Positions 1-64,000 of a DNA stretch of 64,000 bases are shown here, one piece after another. The notes under the pieces were generated by a model, which saw only the letters and a list, made by a program, of their open reading frames with translations, was not told the origin of the DNA and ran no database searches. Position numbers and translations under genes: made by a program. The stretch's first letter is position 1. Every line of letters starts with the position of its first letter. This DNA comes from Lytechinus pictus (lineage: Eukaryota): assembly GCF_037042905.1 (NCBI RefSeq), contig NC_087251.1:47990001-48054000 (forward strand), read 5' to 3'.

Positions 1-225
1 TGTTCAAGTGAAAGGGGGAGTGAAGGTCGATTATCACAATGATCCCTGAGCTTAATGTACAAGCACATGGAACTTAAAAGAAAAAAAAAATCTTCTATTA
101 TAGCTGTTTAAGTGTATAATCTAAGATCTTTTCTGCTAATTCTGTTTTATATCGTGTTTTTCTTTGATACTAGAAATAACATCTTTGGTATTCATGAAAA
201 GATAACTTTGATGAAAAGAACCGAA

Positions 226-752
226 ATGTACCATTTCTTTCCTCCTTTGGAAGCTCATTTGATATTGTGGCAATTTGTTAATACTTATTCTATACACTTT
301 AGTGATAATACTCAAGGTTTTCCGGGTGGGCGTTTCAGAAAGCTGTTGGTAAAGTTACGTATGATTTTAAGCACAATTGGACATGATCTTACTTATGCTC
401 CATGTACCATTTCTTTCCTCCTTTGGAAGCTTATTTGATATTGTGGCAATTTGTTAATACTTATTATATACACTTTAGTGATAATACTCAAGGTTTTCCG
501 GGTGGGCGTTTCAGAAAGCTGTCGGTAAAGTTACGTATGATTTTAAGCACAATTGGACATGATCTTACTTATGCTCCATGTACCATTTCTTTCCTCCTTT
601 GGAAGCTTATTTGATATCGTGGCAATTTGCTAATACTCATTCTATACACTTTAGTGATAATACCCAAGGTTTTCCGGGTGGGCGTTTCATAAAGCTGTCC
701 GTAAAGTTACGTATGATTTTAAGCACAATTGGACATGATCTTACTTATGCTC
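226..752. repeat. Three tandem copies of a 176-bp unit
   Basis: ATGTACCATTTCTT recurs at 226, 402 and 578; units nearly identical; the third runs on into a complete MITE ending near 860. Confidence 0.92.
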
Positions 753-1739
753 TAAATCAGTTACGTGGGTATGGTATGAACATTTAGCACAAGAAAAGCT
801 TACCAGGTCTGAGGAAGTAAGTATAAAGTTACGAACAGCTTTTTTGAAAACATCCGCCAGGTTCATGTACATGTAGTCTGGGACCCGTGGCATAAAAGTT
901 GTGACAATGGTTGGCTTGCCATCCAATGGGAACTTAGCGTTGTAACCATGGTAATTACCATAGAACGGCAAAGTTTATGCAACAGGGCCCTGCTGTTGGG
1001 AAATATGACTTTAGAAATGGAAATGTACAAGGAATAAAGGGATATAAAGTACAATTTAGTGTTTGTCCTATGTTAAGTTGTATGCATACATTTTCTAATA
1101 TACATGTATGGAGGGTGGAGCCTTGAGCCTATAATTGTTTTGTTTTTTATGCTAGTGAAAGATGTGTGAATTGTGAACGATACTGATGCTTAGTCTATTG
1201 CCTTGTTATTCAACCCGAGAGCTATGGTTTCATCTGGGACTAAATGAAACAAAACAAACAAAAATTTTCATGTTTTCAATTCTCAATTGAATTTAATATA
1301 TAGATGCATTAAATCACAATTTAAATAATGACATGCAACATTATGCAAAATGAGATAATGCCACACAATAATATGTAATTGCTTGGAAGATATTTTCCTT
1401 TTGAAATGGAATGTTATGTTTCATGCAGAGAAATAATGCATAATTTAGCACTTTCTTATTTATGAGATTCTTACTTGCGTTACAATGACAACTTAACCTA
1501 ATTAGGTGATTTTACATATTAAAGGTAGGAGGTAGCTGTAGAGAACTGACAAAATTCGGAATTTTCTCGTCTGAAAAATTACTTTGCGGATTATTCACTG
1601 GAATGCATAATGTTTGACTTATGCTGACTTGAAATAACTTAGCTATATACATGTATATGCAGCAGCAACATCAGGTAAAGATCTGAAGCCACATCACATG
1701 CTTTTCAATGTCAGTGTAGGCTCTACCATTCTTGTATAT

Positions 1740-2040
1740 AATAATAATAATGATAATATAGAGTATTTCTAAAGCGCCAAATCCACATTGATTATGTGCT
1801 CAAGGCGCTGAAATACACTTGGTATATCATTATTACCCCGGCTGTAGCTGAGCGGCCATATAGGCGCTAAAGCATTCGAGGAATAAGTCCTACCGGGTAC
1901 CCATTCAGCTCACCTGGGTCGAGTGCGGCACAATGTGGATAAATTTCTTGCCGAAGGAAATTACGCCATGGCTGGGATTCGAACCCACGACCCTCTGTTT
2001 CAAAGTCCGAAGACTAATCCACTGGGCCATAACGCTCCAC
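1740..2040 (-). mobile_element. tRNA-derived SINE
   Basis: A box TGGCCCAGTGG, B box GGTTCGAATCC, central CCCAGGTG..AATGGGTACC core, (ATT)n tail. Confidence 0.85.
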
Positions 2041-2699
2041 TATGACTGAAAAGTTAATGGATGAGTCCCCACAAGTTATATTTTACTGCATGTGCCATCA
2101 CTTTCTACCTTTTACTTTTTTTATTTTTATTATGCTGGTATGTCCACAGGAAGACCAACTATCATGTGCAACTCTGCTGACCTAACCAATTCTTATTTTG
2201 ACTGACTTTGGTAGCCATTTAGTGATCTAAATACTATCTTGAATCTATGTTATGCTGTAATGCAGGAAAAATTTATCCCACTCGCTATTCTTATATGTGG
2301 ATACCTATCTCCAAAAAATTGTTTGTGGAAATTACTGAAAGTTGGTGTTCTGATAATGCACCATGTATTGGTTATAAAAAAGTAACGAACAATTTTATTT
2401 GAATTACACTGCAAGTGACTGGATACGCTTTGGGACGAGGTTGCCCACATTGGATTTGATGTGATGATTAGGCAGAGCAGATAGCCTTGAACTGTTTCAA
2501 TTGTTTGTATTGTTTTTCATTTTAAGTTGGTATGAGTTGAAATCTAAAAATATACATGATTGTAAGTCATGCAATAATTGTCATTGTATGATAATAGTCC
2601 TCAATTCATACATTGTATTTCATGATTGTATGTTACAGTGTGCACTCGTATTAACCACAGCATAATCAATTTCCAAAATTACAATAACACACAATTACA

Positions 2700-2705
2700 T
2701 TTATT
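2700..2705 (-). terminator. Candidate NEK2 polyadenylation signal
   Basis: AATAAA on the minus strand about 610 nt after the stop, followed by a GT-rich stretch; other candidates exist. Confidence 0.3.
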
Positions 2706-3315
2706 TCCATTCATCGGCACAGCTTACAAGTTTGCCAGAATACTATCAGACCTCTTGGTAGATCACAACTAACTTTTGTCAATTAGATTGCGATAAAAGA
2801 ATAATATTAAAACAGTTTTCTATGAAGAACCAGTATGATCTGTTTTAATATTTTTTTATACCAACATACAAATAAATTTCATTTTTTTCCCCCTCACAGT
2901 GAAACCCACTCTGTTCACCGGGGTTACCAGTCTTGTTTTTTTTCATTCATCAGACTAGATACCTTCATTAATCAGAGCTCACTATCATGAACAATCTATA
3001 CTACTCCATTATGTCAGATGAAAGACCAACCTATTCCTGATTGCATGTTGTATAAAGCATCATCTTATTAATAAAATCAGTGAGATTGTGTGTTAAATAT
3101 TATGCGTACATCGGCACTAAAACATGCCGTCAAGTCGTACTCCAAGGTTTGTGAAACACCCTCGGGTATTACACTTGGTTTTGTTGCAAAGGCAAAAATT
3201 CTTGATACTCTGAAACAAGCTTGCATGGTCCACCTGTCCCGTTGTACGTTGCCTGTAAGTGTCCTGCACTTTCTTAAACCCTTCCTGTCCTTCAGCCAAT
3301 CAATCTTTGACAAGC

Positions 3316-3551
3316 TCATCTCAATGAGAGCAGCTGTTTGCTCTTGAGCTTTGAAGTCATCTCTTGCTTCCGAAGGGCAAGTCCTCTCAATTTCGCCTGA
3401 TACAATCGCTCTTTCAAATTTGCCATCTTGGTATCGGCCGGCAGTGCGGCATCGTCGCTTTCGTGAGATGCGGGGTCGTTTTCCTTTCCCGGCATGAAAT
3501 GGACGTGCTTCTTCGTCTTCAAGGTGGTTGGGTGCTTATCATCAAGGTATT
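3316..3551 (-). CDS. NEK2: NEK2 terminal exon (KKHVHF, GKEND, ...LKSKQLLSLR*)
   Basis: TTTCAG acceptor; stop at 3316-3318; summed CDS 1353 bp = 450 aa + stop; resembles the NEK2A C-terminus LKSRQILGMR. Confidence 0.92.
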
Positions 3552-6283
3552 CTGAAATTGTGCAGGAGTAAAAATGAGATAAAAGAGATAATGAAATATG
3601 TACTAGTATTGATACTGAACAGGCACCACCAGAGATTTGAGCATCATATCACAATATGGGGAGGGGTGATCTATAAATACAAGTATAAACCCCCCTCCAC
3701 TTGAATAGGGTAATTATACTATTGTCACTAATCTCCACTCGAACTTCATATCATATTTACTCATACATGTACTTGTGTAGTAGAAGTGAAAAGGGAAGGG
3801 GATGGAAGTGAAACACAATAATCATCTGAAGTATTTATACTTGAGAATTAAAGGGGGGGGGGGAGGATGAAGAGTCACTTTGAAACATTCATACTCTAAA
3901 ACTCTTACCGAAGTGAAAATGGGGTGAAATTTGGGAATAAGAGGACTAGCTAAGTTCAAACTCTAGTACTTTTCATGGAAAGCGAAAACTTGAAACTCAT
4001 TCATTACTCTACTTGAGGAAATGTATAGCTGGTAAAAGTTATTTTCCCATACATGTGCATCATGTTTCTTGAAAGATATTTGGAAAATAGAATACATTCT
4101 GCCCCGATCGGTTTTCTTAAAGACTTTAAAAAATCATACTGCATCCTGTACACGGCCTTTGATAAAACATACATTGTATACTATTATAGCAAAAATTATA
4201 TTTGCATGAGTTTTGTAATTTCAATAAAATGCATTGAATAGAAAAAGAATCACTCGATCAGATCAGATAAATTATTCTCTAACGCAGTTTATTAAAAAAG
4301 TATCAGTGCACGAAAGGGAAATAACATAGAACAAATAGTATTTGTAATAGACACACAAAATCCCAGAACATATTTAAGCTGTAATTGTAAATAAATTTAA
4401 TTTCCTGTACAATAAGTTACTGTTAAGGCCTAGGATTTAGCACAAAAAATATTGCTAAACTTTGTCACTTCACATTTAAATCACCTTAATCTGAATAGAT
4501 TCTATTAAACAAAAATAGACAAAAGGGCCATCATACTCTCATAGCTGCATGATTAACTTGAATAACAATGAAACATATATCATGATCTCCTCAAAACAAA
4601 GAACAAATGCAAAAGAAAACATCTGTGATGTAATTCTAAACCGTACTGCTGGAGTAAGTAAAGCACACTGTATTGCAAATATTGCACATTGAAATGGTGA
4701 ATGAAAATGGCAATCTTCTTTCAAAAGGAAATACCTCACACAATTATATGTTCTTTAGAATCTACATAAACTGACAACTAAATACAGGTAATGCAAATAC
4801 AAAAAAAAATGACATAAATTTATTTAGACATACTGTAACTTATAACACTAGATCTATATAAATACCTTACTTTGTAAATCAGTGTAGACTAACACAGTGA
4901 CTAAAAACATCCAGCGCAGGACTAATACTAGTTTTGGCAACCTCTTATCAAAATGGCAGAACTTGCATACAATATAATATGAAACAAAATAAGTGGAAGC
5001 TTCAGTTTACTGATACAGAATAAAAGTTTGGGCAGAGTCATTCATTTGAACAATACGCTCGTATCATCGAACATTGGACATTACAAAAGCACAGTAGTAA
5101 TAACATGAACTTTTCGCCCGTTAGAACCCAACTATGGTATTTTTCTGGCTATTGGGATTTAAATTTAAATCACTCTCTTACACAGTTTGAATAGATTTTG
5201 CTTTATTGGACAAAACGGCCCATTCTGGTTTAACTGACAAGGTTTAAATGCGTGCTTCAAAAAAATAATATGCGCATCCAATCCCACGTGGCCTGTATTC
5301 TGAAGTCGGGTTTAATCAAAACTATGGTCTAAAGTTGTGGTTTAACTATGGATAGGCAATTGTGACATAAATATCTAACAGTAGAGGTTCAAAGTATCAG
5401 CTAATTTAACCCTAAACGGACTAAGCTATTTCGACATAATGGCATAATCTACAAAATGATAAGATCAAATCTGAACTGTCTGGGAAGGATAAATGAGATA
5501 CATTGTAATTTTCTTCACCATGAAAGAATTTAGGAAATAGCACAGGAAACATACCATGTGAACAAATTTTGAAATGTTTGGCTGCCAAGAATTATAGCAC
5601 AGAGTTAGACCACGGTAAACACAAGTTCAGAATAAGGGCCAATGTGGGGAACCTTCCTGAAAGATATTTCTCTTTGTTTTCCAATGATGAAAAGTTTTCA
5701 TATTATTACCATAGCTTGAGCAGGTTGTGGAGTCAAGTAAGATTAGATAACCATTGGGGCCTGATGTACGATGAGGTTATTTTCTGGAATTCCCAAGATA
5801 ATATTTGTACTTCATATTTCCTGAAGGTTTCAACGGTTCAAAAGATGTACTGTTCAAGATTATGTTGAAATTCAGCTATCCAGTAACCCATATTTATACC
5901 AAAGATGTTTAATCACCCTAAAATAATTGGTCCATATTCTTAATCCTAGAGGTTTCAATTGCACCATGGTACAAAACCATAGTCTATGTAGATTTCACTC
6001 TTTATCGTTCTTCAATTAGGCGCCCTTTGCCGAAAGGGCACACTTATAATTGTACGTGATGAAATAAACATAGTTATATACAAAAATCTGCTTAGAAGAT
6101 GGTTTTGCACTATAATACTATTGAAACTTCTTTGTGAATACGGCCATTGAGAGATGGCGCCTGGATGGACTGTGTCTCATTAAGAATCTTATGGAGGAGT
6201 TAATCTATTTCTCGAAGGCGCATTCATCACGTATCTAGCACACAAATAAGGGAACCCATAGTCATGCTCGGGAGAAGTCCTAC

Positions 6284-6366
6284 CTTTTTGCTTCCGAAGT
6301 TCTGCCACTCTGGAGGTAGCCTTTGAAAGCTGTTTCTGTTGCTGTTGCTCAAGTAGCTCTTCTGCC
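6284..6366 (-). CDS. NEK2: NEK2 exon 7 (AEELLEQQQQKQLSKATSRVAELRKQK)
   Basis: AG/GT boundaries, 83 bp; its phases (2 in, 1 out) join exons 6 and 8 in frame. Confidence 0.85.
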
Positions 6367-7055
6367 CTATCATTACAAAATAATAATAACCGTTGATAGC
6401 ATCAGGATAAATGTGTCTTTCCTCTTAAAATTTAATAGCACTTGGGCTATTGTTGTAAAAACATTTCGACGAAATACACAAATGGCATTTTGTAAAGTGT
6501 ATATATAATAAAATGCATAGCAATTTGTGATGCTATACCAGGATGGCATAACACTAAAGTTAGTGATTAATTGTATGCTTGATTTTCAAATTTGATTGTA
6601 CATTGTAGTCAATTTAATCAATCGTTCAAAATGTTCTACGATCATTGATAAGCTTTGTGGTACGGGGTCCCTGGAAAGCTATTTCATGATATTCATTACA
6701 ACATCCATTACTCCCAATTGCAAAGCAACTTGAAATAAACGTGGTTTAATATACTGCAGCACCCCTATTGTAATCAGATATTTAGACAATAAATGGACTT
6801 GAAAGGGAGGGGGGGTGGGTGATGTAACAAGTCAATATGACCCCAACCATTTTTAGGATTTTCGTCATCACTTCTTATAGATCCAATCATCATGAAATTT
6901 TGTGCAAATGACAGACATGTATAAACTAATAAAGGATGTTCCTATACTAAAGTTTTTCTACCGTTTCAAAAAAAATCATCGATGCATATTTTTTATTGTA
7001 TTTATTTTATATGGCATAGCTATAAATGTACTAGCTTTTGCCTAAATGAGACTAC

Positions 7056-7327
7056 CTTGACATTTTGTCTTTTGCTAGCCTCTCTCTAGCTGCTAAGCTT
7101 CTCTCCCTCATGTCCAGTTCTTTCTCTTTGTCATTCAGCATCTGTTCCCTCTTGCTGGCAGCCCTCTCCCTGACCTTGAGGCTCTCCTCCCGGGCAAGCA
7201 AGGCCTCTCTCTCCTTCTTCAGGAGATCTGATTCAGAGGATTTCTTGTCTCCCGAGGAGTCCGGGGAAGTTGGAGGCGACAGTCTCGGATTGGCGAGGAG
7301 GTCGTCTATCGATGGTCTTGATGCGGG
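7056..7327 (-). CDS. NEK2: NEK2 exon 6 (end of kinase domain and leucine-zipper/coiled coil)
   Basis: CAG acceptor, GT donor, 272 bp; PASRPSIDDLL followed by an E/R/L-rich heptad region. Confidence 0.9.
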
Positions 7328-8043
7328 CTGTTGTATAAAAAAGAGAGAAAGTCGTCTTAAAACATGGTCTAAAATGAGATACAAAACTGAAATTTGTTGG
7401 CTTAACGCAGACTTCTATAGAAGGAAAGAAAGTCCATTCAACTATGAACACAGTTTAATATAATGTATAATATTGAAATTTGTATTTTATAATTACATTG
7501 TTTGTTTTGGCTAGTGAAATTAAGTTGAAATTGAGAAACAATTTTGATCACCAAAGGAAGCTCGCCCATCACTCCTCAGGAGATTATAACAACTCAAAAA
7601 ATGGTTGACACACACCGAAATTACAATAACACAATGGCAATGACATATTCTTCATTTATTTCTTACATCCAAGTGTATACTTTCCAAAGAGCATGAAAAT
7701 TGTATATTGTGGAGAACAAGAGAATCTATTAAAAAAAGGGGTTCTTTGGACAAATTCTATCTATCATGGCAAGAATCTGTTGACACATTTACAACACATC
7801 GTCTGGAACCCAGCAAATCATCAACATTGAACGTGTATTACAAGAGATTCCAATTCATCTTGAATTTGGTTATTATTCTACACAAATGAGCCTCTCCAAA
7901 CTGTAGCCTTTCACCTATATATATATCACAACATAAAACTTAAACAAAAGGGCTAATTCAATTCTCAATCTTGATGAAAAAGTGTGATTAAAAATTAGTC
8001 ATACATGTAGTTGAATGAAACAATATCAAGCAATTGATTTTAC

Positions 8044-8170
8044 CTTGACTTTTAGCATGGTGGAGATGATATCGTTGAGATCAGATGAATATTGCACAGG
8101 CAACCTACGAAAGTGACCACCCTTGATCTTCACAGCTAAGGCAGCTTGGTTTGGAGCAGTGAAAGGAGGA
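8044..8170 (-). CDS. NEK2: NEK2 exon 5 (PPFTAPNQAALAVKIKGGHFRRLPVQYSSDLNDIISTMLKVK)
   Basis: AG/GT boundaries, 127 bp; kinase C-lobe. Confidence 0.94.
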
Positions 8171-8710
8171 CTGAAAGGAAAGATCAGAAAATAAATATGA
8201 AAATGGCACTATTAATGACAGACTATCAGAGGAAACGAGAGATTTAGTTCATTTCATCATCCATCCCCAGATATGTTAAATGTGTATAATAATGTATTAT
8301 AGGTTTTACTACCCATTATGGATGTGTTGAATAATAAAATTTGCAAAATTTTCTATTCAGCTTTTTTTGGAGGTAACCAATTGAGATCTGGCTTCTCCCT
8401 TCTTTGATAATCGTGAGAGTTCTAGAAAATTGTTTTCTGAAGAGCTGCACTGAAAAGTTGATGATTTATGAGGTGGTGTATAAGAGTGGTGTACTTGCTT
8501 CGATCGATACCGTACATCTCGCAACCCCCATTTTTATGTTTACTCAATAGCAAAATAAAATTAAATAAATGTTTGGTGAACCATCTAAAATTCAATTTTT
8601 TTTATTTAATAAGTAACTAGTCAGTAGTCACATCTCATTAATCAAATTTATCATCCTGTGAAATAGCCAAAGAGAATACCATTACACATCATTTAGAAAT
8701 ATTCCCTTAA

Positions 8711-11401
8711 CTCTTTCAACGCGTACTTCGCACCGATGCACGATCGGTGCGGCGCAAACTTCGCATTTAACGCTCAAACATTCAGTCCATTGTATTTGTG
8801 CGAATTGTGTTGATTTTCCCGGAGGTGGCGGTTTTCGTTCAGCTTTTGTTATTATCCACACTCACAAGGCTTTCGTATGCGGTAGTTTTCACTATAGATT
8901 TAGATTGCAAATTTTGGAGAAAAACAATTTTTTTTACAGCTCTTTTAGTAGTGCCATCATGGCTCCGAGGAGGTTATTTTCCGTAGATGAAGCTCGTGAA
9001 CTTATACTGGCGGGCTCTTCGGAGTCACCTGCTTCTGTCTTGGATTCAGATTCGGAGTATGATGAACCCATGTCATCTCAAGGCAGTCCCACCCATAGCA
9101 ATACAGGTGGTGAGTTTGATATCGATGAAGATGAACAGTTTACTCAAGATTCGGACAGTGAGATTGAGGATGATGATGAAGAACAGGATGATGAACGAGA
9201 ACATTCCTTCCTTTCTTTCTGACTTTCGTTCGTTCTTTTTTTTTTTCTTCCTCTCGTCTATCATTTTACTTAACCTTTTCTTTCTTTCGTTTTTATTGCT
9301 TGCTTCCTTTCTTCCTTCTTTGTGTCTTTCCTTCATTATTTGCCTTCCTTCTATCTATCATTTTACCTTTTTTTTTTATTTCCCTTCCTTCTTACAATCA
9401 CTCCTTCCTTTCATCTATCCTCTTACCTTTTTTTGTTTGCTTCCTTCTTTCTTTCCTTTATCCATTTCCGTTGCTCTTTCTTTCTTCCTTCTTTCTATCA
9501 ATTTAGTTTCATTTTCTTTCTTTTATATTTCTTCTTTCCTTTCTTTCTATTATCCTTCAGTACTGTCTTTATGTCTTTCGTTCATTCTTTCTCTATTGCA
9601 TACTTCATTTGTTCCTTTTTTTCTTTTTTGTCCTTTCTTGGGGGGGGGGGGGGGGAGGGTAACAAGAAAAGACATCAAAATAAACTCTTCTCTTTTTAAA
9701 ATGTTTTTCTTTATTTTGGGGACCAATAAATTTTAGGTTTGGACCAGTAAAAAAATGGAAAACCGGGTATCTACTGGTCCGACATGAACAGGTTGGACCG
9801 TTAGAAAAAAATAAATGCACTCAAGGCCCCTCTCAGAGAAAAGAGACAGGATATAGATACAATAGTTCATTGGGTCGCATGGTCATGTACTCTGAATAGG
9901 GGGCAGGATATGAGTACAATAAGACACACTTCTCAACCCTAATCATCTCTTTTTCTTTTCTCCTTTATTCCTTCTTTTCTTTAGAAATTCTTTAGAAACA
10001 TGGTATATGTTTGGTATCAATGGACAGCTTAATATGATCCACTCTGTAAGGACAGTGTTTTATTTGAACAAATGGTTATGTAGATTCTTATACATGTCAT
10101 ACATAGACAGATGAATAAAACATACACATAACTATTTAAAAAAATGATAAACTACATAGACAACAGGAAGCTGGAAATACATATGTTGATAAAGAGAGAT
10201 AAATACATAGAATACACATGTATAACGATTCAAACATTTATAGAATTAAAAAATAAAGAGGGATAGATAAATGAAAATAGTAATAAGTTTACAGGCAGAC
10301 ATACAGATAGAAAAGGTATATGCAAACAGTTTTGTAATGGACAGATAAAATAGGCAAACATTTACAAATGTATATGGTTGCTATAAAAAAAAAGATAGAT
10401 AGAAATATACGTAGGTAGATAGATAGAAAGATAGATATATATAGATAGATAGGTAGGTAGACAGATAGATAGATGAATGGATGGATAAATAGATAGATAT
10501 ATAGGTAGGTAGATAGATATATTTATAGATCGATAGATAGATAGATCAATGGATGGATGGATAAATAGATAGATAGGTGGGTAGGTAGAAACAAGATACA
10601 ATGTGATGCTAAGAAGATATATAAACATAATTCTGCAGATGAAATAGAGCAAATTACAAATTAAGCAAGTGGCAAATAATGTAACTTGTTTGTGTTTATT
10701 GGGTTTTGTGTCAAACATTTATAAACCTTTGACGCAAAATATAGAGATATATAGAGTACAGAATGTAATTTTTGACCTGCAAATACCAAACTTGTTGTCT
10801 AAAGGGTATTATATAAAATGTTAAAGTATCTCCCAAAAAATCAATAAATGCATTCAAGGCCCCTCTCAGAGAAAAGAGACAGGATATAGATACAATACAT
10901 GTAGTTCATTGGTCATGTACTCTGGTCATGTACTCTGAATAGGGGGCAGGATATGAGTACAATAAGACACACTTCTCAACCCTAATCATATCTTTTTCTT
11001 TTCTCCTTGATTACTATTTTTCTTTAGAAACATGGTATATGTTTGGTATCAATGGAAAGCTTATGGTCCACTCTATAAAGGAAAGTGTTTTATTTGAACA
11101 CATGGTTATGTAGATTCTTATACACTAGGCTTGAGAACACCCTTTACCATATGTAATAGAATCATCTTTCTATGAAATTATGGGTTATATACAAATTTTT
11201 CATCATTATTTCCCCCCAAAATTGATAGTTAGAAAGCCTGTGAAATTTTCTACAACTTTGCTGTGAAGCATTTTCCCTCAAAATGTTGGAGTAAAAAGTT
11301 ATAGCAAGTTGAAGTAAGCAAGTGTATTTTGTTTACTTCTCCTGATGCCTCCTTGAAAACCATTCAGCACAAAGGGGGTTCATGGCCCAGCGCATAAAGA
11401 G
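8711..11401 (+). mobile_element. Non-autonomous piggyBac-like element in NEK2 intron 4
   Basis: TTAA|CTCTTT...AAAGAG|TTAA ends; acidic N-terminal transposase-like fragment MAPRRLFSVDEARELIL..DSDSE (ORF 8905..9222); interior is CT-rich and GATA repeats plus a ~280-bp direct repeat (about 9810-10092 and 10843-11122). Confidence 0.7.
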
Positions 11402-11573
11402 TTAAACAAAAATAAAAAGATTTAACAATATCAATTTGTTCCACAATGTTATTGAAAAACAAACACCACACTAGACTTATTCCAATGCTTGTATAATGTT
11501 TAAGAAATGGGAGGGAGGAAAAGCATTGCAAAATCTTGATGGAAAGGAAATAGAACTTGGACTAAAATCTTAC

Positions 11574-11656
11574 CTGAGTGAACAAAGTTCATAGAGCAAA
11601 CAACCTAGGGACCAAATATCTGACTTGTCATTGTATGACAATCTATTCATCTGTTC
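11574..11656 (-). CDS. NEK2: NEK2 exon 4 ([27 protein letters not shown])
   Basis: AG/GT boundaries, 83 bp, frame-compatible with exons 3 and 5. Confidence 0.95.
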
Positions 11657-11948
11657 CTGTGTACATAAAAGAAATGAAAATCATTGTTATTATTTGGTAG
11701 TATTTAATTTTTTATCAAGCATTTAAAATCGCATGTCTCTTTTACAAACCCTTGTAGTTGGCCAAAGTGGACATAAATAATAGTTCAATAAATGTTAGTA
11801 CATTTTCCCCCCAAGGGTACATTTTTTAAGATCACCAATCCAAATTTCCTAAACTATATTACAGTCTGCATGAATGGACACTGAGAATTTCAGTGCTCTG
11901 TTTTGAGTGTTTTAGGGCTATTGGGGGATTGGGGGCCAATTTGCCCAG

Positions 11949-12112
11949 GGGAGCGTTTCATCAACATTTATGTCTGACAAGTTGTCAGATCTGACAACTT
12001 TCCTTGAGTTTGATTGGCTGGAAACTGGAAAGCACCGTTCCCATGAAAACTGTCAGATAAAACAAGACTTGTCAGATTAAACGTCCGACAAGTCATTTCA
12101 TGAAACGCTCCC
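11949..12112. mobile_element. PIF/Harbinger-like MITE
   Basis: TIR GGGAGCGTTTCAT; CAG target-site duplication. Confidence 0.8.
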
Positions 12113-12205
12113 CAGATCCTGCATGTATTTTCCTGACATGCTCTGGCAAAAAGAACCTTCGACTAGACCAAATAACTACAAATAACACGCTCAAAATGAA
12201 CTTAC

Positions 12206-12443
12206 AGGAGACATGTAATAAGGTGTCCCAACAAATGTCTTGGCAAAACTGGTATCGTGATGGAGCACCCTGGCTAGGCCAAAGTCACCAAGCTTCACAT
12301 TGTGATCAGCATCCAGGAATACATTGGCGGGCTTAAGATCTCGGTGAAGGATGGCGCGACCTTTGCCCCTCCTGTGGCACTCCTGCAAGGCCACGGTAAG
12401 CTGCTGAAATATCTTCCACACAAAGCTCTCCTCTAAAAATTTC
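12206..12443 (-). CDS. NEK2: NEK2 exon 3 ([19 protein letters not shown])
   Basis: AG/GT boundaries, 238 bp; catalytic loop and activation segment of NIMA-family kinases. Confidence 0.96.
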
Positions 12444-12857
12444 CTTCAAGAAAAACAAAAGAATACAAAAATTTAAAATCTCCTCATTGACCTAATAAAC
12501 AAAAAACACTAGTCTGTATTATTCATTTTTTTTTCAAATACAGCAAAAAAAGAGAGAAGGCGGATCAATGATCAAAACAGGTTAAAAACCATGAATTTCA
12601 TCACAGAATGCTTCCAATAATTTGCTTATAATATGTATTATGTAATCTTCGCAGGGTTTTGCACAACATTTTGTAGACCTGTCTACAATTTCGATTTTCA
12701 ACTGAACCTTAAAAAAAAGTTCTTAGTAAATTTTTTTTTTGACAGATTCTTATTTCATAAACAACTAAAACAATTGGTCTAACTTTGGCTACGGAAAAAA
12801 TTTCAGACAACCATGAATGTGCAGGTTTACTGATAGAGTACTAAGATGACCAGATAC

Positions 12858-13075
12858 CTGTCTTTCTTGCATTTTGATATGAGACTGCCTAGATCACCTC
12901 CTTCACAATACTCCATAATGATGTAGATGGTAGATGTTGAACGGTCTACAATCCTGTCATAGTAGCGAACGATGAACTCGTGTTTAAGCTCCCTCAGCAA
13001 GTTGACCTCTGACACAAGCATCTGTTTCTCCGCCTCGCCCATGGTCCCATAGTCAATTTCTTTGGAAACAAGGAT
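12858..13075 (-). CDS. NEK2: NEK2 exon 2 (ILVSKEIDYGTM...EYCEGGDL...KKDR)
   Basis: AG/GT boundaries, 218 bp; kinase subdomains II-V; overlaps ORF 12827..13042. Confidence 0.95.
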
Positions 13076-14666
13076 CTAAAACATGAGAAAAACGTAAGAC
13101 TTATTACAGACTTATAAATATAGAAGCAGTGTTGACTTTAGTTTGAGACATAAAAATATCACACCTTTTTTTGAAATTTACTCTTTGATGCAATTTTATA
13201 ATCCAAGGACACGAAACTGAGGGCCAGTTTGCCGTTTCTAATTTCTCTTGTAGACTTACAGTACCTTCATTCTGGTACATGAGATCCAACAAGAGATCCA
13301 TCCACATCTCCTGTTCTTTAACCCTATCTTAACTGGGCTATTTCAGACCAGTATATACTGGGGGCAGGTCAATTTGACCCCCCCTCAGATCTCGGCCACT
13401 GATCGCTGCAAACATTTGCACGCACGTAGAGCCAGATGTAAACTACAAGACTATTTAGTAAAATTTTCAAAAAATTAATTTGTATTTTTTAATGAATTAT
13501 TATGCAAATAACACGAAATTTGCCCTAAATTTGTTTTTTTGTGTACATGTTTTTGCCTTTATCTCAATTTGTATAGCTATAGTAGATTGCTAATTTTTGG
13601 TGGGAGTATCAATTTCTAACAATATCTACAATTTAAAAAATATATATAATTAATTTCTTATGTATTTTATTGTTTTTTCTTATGTATTTCTTTGTTTTTA
13701 AAACTAAAACCTACACTTACCATATCAACATAATTTCTTCAGGATGAGATCAGATCAGTATTCATGAATGAATGATAATAATGACAAACTATCAGCAAAT
13801 TTTTCACCCAACCTTTTCCTTACTTAGCTAGTGCCCATTAAAAAAAAATCTGAACTTCTCAACAAGCATCAGCAAATAATAATTTTGCAAGCAGATATCA
13901 GATAACTTCAAAATGTGAGTAAAAGATTTTGCTGTCCATCTGAATAATAAAGGCTTCTGAGCTCGACTTTTTGTTTAAATCTCAGCAAAACTTGTGTCAC
14001 TCAGTGTGTCTTCATGGTCTTTGTCCGCGAAGATAGAACACACTACAGACAGTATACCCAGTTGTTGCGTGTCCGGACAGGTTGTGTGTCCGGACGATCA
14101 ATTTTAGAAAGTCATTTGGAAGAATTTACAAGCGAAGTTTCGTAATTTTTTAGTACAAAATGTTAGGAAATATTATAAAGAACAAAATAGAAGATGATTA
14201 CAAGTATTGAATTCATATTTTAGTGTAATACAAAGACAAAAAAGAAGGCTTCAAAAATATAAAGTGTCCGGACACCCGACCCCCCATCCTACTAACACTA
14301 ACAGTTTTCCAAGACACTGCTCACTCGTTGATCGGTATAGAGTAAATAGAAGTTTGAAATCGCCCTGTCCCTGGCTCAATTTCTCAAGCAACAATCATGG
14401 CATGATATGACATGTCAATCAATTGCCAATTGCAATCACATTTTCATCAATAATCTTTCCGATCTTGCTCGTTGCTGGCAATTAATGCAATTTGCCAGTT
14501 ATTCACTTGGTATGTACTAAAATGTGAATAATTTATCAGCCCTGATGAATATTTTTGTAACTGTCTTGATCAAAACTTAAAGACATAATAATAAGCCAGG
14601 GCCCAGGTTTTCGGGTCAGTGCAGAGTAGCCTGGAAGCTTCTGGAGAGTAAAAGTACTACTGTACG

Positions 14667-16417
14667 TAGACCAAAAGCTTCAGTCTCTGTATTTTGGTTG
14701 TTCCGCTGAACTACGTTGGCTCCACTCACCATACATAGACTGAAGGGGATGGGGCCCCGTACCTACAGCCAACGTATAGTGAACTAGCGTTTTATAGATC
14801 GCGATTTAAAACTGTTTTTTAAGCAAAATTGAAAGTTTCATGGTTTCCATTATCAGGGAAATATAAATAACTTAAGTAATTGCATACCTTGGGCCGGAGT
14901 TATTGAAAAAAATCCTCTGGATGATTGAGAAATCTGTCATCTAAGACATTTTCACCTGACCTGACGGTTTTTCTTGCAAGTTGCCATCTTGAATGACGTC
15001 ATTATCGTATTAACTTAATGTCTCGAATCGATATATCGCGATTATAACTAGTACTAGTACTAGTATAACTAGTATCGTTTATCTTCGGTTTCGTTCGCAT
15101 ATGGAGCAGATCGTATAATATCGAAAGCAATATCGATATCACATTCGTGATTGTTGACGTTCGTTTGTAAATATTTTATAGTTTGGCTGCCATTTTGACC
15201 ATTTTTATCGTGTTTGACCATTTTTATCGTGTTCAACCCAATTAAACATCGGTAAAGTATATTTTTCATGCCTTTTTCATCTATATCGTTTAAAGTATTT
15301 AAATGTTAGAATATCAAGGTCTAAAAGTTTGTTGTTTATACATCCTTAGATTGTAAATTCGATGTGTAAAATTACATCAAACTTTGGACTGTGAATTGAC
15401 AAAAGGGAGGGAATGAGAACACATGCGAGCCCACACGTACACCCTACCGTAGGTAAATGGCACTCCTAGTACCAATGAGGTCCAACATTACATGTATGGA
15501 CCTCATAGGCGACATCAGTAGTATTTTTGGTTAGAAATCTCTGAGAACAGGATATTTATATATTATATCACAAGTGCAAGCTATATTCCTTTCTCTTATT
15601 TAAATTATAATTTTAGAGTGTAAATGCATCGTTAGCAACAACAAAAAATGAAAGAAATGAAGGGGAACTTACATTTTCACGGCTTTTTCCTGATTTTCTG
15701 GGCAGCTGCTCTTCTCTTCTGACTCGCGATCGAAGCTGATATGAAGATCACGTGATTCGCGTTCTCGTCAGCTGATCGGTTGGTTATTCTTTTCGTCAGA
15801 CGTTAATAATATATATTTTATAATGCTAGCATTCATCGCTAATTTAGGTGAAAGAGATTGAAGTTAAACAGCGCCAGGTCGGAATCATAATTATTTTGGA
15901 AGAGTGTATTTATACACTCGATCTCATACCTGACGTAGACGGCGCTATTCAACAAATGCACAATCTTCAATATAAAAAATAAAACAGAAAGAACGCCTTG
16001 AACACAGGCCAAAATGCCTAACGATTTCTCCGCGGCATTAACAACTATCGTAAAGGGCGCTCCATTTATCAATAAAGATGGATGCTAAGGCTGTCTATGG
16101 CGACAAAATTTGCCGCAAATATTTACGAAGAATTGTGAGAAATGGTCTGAAAATGCAACAAAAGAACCGGTGAGTACCGATTAAACATTATCAATTTATT
16201 TAATAGAACATACTTAATGACTACAATGTAACAATTTCTAGATAATATTGCTTAGTTCTAAGCTAGGGAGGCCCAAACGCGCGTGAGCGGAGTCCCACTT
16301 TATTAGCACGGGTAAGTATTGCGGTGTCGCCTAGAGTGGTAAATCATAAATGGGGATTACAGTAAAATGTCAGAAATTGTTGAATAAATCCCCAGAAACG
16401 ACGGTTATTCCTGTCTA
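14667..16417. mobile_element. Non-autonomous DNA element with 9-bp TSD (Mutator-like), long copy, NEK2 intron 1
   Basis: TAGAC...GTCTA ends; TSD TACTGTACG at 14658-14666 and 16418-16426; near-identical to 24409-25248. Confidence 0.8.
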
Positions 16418-16701
16418 TACTGTACGTAGGCTTACTCTCCATGAAGCCTGAGACGAGATGCCATAGGCCCACACATACCGAGTATTTTAGAGACAACAAT
16501 GTTGTCTAGTCAGTGCAGCCAGAGCTAAGCGACCTTCGCCGCATCGCAGGCTCGCTCGCGATCGTCCCGCCGCAGGTAGCCTAGTACCATACCGGTATCC
16601 TCCCCACCACACACTATTTAAATGCCCGCCAAGCGCAAGGCGCAAGCAAGAACTTAGAAGCCGAGCCTCGGCTCGAGCCGAGAATAAAAAAGTTTACTTA
16701 C

Positions 16702-16797
16702 CTTTCCGTCGCTTTTCCGACGTACTTTTCTGCATTTCCCGTAAGAGCCACTCCCGATCGTATAAAGAATATCATAATCGCTCAATTTTGAAGGCAT
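16702..16797 (-). CDS. NEK2: NEK2 serine/threonine kinase, coding exon 1 (MPSKLSDYDILYTIGSGSYGKCRKVRRKSDGK)
   Basis: ATG at 16797; Gly-rich loop IGSGSYG; closely matches the vertebrate NEK2 N-terminus; GTAAGT donor follows; 96 bp, phase 0. Not in the ORF track. Confidence 0.95.
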
Positions 16798-16893
16798 CTT
16801 GGCGTTTGAATGCCACGATTGTAAAAAAATGTGTGGTCGATGGTCGTCCGTGGTTAAGGTTGTCGATCATGAAATATCATGCACGCACAATAT

Positions 16894-17046
16894 TTTGAAT
16901 TCACGCCAGCTGATTGACATTGTTTTTGATTGGGTAAGCTTGCGAAGTGAGCAGCCTATTATTGGTAGCAAATAATGCGTGGCCAATTTGATAAGTGGAG
17001 CACAATTTGGGAAGAGAACTTTGTACCAGAAAAAAATATATATTGG
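16894..17046 (-). promoter_or_regulatory. Putative NEK2 promoter with CHR-like hexamer and CCAAT boxes
   Basis: TTTGAA at 16894-16899; ATTGG at 16929, 16961 and 17042; CCAAT at 16983; all 100-250 bp upstream of the ATG. Confidence 0.5.
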
Positions 17047-17320
17047 TGAAGGTTTGATGGAAATCCATAAAAAAATTAAGAAAGTCATAAGAATTTTAAG
17101 TTTTAGATTTTTACGTCATATACGAGCAGCTGCCCCGTATTTTTTTAATTTCAATCTTTTAATGGTTCATGATGATTAAACTTTTTTTTTTCTTTTAGGA
17201 GCGGCCTTGTGAAATAATTATTGTCTATATTGATATACTAAAGGTGACCAAAAAAAATGAAAGTGACAAGCCATTGTTTTTTTACAAAAAATATGGGGAA
17301 GCTTATGCATGTAAATAAAA

Positions 17321-19906
17321 GTTTGTTTGCTTGTTTGCTTGCATTTATTTCTGCGTTCAAAAACACAATACAAAAATATTTACAATTACAATATACAAAA
17401 TAATTCACAATATAAACAATGTAGTCATATTACATGATAAATACAAATAAGAGTGTGAGTATAAATTAATCTTTTATAAATGTAAACATATATATATAAT
17501 GTAATAAATGAACGCAGGAGACCACCATCGTGAGCGGTTAGGCTTGAATTGATGGCGGCCTCATAAAAAGATTCGTGACTTAGATTGATATTTACTGGTC
17601 AAGTGGGTGCATTGCAGGTGCAGGTGCTGTATAGCAGTTGAGTAAAATCAGAATGTTAAATAGCGAATGTGGATATTTGAGTGAATGTTTTAATTTGGAG
17701 CGAGGGGTTGATAAGATTGAATGATAGTTTTCTTTAGAGTGGCTTTTAATGAGTATATGGTAGAACAAGTTTTAATATTGTTTGGAAGATCATTCCAAAT
17801 GTCTGGACCATGATGTCGAATTGATTTAGAGGCAATTAACAGTCTGGGGTTAGAGAGATGAAAGTTTCCGGATATGCGCGTTGGGTAAGTATGGACAGAA
17901 CTATTAAATTTAAACATGTTATCAAAAGACGAAGGGAGCAGATTGTTAATATATTTAAACATAATTATAGCTATTTGAATAGTATATAAGTCGGCAATTT
18001 TTAATGTCTTTTGTTTAAAAAATAAAGGATCGGTGTGAGCCAAATAATGCGATCCTGTACAAATGCGAATTGCTCTTTTTTGTAATTTAGAAATAGAAGT
18101 AAGTTTTGTGGAACCACAATTAGCCCAAACAACGTTACAATATGTTATATACGGGAGTATTAACGAATTATACAATAGAAGTAAAGTTTTATGAGGTAAA
18201 ATAAATTTCAACTTGGAAATTATTCCAATATTTCTCGAGATACATATAATGATATGGTGCAGATGTTCATTCCAAGACAAAGCTTGATCTATGATGACGC
18301 CTAAAAATCTAGAGTGAGTCTTCCGCTCTAATGGTGTACCGTCAATCTGTAAGTGAATTGGAGTATCGGTAATATGAGAATGTTTAAAATGGATGAAGTG
18401 GGTCTTTTTTTAGTTCAAGGATAGTTCGTTTGCTTTAAACCACTGTGAAACTTTAATCAATTCAAGATTTAATATGTTATTTAGGGAAGTTATATTTTTA
18501 TGAGAAAAAAAGATATTTGTGTCGTCAGCAAATAATACAAATGATAAAATAGAAGATGTGTTGATAATATCATTGACATATAATAAAAATAAAAGCGGGC
18601 CTAGAATGGAGCCTTGAGGGACACCACATTGAACTGAAAGTGAACTAGAATCGTTGCCATTAAATGTGACATATTGTTTTCGATTTATTAAATAATCTTT
18701 AAACCAAAGGAGTGATTGACCTCGTATACCATAATAATTAAGTTTTGAAAGTAAAATATTATGATTAAGTGTATCGAACGCCTTACTGAGGTCACAAAAT
18801 ATACCAATGACATGCTCTTTGTTAGCTATGGCGTTTGTTATTTTATCGTAAATTTGAATTAAAGCCAAGTTTGTTGAATAATTTTTTCTGAAGCCATATT
18901 GATTAGAAATTAATAAATTGTGTTTGTTGATAAATTCATAAAGTCTATTATATACTATTTTCTCGAGGATTTTGGATATACTAGGGAGTAGAGATATAGG
19001 GCGATAATTGCTTATTTCATGAGGATTGTCTTTTTTAAAAATTGGATTGACTTTGGCGATTTTGAATAAGTCAGGAAATATACCTTGTGATAGAGATTTA
19101 TTAAAAACATGACTAAGAGGGTTTGCAAGCGGGTGAATTATTTCTTTTAAAAGAGACATACTAATTTTATCATGCCCATGAGATTTTGAGCTATTAAGAG
19201 ACCTTGTAATGTTGAGAATTTCTGTGGGGTTCGTAGGGTTCAAGAAAAATGAATGTGGATTAGGTTCGGGGAGATAATCCGTGAAATGCGCATTTTGGCT
19301 ATTGATCTTGCTTGCAAGTTCGGGTCCGATATTTGTGAAAAATGAATTGAATGAGTTTGCGTGAAGGGAAGAGTCAACTTTGGTACCATTTAAAGTGATA
19401 TTATCGGTAGGTGGGGGATCTGCATTTGTTCCCATTACTTCTTTGATGATTTTCCAGGTAGTATAAGTATTTGAACTGGCATCTTTTATTCTATTAGTAT
19501 AATACATTTTACGTGATAAACGAATTAATTTTGTTAACTTGTTGCGATATACTTTGTATTTTTTTAAATTGGCTTCAGTAGGATTGCGTAAATGTGACTT
19601 GTAAAGGCAATTACGTGTCTGTATCGATTTTAATAAACCTTTTGTTATCCAGGGTTGTTTGGGTGTTTTTCGATTATTTTTTACCTTTCCTATGGGAATA
19701 TTCTTTTCATAATAATGTTGTAATTTATTATTTAGGAGATTATACGATGTGTTTGCGTCAGTTTCATTATAGACATCCTCCCACCCCTCAAGTAATAAGT
19801 CTTGCTTCATTAATTCAATATTACGTTTAGATTCTTTTCGATATGAGCGTTGGTTAAATGATAAATAACTTGTAATCTTTGATGGATTTCCTAAAACCTT
19901 CAACAA
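17321..19906 (-). mobile_element. 5'-truncated LINE (CR1/L2-group reverse transcriptase) between the two promoters
   Basis: NYRPISLL, DLSKAFD, GVPQGSILGP and FADD motifs; ORFs 18410..19906 and 17690..18280 share a frame, separated by one stop; AATAAA and (CAAA/CAAG) tail near 17321-17349; 5' boundary approximate. Confidence 0.92.
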
Positions 19907-20262
19907 TTTTTTTAAATGCTATTTTTATAATAAATTTCCCCGAACTTCCCCTTTAAGTAGTGAATTAGTATACTACTATGCGAGTGTGATCTTTCAGAAC
20001 ATACATGAGCTAGATGATCAGTTCAATTTCAACGACGAGAGTGGGGGGGGGGGGGAGAAGCTCGAAGCGGAGTTGAAAAGTAAGTGGAAAATGGACCATC
20101 GTCATAACCATCTTATCGTCATCAGTCATTATCATCTTCATCTTTTTCATCATCGTCACCCGTCATGATATCACCATCTACATCATCATCATCATCGTCA
20201 TCGTCACATCATCATCACCATCATGCCTCATCCCCCTCGTCATTAAAGTACAATTACTTTAA

Positions 20263-20893
20263 AGGTTAAGTCCACCTCAGAAAAATGTTGATTTGAATCA
20301 ATAGAGAAAAATCAGACAAGCATGATGCTGAAATTTTCATCAAAATCAGATGTAAAATAAGAAAGTTATGACATTTTAAATTTTCGCTTATTTTCACAAA
20401 ATAGTTACATGCACAGATTTAGTCATATGTAAATGAAAGACTCGACAATGTCCCTCACTCACTATTTCTTTTGTCTTTTATTGTTTGAATTGTACAATAT
20501 TGCTAAATTTACAGATTTGAGTCATTTGACAATAAAGACCAACTTTACTGAACCATGAAATGTAAAAAAATGGCAATTCCACGTGTTCGATCAGGGCGAA
20601 AGAAAACTTTGTTTCACAGGACAATGAGGACAAAAAATAGATCTACAATGTTTCATATTTCATATAATAAAATACAAAAGAAAATGAGTGAGCGAGTGAT
20701 GTCATCAGTTCCCTCATTTGCATACCAACCGGGATGTGCATATAAATATTTTGTGAAATTTATGGGCGAAACTTAAAAATGTCATAAGGCTTTTTTTATT
20801 TTACATCTGATTTTGATGTAATTTTCAGTGTTGTGCTTGTTGGATTTTTCTCTTTTTATTCAAATCCACATTTTGTTGTGGTGGACTTGTCCT
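20263..20893. mobile_element. Kolobok-like MITE
   Basis: TTAA|AGG..AAGTCCAC...GTGGACTTGTCCT|TTAA. Confidence 0.75.
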
Positions 20894-21567
20894 TTAACGT
20901 TGAACTAAATATCAATAAAATTTAGTCACAGAGTGATACAACTTGCCCAGAGACAGTGTGCATGCACTGATATTCCTCTTTTAACTTTCAGTTTTACTTG
21001 CACCATCCCGGCCTCCTTCCCTCCTTCCTCTGCCTCCCTTTACCTCACTTTTATAATTTTATTATTTACTATTAAGTTTGAATATTATTTTCTCTTAATT
21101 TTGTAGTCGCGTATCGCTTATTTGCTAAGGGCTAATCCAGTATTTTCCAAGGGGAGGGGGCACATTTTTCAAAGGAATTAAAATTTGACAAGCAAAAAAA
21201 AAATAAAACAACAACAAAAAAAGGTTGTCACTAAAATTTGAAAGTCATTATTTCCTGCTTACACTTTGACAAGCAAACAAAAGAAGCCCTGATCACTTGT
21301 GTATGAACGACATATTTCCATGAAAAATATTTGCTGTGACCGCAAGGGGGTGGGGCACACTTGTACATGAACGACACATTGAAAATATTGACTATATGAC
21401 TCTCAAGGGGGGGGGGGGCACGTCGGCACGGAAACGCCCCCCATGGATCTGTCACTGCACTGATGTTCTATAGTGTTTGTTTATAAGCTCGTCCAGTCCG
21501 CCCCCTAATGAATGTATACGTATGAAACTATTCTTGTATTTTGTTGAACGGAAAATAAATAAATCTA

Positions 21568-21730
21568 ATCATCATCATCACATCATCATCATATCATCAT
21601 CATCATCATCATCATATCATCCTCATCATCATATCATCATCATCATCATATCATCCTCATCATCATATCATCATCATCATCATCATCATCACCATCATCA
21701 TCATCGTCGTCACCATCACCCATCATTATC
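21568..21730. repeat. (CAT)n microsatellite (a second imperfect tract lies near 20100-20240)
   Basis: Direct reading; produces spurious poly-His and poly-Asp ORFs. Confidence 0.95.
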
Positions 21731-21762
21731 ATAATAGCTTCGGGGCGGCGGGAAGCTAGGGG

Positions 21763-22044
21763 CAGGGGCGGATCCAGGATTTTCCAAAATGGGGAGACAA
21801 ATTTTTTTTTGGGAAATTTTTTTTTTGACAAGCCCGCGCCCCCCCCCCCCAAAAAAAAGGTTTTCAACTACAAATTAAGGATATTTCGTACCCGATCAAT
21901 TTGACAAGCAAAAAAAAATAAAAAATAAAAAATTCAAAAGAGGGGGCACACCATAGCACTTTTACATGACAAATTTTTAATTTTGCTTCTCAAAGGGGGG
22001 GGGGGGGGGGGCACGTGCCCCCCCCCCCCCTGGATCCGCGCCTG
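21763..22044. mobile_element. hAT-like MITE
   Basis: TIR CAGG.GCGGATCCAGG; 8-bp TSD GCTAGGGG. Confidence 0.8.
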
Positions 22045-22655
22045 GCTAGGGGCACCGGGGCAAGCTAAATACGAACCGTAGCTAGCTAATGATTTTTCAA
22101 GTAGGCCCTATACGTCTGTTGAACACAGAGTAGGGAGAAAAAGCAAAGAGTATAAAAAAACAGTAAGCGAATTAAATGAGAGTACCCGGTATATCAAAAG
22201 CATGGAAAAGAGCGGTCGCGGTCTGTGTCGTATAAATTCGAATTGATATAAAAATGTAAATCATTACAGAGGTATAGATCTTTTCAACAGCAACGCAAAG
22301 CATAATCGCGTCGTTGACTTTACGGATGGCAACTCGCCTACAAATAAAAATATTACCCACGGAACTCGCACAGCAGCACCGGCACCACGGCTGGGGTTTC
22401 TCAAGCTACCTTTCCAATTCCGCGCCGGGGAGCTGCCGGCGTGCGGCGCTGATGAAGTGCGGTGGCGCAGCGTCTTGTAGCGAGCTGCTAGTCCGTAATA
22501 ACTAACTTCACGTCTAGCTACATGAGAGAGCTCGAGAGATGAGCTGCTAGATTTAATTTAGATCTAGGCTAGATCTACTAGGAATAGGGATCTGTCAACT
22601 CTATCACTAGGACGAATAGGAGTCGAGTCTTAAGCCAGACGAGGCCGAGCTGAGG

Positions 22656-22679
22656 ATGGATTCTATCTTCCATGAAAAG
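22656..22679 (+). CDS. ATXN3: Ataxin-3 coding exon 1 (MDSIFHEK)
   Basis: ATGGATTCTATCTTCCATGAAAAG then GT; equivalent to vertebrate MESIFHEK; too short for the ORF track. Confidence 0.9.
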
Positions 22680-22746
22680 GTACCGAATTAGTTTTTGTTA
22701 GAAAGATAAGATAAGATTTTAATTTTTTATTAAACTCTATCGACCC

Positions 22747-23355
22747 TAACCCAGAGAGCTCCAGCCCGCGTAGCGGGCTGGAGCCCAGACGCTCAGTGTG
22801 CAAACGGGCATTCAGGTGAGAGTACCGTGAAGTTTGGTCAAAATAATTTTGATAATACATAATTAAAACAGAAATTAAGCACTTACCACGATTGTATGGA
22901 TGATAGTCTAACGAGTGGCAGTTTCCTGACATCGAGGCACAGACTGGAACCTCAAAAAACGATCAGTTCTGTCGCGGTGGCTCTCCTTCTTTCAAAATTC
23001 ATAGCAAAATGGCCGTTCGAGAGGGTGTAGGGCGCATGCGCGAATTTGACAAAGTCTATATGCGCTAGTGCTATACTAGCCCTCGATCGGCCATTTTGTG
23101 TTGAATTCTGAAAGAGGAGAGCTACCGCGACAGAACTGATCGTTTTTTGAGGTTCCAGTCTGTGCCTCGATGTCAGGAAACTGCCACTCGTTAGACTATC
23201 ATCCATACAATCGTGGTAAGTGCTTAATTTCTGTTTTAATTATGTATTATCAAAATTATTTTGACCAAACTTCACGGTACTCTCACCTGAATGCCCGTTT
23301 GCACACTGAGCGTCTGGGCTCCAGCCCGCTACGCGGGCTGGAGCTCTCTGGGTTA
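22747..23355. mobile_element. 609-bp foldback MITE with 9-bp TSD (Mutator-like)
   Basis: Arms of about 230 bp are perfect inverted repeats, imperfect to about 275 bp; TSD TATCGACCC at 22738-22746 and 23356-23364. Confidence 0.88.
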
Positions 23356-24145
23356 TATCGACCCTAGCCTAGGGCCTAGTAGTATAAAACTAGTAGTAAA
23401 GTATAAACCCAGCGCCAGCCCAGGGAGCTCCGGCCCGCGACCGTGCAAAACGAGGGAGACAATCGGTTAGATTGGGGACTCAATAGTAATCTTAATAAAA
23501 TATGGAAGCAGAAATTATGCATTTACCACGATTATATGGATGAAGGTCAGGTCTATCGAGACACACAAATCCTGACATTGAGGCACAGACTGGAACCTAA
23601 AAAAAAAACAAAATATATAATAGCCTCGGTCTCGATTAGCCTGCCCTGGCCCTGGAGGCTTCTTGGGAGTAAAAGTCTTTCTACTCAACGTAGACTTACT
23701 TATTTAGCCTGGAGGCTCCTGGAGAGTAAAAATCAGTCTACTATACGAAGGCTTACTCCCCATGGAGCCTGGAATTGCTTCCCATATGGCTACACTCCTA
23801 CAGTACAAATACCGTCCCAAAACCTGAAAGTGAAACTTTCGCCCCCGAGATTTCTACTATCCCTCTAAAAGATCTAGGCCTAGCCCTAAATCATGTACAT
23901 GGGGTACAACTTCATTTTCGACATTTCTACGATATTGATTTCATTTTTAAACAAGAATTCATTAAAAAAACGAGAAAAATGTTATGAAAAGACGGGAAGA
24001 GCTTACGGCGGTGTTTACGTCGCCATCTTGATTTCTTTGTCTTTCGCTTTGAAGTGAAGTTTGGGCACCCAATCATACAAAGACTCCTCGGAAAGACACC
24101 TCAAAGTCAATAAAGTCTCTAGCCTAGGCCTACGTTAGACTCCAG

Positions 24146-26021
24146 GGGCCCGTTTCTCAACAAATGGACAAGTTAGTCATATCTTTATCCACCAACCACG
24201 GAGTTAGTTCCAATCTTACTAAACCTGTTTCTCGAAAGGCTTCCTAACTAGAATACCTTGATATCGATACTATCGGTAAAAAGAGCAGACGAGACGTAGC
24301 CTTAGTCACAAAATAGCATAATTTTCAAAAAGAAAAATTATGACATAATTGCAAATATTATGATGAATTGGGAAATAAGTCTTTTCAAAATAGTAGCACA
24401 GGTGAATTTAGACCAAAAGCTTCAGTCTCTGTATTTTGGTTGTTCCGCTGAACTACGTTGGCTCCACTCACCATACATAGACTGAAGGGGATGGGGCCCC
24501 GTACCTACAGCCAACGTATAGTGAACTAGCGTTTTATAGATCGCGATTTAAAACTGTTTTTTAAGCAAAATTGAAAGTTTCATGGTTTCCATTATCAGGG
24601 AAATATAAATAATTTAAGTAATTGCATACCTTGGGCCGGAGTTATTGAAAAAAATCCTCTGGATGATTGAGAAATCTGTCATCTAAGACATTTTCACCTG
24701 ACCTGACGGTTTTTCTTGCAAGTTGCCATCTTGAATGACGTAATTATCGTTATTAACTTAATGTCTCGAATCGATATATCGCGATTATAACTAGTACTAG
24801 TACTAGTATAACTAGTATCGTTTATCTTCGGTTTCGTTCGCATATGGAGCAGATCGTATAATATCGAAAGCAATATCGATATCACATTCGTGATTGTTGA
24901 CGTTCGTTTGTAAATATTTTATAGTTTGGCTGCCATTTTGACCATTTTTATCGTGTTCAACCCAATTAAACATCGGTAAAGTATATTTTTCATGCCTTTT
25001 TCATCTATATCGTTTAAAGTATTCAAACATTTAAATATTAAGTTTTAAAAGTTTGTTGTTTATACATCCTTAGATTGTAAATTCGATGTGTAAAATTACA
25101 TCAAACTTTGGACTGTGAATTGACAAAAGGGAGGGAATGAGAACACATGCGAGCCCACACGTACACCCTACCGTCGGTAAATGGGGATTACAGTAAAATG
25201 TCAGAAATTGTTGAATAAATCCCCAGAAACGACGGTTATTCCTGTCTAAGGTGAATTATGCATCATACATACTTAAACCATGAAGACTGGAGCATTCAAT
25301 TGCAGAGAAAATTAAATTATGAATAATTCATTTCATGACTAAAAAATCACTTGTGGACGTTGAGATGGGTACCCCCGAAAGACCCAATTTTAATAGTTTA
25401 CGAAAGTAAACCATAACGGTTTTCTTTGCAAAATGATGATAATTATACGGACTTTTACGATTCCAAACGTCATCAAAATATATTTTAACGAAACATTTTT
25501 AATCATTGATACCGAAAGATACGATATTAGACAAATTATATGCAGAAATTAGTGATAGAATTCATCCAACTGTTAATAGGGGTCTGAAAACAACAAATAC
25601 GAGTTCAGTTATGGATGGCCTGACGTGGTAGAATCTTTATCGATTAAATCATTTTACTATTTCAAAATGAATGGTTTTGTGGCGTTTACCAACAGTTTTT
25701 ATAGTTTCTTTGTATTACAATTATCATTGAATGCATCAACCCACTTGTTTTGTGATGTAATTTCAACCTATATGATTGATTACGTAAGATTATAATTTAT
25801 AAATTTCTAGGCACTTTCGCATGTCATAGTCTACCCACGTGATGCCACTACGTCATTAAGAAAGAAGTTACGACAGGTTCGGAGGTGTCATAAATATTTA
25901 GTGAGGTTGTTGTACCCGATCTTGGTAAAGAGGGCTTCGTGAAACGGTTAGCGGACAAGTAGCTCACTATCTCCGATTTAGTCAAGAAGTTAGACTTATG
26001 ACGGTGTTGAGAAACGGGCCC
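24146..26021. mobile_element. PIF/Harbinger-like non-autonomous element hosting the 24409 insertion
   Basis: TIR GGGCCCGTTTCTCAAC; CAG TSD. Confidence 0.8.
24409..25248. mobile_element. Internally deleted copy of the 14667-16417 element, ATXN3 intron 1
   Basis: Same ends; TSD AGGTGAATT at 24400-24408 and 25249-25257. Confidence 0.82.
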
Positions 26022-26147
26022 CAGGCGTATGTCCAGCGTAAGGTGACCAGATCAGGGCAGTCAAATTACGGGACACTTTGAAGTAAATATGTCGACAAGG
26101 GCCCGTTTCTAAACATATCTAAAACATTCTAGCCTATTCTAACCATT

Positions 26148-27167
26148 TTTGTCTCGCCTGCATAGCAGAGCGAGACTATAGGCGCCGCTTTTCCGACGGC
26201 GGCGGCGGCGGCGTCAACATCAAATCTTAACCTAAGGTTAAGTTTTTGAAATGACATCATAACTTAGAAAGTATATGGACCTAGTTCATGAAACTTGGAC
26301 ATAAGGTTGATCAAGTATTACTGAACATCCTGCCTGAGTTTCAGGTCACATGACCAAGGTCAAAGGTCATTTAGGGTCAATGAACTTAGACCATGTTGGG
26401 AAAATTATTTTCAAAATCTTAACCGAAGGTTAAGTTTTTGAAATGACATCATAACTTAGAAATTATATGGACCTAGTTCATAAAACTTGAGCATAAGGTT
26501 AATCAAGTATTAGTGAACATCCTGGTCGAGTTTCAGGTCACGTGATCAAGGTCAAAGGTCATTTAGGGTCAATGAACTTTGGTCAAGTAGGGGGTATTTG
26601 TTGAATTACTATCATAACTTTGAAAATTTATGGACCTAGTCCATGAAACTTGGACATAAGGTTAATCAAGTATTAGTGAACATCCTGGTCGAGTTTCAGG
26701 TCATCACGTGATCAAGGTCAAAGGTCATTTAGGGTCAATGAACTTTGGTCAAGTAGGGGGTATTTGTTGAATTACTATCATAACTTTGAAAATTTATGGA
26801 TCTAGTCCATGAAACTTGGACATAAGGTTAATCAAGTATTAGTGAACATCCTGCCTGAGTTTCAGGTCACAAAACCAAGTCAAAGGTCAGTTAAGGTCAA
26901 TAAACTTAGGCCATGTTGAGGTAATTGTTGAAGTGCCATCATAACTTTGAAAGTTTATGGATAGAGTGAATGAAATGTGGACATGGGTGTAGTTGACAGT
27001 CTTAAGTCTCTGTTCAAATGTCATTTATGGTCAATGAACGTGGTATTATGTCATTATATGAATGATGTTTTTGTGAATGATTATTTTATAGTAGTTTTCA
27101 AAGTTAGCACTGCTGCTATATTACATTGCGTAATGCAGGCGAGACTGCCAGAGGCGTTCCACTTGTT
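26148..27167 (+). mobile_element. Helentron/DINE-1-like (HINE) element, copy A
   Basis: Inserted in a T run; subterminal IR GTCTCGCCTGCA/TGCAGGCGAGAC; 5' hairpin; (GGC)n; central tandem units of about 125-165 bp; ends CCACTTGTT. Confidence 0.78.
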
Positions 27168-28977
27168 TAAAATATGCCTAGGCTAGGCTAGATCTATATT
27201 TTCACTAAAACATGTATTTCATTGAAAACATAACCAAAAGAATCTTTCTTTCCTTCCTTCCTTCCTTTCTTTGTTTATTTCCGCCTTTCTCCCTTTTTTA
27301 ATTCTCTCCTTGTCTTTAAAATTATCTTTCCTTCCTTCCGTTTATTCTTTCTTTTATTATTTCAATGATACACGTACACCTTTTTAAATGTTTAGCATGG
27401 TCTCCTACAAAGTACATGGAAACGTATGCTTATGATAGGAAATAAATTACAGAGCTATGATATTTTTGGTCATGATGGACAAGACAAATAACTTTGATAT
27501 AAAGGAAATACAATTAAACGGTTTCATGTTAGTAGTCATGTTAAAAAAAGTGGAAAAATTAGTCAATGGTATGTAATACTGTAAAGCTGCTAAACTTGTA
27601 AATTATTTTTGGGAAAGTTACATGTAAATATATTTTCTGGTAAGTATTTTCCTACTATCTGAAAATGTATTTGCTCAACCATGCAAGTACGTCTCCAGAC
27701 AGGTCCTCTCATTTTTATTTCTTCTCAGCTTGAATCTTTCATTTGGGTTTTGGTTTCTTTTAAATGCAAATTAGTCAGGAGCAAGAAATGTTCTGAATGT
27801 TTAAAAAGTTTTTGTCTGGACAGGAACAAAAGAAATGTACAGGTCTATTGAACTTTATAAAGAGGAATGCTACATGTACATGCTCCAGTGAACAAGTGCT
27901 CACTGCACAGGTTGAACTTGAAGCTGACTACATGTACATCATGTGTACATGAAGTGTTGAGAGACACACAAGCTGTTTGTATTTTACATTGTATGCTGTT
28001 TTCTGATGTCTGATCCTGATATCCTACAGTGTAAATATGTACTTTGTTGATTTTGGACACTGCATTGAGTCTTTTTATTTCCGTGACTTTTGTATGATGT
28101 AGGCCTATATTCATAAAAATAAGCCATGTTTCTATTCTTTAATGGAATTCATGTTTGCGATTTTAAAAGATAAATGGAGCTCATTTTGCTTCAATTTTAA
28201 TGGGTTTCCCCCCATCATTCTAATTTTTTCTTTTAGTTTTGTACATTTTCATAAGTTTTTTTGCCGTTGTATGTTATGATTTATTTAATCTTTTTTGTAT
28301 TGTTTGGTATCAATCGTATCTACCATACTTTTTAGAATCAAGTCTACTTTTTCAACAGACTTTTTCAACATATTTTTGGGCCATAGAAAACACCTTTTTC
28401 AGGTAGGAAAGGGGTTATGTTTTATTATATGCTTTTCAGATGCTTTTTTATCATCCCCGCAGAACGTTGGGTCAGGGCATCAGAAACGTTTGGACCATCT
28501 TAGGGAAACCTCCGTCTTATTCAGACAGATGAGCTGTCCAAGCATATGATAACTAGGGAGAGTACTTTGCAGTCTGCAACCAACTATCTGTGCTAAGAAT
28601 ACATGCTACACAACACAATGGAATAAAGTCTTAAGTTAGAACATGATTTAAATGAAGGTTTCCATGGCGACGAAGAAGAGTGTAGTGGTTTCACGGTGTG
28701 ACGGTACACCATGTATTCTTTCATGGTCCTGACAAAATAAAAAAAAAAGAGATTGATCCCATCTCATTTTCATTGGTCTTTCTTTTGCCATTTTGTGACT
28801 TTGGATTCAGACCAACATATGCCCACAAAGGAATACATATGATGATGTACCGTGAAACCACTACACTCTGGAACATGATTATTGTAACGAAAAGGATAAA
28901 AAGTAATCATGTGATGTATTTTTTTGTGTATTCTATTTAATCTATTAACAGTTTTACCCCCCTTTCATTTCTTACAG

Positions 28978-29026
28978 CAAGAGGGCTCTCTATGTGCCCA
29001 ACATTGTCTGAATTCATTATTACAAG
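28978..29026 (+). CDS. ATXN3: Ataxin-3 exon 2 (QEGSLCAQHCLNSLLQG, catalytic Cys14)
   Basis: TTACAG acceptor, GTGAG donor, 49 bp; Josephin signature. Confidence 0.95.
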
Positions 29027-29346
29027 GTGAGATAAGAATGATTCAATTTTTATCATTATTTATAATTCTTACCCTAATACTCGGGGGGGGGGGGGCACTG
29101 TCAAATTTACATCGGTACTTCCTAGTGCCTCAATATTTCAAAACAAGATTTCATGATTTCAATACCCAAGAAAATTGAAAACGATAAAAAAATACATAAA
29201 TAATTACCAAAACTTTTTTTTGAATTGATGAGTGAGTTATGAAAGACATTTGTACCAAAAATTGCTGTTTTTTAAGGCTTTATTTTAGTGAGAAATACCA
29301 AAATCTATGATTTCTTGCATTAATAAGCATAAATTAATTTATTTAA

Positions 29347-30112
29347 CCCTAATTCTCCCGGGGGGGGGGGCCATAATGGCCCCCCCCTTGACAATTTTCG
29401 CGATATATCTGCTGCGCAAATTTTTTTGACCTCGCCGCTCACTGACTTTTTACTTTCAAGTCTCGCGCAAATTTTGAGACCAAATTTGTGACGCCCGGGT
29501 ACACGGTTACGACATTACGCAACATTATGTAAGTGCATGTCAGACCCAAAATTGCTCATAAACGTGATTTCATGTACAAATCCAATGCAAATTGTGTATT
29601 TAGCCAAAATTCATAAATGTATCATTATTTCTACTTTTACTGATTAAACTGAATTAATTTTGCCTTGTTTATGATCAGAACTAAGTCTGGAATGATTTCC
29701 ATTGAAAAAACAATAAAAAACAAAAAGTAAAAAAACAAAGAAATACATAAGAAATTCATAAAACAATAAAATACATAAGAAATTGATTTCCGAACCGAAG
29801 TTTTTTTAATTGCGATTGTTAAGATTGCTACAAAGAATTTTTTTACCAAAAATTAGCATTCTAGGAGCTTTATTTAGTGAATTATAGCAAAAAGTATGAT
29901 TTATGCATAAATTAGCATAATTAATTCATATAAAATAAAATCTCATTATTTTGGAAAATTTTACCATACAGCCTTGTAGATTACATCGCACACTACCAGT
30001 GTGCAAATTTTTGCGTCGCTCGCGCAATCGGCGGCCGAGATCTTAAGGGGGGGCCATAATGGCCCCCCCCCCCGGGATTGACAAGAATCAAAATACCCCG
30101 GGAGATTGAGGG
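29347..30112. mobile_element. piggyBac-like MITE nested in an older relative
   Basis: TTAA|CCCT.A.TCTCCCGGGG ... CCCCGGGAGATTGAGGG|TTAA; related fragments at about 13319-13700, 60040-60697 and 61217-61813. Confidence 0.78.
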
Positions 30113-30984
30113 TTAAAACAAGTTAAAGGACTTTCGTAAATTTAGCTATATAACTTTGTACACTACATAGTTCTTGACCCTTCTGCAAAATTTTGAGGAA
30201 ATCAGGCGACCCATGGCTGAGATCACCGCAGGGGGGGGGCATAACCTTTATTATATATGTACAGTATAGAATATAAAATATTTTTATTTTTACAGATTTG
30301 GCAATATGTGATTATCTTCATTGAATCACTACAGGTTGTAATACTTGCAATCCCACATATTGCATAAGAGGAATTATTAAGCATGGTAACAGTTTAATGA
30401 GGAAAAAATTGAAATATTTCATATCGACATTAAATGTATGCAATCCAAGTGATAGGCCTAATGGTTGGATAATGTCATTGGTTAATACCTCATTCGCATA
30501 CTGACCAGGATGTGCTTCTAGCCATTATATGAAATTCAGTGGGACTTTAAAATGTCATAACTTGAAAAAAATTTTTTTTTACATTTTTGTATATGATTAT
30601 GATGATATTTCAGCATTATATTTGTTTGATTTTCTCTTTTCACTCAAATCAATTTTTTTCTTCAATGGTAATATAATGTAAATTGGTGTTCAATGTTATG
30701 CAAATAATTAAAATATAACAGACCATGCATTATTATGATTTCTCATTCTTGCTCCTACTTTGCAATAGGTTCATATTAAAATTTTTTTTTTTTTTACATT
30801 TTTGTATATGATTATGATGAGATTTCAGCATTATGTTTGTTTTCGATTTTATCTTTTCACTCAAATCAATTTTTTCTTCAATGGTAATATAATGTAAATT
30901 GGTGTTCAATGTTATGCAAATAATTAAAATATAACAGACCATGCATTATTATGATTTCTCATTCTTGCTCCTACTTTGCAATAG

Positions 30985-31100
30985 GTTCGTATTTCAGTGC
31001 AGTAGATCTTGCTACCATTGCCCAGGAGCTAGATGATGTTGAAGGGGCTCACATGGCTGAAGGAGGAGTAGACTCGGTGGAATACCTCAGGTTCCAAGAA
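30985..31100 (+). CDS. ATXN3: Ataxin-3 exon 3 (SYFSAVDLATIAQELDD...MAEGG...RFQE)
   Basis: AG/GTAAGT boundaries, 116 bp. Confidence 0.93.
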
Positions 31101-31831
31101 GTAAGTACAAGAATGTACATCTACAAGGGGAAGGCCAATGTCTCGCTAACTTTATATAATGACGACCCTGACCGGACCCAAAAATTCAATTGACAAATCA
31201 TACATGTACCAATCGAAAGCTTGAAGTACTGAAGACAGCAATGCAAGCTTTATGCATATTCACTGCTTTTTAACACCAGCTGAATATTTTGCTTAAGAGT
31301 TGTCACACTTCGGTACTCTATAGGCCCATATGCCACCATGGGCGGAAATCTGTCCCCAAAGGTAGGGGGGACCAGGGGCTGGAAAATTTGACAAGCAAAA
31401 AAAAAAAAAAAAAAGGTTTTCACAAGAAATGTAAGGTCAAAATACGTATATTATATCGATTGTGAATGATGTATTTCTCTCCATCATAAAAGACCCAAAA
31501 TAGGGTACATTTGATATTCTGTCCCCCCTACTATTTTTGGTAGGGTTTGATCCGATCAATCGTAACTCTGGAAATCCATCAGTGTCATAATTTTTGCTAC
31601 ATGTCAAAAATGTCCTTTGTAAACAAAGGAGAACACACCGAACTGTCAAGAAATCAATGAATTTATGGATGTACATTCATATCTAGAAAATTTTTGAGCA
31701 AACATGCATTTTATATGTTGACTTTGTTGGCTTTCCATAGTTGCGATTGATCGGATCAATCGCAAGTCTTTGTAAGACGGGCCCCTGGTTTCTATTTTGC
31801 TTCAATAAATTCGACTCTTTCTTTTTAACAG

Positions 31832-31962
31832 CAACCGTCTTCAAATATGGATGATAGTGGTTTCTTTTCTGTGCAAGTCATCAGCAAGGCTCTATCTGTT
31901 TGGGGATTGGTCAGTATTCCTATTGGTAGTTCAGAGGCTGGTTCCGCTTCAGTTTTTCCTGA
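31832..31962 (+). CDS. ATXN3: Ataxin-3 exon 4 (QPSSNMDDSGFFSVQVISKALSVWGL...)
   Basis: AG/GTAAGT boundaries, 131 bp; NMDDSGFFS motif. Confidence 0.95.
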
Positions 31963-33654
31963 GTAAGTACAAATCAATTAGAGGGTCGATTTCATAAAAA
32001 AACTATGGTATCTTTGCCATTATTGCAACTTCCATGGAAACCTTGATAGTGATTGGCTGCTGAGCTCTTTCAGGTATAGTTTCCATAATGGCAAAGTTAC
32101 CAAAGTTATAATTCTTTTACGAAATGGGCCCCAGGCTCTTTCATATTTTACAAAACTCATTAAAATCCTGTACCCGTATCACTACTTCATATTTGCCATC
32201 CTACATCACGTACCTGCATAGCGCCAACTTAATGTGTTCCGCCATCTTGCTTGTTGGTCGCCGATAAAATGCGCATTTTCGGATTTTTTTACGCTCAGTC
32301 ATTATCCATGACTGAAACATTGACCAATCAAAAACTAAGATTCTACAAGAAATATGAATATTCATATAGACATAGATAATTCAGTTTTATGTGAAATTTA
32401 AACCCAATAATTCAAAATAGGGTTAGTTTTATGTCTCTAAAATGACCCTCAAATAATAATAATAATAATGGTCTTTATTGGTACATCAAAAAACATTCGT
32501 TGCAGCCAAAGGCTGAATTACAAATGCTAGTACAAGGTAAAAAATATGACATATAAATTGACAAAATAACGCAAATATACAAACAAGGTATATATTATAT
32601 ATGGATAAAAACAAATAAATAAATAGATAAAACAGCCAGTCAATATACACAATAAAGAGTGACCTCTATTCGACCTTGCAAAAGTAGCAAGAAACATAAA
32701 TGAGTGGCGATATGGAATTAGGTTGATAAAAAATTAATAAGTACGTGTGGAATGGAAAAAGTAAGAACAGGGAAAAAGAAATGCTTAACAATTGGCATAG
32801 TCATTGAATAGCATTGTGGATTACTGGGTTATAAAGAGAACAATAAATCGGTGTAATTGAACAAAAAGGCGGTTAACAAGGTCGAATGGAGCACTGAAAC
32901 ATATAGATTGTTGGACATGCATCGAAGTTTTAACAAAAGTACAAATCCGCCCCAGCAAAAAGTCGACCCGAACGAATAGATAACCGAAATAAGCATATAC
33001 ATGTAGCACTCTACATTTTACATTCTAGCCGATCCACCTCTATTCATTCAAATCAACCTGCAGTCGGGGCAGACTTTGCTTACAAGAGGAAAGGGAAAGG
33101 GAGAATGGAGAAACAGAAAATTGAAGGAAAGAAGAAAAAAAAGATATAGGAGAGAGGAAGAGAAAGCAAAGATAGATGCAATGCCAACAGTATTAAATAT
33201 TACATATTGCGAGTACAACATGCTATTAAAAAAAGGAAAACGTAAAAAAATGTAAGAGACAAAATTGCAACTCTTCTATCCTGTTATACGTCACTGTAAT
33301 TGCACTACATGATTGCACTTAATACTGGATGTGTATGTATATAAAGCATTCAAATATCAATTATACCATGTATTACCTTACTTCATAATCAAATTACTCA
33401 AGTGTTTTGTGTACTGCAAGATAGAAAAAGAAGGAAAGAAGACAAAACGAATGAGAGAAAGGGAAAAAAGGTGATGGAGGAATATAGTATCGAGACAATG
33501 AAGGTGGACATGATAAGGGGATGACAGAGAGAAGAGGAGGAAAATGAAGATGAGAGAAAGAGAGAGGGGAGAGGGTACAAGAGGAAAGATAGGGAAGGAG
33601 ACAGAGTAAGAAATGAAGGAGAGGAAGAGTAAAACTTGCAGTCAACACTATACA

Positions 33655-35742
33655 TGAATGAATGAATGAATTGAATATATTAGAACTTCACTGGCAATTG
33701 CCAATATTTTGTTCATAACAAGAAGTACAAAATGATACAAGACAAATATACAATGCAAGGAATATAAGCAAATAAACAAAAACAAAATAGTATTTCGTCA
33801 AAAAGAAAAAAAAGAAAAAAAAAGAAAAAAGAAGCAACTTGTAAATTATATACAAATATACACAATAAACATAGGAATCATTCGGATAGATATTTTGACA
33901 ATGAATATAGAGACTGATATCCAAGAAAAGGTAAAGAAAACATAAAGAAAGTGAGAGAGGAAAGGGAAATAAAGAGGAAAGAAGTTCGAAAATGGAGAGA
34001 GCGGGAAAGAGAGGAAGAATGAGAAGAATGGCATTACATGTAAACTCATTGTGTAAAAATATTGCGAATATATAATAGTAATATAAGTGTTTACCGGTTG
34101 ATATTTTTAGTACTTAGAAATCACCCCTAATAGCAATTATGTTTTGGACAAAAGAACAAAACAATTTAATCAAGGCTTCAGTTTCTAATTTCATGATGTA
34201 GATAAAAATTTTCCTGGCAGTCCATTTCAGTAAACCTAATATTGAAGGTAATTATCTTTTCAAAAAAATCTTTACGCAAATCTTTATATTTGTTACATTT
34301 CATGATAATGTGGAACTCGTCCCCGACAAAATTCAAATTACAATCTTCACAAAATCTCAGGTTAGGTGGTATCTTCTCCGGTCTTTTGTACCTCCCTGTT
34401 TCTATTGGTAGATTATGAGCGCTCAGTCAGAGCTTGGTTATATTTTTTCTCAAATTGACATTGTGTATTGATTGAATATAAATAATTTTCTTGTCTTATA
34501 TTGAATTTGAATTGCCTAAAAGTTCTTAGTTTATTTCCTTCCCTAGTGTCCCTGTCGTTAAATAAATCCAATTCAAATTGTTCGTCACATCTTCTTTCCA
34601 ATGATGTTTTGCATATTGTAATAAATTCTTTTTGGGAAATTGGTATATTTTCTGGATCAAGTATGGGGGTGTCATTTTTCCGACAAATATCTAGTATGTT
34701 AAAAATATCCTGAATTGTCTTAAGCCAGCAATTGTTTCCGTTATTCAATAGACTTACATTTTCTACAAAAGCTTTGTAAACCAAACTATTTTCGTCCATA
34801 TTGCGTATTCGAATCTAATATTCAAGTATATTTATGGCAATTTGGATGACTTTTGGATATCTACCGATTTCCGATGTCGCTGCTAAATTACTGCATTTGC
34901 GGTTTACCCCAAGAATATATTTACAAAATTGAATGTGCACCTTTTCAGATTCGTGTTTAAAATATAGCCCTGTTTTCCCATCCATTAATTGTAGATTTTT
35001 TTCCATGTCTATAACATTAGCACCCCAAATTTCAGATCCATAAAGTAATATCGGTTGTATCGTTGCATCGAAAAGATGCAACAAGGTTTTAGTGCTAGAA
35101 GTATAGGAACCAAAAGATTTGTACAATTTGAACAATGCTCTTCTCGCTTTATCAGCTAAATCCCTTGCGGCCATTTTAAGTGATCCATTATTTGCAAAAA
35201 CAATACCAAGATATTTAATTTCCCTAACAGTGCATAGTGTTTCTCCATTAATTTCAAATGAAACCCCTTCGTTCGATCTCCCTGATTTTGAGCACACCAT
35301 AATCTTAGTCTTAGATACATTTATGTTTAACATCCAGGATTTACAGTATGCGGTGAATTTATCTAAACAGTGTTGCATACCTTTAGGGGATTTCGACACA
35401 ATAACAAGATCATCAGCATACATTATACAATTTAGTTCTTTATCAAAAAGTGTTACTGGATCGCTTACTGATGTATCAAATATATTAGTTATGTCATTTA
35501 CAAATAAATTAAATAAAGTTGGATTAATTACGCAACCCTGTTTTACTCCAATATTAGTATGGAAATATGGGATAACACCTTCGTCTAATTTGATCGATAC
35601 TTTACATTTTGAATACATGTCACGGATGACTCTTAAGAAATTTCCACCAATTCCATGTTCTAGTAGTTTGTACCAGAGACCATCCCTCCAAACGTTGTCA
35701 AAAGCCTTTCTTAAGTCTACAAAGCATACATATAATTTATTG
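33655..35742 (-). mobile_element. Truncated, frameshifted LINE (RTE-X-like RT) in ATXN3 intron 4
   Basis: FVDLRKAFD, GVKQGC, YADD, KYLG, LLYGSEIWG; downstream ORF 34413..34799; (TTCA)n tail near 33655; boundaries approximate. Confidence 0.8.
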
Positions 35743-35764
35743 TACATATACATGTACATATCTC

Positions 35765-38700
35765 ATACATTTCAATTAAGTAGCAACAGCTTCTTATAAC
35801 AATAACATGGGAAAAACTAGTGGAAGATAAAAAGAGAGAAGAAAATGAAAGAAGGAGAGGGGTGACAGAGAAAAATAGGATAGTAAGAGGAGAGAGGAAA
35901 GAGAGTGCAAGGTTTTCCCCGACATCATTACAAGGTATTAAGTGACTCAATAAGGTATGGAATAGGACTCCTCCTGTACCTTTCTGTTCTACATCTCACC
36001 ACTGGGTACTGTACTGTATTTCTTAAGGCTGAAGAGTACCTATTCTGGCGGGGTGTTGGGAGCCAGTCCCTGAACTGAGTTGACTTTAACAAGGACCCTG
36101 CAAATCTGCACCATAAATCATGCCTACGAATTTCAAGAGAGTGCAGTTGTGTTAGCTGCAATGCATTTGGATACGACACGTAATGTTCACCTAATATTAT
36201 CCTTAGGGCTCGTTTTTATATTCTTTCAATTTGGAGGGCCTGTTGTTTATTAAGGCCAGGGTGCCAAGCAGGGACAGCGTATTCTACCATCGGCCTCACA
36301 TAACCTGTGTATATTATAAGCAAATCTTTCTCAGGAAGCTTAAAGGGTTTCAAAGATCGTAACATGAACAATCTTTTGCCAGCTTTGGAGAGCATGGCAC
36401 TCACGTGATTGTTCCACTAAAGGTTGGACTGTAAGATTATGCCAAGGATCCTTACAGCATCAACTTCAGTCAAGGTCTGGCCATTTAAACTACATTGTAC
36501 AGGGGGCAACATAGCTCTACCGAAGTCAATTCTCATTACATGACATTTAGAAGCATTCAGATTCATGTTATTTGTAGTACACCAGTTATCTAGTTCCCGG
36601 AGGGTGGTCTGCATCTCACTGGCCGATCCCCGCTGTGTTGACTCCGCTATCGTCATGTCGTCGACGTATTTCCAGTGTTCAACACATGATGATGTTAACG
36701 CATCATTGATCAGGACCAGGAACAGAGCAGGGCCTAATCGTGTTCCTTGCGGTACACCTGCATGGAGATACCTACTAGAGGACAGACAGTCACGGTAGCG
36801 AACACGCTGGGATCGGTCAGTTGGGAAGCTTGCAATCCAAGATATCAGGAAAGGGTTGACATGTAGATCTACCAGTTTTGATACGGTAACAGTATGGTCT
36901 ACCCTATCAAATGCCTTAGAGAAATCTGTAGTTACCATCACAGTCGTTGTACCCTGCTTATCTGCATTTTTACAGAGAAAGTTGACAATATCTACTAAGC
37001 AATGTGTACATGACATACCAGGCCTACTACCAAACTGTTTAATGTCAAGGGATAGGGAAACAGCTGACATTAGCCACCTAGTAATGAACAACTCTGCCAA
37101 TTTTGCAAAGTGATCTGTGAGTGCAATTGGTCTGAGTTTATCAAATCTGGCAGGTTTCTCTTTTGGAATTGGGACTACAATTGCTTGCTTCCACTGAATT
37201 GGGACAATACACTCAGAATAAGAACAGTTCAGAATGTGACTAAGTGGGGAACTCAGTTCCGGTGCGAACATTTTGATAAGTCTTGCAGAGATTCCATCCG
37301 GTCCCGAAGACTTTCCTGGGGTCACTTTCTGCAGTTCTCGCATTACGTCCCATGGTTCAACTCTTGGAAGAGGTTTATAGGGTATTCCGTGTGATGGAAG
37401 TTTGGACGGGTCCAAGGGTGGTATACCACTAGAGACGTTGGTGAAGTGCGCATTGATATATTCAGCTACAACATCAACCTGTGACTGGTCAACTTCAGGA
37501 ACAAAGATCGACTTGTCGGATCGGTGATGCGATGTCATGAGCTTTATGTGTTTATACCATGACGCAGGATCATCATTTTTGTCTCACCTGCATAGCAGAG
37601 TGAGACTATAGGCGCCGCTTTTCCGACGGCGGCGGCGGCGGCGTCAACACCAAATCTTAACCTGAGGTTAAGTTTTTGAAATGACAGCATAACTTAGAAA
37701 GTATATGGACCTAGTTCATGAAACTTGGCCATAAGGTTAATCAAGTATTACTGAACATCCTGCCTGAGTTTCATGTCACATGACCAAGGTCAAAGGTCAT
37801 TTAGGGTCAATGAACTTAGACCATGTTGGGGGAATCAACATCAAAATCTTAACCTAAGGTTAAGTTTTTGAAATGTCATCATAACTTAGAAAATATATGG
37901 ACCTAGTTCATGAAACTTATACATAAGGTTAATCAAGTATCACTGAACATCCTGCATGAGTTTCACATCACATGACCAAGGTCAAAGGTCATTTAGGGTC
38001 AATGAACTTTGGCCGAATTGGGGGTATCTGTTGAATTACCATCATAACTTTGAAAGTTTATGGATCTGATTCATGAAACTTGGACATAATAGTAATCAAG
38101 TATTACTGAACATCCTGTGCAAGTTTCAGGTCACATGATCAAGGTCAAAGGTCATTTAGGGTCAATGAACTTTGGCCAAATTGGGGTATTTGTTGAATTA
38201 CAGCCATAAATTTGAAAGTGTGTTGGTCTAGTTCATAAAACTTGGACATAATAGTAATCAAGTATCACTGAACATCCTGTGCGAGTTTCAGGTCACATGA
38301 TCAAGGTCAAAGGTCATGTAAGGTCAAAGAACTTTGGCCACGTTGGGGGTATTCGTTGAATTGCCATCATATCTCTATAAGTGTATTGGTCTAGTTCATA
38401 AAACGTGGAAATAAGAGTAACCAAGTATCACTGAACATCTTGTGCGAGTTATAGTAGTTTTCAAAATCAGCACTGCTGCTATATTGAATCGCGTGATGCA
38501 GGTGAGACGGCCAGAGGCATTCCACTTGTTCAGTTTAGCAACTCGGTCATGATAAAACTCCTGTTTCGCCCGACGAATAGATCGGCAGATTTTATTGCGA
38601 CATGCTCTCCATTCACTTGGCGGGCCATTGACAAAGAGACGTTGTCGTTTATTAATCAGCGATTTCACTTCAGGGGTTATCCACGGTTTGTCCCTTGGAT

Positions 38701-39699
38701 GAACTCGAATCGTCTTCAGGGGAAAGAATGTCTCAAGGCCTTGCTGGAGGATGGAATAAAATTCATCACATTTAGAGTATCTGGGGCGTCATGGACATTC
38801 GACCAAGACTGGTCCGAGATCCACCTTCCAAAACATCTTGCATCCGAGTCCCGGATAGGTCGTAAGATGCGTTTTCTAGTCACGTTCGGCTTTCGGGGAA
38901 ATACGTCTTTTGGGATCCATGTTACCACGTTATGGTCGCTACTCCCGAGAGGAGACGTAACGACAACTTCCCGATAGTAGTCACTAAGATTGGTTAAGAT
39001 CTTATCCAGGATTGCGTCGAGTCTTGTGGGCTTATCAACAACCTGTCGAAGCGAACAGTTGACACAAATATCATCTGTATTCAACTGGTTGAAGTCACCG
39101 AGAACAATCAAACCACATGACGGATGAGTCGATCGCAGATTATCAACTGACTGGACGATGTCATTGATTAATTGTTCTTCAGTTCCACTATTTGGAGGAG
39201 AATACACAACAGCTATGTAGATACTGGATATTTCCCGCGGGAGGCGACGGGGACGTACATGTATTTGCACCCAGGTGATTTCAAGTTCATCAGGAACAGC
39301 AATGCCTATAACAGGAGAAGGGTTAAGTTCATCTCTTATGATCAAAGATACCCCTCCCCCTCTCCGTCTGGTGCGACATTTTGAGAAATGTGAGTATCCT
39401 TGGACTGAAAAACATTCCACAGTATCTGATGTCATCCATGATTCAGTCACAGCACACGCATCAATGTCATTATCTCTAAGAAATACCTCAAGCTCATCAA
39501 ACTTATTGGTCGTGGACCTCAGGTTACTCATGAAGAAATGTGGTAAATTGTAGCTTACCCGACATGGTTTGAGGTCTCTACCAACTTGAACAAGATTCCG
39601 ATGGTCTGCGGTCCCTTTTGTTTTTGTTAAAACAGGAACATGTCGATTTGAGATACGGGTATCAATACGACGAGAATCTTGTGATAAATAGTTTAACAT
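35765..39699 (-). mobile_element. LINE ORF2 with APE endonuclease and RT (CR1/L2 group), with stops and frameshifts
   Basis: EN motifs (VTESW, GGGV, VYSPP, GDFN, SDH) in 38716..39699; RT motifs (DFSKAFD, GVPQG, YVDD) in 36417..37538; C-terminal pieces at 35928-36404. Confidence 0.92.
37578..38530 (+). mobile_element. Helentron/DINE-1-like element, copy B, inserted into a LINE ORF2
   Basis: Same architecture; removing it restores the LINE frame VAKL|KNDDPASWYK. Confidence 0.82.
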
Positions 39700-40132
39700 T
39701 CATACAAAAGAAATACTTGTATTGAGTGTGTGATGCCAAGTGGTTGCCTCATTTGCGTACATGTATCAACCAGGATGTGTATATAACTCATTTTGAAATT
39801 TAGCCAACTAAAAATCTTCCTTATTTTACATCAATTTTAATGAAATTTTGAGGTGAGTGTTGTGCTTGTTTGATTTTTTTCTTTTTAATCAAAACGATTT
39901 TTTATTCATTTATTTTTTATTTATTTGTTATTCATTATTTTTTGGGTGGGGAGGGAGGGGTGGTAGGTTTTGTCTTCTACGTGTTGATCTGTGCATTGAA
40001 TCAGACCATTTGGCCTTCCTGTTAATGTAAAAGTTTTGTGACAAGATTACTTTCTAGGAGAAACGATATAGCTGGAGCTTAAAGATATCAAACAAAAATG
40101 CCCTGAATGTTGGATATTATGACTTATCCATT

Positions 40133-40969
40133 TTTGTCTCACCTACATAGCAGAGTGATACTATAGGCGCCGCTTTTCCGGCGGCGGCGTCAACACCAAA
40201 TCTTAACCAAAGGTTAAGTTTTTTTAAATGACAGCATAACTAAGAAAGTATATGGATCTAGTTCATGAAACTTGGCCATAAGGTCAATCGAGTATTACTG
40301 AAGATCCTGCCTTAGTTTCAGGTCACATGACCAAGGTCATTTAAGGTCAATGAACTTAGACCACGTTGGGGGATCAACATCAAAATCTTTACCTAGGGTT
40401 GAGTTTTTGAAATGTCATCATAACTTAGAAAATATATGGACTTAGTTCATGAAACTTGGACATAAGGTTAATCAGTATCACTGAACATCCTGCCTGAGTT
40501 TCGAGTCACGTTACCCAGGTCAAAGGTCATTTAGGGTCAATGAACTTTGGCCATGTAGGGGGTATTTGTTGAATAACCATCATAACTCTTAAAGTGTATG
40601 GATCTAGTTTATAAAACTTGGACATAATAGTAGATCAAGTATCATTGAACATCTCATGCGAGTTTCAGGTCACATTATCACAGTCAAAGGTCATTTAAGG
40701 TCATTGCATTTTGGCCATTTTGGAGGTAATTATTAGATTGCTGTCATAACTTACAAAGTTTATAGATATAGTTTATAAAATGTGGATATAGGGGTAATCA
40801 AGTATCACTGACAAGTCTTAGGTCACGTGATCAAGGTCAAATGTCATATATTGTCGATGAACATAGTATTGTATCATTATATGAATGATATAGTAGTTTT
40901 CAAAGTCAGCACTGCTGCTATATTGAATCGCACGATGCAGGTGAGACTGCCAAAGGCGCTCCACTTGTT
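40133..40969 (+). mobile_element. Helentron/DINE-1-like element, copy C
   Basis: Same termini and tandem core. Confidence 0.78.
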
Positions 40970-41097
40970 CTTTTGTACATTTCCCAGAGATGGAGTCAAG
41001 GCAGATAGGTTCAAACCACAAAGCCGCTGGAGAAAATACACGTGACTCGGGCTGAGGCTGGCAAATCGTGGCCCTTGAGACTGGCTTTGACTCCATC

Positions 41098-41482
41098 CCT
41101 GTCAATTTGGTGGATTTGCAATACGGTGCGCCATCTATTGGTTGAAGCGGACAGGCCAAAATTCGCAAAGCCTCATCATGGGAAAAAGTAGACATCTGTT
41201 GCCCGCGCTAGTACTATTGTGCATGCATGCATGAGGTTATTCAGTGCTGGCCGACACGGCTTGACGGATATGCTGTTTACTAGGGTCCAGGAGGTGGGAG
41301 ATAAAATTTAACTGCATATTTCTTGCTATATGGTTTTCATTCATGAAGCATCACAGTCACATTACAGTACACTAGCACTGTGCATTGCGTGCGTGTGATG
41401 TTGACCCTGTAGTTAGAAATTTGGCCTGTTCACTGCAACCGATTGATGGCGCACCATGTTGTGAATCCACTAAATTTACAGG
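41098..41482. mobile_element. MITE-like element with about 65-bp imperfect TIRs, 70 bp upstream of ATXN3 exon 5
   Basis: CCTGTCAATTTGGTGGATT...ACAGGCCAAA is inverted at 41417-41482. Confidence 0.6.
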
Positions 41483-41552
41483 CCAAATCTCATTGCCATT
41501 TCTTCAATTAGTAATCTATCAATATATTTTCCTATTTGTCTTATTTCTACAG

Positions 41553-41707
41553 GAGAGAATGTGCCTTCATATGTAATTTCCGGGAGCACTGGCTGACTAT
41601 TAGAAAGCTTGGGGACCAGTGGTTTAATCTAAATTCTCTGTTGACGGGTCCAGAACTTATATCACATACATATTTAAGCATGTTCCTTGCGCAGCTTCAG
41701 AAGGAGG
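41553..41707 (+). CDS. ATXN3: Ataxin-3 exon 5 (catalytic His119 and Asn134)
   Basis: AG/GTAAG boundaries, 155 bp; CNFREHWLTIRKLGDQWFNLNS. Confidence 0.96.
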
Positions 41708-43496
41708 GTAAGATATTTCAGACACAATGCAGTGTTTTCTTGTTTTTATTTTTCCTCATTGTATTCAAGAAAGGTTGGAACATTGCATTTTGAAGAAAAA
41801 AAAACACACTTTTTCTGTGTACTATTTTGCCCATCCTTATGATAATTTGGATTTGGGACTGAAGAAAATTAACCAGTCTCTCCAATAATAATCACATTGC
41901 ATGATATGATTAATAATAATTATAATAATAATATGGACATTTGTAATACGCTGGTATCCATCATAAAGATGCTCATGGCGCAGTAAAGAAAGAAGAAAAA
42001 GAAGGGAAGAAGACCAGGGAAATTGAGATTATGACTTTACCATAAAGGCTCTGTGTATAATTTTCAGTGGTTATAAATGATATCTGTTTGTCATAAATCT
42101 CATTCACTCTTGGTGATCAGAAATTTGCACAATGTTCTTTGTAAACAAAGAGGAAGTACACTGAATTGTCAAGACATTTGATAAATGTATGAGTATAAAT
42201 TATATCTAGAAAACATTTTGAAGAAACATGCATTTAGATGTTGACGTTGCTGGCTTTCCATATTTTGTTCGGATCAATGCACTCTTTGAAAGATGCAGGT
42301 TATGCATGTTTATACTTTCCAATTCCCCATGAAAACTTATGTGAACATACCTGGGGCCATTCTTTAAAAAAAGAAAAACGCTGGCTTTTTTTTGGGCTAT
42401 GTGTCAATGGCATAATTTTGTTTGCCTGTGTTATTTTATGGCAAATATTTTCATATTTTTCATATATGCTTTTTTTGAATTATCCATAACTTTATGGATC
42501 GTAACTGCTCCTTGGATGCCACTAATTTGGATTCTCATTGGCTAAAGTTGAATTCCAGTCTTTGTGGATTAAAAGTTTAGTTCTGAACAACCACTGGAAT
42601 GCAAAATTCATAATTTATTATAGAAATTTGATTAGGGTTATAGGGAATTCACTCCCACCATGTAAAAGTAACATGGATTTGAAAGGAAGACCCTTGGGTT
42701 ATAGTCATTTAGTTAATCTTTTTTTTTGCAGCGTCCCTGTGACTGTCAGGACTTATTCTATCGTTTGTTTATGTCATCTTCAAAGATAATTTATGATAGC
42801 CTAATGCAGTGAAGTAGTTTCTTGAGCCAATTTTAGAATTTTAGAAATTGGCTTGTCAATTAATACCATGTTACATCCAAACTGAGGAGTGTATGCAAAC
42901 AGACACATTTGTTACAATTACAAAAGTTAGGCTTGTTCATTGTCTGGCAGAGGCTTGAATTTCTACTGTCCGCAGTCTGGAATCTGTCTAGTTTCTTTTT
43001 TATATGAAACCAATTGTCAAGCATGGAATGGGCCAACATTTTCAGGATGTAATCTGTGTATATGGATTTTTTTAATGCAAACACTATTTTTTTTTATAGA
43101 AAAATGATACTGTATCAAGATAGTAAAATTCTAATGTTCACATAATAAGTGGATGGAAATAGATAGTAGTCACTACATTTTGATAAGTTTGGAATGTCAG
43201 TCCAACACATTTCACATTAATCCTTGTTTTGTCAATCGTTTGTACAACTTTACTTGATCTTTAATTAATCTTATTCTTTGATTTTTCTGCTTTCAAACAA
43301 TTTTAAGGGTCCTTTTCAGGACCAAATACATGCCCACAAAATTAATAGAATACGTGGTATACCATAAAACCTCTATACTGAATATTTCTTTGCCATAAAA
43401 ATTGTTTCCAGCCTTGATTCCTTTCTCTTTTTATTTGATAAATATACATCTGTTATACACCCTTGACATGTGGCTCATTTTTCTCACCAATCCAAG

Positions 43497-43751
43497 GGTA
43501 TTCCATATTTGTGATCCGTGGTAGTCTACCGGAATGTGAAGCAGACCAGCTTTTACGCCTGATACCTGCCGTTCAGACTCAGCCACCAAAGCTTCTCTCG
43601 GACCTTGTCCAGTCTTCAAACCAGAGGGTTTCCACCGGTGCAGGGGTGACCCAGGATGACCTTCAGAAAGCGCTTAACGAAAGCAGGAATTTAATATCCG
43701 GTGACAAAGCAGACGATGATCTGCAAGCTGCTATTCAACTCAGTCTTCAAG
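43497..43751 (+). CDS. ATXN3: Ataxin-3 exon 6 (end of Josephin domain; UIM1, UIM2)
   Basis: GYSIFVIRGSLP; DDLQKALNES and DDLQAAIQLS UIM-like helices; 255 bp; donor chosen for phase compatibility with exon 7. Confidence 0.9.
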
Positions 43752-44037
43752 GTGTGGAACTTAATTCATTTTCAATTAGCAGAAATTTTCTGCCAAAAGT
43801 TTCAAATTAGTCTTGTTAAAGGTCAAGTCCACCCCAGGAAAATGCTGACATGGATAAATAGAGAAAATCAAACTAGCATAGTGCTGAAAATTTCATCAAA
43901 ATCGGATGTAAAGAAGAAAGTTATGACATTTTAAAGTTTAGCTTATTTTTCACAAGACAGTGATATGCACAACTAGGTGACTCAGTCAATGATGTCCATC
44001 ACTCACTGTTTCTTTTGTTTTTGTATTGTTTGAATTA

Positions 44038-45610
44038 CCGTATTTTCCGGTATATAAACCGCGGCCGTGTATAAACTCTTTTTACTCTTGGAAAAAAGAA
44101 AAAAAAATTGAGGAAACCAGAAATAGTGAAATCTGTGTAATATTCTATATATTTGAAGGAATATCTTCATGCATTCTCCGTGATACTGAAGCAATAAAAT
44201 ATACGAAAATATATTATTTGTTCGATGCAAAGTGTTTTCACTTCGACAATTTTGACGCAATTATCTCGCTCATGCAATACACAGCGATAATGCCTGTACG
44301 TGGTGCTGAGTCTACGGGCAGCTGCCGGCTGCCCGAGCTCTGCCTCTGGTACGTCCAAAGTGATTCGTCCTGACGTATGAATTTTGCATAAATACTCATA
44401 AAACAGACTTATTACCTGTTGACGACGAATTGGGATTGTGTTTACTTAAGCAACTCAACACCATCACATGACCAAATAATTTGAGAAAGGACTGTTGGCC
44501 GAGCGAGACGAGCAGTCACGTTGGGTTTTAACTTTTTTTTTCTGAGCATACATGGAGGGAGCGCATGCGCGTTGCTCGTGAGTCGCCGCAGCCAGGGGGG
44601 GGGGGGATGGGAAGGGACGATCGGGCATTGCATCTTGCATTGATATTAAGTTTTTTTTTTTAAATGAGAAAAATGATGTGATGTGGATGTGGATGAAATA
44701 CAATTTTTTTAAAATTGTTTTGTTGTCTTCTTGATAGTTTTGTTAATGATATCGTATATTATTATTTTGTAATGATATCGTATATCATATAAAGGGAACA
44801 TTGAATATTTATTTCATATGGGGTATTAAGATTATTCTTTCTTGGAGAATTGGTGGCCCTGAAGAGGGCCCGCCCATAAAATGGGCCAGAGGATTAAGGA
44901 TTTAAAATCCTAGGAACTCCTTGTCGGATGAAGAAGCGTTGAAGATGTCAAGCAACCTCTCGTCGTTGTAAATGAGGTCAGCATCATCAGCATCTCCATT
45001 GCTGCAAAAGCAATCAATACCGGTAGATGGCGCTTCAACACGTACAGTCTTCAAGTTTAGTTAGCTGCACATTAGAAAGGCCTCGAGCAAGATTTATGTT
45101 TCTTTCTGGGATTTTTCTTATTTTTGGTTTGGAAAAGCGATAGTAGGCAGCTTCAAAATTTAGTGCCCTACTGTTCAGTATTAGAGGTATGACATTAGCT
45201 GTCAATTACACTAGCAGATCAGTCAAACAGAACTACGTCTACGGTACTGCGCGACGCTCCGCCTTTAGTTTCCCTGTCGCTAGGCTGCGGCGCGCCCAGC
45301 GCCGGCCAGCCATGCCAGCAGGCGCTACTGAGGTGCGCTCACCGAACATGGATTGGCCGTCCCGCGAACGCCACAACAAAAATCATTAAATTATGAAAAG
45401 AGAAAGACAGAGATGAAGTGAGTTTTATTTCATTCTTTTTACAAGTCCACGTTTCAAACATGTCACACATTCATTATATATGCTAAATTTTCGTCAAGTC
45501 AATCAAGTTTCTGAGGTCGGATTTCTCTGTGTTCGTGTATAAACCGCACCCCCCATTTTCGAGGTTTTCCCTGACGGAAAAAGGTGCGGTTAATACACCG
45601 GAAAATACGG
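44038..45610 (-). mobile_element. Tc1/mariner-superfamily (pogo/Tigger-like) deleted element
   Basis: TA TSD; TIR CCGTATTTTCCGGT.TAT.AACCGC; minus-strand remnant ending LLDIFNASSSDKEFLGF* (stop 44902-44904), resembling the acidic ..D.EF.GF C-terminus of pogo-like transposases. Confidence 0.75.
44836..44870 (-). terminator. Histone-type 3' processing cassette (stem-loop + ACCA + HDE) inside a DNA transposon
   Basis: Minus strand reads GGCCCT-CTTC-AGGGCC ACCA ATTCTC CAAGAAAGA. Confidence 0.75.
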
Positions 45611-45809
45611 TATACAATATGTCATTTTTTATAGATTTGACAATAAGGACCAACTTGACTGAACCATATAGCATTAAACAATACTAATTCCACATGGTTA
45701 GGGAGGAATTAGTCGCTGTGTCATTTGACAATGAGGAAAAAATTAGAATATTTCATATTTCATATAATAAAATACAAAATAGTGAGTGGATGACATCATA
45801 GTCTCCTCA

Positions 45810-45946
45810 ACCCGGCAGGATTAATTCCTTGCATGCACTGAGCGCCGGTGATGGTAGCTCGAGCTGCAGCCGGGGTCATAATAGCAGCGCTTTGTATCCT
45901 CAGGCAAAAGGCACTTTATAAATACAGCTATTATTATTATTATTAT
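45810..45946 (+). mobile_element. 3' fragment of a SINE nested in a Kolobok-like MITE
   Basis: Similar to the 3' half of the SINE at 1740-2040; (ATT)n tail; absent from the sister MITE at 20263. Confidence 0.65.
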
Positions 45947-47009
45947 TTGCATTGGAGGCAGGATGTGCATATAACTGTTTTGTGAAATTAAGTGAAACTT
46001 TAAAATGTCATAACTTTCTTATTTTACATCCGATTTTGATGAAATTTTCAGTGTTATGCTTGTTGGATTTTTCTCTTTTTATTCAAATCAACTTTTTGTT
46101 GGGGTGGACTTGTCCTTTAAGCAATAACCCAAAATAGTGTAAGATTTGGGAACTTCTGCTGTGTTTTAGTTTCAACTTCAGGTGACCATGTGATGTCAGT
46201 GTGGTTATTTATGTAAGTTTCATTAAAAAAAAATATTCTAGGTATGCGCATCAACTGCAATGCGATTGGCTAGGTATCAACATGTATATTTATATCATCT
46301 TTACAGCAGACATACAATATTTTTTTAGGTCATCTATGACCAGGCCTCAAATAGAATGCTGTAACATATTAAATTCTTTTGAAAATAATCTCCAAATTTT
46401 CATTGTCGATATGGTACCTGCAACCTCACTTACTTGGCGGTTTCTGTGAAGCATTTCAATATCATTTGTCGTCTGACAAGTTTCCTTGATTTTGACTGGC
46501 GGAGAAGTGCAGTATTTATAATGGTAACTGTCAGACGAAACATAACTTTGTCAGATAAAACATGTGACAATTCTTTTGTTGAAACTGTTTCCCCGGACAA
46601 TGCCCATCTGTATGATACAGTTGGAAATATGAGAAAGTGGTGTTGGTGGGATGCCACCTCTATGAAAATTTCTAGGCTTTGGAAGTTTGTTTCAAAATAT
46701 AGATTTCCTTGGAACTATGGATAACTTTAATATATTAATGTTTTGTTCATATAAATCAAGGCTTGATATGTGCAGACAGTATGTCAGTAAATTAATATAA
46801 ATAGTGAAAATTATTTCATCAAAATATATTTAATAATCATGATGAGTAATGCTTTGTCTCTCAACCTTTTATTACTTGAAATTACAAAGAAGGACATTAT
46901 TGATGTTTCCCATTTAAACGCATGATAACATTCTTCTGAAAATGTGTCCTTCACGGTTAAGCTTATTTTCAGATTTTTGCAGATTTAGATTGCTTTTTCA
47001 TTTGAATAG

Positions 47010-47091
47010 GTACAGAAAAACAAGTTCCTGAAGCAAGCAAACCTGTCGATGTTGATGAAGTGAGAAGGAGGAGAGAAGCTTTTTTTAACAG
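47010..47091 (+). CDS. ATXN3: Ataxin-3 exon 7 (VCP/p97-binding motif EVRRRREAFF)
   Basis: AATAG acceptor, GTGAG donor, 82 bp; similar to human ELRKRREAYF; not in the ORF track. Confidence 0.9.
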
Positions 47092-47207
47092 GTGAGGTGT
47101 TTAAAACAGTATGTCATTCATGAAATATCTAGTCAGGCTCTTAAAGAGAATTACAAATTAAGTCGATGGCATGATTAATTTGTTTTTAGTTGTCTATCAG
47201 TCCTGTT

Positions 47208-48228
47208 TTTGTCTCGCCTGCATAGCAGAGTGAGACTAGGCGCGCTTTTCCGACGGGGGTGGCGACAACATCAAATCTTAACCAAAGGTTAAGTTTTCGA
47301 AATATCATAATTAGAAAGAATATAGGTCTAGTTCATGAAATTTGGACATAATGGTTGTCAAGTATTACTGGACATCCTGCCAGAGTTTGAGGTCACATGA
47401 CCAAGGTCAAAGGTCACTTAGGATCAATGAACTTAGACGATGTTGTGGGAATCAACATCAAAATCTTTAATAACCAAAGGTTAAGTTTTTGAAATGGCAT
47501 CATAACGTTATAGAGAGTAAATGGACCTGGTTAATAAAACTTGATCATAAGGGTAATGAAGTGTTACTGAACATCCTTTGTGAGTTTCAGGTCACATGAC
47601 CAAGGTCAAAGGTCATTTAGGATCAATGAACTTTGGCTATGTTGGGGGTATTTGTTGATTTCCATCATAACTTTGAAAGTTTATGGATCTGGTTCATGAA
47701 ACTTGGACAAGAGTAATCAAGTATCACTGAACATTCTTTGTGAATTTCAGGTCACATGACCAAGGTCATAGGTCATTTAGGGTCAATGGCTCAGTTTATG
47801 TTGGAATTAAAACAAAATCGTAACTCTGAAAGTATATGGATCTAGTTCATGAAAATTGGACATAAAAGCAATCCAGCATCAGTGAACATCCTGCATGAGT
47901 TTCAGGTCACATGACCAAGGTCAAAGAACTTTTGCCGTGTTTTTTGGGAGGGGGTATTTGTTGAAATGCCATCATAACTTTGAAAGTATGTGGATCTAGT
48001 TCATGAAGTGTGGACATATGGGTAATCAAGTGTCACTGATCGTCTTGCACAAGTCCTCGGTCACACAATCAAAGTCAAATGTCATTTAGGATCAATAAAC
48101 ATAGTATTTTATCATCATACAAATAGTGTTTTTGTGAATGATTATTCTATAGTCGTTTTCAAAGGCAGCACTGCTGCTATATTGAATTGCGTAACGCAGG
48201 CGAGACTGCCAGAGGTGCTCAACTTGTT
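47208..48228 (+). mobile_element. Helentron/DINE-1-like element, copy D
   Basis: Same termini and tandem core, more diverged. Confidence 0.78.
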
Positions 48229-48594
48229 TGTTTAACCGGGCGACCATGCAATGATGTAAACACAAGACAAGAGGTGACATACGTATAAACTTTTGGACCC
48301 AGGTCACATTGGAAGCCAAAAAAGGTATACATTATTAGAAAGCTGGGAAAAAGAAATACAACAATTAAATGCAAGATAATATAAAGTTGGTGTTGTATTA
48401 TTTGACTGATTAGATTCTTGTAGTAAATACACTGTATGATTTGGAACATTAATGCTAGTTGTCTTTTTACTATAACAGATCCATATATATGTTATTTTTA
48501 GGATGGGTTGATTTCAGTTTCCAGTGAAGAAAAGCAAGATTTGATTTCTCAAATTTGTCTCGTTTTATAACATTCTAATTTTTTTTTTTTACAG

Positions 48595-48850
48595 ACAAGC
48601 CCAAGGTCCAACGCAATCATCAGCTGAAAGCAACCAGTCCTCGTCCTCAGAAGTGCCTTTGCCACCTGGGAATAGAACAGCCAAAGACAGACTTGAAAGC
48701 AATACTAACAACTCAGCTCAGACATCTAGCCCATCCTGTAAAGCCGTTGCCGAACAGGAAACCGGAGAGATGGACAGTGATATGACCGAATCCGCTATGC
48801 TTGAAGCCGCAATCAAAATGTCGATAGATTCTGTGGAACAGAAAACGTGA
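48595..48850 (+). CDS. ATXN3: Ataxin-3 terminal exon (UIM3 MTESAMLEAAIKMS; stop)
   Basis: Long poly-T tract and ACAG acceptor; in frame with ORF 48653..48850; summed CDS 1068 bp = 355 aa + stop. Confidence 0.88.
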
Positions 48851-50738
48851 GAATCATTGAAGCAGCTTTGTCAGGAATTTAATTAATCTTGTTGTGATGT
48901 TACTTAAAATGACAGAAAATTCTGATGTCAACAGTAGAAGCAGGTAGAGACCGGATCAGACAAACCCATATTGTGATGGGATGAATAATCCTGCCAGGAA
49001 ATTGAGTTGGTTGTGTACATGTATTTTCTGTGTCATAATTTGACGATGATATGATTTTAGTCATTATGTAGGAAGTTGTCATTATTGCTGACTGGAACTG
49101 GAAAGATGTTGACTCAGAGATGGGTGAATCAGAGGATAATTCGCCAAAATATTTTCTTTTATTTATCCAAGTTGACAGATCTCCCCTAAAATTTACAAAT
49201 AGTTATAATGAAGAAAGGTAGATTTTTTTTTCAGGGGGCTATTTGATTTATTTCAAGGGTTTCTTTTTTGTGCAATGCACAATTATGCAAATATCATTCT
49301 GCTGTAGTATGTAGAATATTGATTTTCTCAATATTATTGAATATTGTTTGTGGGAGATCTAGGAAAATTCATCCCAAAATATGGTCCGGAGTCATAAGTG
49401 ACCTGCTACCCCAAAAGGGTCACTGCAAATAGTAAGTTCGCATTTAGCAAAACAGTAATTTGGTCTTCAAAGAGTGAAAGGAGAAAGTTTAATAACTAAT
49501 ATTGGATAGAGTTAATCTTCTTCATTCTATCAAAATTTGAAGTTGGAAAGTCAATAGACAAGATGCAAGAGTTTGTTTGACATAATTTTTTGTGGACTGC
49601 TTTGATATTTCACTGAGATAGCTGTTTGCGCATCTCATGCTTGAGTGAACCCTGAATTTCAAACCTTTTCTCTTTATTCTTTGAAGCTCTCACTGGATAT
49701 CTTCTGCATTCAATCTAGTACTTGTGTGACAAGTTGTATATCATTTTTCAAGTTCAATAAATCAAAATATCAAAATTGATTTGGGCATCTTATTGGCTTT
49801 GGGGAGGCAGGTCACATATGGATTATTAATAAGATTTTTAATTTGTATTCATTCATCAAGGTAGGTATATATCAAGTCCAACCTCGGGTTCGTCTCTGAT
49901 AGCTAGAATTATAACATCATGTCTTTAGCCTAATATCTAGTCAGCGGCTGCAGCTATTCTGCTGTAACATGAAAAGATCATTGCACACTACGCAAACTGA
50001 AACAACATAATTTTTAACAAATCATACTTTGCATATAATGTGTTCCAAGAAGTAAATTGGAATACTTATGATTGGAGATAAATCAAAATTGACTTCAAGA
50101 CCCAGCTGCTGGTGACGGTACAGCTTGGAATTATATTTGTTTCTAATCTTGCAGGAATGCTCGAATTAGATTGGAATTTTGATTTTAGTGTTCATACCAC
50201 TATTAGGAACAGATTTTATAGGTTGGAATGTTAACTTGTATGAAAAAAAACAACAGAAAATAAGATTGATTAAAGTTTTAGAACAATCGAATAAACAATA
50301 AGCAATTTATGAGCATTTGAATGTTCAATATTGAAATCACTAATGCTAGATCCTTTCATTGATCTTTGATGTCACACAAGTACAATGCCCCCCCGTTTGT
50401 ACACTGAAAATATACACCAAAACGAGATATATGTTTATATGAAACCGCTATTTAGCATCTGATCTATGGATAGACTTGACAATGTGACAATTTTTGTAAT
50501 TGATTTGTGTAAAAGTAATTGAGGATGTAACTTCTGAAGGTTTCCTTGGCGAAGAAGAAGAATGTAGTGGGTTTCACAGTACACCATGTAATCTTTCATG
50601 GGCAATTGTTGGTCCTGAAAAATGACCAGTGTGTTCTTGTCGTCTTCAGAAGTAATTAAGGAGTTATGCAAGTATGACATGATTGACATCATACACGTTA
50701 GTTGCATTTCCAACATTCAAATGCTCATAGCTTTCTTA

Positions 50739-50899
50739 TACCTTGGTCACATTTGCTCTACGGCGGCCGTACGGCGAGTCGAAAACAGCCGTTTTATTAA
50801 TTTTGATTCAAACCACCTATATGTAGTTGGACAAAAAATGTTAAAACGGCTGTTTCCGACTCGCCGTACGGCCGCCGTAGAACAAATGTGACCATGGTA
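50739..50899. mobile_element. Small palindromic MITE (PIF/Harbinger-like)
   Basis: About 55-bp near-perfect arms GGTCACATTTG.TCTACGGCGGCCGTACGGCGAGTCG; TTA/TAA flanks. Confidence 0.75.
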
Positions 50900-50932
50900 T
50901 AATTGGTTCAATTTTTTGTCTCGCCCACCAGA

Positions 50933-51100
50933 GGTGAACATTATTCGGATGTAGGCGGATTTGGATAGCCTCTTTAACACACTGTGTGTACCAGTGCTTA
51001 TCCCGCGCTATGGAGCTTACTCCGAATAATGTTAACAGGGATAACGGCATTGACATCCCCGAGGAATGGCTTCCGACCATTCACGGGCATGCGCCCCCTA
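50933..51100. mobile_element. Penelope-like GIY-YIG C-terminal remnant with internal inversion
   Basis: Minus strand RDKHWYTQCVKEAIQIRLHPNNV; plus strand PNNVNRDNGIDIPEEWLPTI. Confidence 0.7.
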
Positions 51101-54100
51101 CGACCGCCCAATACTCATCAGTGAACCGCCCTCTGTATGGGAGCAGGAACATGTGTATATTAAACAAAATATCAGGCTTTGAGAAAGTATAGTGGAATTA
51201 TTTATCCGAGGTTGGTCTGGCAATTACTATTTTTCATGAGAGACAAAAATATAGTAGTTTTTGCCAGTCCAACTGAGGATAGATAATTCCACTATACTTT
51301 CTCAAAGCCTGATATATTTGTTTATTATACACGCTATGCTTTCGAACGAAATGCCTGATTTATTTGTTTTATATCCTACTTTTAATAATTCAGAACAAAA
51401 ATCTATGCGCTGAGCTCGCAGATTCCGGTTATTTGCATTGAATGACCTACTTTTGCTCAAGCCACCGCGCTCAGCGGAACGCAGATTGGTGCCTGCGCCG
51501 ACGCATCTCGGGACTTGCTCGGGAGAGAGAGCTCGCTGACCGGTGCACCCAAGAGTTTAGCTAAATATCAAGTTTTCTGAAATAATGATGTCAGAATATT
51601 GGTATAGCAAAAAATATAATTGAGGTCTGACGTCACGCAACATCATAGTTAAAATATGTTTGGTCACATGATGCTATTTGAACCAATCACTACAGGATTG
51701 AATCTACATGTATGTAGGATATAATGTGCATTATTAAACTATGAATATAAAATGGTTGTGTGTTTATCAGCAAGAAACAGACGAAACCAAAATCTTCCAT
51801 TTTGTTTACAGCTTTTAGATTTTTCTCACGCATACAGCTGTTTAATTTAATATAATTGTGATATGACTGATAAGATTATATCTGATTTTGAGTTGGATTT
51901 AATCCAAAGGCAGTGCCTTAGTGGTATTTGTGCTGTACTTGGCCTAAATGAATTATCTTGTGCTTTACTGTGAAAGAGAACTATTGAACTGTAATGCAAA
52001 AAGGGATATTTGCAGAGCGATCATTGATATGACTTTCATTGGAGCTAGTGTTATTGCTTGTTTTGTCTTCATTTATAAATTCATTTTAAGTAATGTGTAT
52101 ATAACACAAATCAATAAAGCCTAAAACAAATAATACAACTGTTGTAGGGTTTTTGTCTCACCTACATAGCACAGTTAAACTACAGGTGCTGCTTTTCCAA
52201 CGGCAGCAGAGACATTCGCCTAGGTTTTTCAAACCATATTCATCTGTTTGTCTATACTTCATAACCATTATATTCATGTTTCATGGACTAAGGTTTTATA
52301 TTTCCCAAATTAACTTGAAAAAATTGAAATCTGCACTTTGGTTTTAAGTTTTTGATGTTGATACCACAACATGGTCAAAGTTCATTGACACTATTAAAAT
52401 GACCTTTGACCTTGATCATGAAACCTCATACCAATTGATCAGTGACACTTGCTTATCCATGTTTCATGAACTGGGTATGATGAGATCTAATAACAAACTT
52501 AACCTTGGTTAAGAAGTATAGGGCAGTAAGCCATTTTCTCTCAGATTTCAATTCAGATAGAAAATGAAAGACTGTTAGTGCAAAAATTGCAATGGACCTG
52601 ATTGTAATCAAGTAAAATTTATAGATATTTTATTTCCTGGGATATATATGGATATTCTTTCCTTGGAGCTGAATGATGTATTTCTGACTGGTAACAGTTA
52701 TGATTTTTTAAGGTTGTCAAAAGTAAGTTTTTAAGGAAAATTATGATATGAAAAGTATGAAGAATATTGTACCTTTTTTTAATTGCTGGTATTTCCCAAA
52801 TCCTTGTTTAAGAATGAATTGCAAAAGACATTGAGGTAAATTCTTAGAATTCGTTATTTTGCTCAGATGGTTCATTAGTAAATATTGTGTTACACCTTTT
52901 TTGGCTACTTTTATTTATTATTGTACCAATTTCATATACTCCTCGAGTCCTCTCTCTCTCCCTCACTCCCCTGCCTCTCTATTCTCTTTCTCTCCTCGAG
53001 CTCTCACTTCCCTCTCTTCTCTGTCTCCTCTACCACCTCCCCTCCCCCACTCACTTTCTCTCTTCTCCCCCCCACCCCCTCTATGTGGTTCTTCTATGTG
53101 GTGCAAACAGCCATTGAAAGGAGCTTTCACAAGAGGTTGTGTGACCATTTGGTTGCATGATATTTTGCGCATGATAGCATTGCTCACAAACGATCAAACA
53201 ACCAATTGTGACAGCCCCTTCTTATACACATGTACATCTGGTGAACTTCATAAAATGTTTGTTTAAAGTAATCAACCTGATTCCGCAATTGCTTCAGCCA
53301 ATTAATGGAACAATCTTTCAATTATCCCCGTATCTAAAAGTTCTTATTAAAGATGTAAGAAACATTTGAAAATTAATAGATGAATTACATTTAGCCTTGC
53401 CAATTTGAAGTAATAATCTATTTTTGCTTTGTGAATGGTGTAACATGTTTTTCATGCATTGCGTTCTTAATGCATTAATCATTAAAATATGCAAATAGAA
53501 TTTGCGACAAAATATGTAGCACATTGTCAGAAAATACTTTCAATCAAATTTAAAGTGTGATCAAATGTTTGTTCATTTTTTGAAATTCACGTTTGTAAAA
53601 AAAAAAAAAAAATGAAGTATCCCTATTTCAAAATTAATTTATATCCGGAATGTTGCAAAGTGCATTGATGTTGAGTTATTCACTATGAATGAGACCTATA
53701 AACGATTTTTCTTTTGGATTATGGTAAATTTGTTGATTTTACCAAGCTTACTTACATTTAGGTGGATATTAAAAATATTTCATCTGAAAATAACGGGATA
53801 AGTCAGCATGCTGCTATTGGTATTGTAAACTATTCTTTTTCTTAAAGAGGAGTAAAAAATTGCCAAAAATTTCAGTCTTATTTTGCAACATTTCACCCCC
53901 TTAAAAAATATCTGCATGCCAAAATAGAACATTGTTCTTGAAAGTTCTCTAAGTTTGGATTATATAGTATTTCGGTTTTACTAATTTTATACAGTACAAA
54001 AAAGAGTAATCCACATGACGAACATTGATAATTCAAATAAAATAAAAAGAAATCCTTAGCATTTTGATATCACTTGTCTCTCTGAATAAATTGGTATGGA

Positions 54101-54128
54101 ATACTTTCAGTACCCATTACTAATCTAA

Positions 54129-54518
54129 GGCCCGTATTCTGAAGTCGGGTTTAACTTTAACCTCAGTCTAAGTTAAACTAGAGTCTAACTAATCCACACT
54201 TAGACCGCGGGTCCAGTCTAACTCCAGTTTAGCGCAATTTGTGTTTCTGAAACTCTGTTTTAGTTAAACCCCGGGTTTAAGTTGCATTTGCTCTCCCCGC
54301 CGCAAGGCAGCCAGCAGATCAGCCATTTTGAAAGTTAAACCATGGTTTAAACTACCCCTAGGCGGAATCTAAATTTTGCGCAAGATAGACTCGACTTAGA
54401 CCGGGGTTTTAAGTTAAACCAGACTTCAGAAAGTGAATTCTTAACCCGCGGTCTAAAGTGAGATTTAGACTGGAGTTAGACCGAGGTTTAAGTTAAACCC
54501 GACTTCAGAATACGGGCC
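54129..54518. mobile_element. MITE with TIR GGCCCGTATTCTGAAGTCGGGTTTAACTT (PIF/Harbinger-like)
   Basis: TIR of about 35 bp, near perfect; many internal TAGACC/TAAACC subrepeats. Confidence 0.8.
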
Positions 54519-56111
54519 GAAGTTGCTAAGAGCTGGGGGTTTCAGGAACAATGTCTTTGGTTTGCAAAAAAACAAAAAGGTTCGTTGACGTATGCTCCTG
54601 CGACAATTGCTCTTCTGGAAAAATCCAGACATGAAGCCAACCATGGCAGTACACAGAGTCCTTTTTCGGGGGGGGGGGGGGGAGAAGCATACTACAAATT
54701 TTGAAGAAAGCAAGGGAGCAAAGTGACCAAGCTTTTCATTTTGTCATTGGGGGCACTTTTGCATTTTTAAAAAGTGAAATTGAAGGATTTAGGGCCTTTT
54801 TCAGGTGAATTTGTGAAAATTTTCAGTAAAAAAAATTATGTGGGGGGGGGGGGACACGGCCATGACCCTAACCTCTGAACGAAAACCCTATTGGGGGGGG
54901 GGGGCAATTGTTGCAGGAGCAAATGTCAAGGAACCTTTGTATTACTGCAAAATGGATACAAAAAGGGGGGGGGGAAATCACAGGAAAAGGAAAGGGAAGA
55001 TCACAATGGATAACACAAATGAGCAACACTGGGATGCAAGAATATCATTTTCAAGGGATTTAATTTTCTCAAAGATATGTACACATGCAAAAAAAAATGA
55101 CCAGCAGCCAAGAAGATTCATTCAAGTAAAGAAGTTACCTTAGCTACTGACTGCTTGATTCCATGGAGCAAAACCCCAACCCTCACAATGGCCAGCAGCC
55201 TGATTTGAACTGGGTTCTCCTTGACAAAAACCACACAATACAGGACACCACTACCAACAATCCTCTTTTCAAGTGCACAGAGAGGGGCACTAGACACTGC
55301 CATGCAATGATATACCCCATCTTATAATGTAGGTGCTTTTTCTTCAAGTTTTATGATACTGTGTAAGTAATAGTATGCAAGACAATGCAAAAAATAATCC
55401 CATTTTCTTTTACCTAACCCTATTCATTTAATCTGCTCCCCCCTTGACAAGTTTACCTGTTAATCCACTAATTGTTTTCTCTCCATACTTCCCTGTACTA
55501 TCCACCTAGGAGAGTGTTTCAGGAAGGCTTTTTTGTCAGTGATTATCACAAACAGATGTTATAAGCTTCTGTAAATCATCGTATCTGATTGGTTGAGAGT
55601 AAATTAGTGATAATCACTAACAAAAGTGAAAAGCTCCCCATATCTGTCCACTTTCCATCATTTCTCATCCTTTCAACATTTATTATCCATGACTGGTATT
55701 ACAATGTTCTATGGGATTAATTCAATTTTGCAAATAAATACACCCTCTTCTGTACATGACACAATTGTGATTCTCCAAACTTCAACGAATAATGCATGTT
55801 GGTCATTATTTAGAAATAAACCAAACATGGAATAGTATAATTTGTTTTTGTTGTTTCTTTTCTTTGTTTTTCTAATCAAAATCTTTTATGTATTCACCAT
55901 CATACAAGAACCACATGTTTGCTTGCATTATGCATCCATCATGCAACCATGAACTCTGAGAGATCAGGCGAGGCACCGACAATGATAGATAGATCTAATA
56001 AGGTTAAACCCTTAACATAGGCTTGTCCTGAGGGAGTGCACTTCACATCACACAATGGTTTAATAATGACCCATCAATCATGACAGTACAATGCATGTAT
56101 CCTAGTCATGA

Positions 56112-56560
56112 AGTGCAATGTCAAATTTCAGAGACGGCACCCAATGAAATTTCAAAAATCCTTTAAAGACTGGGATGTTGGAAGACAGTTTTTTTAAGCC
56201 AAAGGTTCCTTGACAGTGAACAATCTACCAGCAGAAGCAATGTCAAATTTCAGAAAGAGCACCTTATACTATGTTCAAAATTCCTTCCAGACTGGGATGT
56301 AGGAAAGTAGGAAACCATTTCTTTCCCAAAAGGGCCATAAAGAAGCAATGTGAAATTCCTGAGATGGCATCATGGCACCCAATAAAATTTCCAGAACTCA
56401 TTCCAGACGTGGGTAGGAAATCGTCCTTTAGTTTAGCCAAAGGGTCAATAAGAAACAGTGCCAAATTTCTGAGATGGCATCCAATAAAATTCCCAGAACT
56501 CATTCCAGACTTGATATATGAAACCTTTAGCCAAAGGGTCATTGACAATGGGCACAGTCG
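56112..56560 (+). repeat. Four diverged tandem units of about 110-120 bp
   Basis: GCAATGTCAAATTTC-like starts near 56115, 56237, 56345 and 56458; repeated peptide WHPIKFPELIPD in ORF 56271..56624. Confidence 0.7.
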
Positions 56561-57068
56561 AAAAGAAGAGGCCATCCTCCAATCCTTCAAACAGAAACTT
56601 ACGAAACTAGATTACTTTGACTAGAAATCCCCAAGAGCCTACCACACTTATTCAAGAATGCTGGTTTCCAAGGAATTACAAGCCTCTTTCATTGATCATC
56701 ATGGCCGGGACTTGGGGGGTCTCAAAGAATTGTTCTGGCTCCTCATCATAGGACATGTCAATATCCTTTGAATGACAACTGGATCAGTCGGTCAGATATA
56801 CTAAGTTCCATAAAATGCCTTGCCAAATAAAGCCATGTCCCTACCACAGGATAGCACTTTAGAAGTTACCTAAGGAAAGCAGTCTAGACAATTGAATGAT
56901 TGAAAACATAACTTGGAGAATTCAGAAGGCTGATCATCAGGTGGATCACAGCCCTATCCACAGATGGGAAGGTGAATGAATAGACAGACACCACCTCTTG
57001 TCAAGCTCCAGGACTTGGTTGAAAAACTTCAGCTTTCTTGAGACACAATCAGAAGGACCCCCGACCAA

Positions 57069-57438
57069 GGAGGAGCCGTGGTGTAGTGGTTTCGACTCTG
57101 GCCTTGTGAACAGAGGGTCGTGTGTTTGAATCCCACCGCGGTATGGTGTCCTTTGGCAAGGCATCAATCCAGACTTTGCCACTCTAGACCCAGGTGCTAA
57201 ATGGGTACTCGGTAGGATGTGAAAGTCATCGTAGCTTGTCCAATAATGTGTGCGCCTCACCGGTGACTGACTGGAATACTCCCGAGGGAGTGGAGGATGT
57301 GCACACACTGTTGTGCAGGAATGACTGATTGAATCCGATGACGGGGGTAATAATATATTGGTAAAGTGCTTTGACACGTCGTTTCCGATGTATAAGCGCT
57401 ATATACCGGTAAAGGCGGATTATTTTTATATCATTATT
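57069..57438 (+). mobile_element. tRNA-derived SINE (related family)
   Basis: A box TGGTGTAGTGG, degenerate B box, same central core, TAT-rich tail, ACCAA flanking duplication. Confidence 0.82.
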
Positions 57439-60400
57439 ACCAACACAGAAATGGAATGTCGACAAAATCTTCCAAGAATCAGAATTCAAACAAATGCTGT
57501 TATTCAAAACAGGTTGTACTTGCAGACCAAGACAGAAAATGCACCAGATGTACATGTGCAGCTTCCCTTTTGGTGACAATATTGTCGTGTTTACAGAGCA
57601 CAGAATGGTCTTGCTGACAATGACTTACCGAGAATCTAACTTCATCATAGTCAAATGAATCTAAAGATGTTTAGCATTTGAATTTGAATATCCCATAGAA
57701 AATCAGCTGAAAGAGAACACCACCCCTCTTGTTCTTGCAGTACTCGAGGATATCACAACATAACAGACTTCCACACACCAAAAACAAATAATTCAATATG
57801 CAGTTGAAACAAATATCCCTAAGTCAGCAATGCTCTCTTCAAATCGCAGGTCAACAGTTCATCTCTTCCTTTCTTTGTGCAGACACAAATGGTCCTGGGT
57901 TAATTCAAAGTGTAAACCAATCCTTCCTTGATCAAGCTTAATCAATGTTTCTGAGCCCCACAGCCGTCTTGACGATGTTTGATGAACATGCATAAGGCCC
58001 ATCATATATATATATATCCATAGGAGAAAAATAGAACCACTAAAACGCAAGGCTCTTGTATAACTGCTTGAAAACTAACAGACAATTGCTGACAAGAAAT
58101 GAGAAATTTGACATTGCACTTCTATAACTTCGATTCAAGACTAATATGTACTGCTGTGATTGATGGAGCATTTTTTTTTCTCTTTATACACATTGTGGAA
58201 GAACCATTAAAAGCACACAATCCTCATAAAAACGGGTAAGATGTGTATTTTTTACGACAGACAAACCTATATTGAGAATCAACCTTGATCATCACTATCT
58301 AAACATTCGTGCAGTCCACATTATCTCTTCACATTCATGATGTCATGATGGATACACACTCGGCACTCACACAAACCTTATATTTCTGGTGGTGCCATTA
58401 ACACTAGCACAAACCTGAAGTTCATCTAGGTTCATGGTGAAATCACCGCATAAATTTTTTAATAAAAAAAATAAATTATGTACAGAAAAGGGGAATAAAT
58501 ATATCGCAAAATAGAAAATATTTTCATACGGCTCTGCAACTGAAGTATGAGAATGAAGTATTTAAAAATTTATAAAGTCCTTTGTAAAAAAATTTGTTTG
58601 TGATTCTTCTTAGAACATTATAAAACCAGTCATGACGAATTTCATGTTGAAATGGTGTAAAAAGATGAATTTAATGTGGCAGCTACAGCAGATAGTATAG
58701 GGAGGTACAAGAGAGACTGCAATTAATGGATTGACAGCTAATACAAGTATTGTCAAGGTGAAAGTAGAGGGGAGGGTTTTGAATTCATGATATTGTTTTT
58801 ATAGATTTTCATGATAAGAATTTCATTCCAAATTTGAAAGGAAATGTCATGAATTTAAAAAGTGCAACTGAGGTAAACCCTCAATAAAAATCCAGATGTA
58901 GGAAAAATTTTACCCAAAATCTCTGTGATAGTTATTGCCCTCAGAAGACGATAATTGCTGAAAAACCGTTTGCATTGTCTCACATACTCTAGGCTACACA
59001 AAATATCATTTAAATCATCAAAAAAGCACTTACATTATATGGAAGTTGCATACCATACACAACAGTATCCAGTGCCCTTCTCTGCACACTGAAAATAGGT
59101 CTCTTGGTAATGGTGTCACTAATTGTGTGATTCTGGCAGGAAAATCTCAGCTCAAACCAGACAGGAAGCCATGTTTGCGAGGTCTAGGGCCTACTCCATC
59201 AATCAATGATGTCAACTGCTATGGTCCTCCAACTTGAATGAATCTTGTTGGCTGCTGGTCTTACATTTTTTCAAGGCAGAAAAAGAAAATAAAAATCATG
59301 AATAACAAAGCAAATATATAGTACAGACAATCATACACTTAAAGGCAGGTCCAAGCTATCTGGTATTACATGTGAAGTAAGATACAAATCAAAGGGGTGT
59401 TTCAAAAAACATAAATTTTCAAAGTTCAGTAACAAAATCAAATATGAGAAGTTGAACTATTTGTGAGGGGTTCAGTTTACTTCTTTTTTAGGTCTAATAG
59501 GTCTGATATTATGAACCTTTGTTGTTTTATAAATATGTTAATGACAGTAATTCCTCTGAAATATTGAATGCTATCATGTATACAAATGATATTAATGCTA
59601 ATCTTATTGATTGAATTAGTTAATAACAAAACTTTCCTTTCCTTGCTCGTTCTGTATGCCTATACAAATAGGTTAAACTTATAATATGGATATATAAATG
59701 GATATATGATATTCTATGGATTTGAAATACCCTTTATCTCTAATCTAGCAAATTAAAATAAATGAAATTCCATGTTCAAACTTTCTTTGGGTAATAGTGG
59801 ATAAAAATAGCATATCATATCCTTGAAAAATAACCATGTATAAAGGCATTGAAATGCAGGGTTAAAAAAAAGGAAAAAAAAAAAGATAAAACTGAATACC
59901 GGTAGGCAAAAACTCTGGAAAACCTTTGAATCCACTTTTGCAGAATAGTTTAAACTAAAAGAAAATATACACAAATACTATCTTTATCAAGATTAAGTTT
60001 CACCTATTAAAGTTAACACCAATAGTTCCCAAGGAATTTTGAGTTTTGTCAGTCCAGGGGAAGGGGGAGGGGGCATTATAGCCCCCTAAGATCTCGGCCC
60101 GGATCATTCAATCGCAACAAAATTAAGATACAAAATTGTATGACTAAATTTCACCAAATCTTTCTATTTCATTTTAGATGATGTTATTATGCTAATTTAT
60201 GTATGAAATCATATTTTTTACTCTTATTCATTAAATAAGGTTCATAGAATAGTAATTTTTGGTGTAAACATTTCTTATCGCATACCGGTACAAAAATAAA
60301 TCTCTTCTTTATTCATTTTTACGTTAATGTCTTATGTACTATGTTTTTTGTTTTTTTTTACAAAATTTGTCAGTGATGTTTTTTGGGGAAATAGAAGGAT

Positions 60401-61949
60401 CAAATTAAATGACTATTATTAATAAAAGCAAAAATAATCACTAATTTTTTAACTGTAGCTGAAAATTTTTTTTTGTTTTGACATGAAATCAAATTTTTTG
60501 GGAGCAATTTTGGGTCTGTTCCAAAGCACAAAATTTTGTGCAACTCTCGAACAGGGTAACATGGCAACAAAAAAATGTGCAAGACTCGAAAGAAAATAGT
60601 AATGAAAAGATGTGACGCGATCCTCTAAAGTTACAGATTATTCACGAATATCGAGAAGCCATAATGCACCCCCACCCAACCGGGACTATTAGGGTTAACT
60701 CCACAAATATCTTCTAGGCCTAATTACATAACATGTAGATAGACCCTTGACATTTGATTGGTTGTTTGATATTGATCATTCAGCCCATTTTAAAATCAAC
60801 CATGCAATTTTGGATCCATATGATTTTGTCCATTGCATGCGCGCACCAAGACAGCAGGCACCACAAAACCACTCGTGTTTGAAGTGCGTGTGTTGTATGT
60901 GCGCGATAATCAGCAGACCGAGCTCACAATGCATGACCATATATTTTGCATCAATATTCATAAATTTCATATGAAAAAAAAAAAATCAATTTTTAGGTGT
61001 CATATAAACCAAATGAACAATGTTCTTTTCATTCGTGCAATGGACAGAATATTTCATGAGGTGAAAGATGAAATGAATGATCCATTGCACTCATGAACAT
61101 TCATTATTTGTATATTACCAAATCATCTTAATTCTAAGCCTCACAGTTCTACTCCTTGTAACCATGCCCTACATAGCATGCATCCATTAATGAAATTACA
61201 GTTTTATTCAGATAGTTTAACCCCACTTTTAACTGGGATATTTCAGACCTGGCTCGGCCGCTAATAGCACGATCAAAGTGAAAATTTCAATCAATTAATT
61301 ATACAAATGAAGTGTATGAAATCATTTTTTTGCCTTTCACTCACTTTTAATAGCTAATGGAATGCTTCTAAAGTTTGCCAAAACATAATTAATTTCCTAT
61401 GTATTGTTTTGTGAATTTCTTATGTATTTTCTTTGTTTTTTCCACTTTTTTGATGAACTTTGTCAGTGAAACTTTGGTGATTATAAATGACATAAAATAG
61501 ATTCATTTTAAAACAGAAAAATTAAAAATAATCATACATAATATGATTTTTTGTTGAAATTACAATTTGCATTGACTTTGTACACAAAATTAAGGTTTTT
61601 GAGCAATATTGGTCTGACATGTACTAACAAAAACTAAAATTTTGACATCGCATACCTGGGCATCGCAAAATGGTCTCAAAAGATGGGCAAGACTTGAAAG
61701 TAAATAGTCAGCCAGCGGCACAGTGAAAAAAAATTTGTGTGGCGGCGTAGTCACAAAATTTGTCGAGAGGGGAATCAATATGACCCCCCCCCCCCCTCTA
61801 AAATCCCGAGTTAAAGAAGTGTTAAACTGTCTTCAAAGACATGATAGATTGGACCTGCTCATTAAGGCTACACAAAAGTCATAAAAACACATAAAAAATT
61901 GGTTCATGAGTAGAGAAACCATATCAAAAACACATAATTGAAAACGAGT

Positions 61950-63186
61950 GAAATGCCCCTGGCAGTCTCACCTGCATACACAAATCAATATAGCAGCAGT
62001 GTTGACTTTGTTACATTGAAATATCAAACATTTCTCTTTTGTTATTTATTTACCCTTTGATTATACATTACAATAATCCAAGGGCGGGAAGGGGCTATGC
62101 CACTCCTATCAGCTTGGGAATTCCATACTCATTTTATTACAGCCCAATGGAATGTGAAAGAAAAACTAGATGATTAATTCCTTAAACTTAAAAAAAAAAT
62201 CATTTATTTGATACTAAAGGGCTAATAAGTTCATTGACCTCAACTGACCTTTAACCTTGACTAGTAAACACATTGTTCCTTTATTTTGATTAAATACTTT
62301 TAAAATCATGAACAAGATATAGAGTTTTATCAGTTAATTGACCTGTATTGATCTTTGACCTTACAATATACTAAAAAAATTGATACCATCATATTCAAGT
62401 TTAACTGAATATTGAAGGAGTTAAGATTTCAAAATTAACTTGAGAATTCAAAGTCTTTGCTTTTGGTTGATTATTGAAAAGTTGATACCAGTTTAATGAT
62501 GCCCAAATAACATTAACAGTGACCTGAAATTACTCTTCTCCATTTGCTGATAATTGATTATCATTATATTTAAGCTTTAAGAAATAGAGACTTAAATTCA
62601 TTAAATGATCTTGAAAAATAAAAATATCAATGTTGGTTAACTATTTTAGGTTGATACCAAAACATGATCAAGGTTCAATGACCCTGATCATGTGAGCTGG
62701 AACTCATGCTAAATGATTATTGACAATTGATCACCTTTATGTCTAAGTTTGAACCTTATACTTAATGTTGTAATGTAATAAAGCAATGTTGACATTTTAA
62801 AATCTTGACCTTGCTTTTACAATTTCAAAGTTGACGACACCGCCCTGTCGGAAAAGTAGCGCCTGTCTCGCTTCTGCCATGACCTCAAATGACCTTGACC
62901 TTGTCTTGGAAACACATTTCTTATCATTAGTGATATCCAATAACAATCTGATATAAGTTTTATATAATTTGATTGATACTTTTGAAGACAATGAACAAAG
63001 CATCAATTTTCATGCAAATTGATCAAAATTTACTTTTGACCTTAACCAAAACATTATCATTCTTTAAATGATGATACCTGACAAACATTATATCCAAATA
63101 TAAAATATAGGATTTTAATGTTGATGCTGCCGCTGTCAGAAAAGCGGAGCCTATGTCTTGCTTCTGCTTTGCAAGCAAGACCAAAA
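61950..63186 (-). mobile_element. Decayed Helentron/DINE-like element(s)
   Basis: GGCAGTCTCACCTGCAT at about 61961 (inverted 3' end), TGACCTT motifs, 5'-end-like sequences near 62840-62875 and 63125-63185; a similar degenerate piece lies at about 52150-52520. Confidence 0.55.
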
Positions 63187-63272
63187 TTCATATTTGTTCA
63201 TATTCGTTGATATAAATTAAATTAATTTTGCACAAGATATTTATTGGAAATCACAAATGATGTTAAATAATG

Positions 63273-63583
63273 GGCCCGTATTCTGAAGTCGGGTTTATGT
63301 TAAACTCAGGTTTAAAGTTGTGGTGTAAGTATGGGAAGCCAAAAGTATCAAAAATTTTATTAAGTTGTATGTTTCTTATATTTACTGTGCTCTTTCCTGA
63401 TACATCGATGGTGAACACAATCATCTATTTATACTTCCTACACAATTATGAATGATTTGAGAGCCAAATGAGCTGAAGTATGATATCTCTACTGTTAGTG
63501 ATTTATGTAACAATTGGCTCGCCATACTTAAACCACAACTTTAAACCTGAGTTTAAGTTAAACCCGACTACAGAATACGGGCC
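63273..63583. mobile_element. MITE of the same TIR family (a further decayed copy at 5290-5640)
   Basis: GGCCCGTATTCTGAAGTCGGGTTTA ... TAAACCCGACTACAGAATACGGGCC. Confidence 0.8.
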
Positions 63584-63647
63584 ATAGTGTGTTTCTAAGT
63601 TGAGTGTTTCAATGGTTCAACATATTTTGCAAGTAGTAAAGTAATTT

Positions 63648-63940
63648 GTGACCAGCCAACCCAAAACCAATAATAAGTCACCCAAAATGAATTTTGAGAT
63701 TGAAGTTCTGGGTTCCCTCAAGCAATCTCAGTCAAACTTTTAAACTGTCTGCAAAACAAAAGTCAAATAAACTCTAGTATCTTATTTTCTATTTGAATTT
63801 ACAACTTGAAATTTTGACAGTATGAAGAAGAATTAAAGCTAATTTTTTTTTGTAATTTTTTGATGACCAAATGACTATTTTGGCTATTCCCTGCGAACCT
63901 TCCCTGGTGACTTATTATTGGTTTTGGGGTGGGTGGTCAC
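63648..63940. mobile_element. MITE with 4-bp TSD (Sola-like)
   Basis: TIR of about 34 bp GTGACCA.CCA.CCCAAAACCAATAATAAGTCACC; ATTT on both flanks. Confidence 0.7.
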
Positions 63941-64000
63941 ATTTGTTCAGAGGCCTATTGCACATGCTTGTAAAAGGGTCTTCAAAACTGCAGAGATGTC

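Follow-up and report, generated by a model that had tools for sequence, protein, structure and literature searches.

A putative histone-type mRNA 3'-end signal behind the stop codon of pogo-type transposase genes in Lytechinus pictus

A stretch of Lytechinus pictus DNA of 64,000 nucleotides (the window; positions are counted from its first letter) contains a pogo-type transposase gene remnant whose stop codon is followed by a hairpin, an ACCA motif and a downstream element of the kind found at the ends of histone genes. The cassette is probably a genuine histone-type mRNA 3'-end signal, which would have been acquired by a pogo clade in the host lineage and selected after the transposase stop. 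The evidence comprises its anatomy and spacing, its conservation and covariation, its decay in dead copies and its recurrence in unrelated elements.

The window element occupies positions 44038 to 45610 of the minus strand and is a non-autonomous pogo-type element, an internal-deletion derivative with the TA target duplication on both sides, as established from its terminal inverted repeats (TIRs), empty-site RNA joints and the alignment of sister copies. The TIRs, 27 nt long, 93% complementary and each starting with TA, lie at 45586-45612 (5' in the orientation of the ORF; homologous to the TIR TACCGTATTTGCCGGCGTA... of the L054/L057 lineage) and at 44036-44062 (3', located by TIR search and comparison with the same lineage), the TA being included in both. 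In RNA reads derived from paralogous empty sites, 44022 was joined directly to 45611 with a single TA remaining, which confirms a discrete TA-duplicating insertion, in agreement with the TA-flanked, TIR-bounded element of the original prediction. Sister copies L005 and L006 align with the element end to end at 91-92%. The copy was also correctly predicted to be non-autonomous; only the last 30 transposase codons are kept, as an acidic C-terminal tail (DADDADLIYNDERLLDIFNASSSDKEFLGF, 44905-44994, minus strand; ORF and BLASTP). It is a dead deletion derivative that has retained the signal with one loop mutation.

The layout claimed for the minus strand was re-read and agreed exactly throughout. 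The frame closes with ...DIFNASSSDKEFLGF and TAA at 44904-44902, and after a gap of 31 nt there follow the 6-bp stem GGCCCT/AGGGCC with the loop CTTC (44870-44855; sequence, Rfam, fold and comparison), ACCA (44854-44851, cleavage being predicted after 44851), ATTCTC and the histone downstream element (HDE) CAAGAAAGA (44844-44836), 10 nt past the stem. AATAAA, a possible back-up poly(A) signal, is present at 44808-44813, 31 nt downstream of the HDE when counted from first base to first base. The small hairpin GCCCAT-TTT-ATGGGC (44886-44872, minus strand), reported before as abutting the stem-loop, forms together with it in the minimum-free-energy fold, is found in the sister copies too and is specific to the family. 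It may have arisen by tandem duplication of the histone stem-loop followed by divergence; tandem stem-loop duplicates were seen also in L054 and in family C.

The consensus of the histone stem-loop is a 6-bp stem GGYYYU/ARRRCC with a U-rich 4-nt loop, and sea-urchin histone pre-mRNAs are cleaved after ACCA. The window hairpin conforms to it except for the first base of the loop. This C in place of U had been listed as a caveat and is real, and it is a private mutation of a dead copy; 8 of the 10 family cassettes have TTTC. The second caveat likewise holds: the window family reads GGGCG before the stem and lacks the A-rich 5' flank (..AAAC), while AAAC or CAAC precedes the stem in L054/L057, L055, L061 and most other cassettes. 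ACCA is present, and so is the purine-rich HDE at its set, short interval, the 9-mer and its spacing matching those of host H2B, H1 and H3. No histone-fold or linker-histone ORF lies upstream of the window stem-loop, where the frame is the pogo transposase tail. The Rfam Histone3 model RF00032 (gathering score 34) gave 24.2 bits for 44833-44870 of the minus strand (E=1e-4 for 301 nt searched), and no gathering-level match was obtained in a scan of the whole window. Scores above the gathering score were reached by L061 (43.2), L055 (39.4), family B (39.2) and family C (36.7), and scores below it by L054/L057 (32.9, just under), L053 (29.0) and the canonical sister copy L050 (27.0).

The pattern GGYYCTNNNNAGRRCCNCCAN{3,12}CAAGAAAGA was matched 559 times genome-wide and never by its reversed control, and a looser cassette pattern 939 times against none for the control, which excludes chance. 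The distance from stem to HDE is nearly always 9-11 nt, a range that includes the pogo cassettes, and CAAGAAAGA follows hundreds of stem-loops at this spacing. Among these are verified genes of the host for a tandem-array H2B (Pfam Histone), an H1 and an H3, each of which ends in the same cassette. At least 33 of the 78 listed chromosomal cassette sites stand behind non-histone repeated sequences, in a tally covering all but 32 of these sites. The supposition that sites with a GGCTCT stem are all host histone genes was ruled out, as C14 stands behind a Tc1-like and C3 and C8 behind an IS1595-like transposase. Upstream of the cassettes at L085, L086 and L044 no recognisable ORF was found, and at L088 only an 87-aa frame.

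The claim that the peptide upstream of the hairpin derives from a transposase withstood BLASTP with both the window tail and a sister copy. The last 30 residues of the window tail align to residues 403-434 of the intact 434-aa L053 pogo transposase (E=6e-4), and sister copy L076 matches residues 336-434 of the same protein (E=2.5e-25). ORFs of the L053 type contain DDE_1 (1e-34), HTH_Tnp_Tc5 (1e-16) and BrkDBD (1e-7) domains. The clade thus combines DDE_1 with a Tc5/CENP-B-type DNA-binding region as expected of pogo/Tigger transposases, the window copy having only the last 30 codons of such a protein, and the TA target duplication and TIRs of the window element agree with this assignment.

The search for related pogo copies used protein homology and took no account of the cassette, which proved to be conserved after the transposase stop in every related lineage found in this way. 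In all 10 related copies that keep the F-x-G/D-F C-terminal tail the hairpin lies 12-24 nt past the stop. These copies represent five lineages, with 57-70% protein identity to the reference in those that were scored. The four unbroken frames (L053, 444 aa; L054, 494; L055, 429; L057, 348) are all followed by a flawless stem, the loop TTTC and an HDE that matches exactly, and all six broken or partial copies (L056, L059, L060, L061, L076 and L082) have a defect in the stem, the loop or the HDE. These pogo elements exist in few copies, many of them dead, which counts against the histone-type reading. As the original prediction had proposed for a constrained stem, compensatory changes were found: GGTCTT/AAGACC in L054/L057 differs from GGCCCT/AGGGCC by two compensatory pairs. 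In a set of 20 cassettes 97.5% of the cells pair and three of the six pairs change on both sides; the covariation score was reached by none of 500 shuffles.

Conservation of this kind has to be weighed against a neutral relic, in which an ancestral pogo caught the 3' end of a histone gene, e.g. an early H2B, and the cassette was inherited without a role in expression. The spacer of the L055 lineage (ACAAATATA) is closely like that of tandem-array H2B (ACACAAATATT), the cassette is absent from metagenomic relatives, and in the window family, which is young and non-autonomous, hairpin mutations show no visible depletion relative to other sites, all of which would fit such an origin. Among the five pogo lineages, however, identity was 90% in the stem-loop, 83% in the HDE and 74% in ACCAA, against only 32% in the 5' flank, 48% in the spacer and 52% in the 3' flank (the corresponding figures for the non-pogo families are inflated, as their sites came from the pattern itself). 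Such a difference between lineages only 57-70% identical in protein, the two compensatory stem pairs, the contrast between intact and broken frames and the presence of the same cassette behind unrelated transposase genes make a neutral relic improbable, and selection for a 3'-end signal is preferred.

The distribution of the cassette within the window family showed how it travels. Among 21 distinct copies, 10 have the cassette, one has a decayed version and 10 lack the hairpin owing to internal deletion or truncation; one hairpin-less deletion form occurs at three loci (L013, L015 and L016). Because 10 of the 21 copies have lost the hairpin, it is dispensable for mobility, and the cassette travels with the 3' end of the ORF rather than with the TIRs. 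This bears on the proposal that the hairpin acts in another way, as a DNA or RNA structure in transposition, an SLBP decoy, a pause site or a terminator, with the mRNAs being polyadenylated at a downstream AATAAA. The hairpin-less copies keep their TIRs, which argues against a role in cis in transposition. AATAAA is indeed found about 25-95 nt past the HDE in four of the five pogo lineages, in comparison to about 0.2-0.34 expected per 150 nt, so that polyadenylated transcripts are possible, but the L055 lineage has neither AATAAA nor ATTAAA within 400 nt. Moreover, an HDE at the 9-11 nt ruler distance used by the host makes sense for U7 only, if the mechanism is taken as given in the available part of PMC11417402.

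RNA data on the ends of the transcripts are sparse, and a search for sequencing runs listed no RNA source for 44700-45100. A contig of run X1, tentatively taken to be RNA, starts exactly at 44851, with X1 coverage missing at 44541-44850. This is in favour of an end at ACCA, contig termini being unable, however, to establish the ends of molecules. Raw reads from rRNA-depleted libraries (X9-X11, library strand uncalibrated, with no molecule ends listed) were 0-12 deep within the element, too few for a judgement on ends, and formed no pile-up at ACCA, which is in favour of a role other than histone-type cleavage. Many of these reads belong to a decayed C8 copy, with variants at 44964 and 44968, whose sequence departs from that of the element before the hairpin is reached. 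In view of the deletion forms, the HDE spacing and the L055 lineage, a role at another level is very unlikely, and processing of the histone type is the better account of the cassette.

The intact low-copy members, notably L053, could instead be domesticated pogo-derived host genes expressed like histones, the copies with TIRs being their decayed relatives. L053 exists as a single copy whose 444-aa frame is open; the 4 kb before its ORF yielded no 5' TIR, though some 600 nt past the hairpin there is a 3' TIR-like end. Around L053 and L055 an inverted-repeat search of the flanks detected no clear pair of TIRs, nor any strong inverted repeat at L055. The L054 lineage, on the other hand, has TA-flanked 28-nt TIRs homologous to those of the window element as well as deletion derivatives, the L055 lineage comprises several copies with TIR-like termini (found by motif only), at least 21 window-family copies have TIRs, and Tc1-like and IS1595-like elements are arranged alike. 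Domestication is improbable on this evidence, and the cassette is better regarded as belonging to mobile elements.

None of 19 metagenomic relatives from this pogo clade (44-60% amino acid identity) had the hairpin, and the cassette is missing from both of two distant pogos of the same genome. The clade consequently does not need the hairpin, and its acquisition looks host-specific. In a transposase tree built from 13 of 22 rows (those below 300 aa being dropped) a weakly supported branch (68/30) has the lineages of this genome on one side, a topology that would allow a single acquisition.

The same cassette was detected outside pogo. It stands behind a Tc1-like DDE_3 transposase and behind IS1595/ISL2EU-like transposases, of which two lineages, 62% identical, both adjoin cassettes; the frame of family E (C3 copies) has 461 aa. 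Six copies of family B, a repeat with an ORF, have the cassette; the ORF had no Pfam match and one homologue only, and is very probably BEN-like, judging from a language-model lead. Two uncharacterised repeats (families C and D) bear it as well. It is an evenly balanced question whether the SLBP/U7 pathway serves here as a second, general mRNA-ending system, used independently by pogo, Tc1-like and IS1595-like elements, the BEN-like ORF repeat and the two further repeats.

Modelled on the known histone pathway, expression of the intact elements would begin with transcription of the intronless transposase gene by Pol II. SLBP would bind the hairpin with its 6-bp stem and 4-nt loop, the U7 snRNP would pair with CAAGAAAGA 9-10 nt beyond it, and CPSF73 would cut after ACCA. 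The transposase mRNA so produced would lack poly(A), and its stability and translation would follow SLBP, and with it S phase and the egg and cleavage stages, which are rich in histones. The original prediction is thus upheld in its structural part, a transposase-derived peptide followed by a conserved cassette with compensatory changes; the cleavage itself, its dependence on SLBP and U7, the timing of expression and a gain for transposition may be expected by analogy. The U7 gene was not located, which counts against the reading. Candidates sought by a pattern uniting the complement of the HDE with a short Sm-site-like motif gave 9 matches in comparison to 7 in the control and were rejected as chance, and a genome search with Rfam U7 (RF00066) had no match, the search's own control being likewise unmatched.

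The arrangement resembles the 3' end of replication-dependent histone mRNAs (RF00032 plus HDE, with SLBP, U7 snRNP and CPSF73) in the stem, the U-rich loop, ACCA, CAAGAAAGA 9-10 nt past the stem, the gap of 12-31 nt from the stop and the intronless ORF, its form being identical to the H2B, H1 and H3 cassettes of the host. It differs in that the ORF upstream encodes a transposase and the copies are dispersed outside the histone clusters. Histone mRNAs are about 0.5 kb long and the transposase ORFs about 1.3-1.5 kb, so that their transcripts would be longer than histone mRNAs, an observation counted against the histone-type reading. With pogo/Tigger elements (Tc5-type, DDE_1) it shares BrkDBD/CENP-B_N, HTH_Tnp_Tc5 and DDE_1 domains, the TA duplication, TIRs and internal-deletion derivatives, and the histone-type signal after the stop sets it apart.

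Specialised RNA elements behind genes of mobile DNA have a precedent. According to the portion of PMC13541005 available to us, ENE and double-ENE triple helices occur in plant and fungal transposable-element RNAs, one of them behind a hAT transposase gene (Tycowski, Shu and Steitz 2016, PMC4864102). As described there, they too place a 3'-end stability element directly behind the gene of a mobile element; the ENE clamps a poly(A) tail, whereas the pogo cassette would replace polyadenylation by borrowing the cell-cycle-linked histone pathway. U7 snRNA also represses HERV1/LTR12 through HDE-like motifs, retroelement sequences complementary to U7 (PMC11417402). The part of that paper at our disposal concerns repression at human LTRs, not DNA transposon coding genes, and describes no hairpin, SLBP role or 3'-end formation. 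No description of a transposon with a histone stem-loop was found in the literature covered, subscription journals and Repbase reports being outside its scope, and the text of a bioRxiv survey (10.64898/2026.10.14.759114) contains neither 'transpos' nor 'non-histone'.

Sea-urchin embryos contain poly(A)-minus mRNA other than that of histones, as known from the literature of the 1970s. If the proposed pathway operates, the supply of transposase would be tied to S phase and to the egg and cleavage stages rich in histone mRNA, the transcripts would be hidden from poly(A)-selected RNA-seq, and they might explain part of this classical mRNA fraction. In the textbook view, as far as we are aware, histone mRNAs alone among cellular mRNAs end in an SLBP-bound hairpin instead of poly(A). 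A conserved, covarying and correctly spaced signal behind transposases of several superfamilies points to an ability of mobile DNA to borrow this cell-cycle-coupled mRNA pathway. It offers natural non-histone substrates for the study of SLBP and U7, and warns that transcriptomes and annotation pipelines based on poly(A) will overlook such genes. It also provides a testable route by which cut-and-paste elements could confine their transposase to replicating nuclei of the germline and the early embryo.

On the minus strand of the window the reading frame ends ...DIFNASSSDKEFLGF-TAA, with the stop codon at 44904-44902. The stem-loop GGCCCT CTTC AGGGCC (44870-44855) starts 31 nt past the stop and is followed by ACCA (44854-44851), ATTCTC and the U7-pairing histone downstream element (HDE) CAAGAAAGA at 44844-44836; the originally predicted order and spacing were re-read at these positions. 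A second hairpin of the same strand, GCCCAT-TTT-ATGGGC, abuts the histone-type stem-loop, and both are present in the minimum-free-energy fold. The window copy is a dead derivative with a mutated loop. Its Rfam Histone3 match at 44833-44870 reached 24.2 bits against a gathering score of 34, and a scan of the whole window gave no Rfam match at gathering level.

Inverted repeats of 27 nt with TA at their start (44036-44062 and 45586-45612) form the ends of the element, which lies in a different repeat of very high abundance. Where copies of this surrounding repeat lack the insertion, their RNA reads join 44022 to 45611 and retain a single TA, so the predicted TA-flanked, TIR-bounded element is a discrete TA-duplicating insertion. 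The surrounding repeat (43761-44035 and 45613-46100) is heavily covered by RNA, hundreds of reads deep on either strand, and many of the reads span the empty site.

A 38-nt cassette match was found at C3:69402362 (locus L053), where an uninterrupted 444-aa frame ending ...DDEEEEFLGF carries the BrkDBD, HTH_Tnp_Tc5 and DDE_1 domains of a pogo transposase, with GGCCCTTTTCAGGGCC-GCCA-ATTTTC-CAAGAAAGA 16 nt further on. Residues 403-434 of this transposase align with the final 30 residues encoded by the frame in the window, and a sister copy matches residues 336-434 with E=2.5e-25, which upholds the original prediction of a transposase-derived peptide. Its claim of a non-autonomous copy also held: members of the window family are derivatives that arose by internal deletion and have in common the first 620 nt and a 3' part whose breakpoints differ. 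Among 21 distinct copies sampled, hairpin and HDE were retained in 10, one old copy on C8 is decayed, and in the other 10 the hairpin was lost by internal deletion or truncation; because of these losses, the cassette is seen to track the 3' end of the ORF and to be dispensable for mobilisation in cis. The full-length but decayed copy L056 has upstream of it a tandem array of N-terminal transposase fragments with a period of ~908 bp (C7:26589570-26598519; L056, L064-L075).

Pattern counts were made across the 812 Mb genome, each with a reversed control. The pattern GGYYCTNNNNAGRRCCNCCAN{3,12}CAAGAAAGA gave 559 matches vs 0 for the control and a looser one 939 vs 0, with a stem-to-HDE distance of nearly always 9-11 nt. 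The cassette is a non-chance signal and the host's own. The majority of matches lie on unplaced contigs in tandem arrays of ~7.3 kb, the layout of sea-urchin early-histone genes, and CAAGAAAGA is the sea-urchin HDE; both features indicate a sea-urchin host. The single array unit sampled contained an H2B ORF (Pfam Histone), 30 nt and then GGCCCTTTTCAGGGCC-ACACAAATATT-CAAGAAAGA; two chromosomal sites carry the cassette behind H1 and H3. By our tally of the 78 chromosomal sites listed for the looser pattern, 32 of which were left out of the classification, at least 33 stand behind non-histone repeated sequences, 2 behind verified histone genes and 10 behind no recognisable ORF, and one is a chance non-hairpin.

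Several of the carriers are not pogo elements. Four copies of a Tc1-like (DDE_3) transposase on C14 have frames of up to 394 aa; in L084 (C14:9067480-9068280) the frame end is followed, after 18 nt, by GGCTCTTTTCAGAGCC-ACCA-AATAAC-CAAGAAAGA, a perfect cassette with a GGCTCT stem, and this exact cassette occurs in three of the four; sister sites are C14:9103631 and C14:9108055. All four lie, with the pogo copies L057 and L058, in a ~36-kb segmental duplication. An IS1595/ISL2EU-like 461-aa frame, present on C3 as two inverted copies (L087, C3:5966090-5966690, and its twin, C3:5970194-5970782), ends 50 nt before a cassette. In its tail the frame is similar to a 476-aa DDE_Tnp_IS1595 (ISL2EU-like) protein, and a 62% identical relative at C8:41705037-41705537 adjoins another cassette. 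Present six times (L046:3348-4043 on C22, five more on C2, C12, C17 and C20), a repeat spanning 5.6 kb or more encodes an acidic, serine-rich 210-aa ORF whose stop lies 20 nt before the hairpin (RF00032, 39.2 bits); the ORF gave no Pfam match and is, on language-model features alone, a high-scoring BEN-like candidate. Two further families are uncharacterised repeats. In family C (L038-L041, ~2990-3043) a degenerate second hairpin (CAGCCCTTTTCAGGAGCT ACCA) precedes the canonical cassette, the common repeat is mostly downstream of the hairpin, and no clear ORF was found in these loci. In family D (L043:2878-3043, C6:18399040) a long inverted repeat has two GGTCCT-stem cassettes directed away from it, and the stretch separating the two contains no ORF; similar strings occur at C3:3993648, C4:22568149 and C18:17926368.

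Less likely readings are that the cassette is a neutral captured relic without a role, that the carriers are domesticated genes of pogo origin, or that the hairpin serves another role, with polyadenylation downstream. AATAAA occurs within ~25-95 nt after the HDE in four of five pogo lineages and may be a back-up site. The genome was searched with the intact transposase, independently of the cassette, and further pogo lineages of 57-70% amino-acid identity were obtained. The conservation proposed for the stem-loop and HDE was recovered: the hairpin lies 12-24 nt past the stop in all 10 copies retaining the C-terminal tail, and the L054/L057 stem, GGTCTT/AAGACC, differs by two compensatory changes, C-G to U-A. 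For all four uninterrupted frames (L053, L054, L055, L057) the stem is perfect, the loop is TTTC and the HDE is exactly CAAGAAAGA, whereas each of the six broken or partial copies has a defect: loop TTGC and HDE CCAGAAAGA in L056, stem TGCCCT in L059, GACCTT in L060 and GGCCAT in L076, HDE CACAAAAGA in L061, and in L082 a 3' arm AAGACT (last C to T) with the HDE deleted. Over 20 aligned cassettes pairing was kept in 97.5% of cells, with both sides changed in three of six pairs and unpaired cells confined to dead copies; the covariation score was reached by none of 500 shuffles. Mean pairwise identity among the five pogo lineages was 32% in the 5' flank, 90% in the stem-loop, 74% in ACCAA, 48% in the spacer, 83% in the HDE and 52% in the 3' flank. 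All three alternatives are made less likely by this profile, by the stem covariation, by the way intact copies differ from dead ones and by the cassette's reappearance in separate families.

RF00032 scores were above the gathering score for L061 (43.2 bits) and L055 (39.4) and slightly below it for L054/L057 (32.9). No hairpin was present in two more remote pogos from this genome (27-29% identity). The TIRs of the L054/L057 lineage (TACCGTATTTGCCGGCGTA...) are flanked by TA and share homology with those of the window copy; both are genuine TIR elements and are related. An exact tandem duplicate of the stem-loop occurs in L054 (1420-1495, minus; C18), an intact copy with a 494-aa frame, and the upstream hairpins of the window family and family C may be older duplications of this kind.

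A metagenome contig scan with transposase alignment gave 40 loci at 44-60% identity, and the 19 with an F-x-G-F tail and downstream sequence were checked. None had a histone-type hairpin within 200 nt past the stop or a sense-strand RF00032 match. The transposase tree grouped the lineages of this genome weakly (support 68/30). Because of these two results, the cassette seems to have been acquired in the lineage of this host. The HDE of the pogo cassettes is the host's own, and the early H2B spacer ACACAAATATT (L083, C57:55330-56130) nearly matches ACAAATATA of the L055 lineage (L055:2776-2829); since the spacer is elsewhere the most variable part, host early H2B is a possible source. On a metagenome contig of another organism (L098:592-1034, minus; also L096 and L113) an ORF of 128 aa that matches HIRAN weakly (19.3 bits, under the cut-off) is followed, after 16 nt, by GGCTCC-TTTA-GGAGCC-ACCA (RF00032, 36.5 bits, above the gathering score); the ORF is divergent from a same-clade pogo transposase, which has no hairpin of its own. 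Full-text literature searches found no description of a transposon with a histone stem-loop; the nearest parallel, described in a review (PMC13541005), comes from plant and fungal elements, in which an ENE triple helix follows transposase genes.

Three rRNA-depleted raw-read runs of the same species were analysed on 43500-46100. Depth inside the element was only 0-12, and no significant molecule ends were reported in this interval; all runs had a trough at 44718-44891, and a small peak at 44892-44978 came largely from the decayed C8 copy. Sequencing run X1 covers 44851-45518 and 44036-44540, with nothing at 44541-44850. Its identity as RNA is a guess; coverage of the unique flank (depth 42.7) exceeds that of the multicopy element (5-9), which would fit RNA better than DNA. 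A 353-nt contig of this run begins at 44851, the last A of ACCA; contigs cannot show ends, and as an RNA end this start is suggestive only.

The histone hairpin is sufficient on heterologous transcripts. In the histone pathway, as described in PMC11417402, SLBP binds the hairpin and U7 the HDE, CPSF73 cuts between them and no polyadenylation follows. Given this pathway and that sufficiency, these transposase genes probably make histone-type, SLBP-dependent mRNAs: SLBP would bind the hairpin of the transposase mRNA and U7 its HDE, and CPSF73 would cut it, leaving a transposase message without poly(A).
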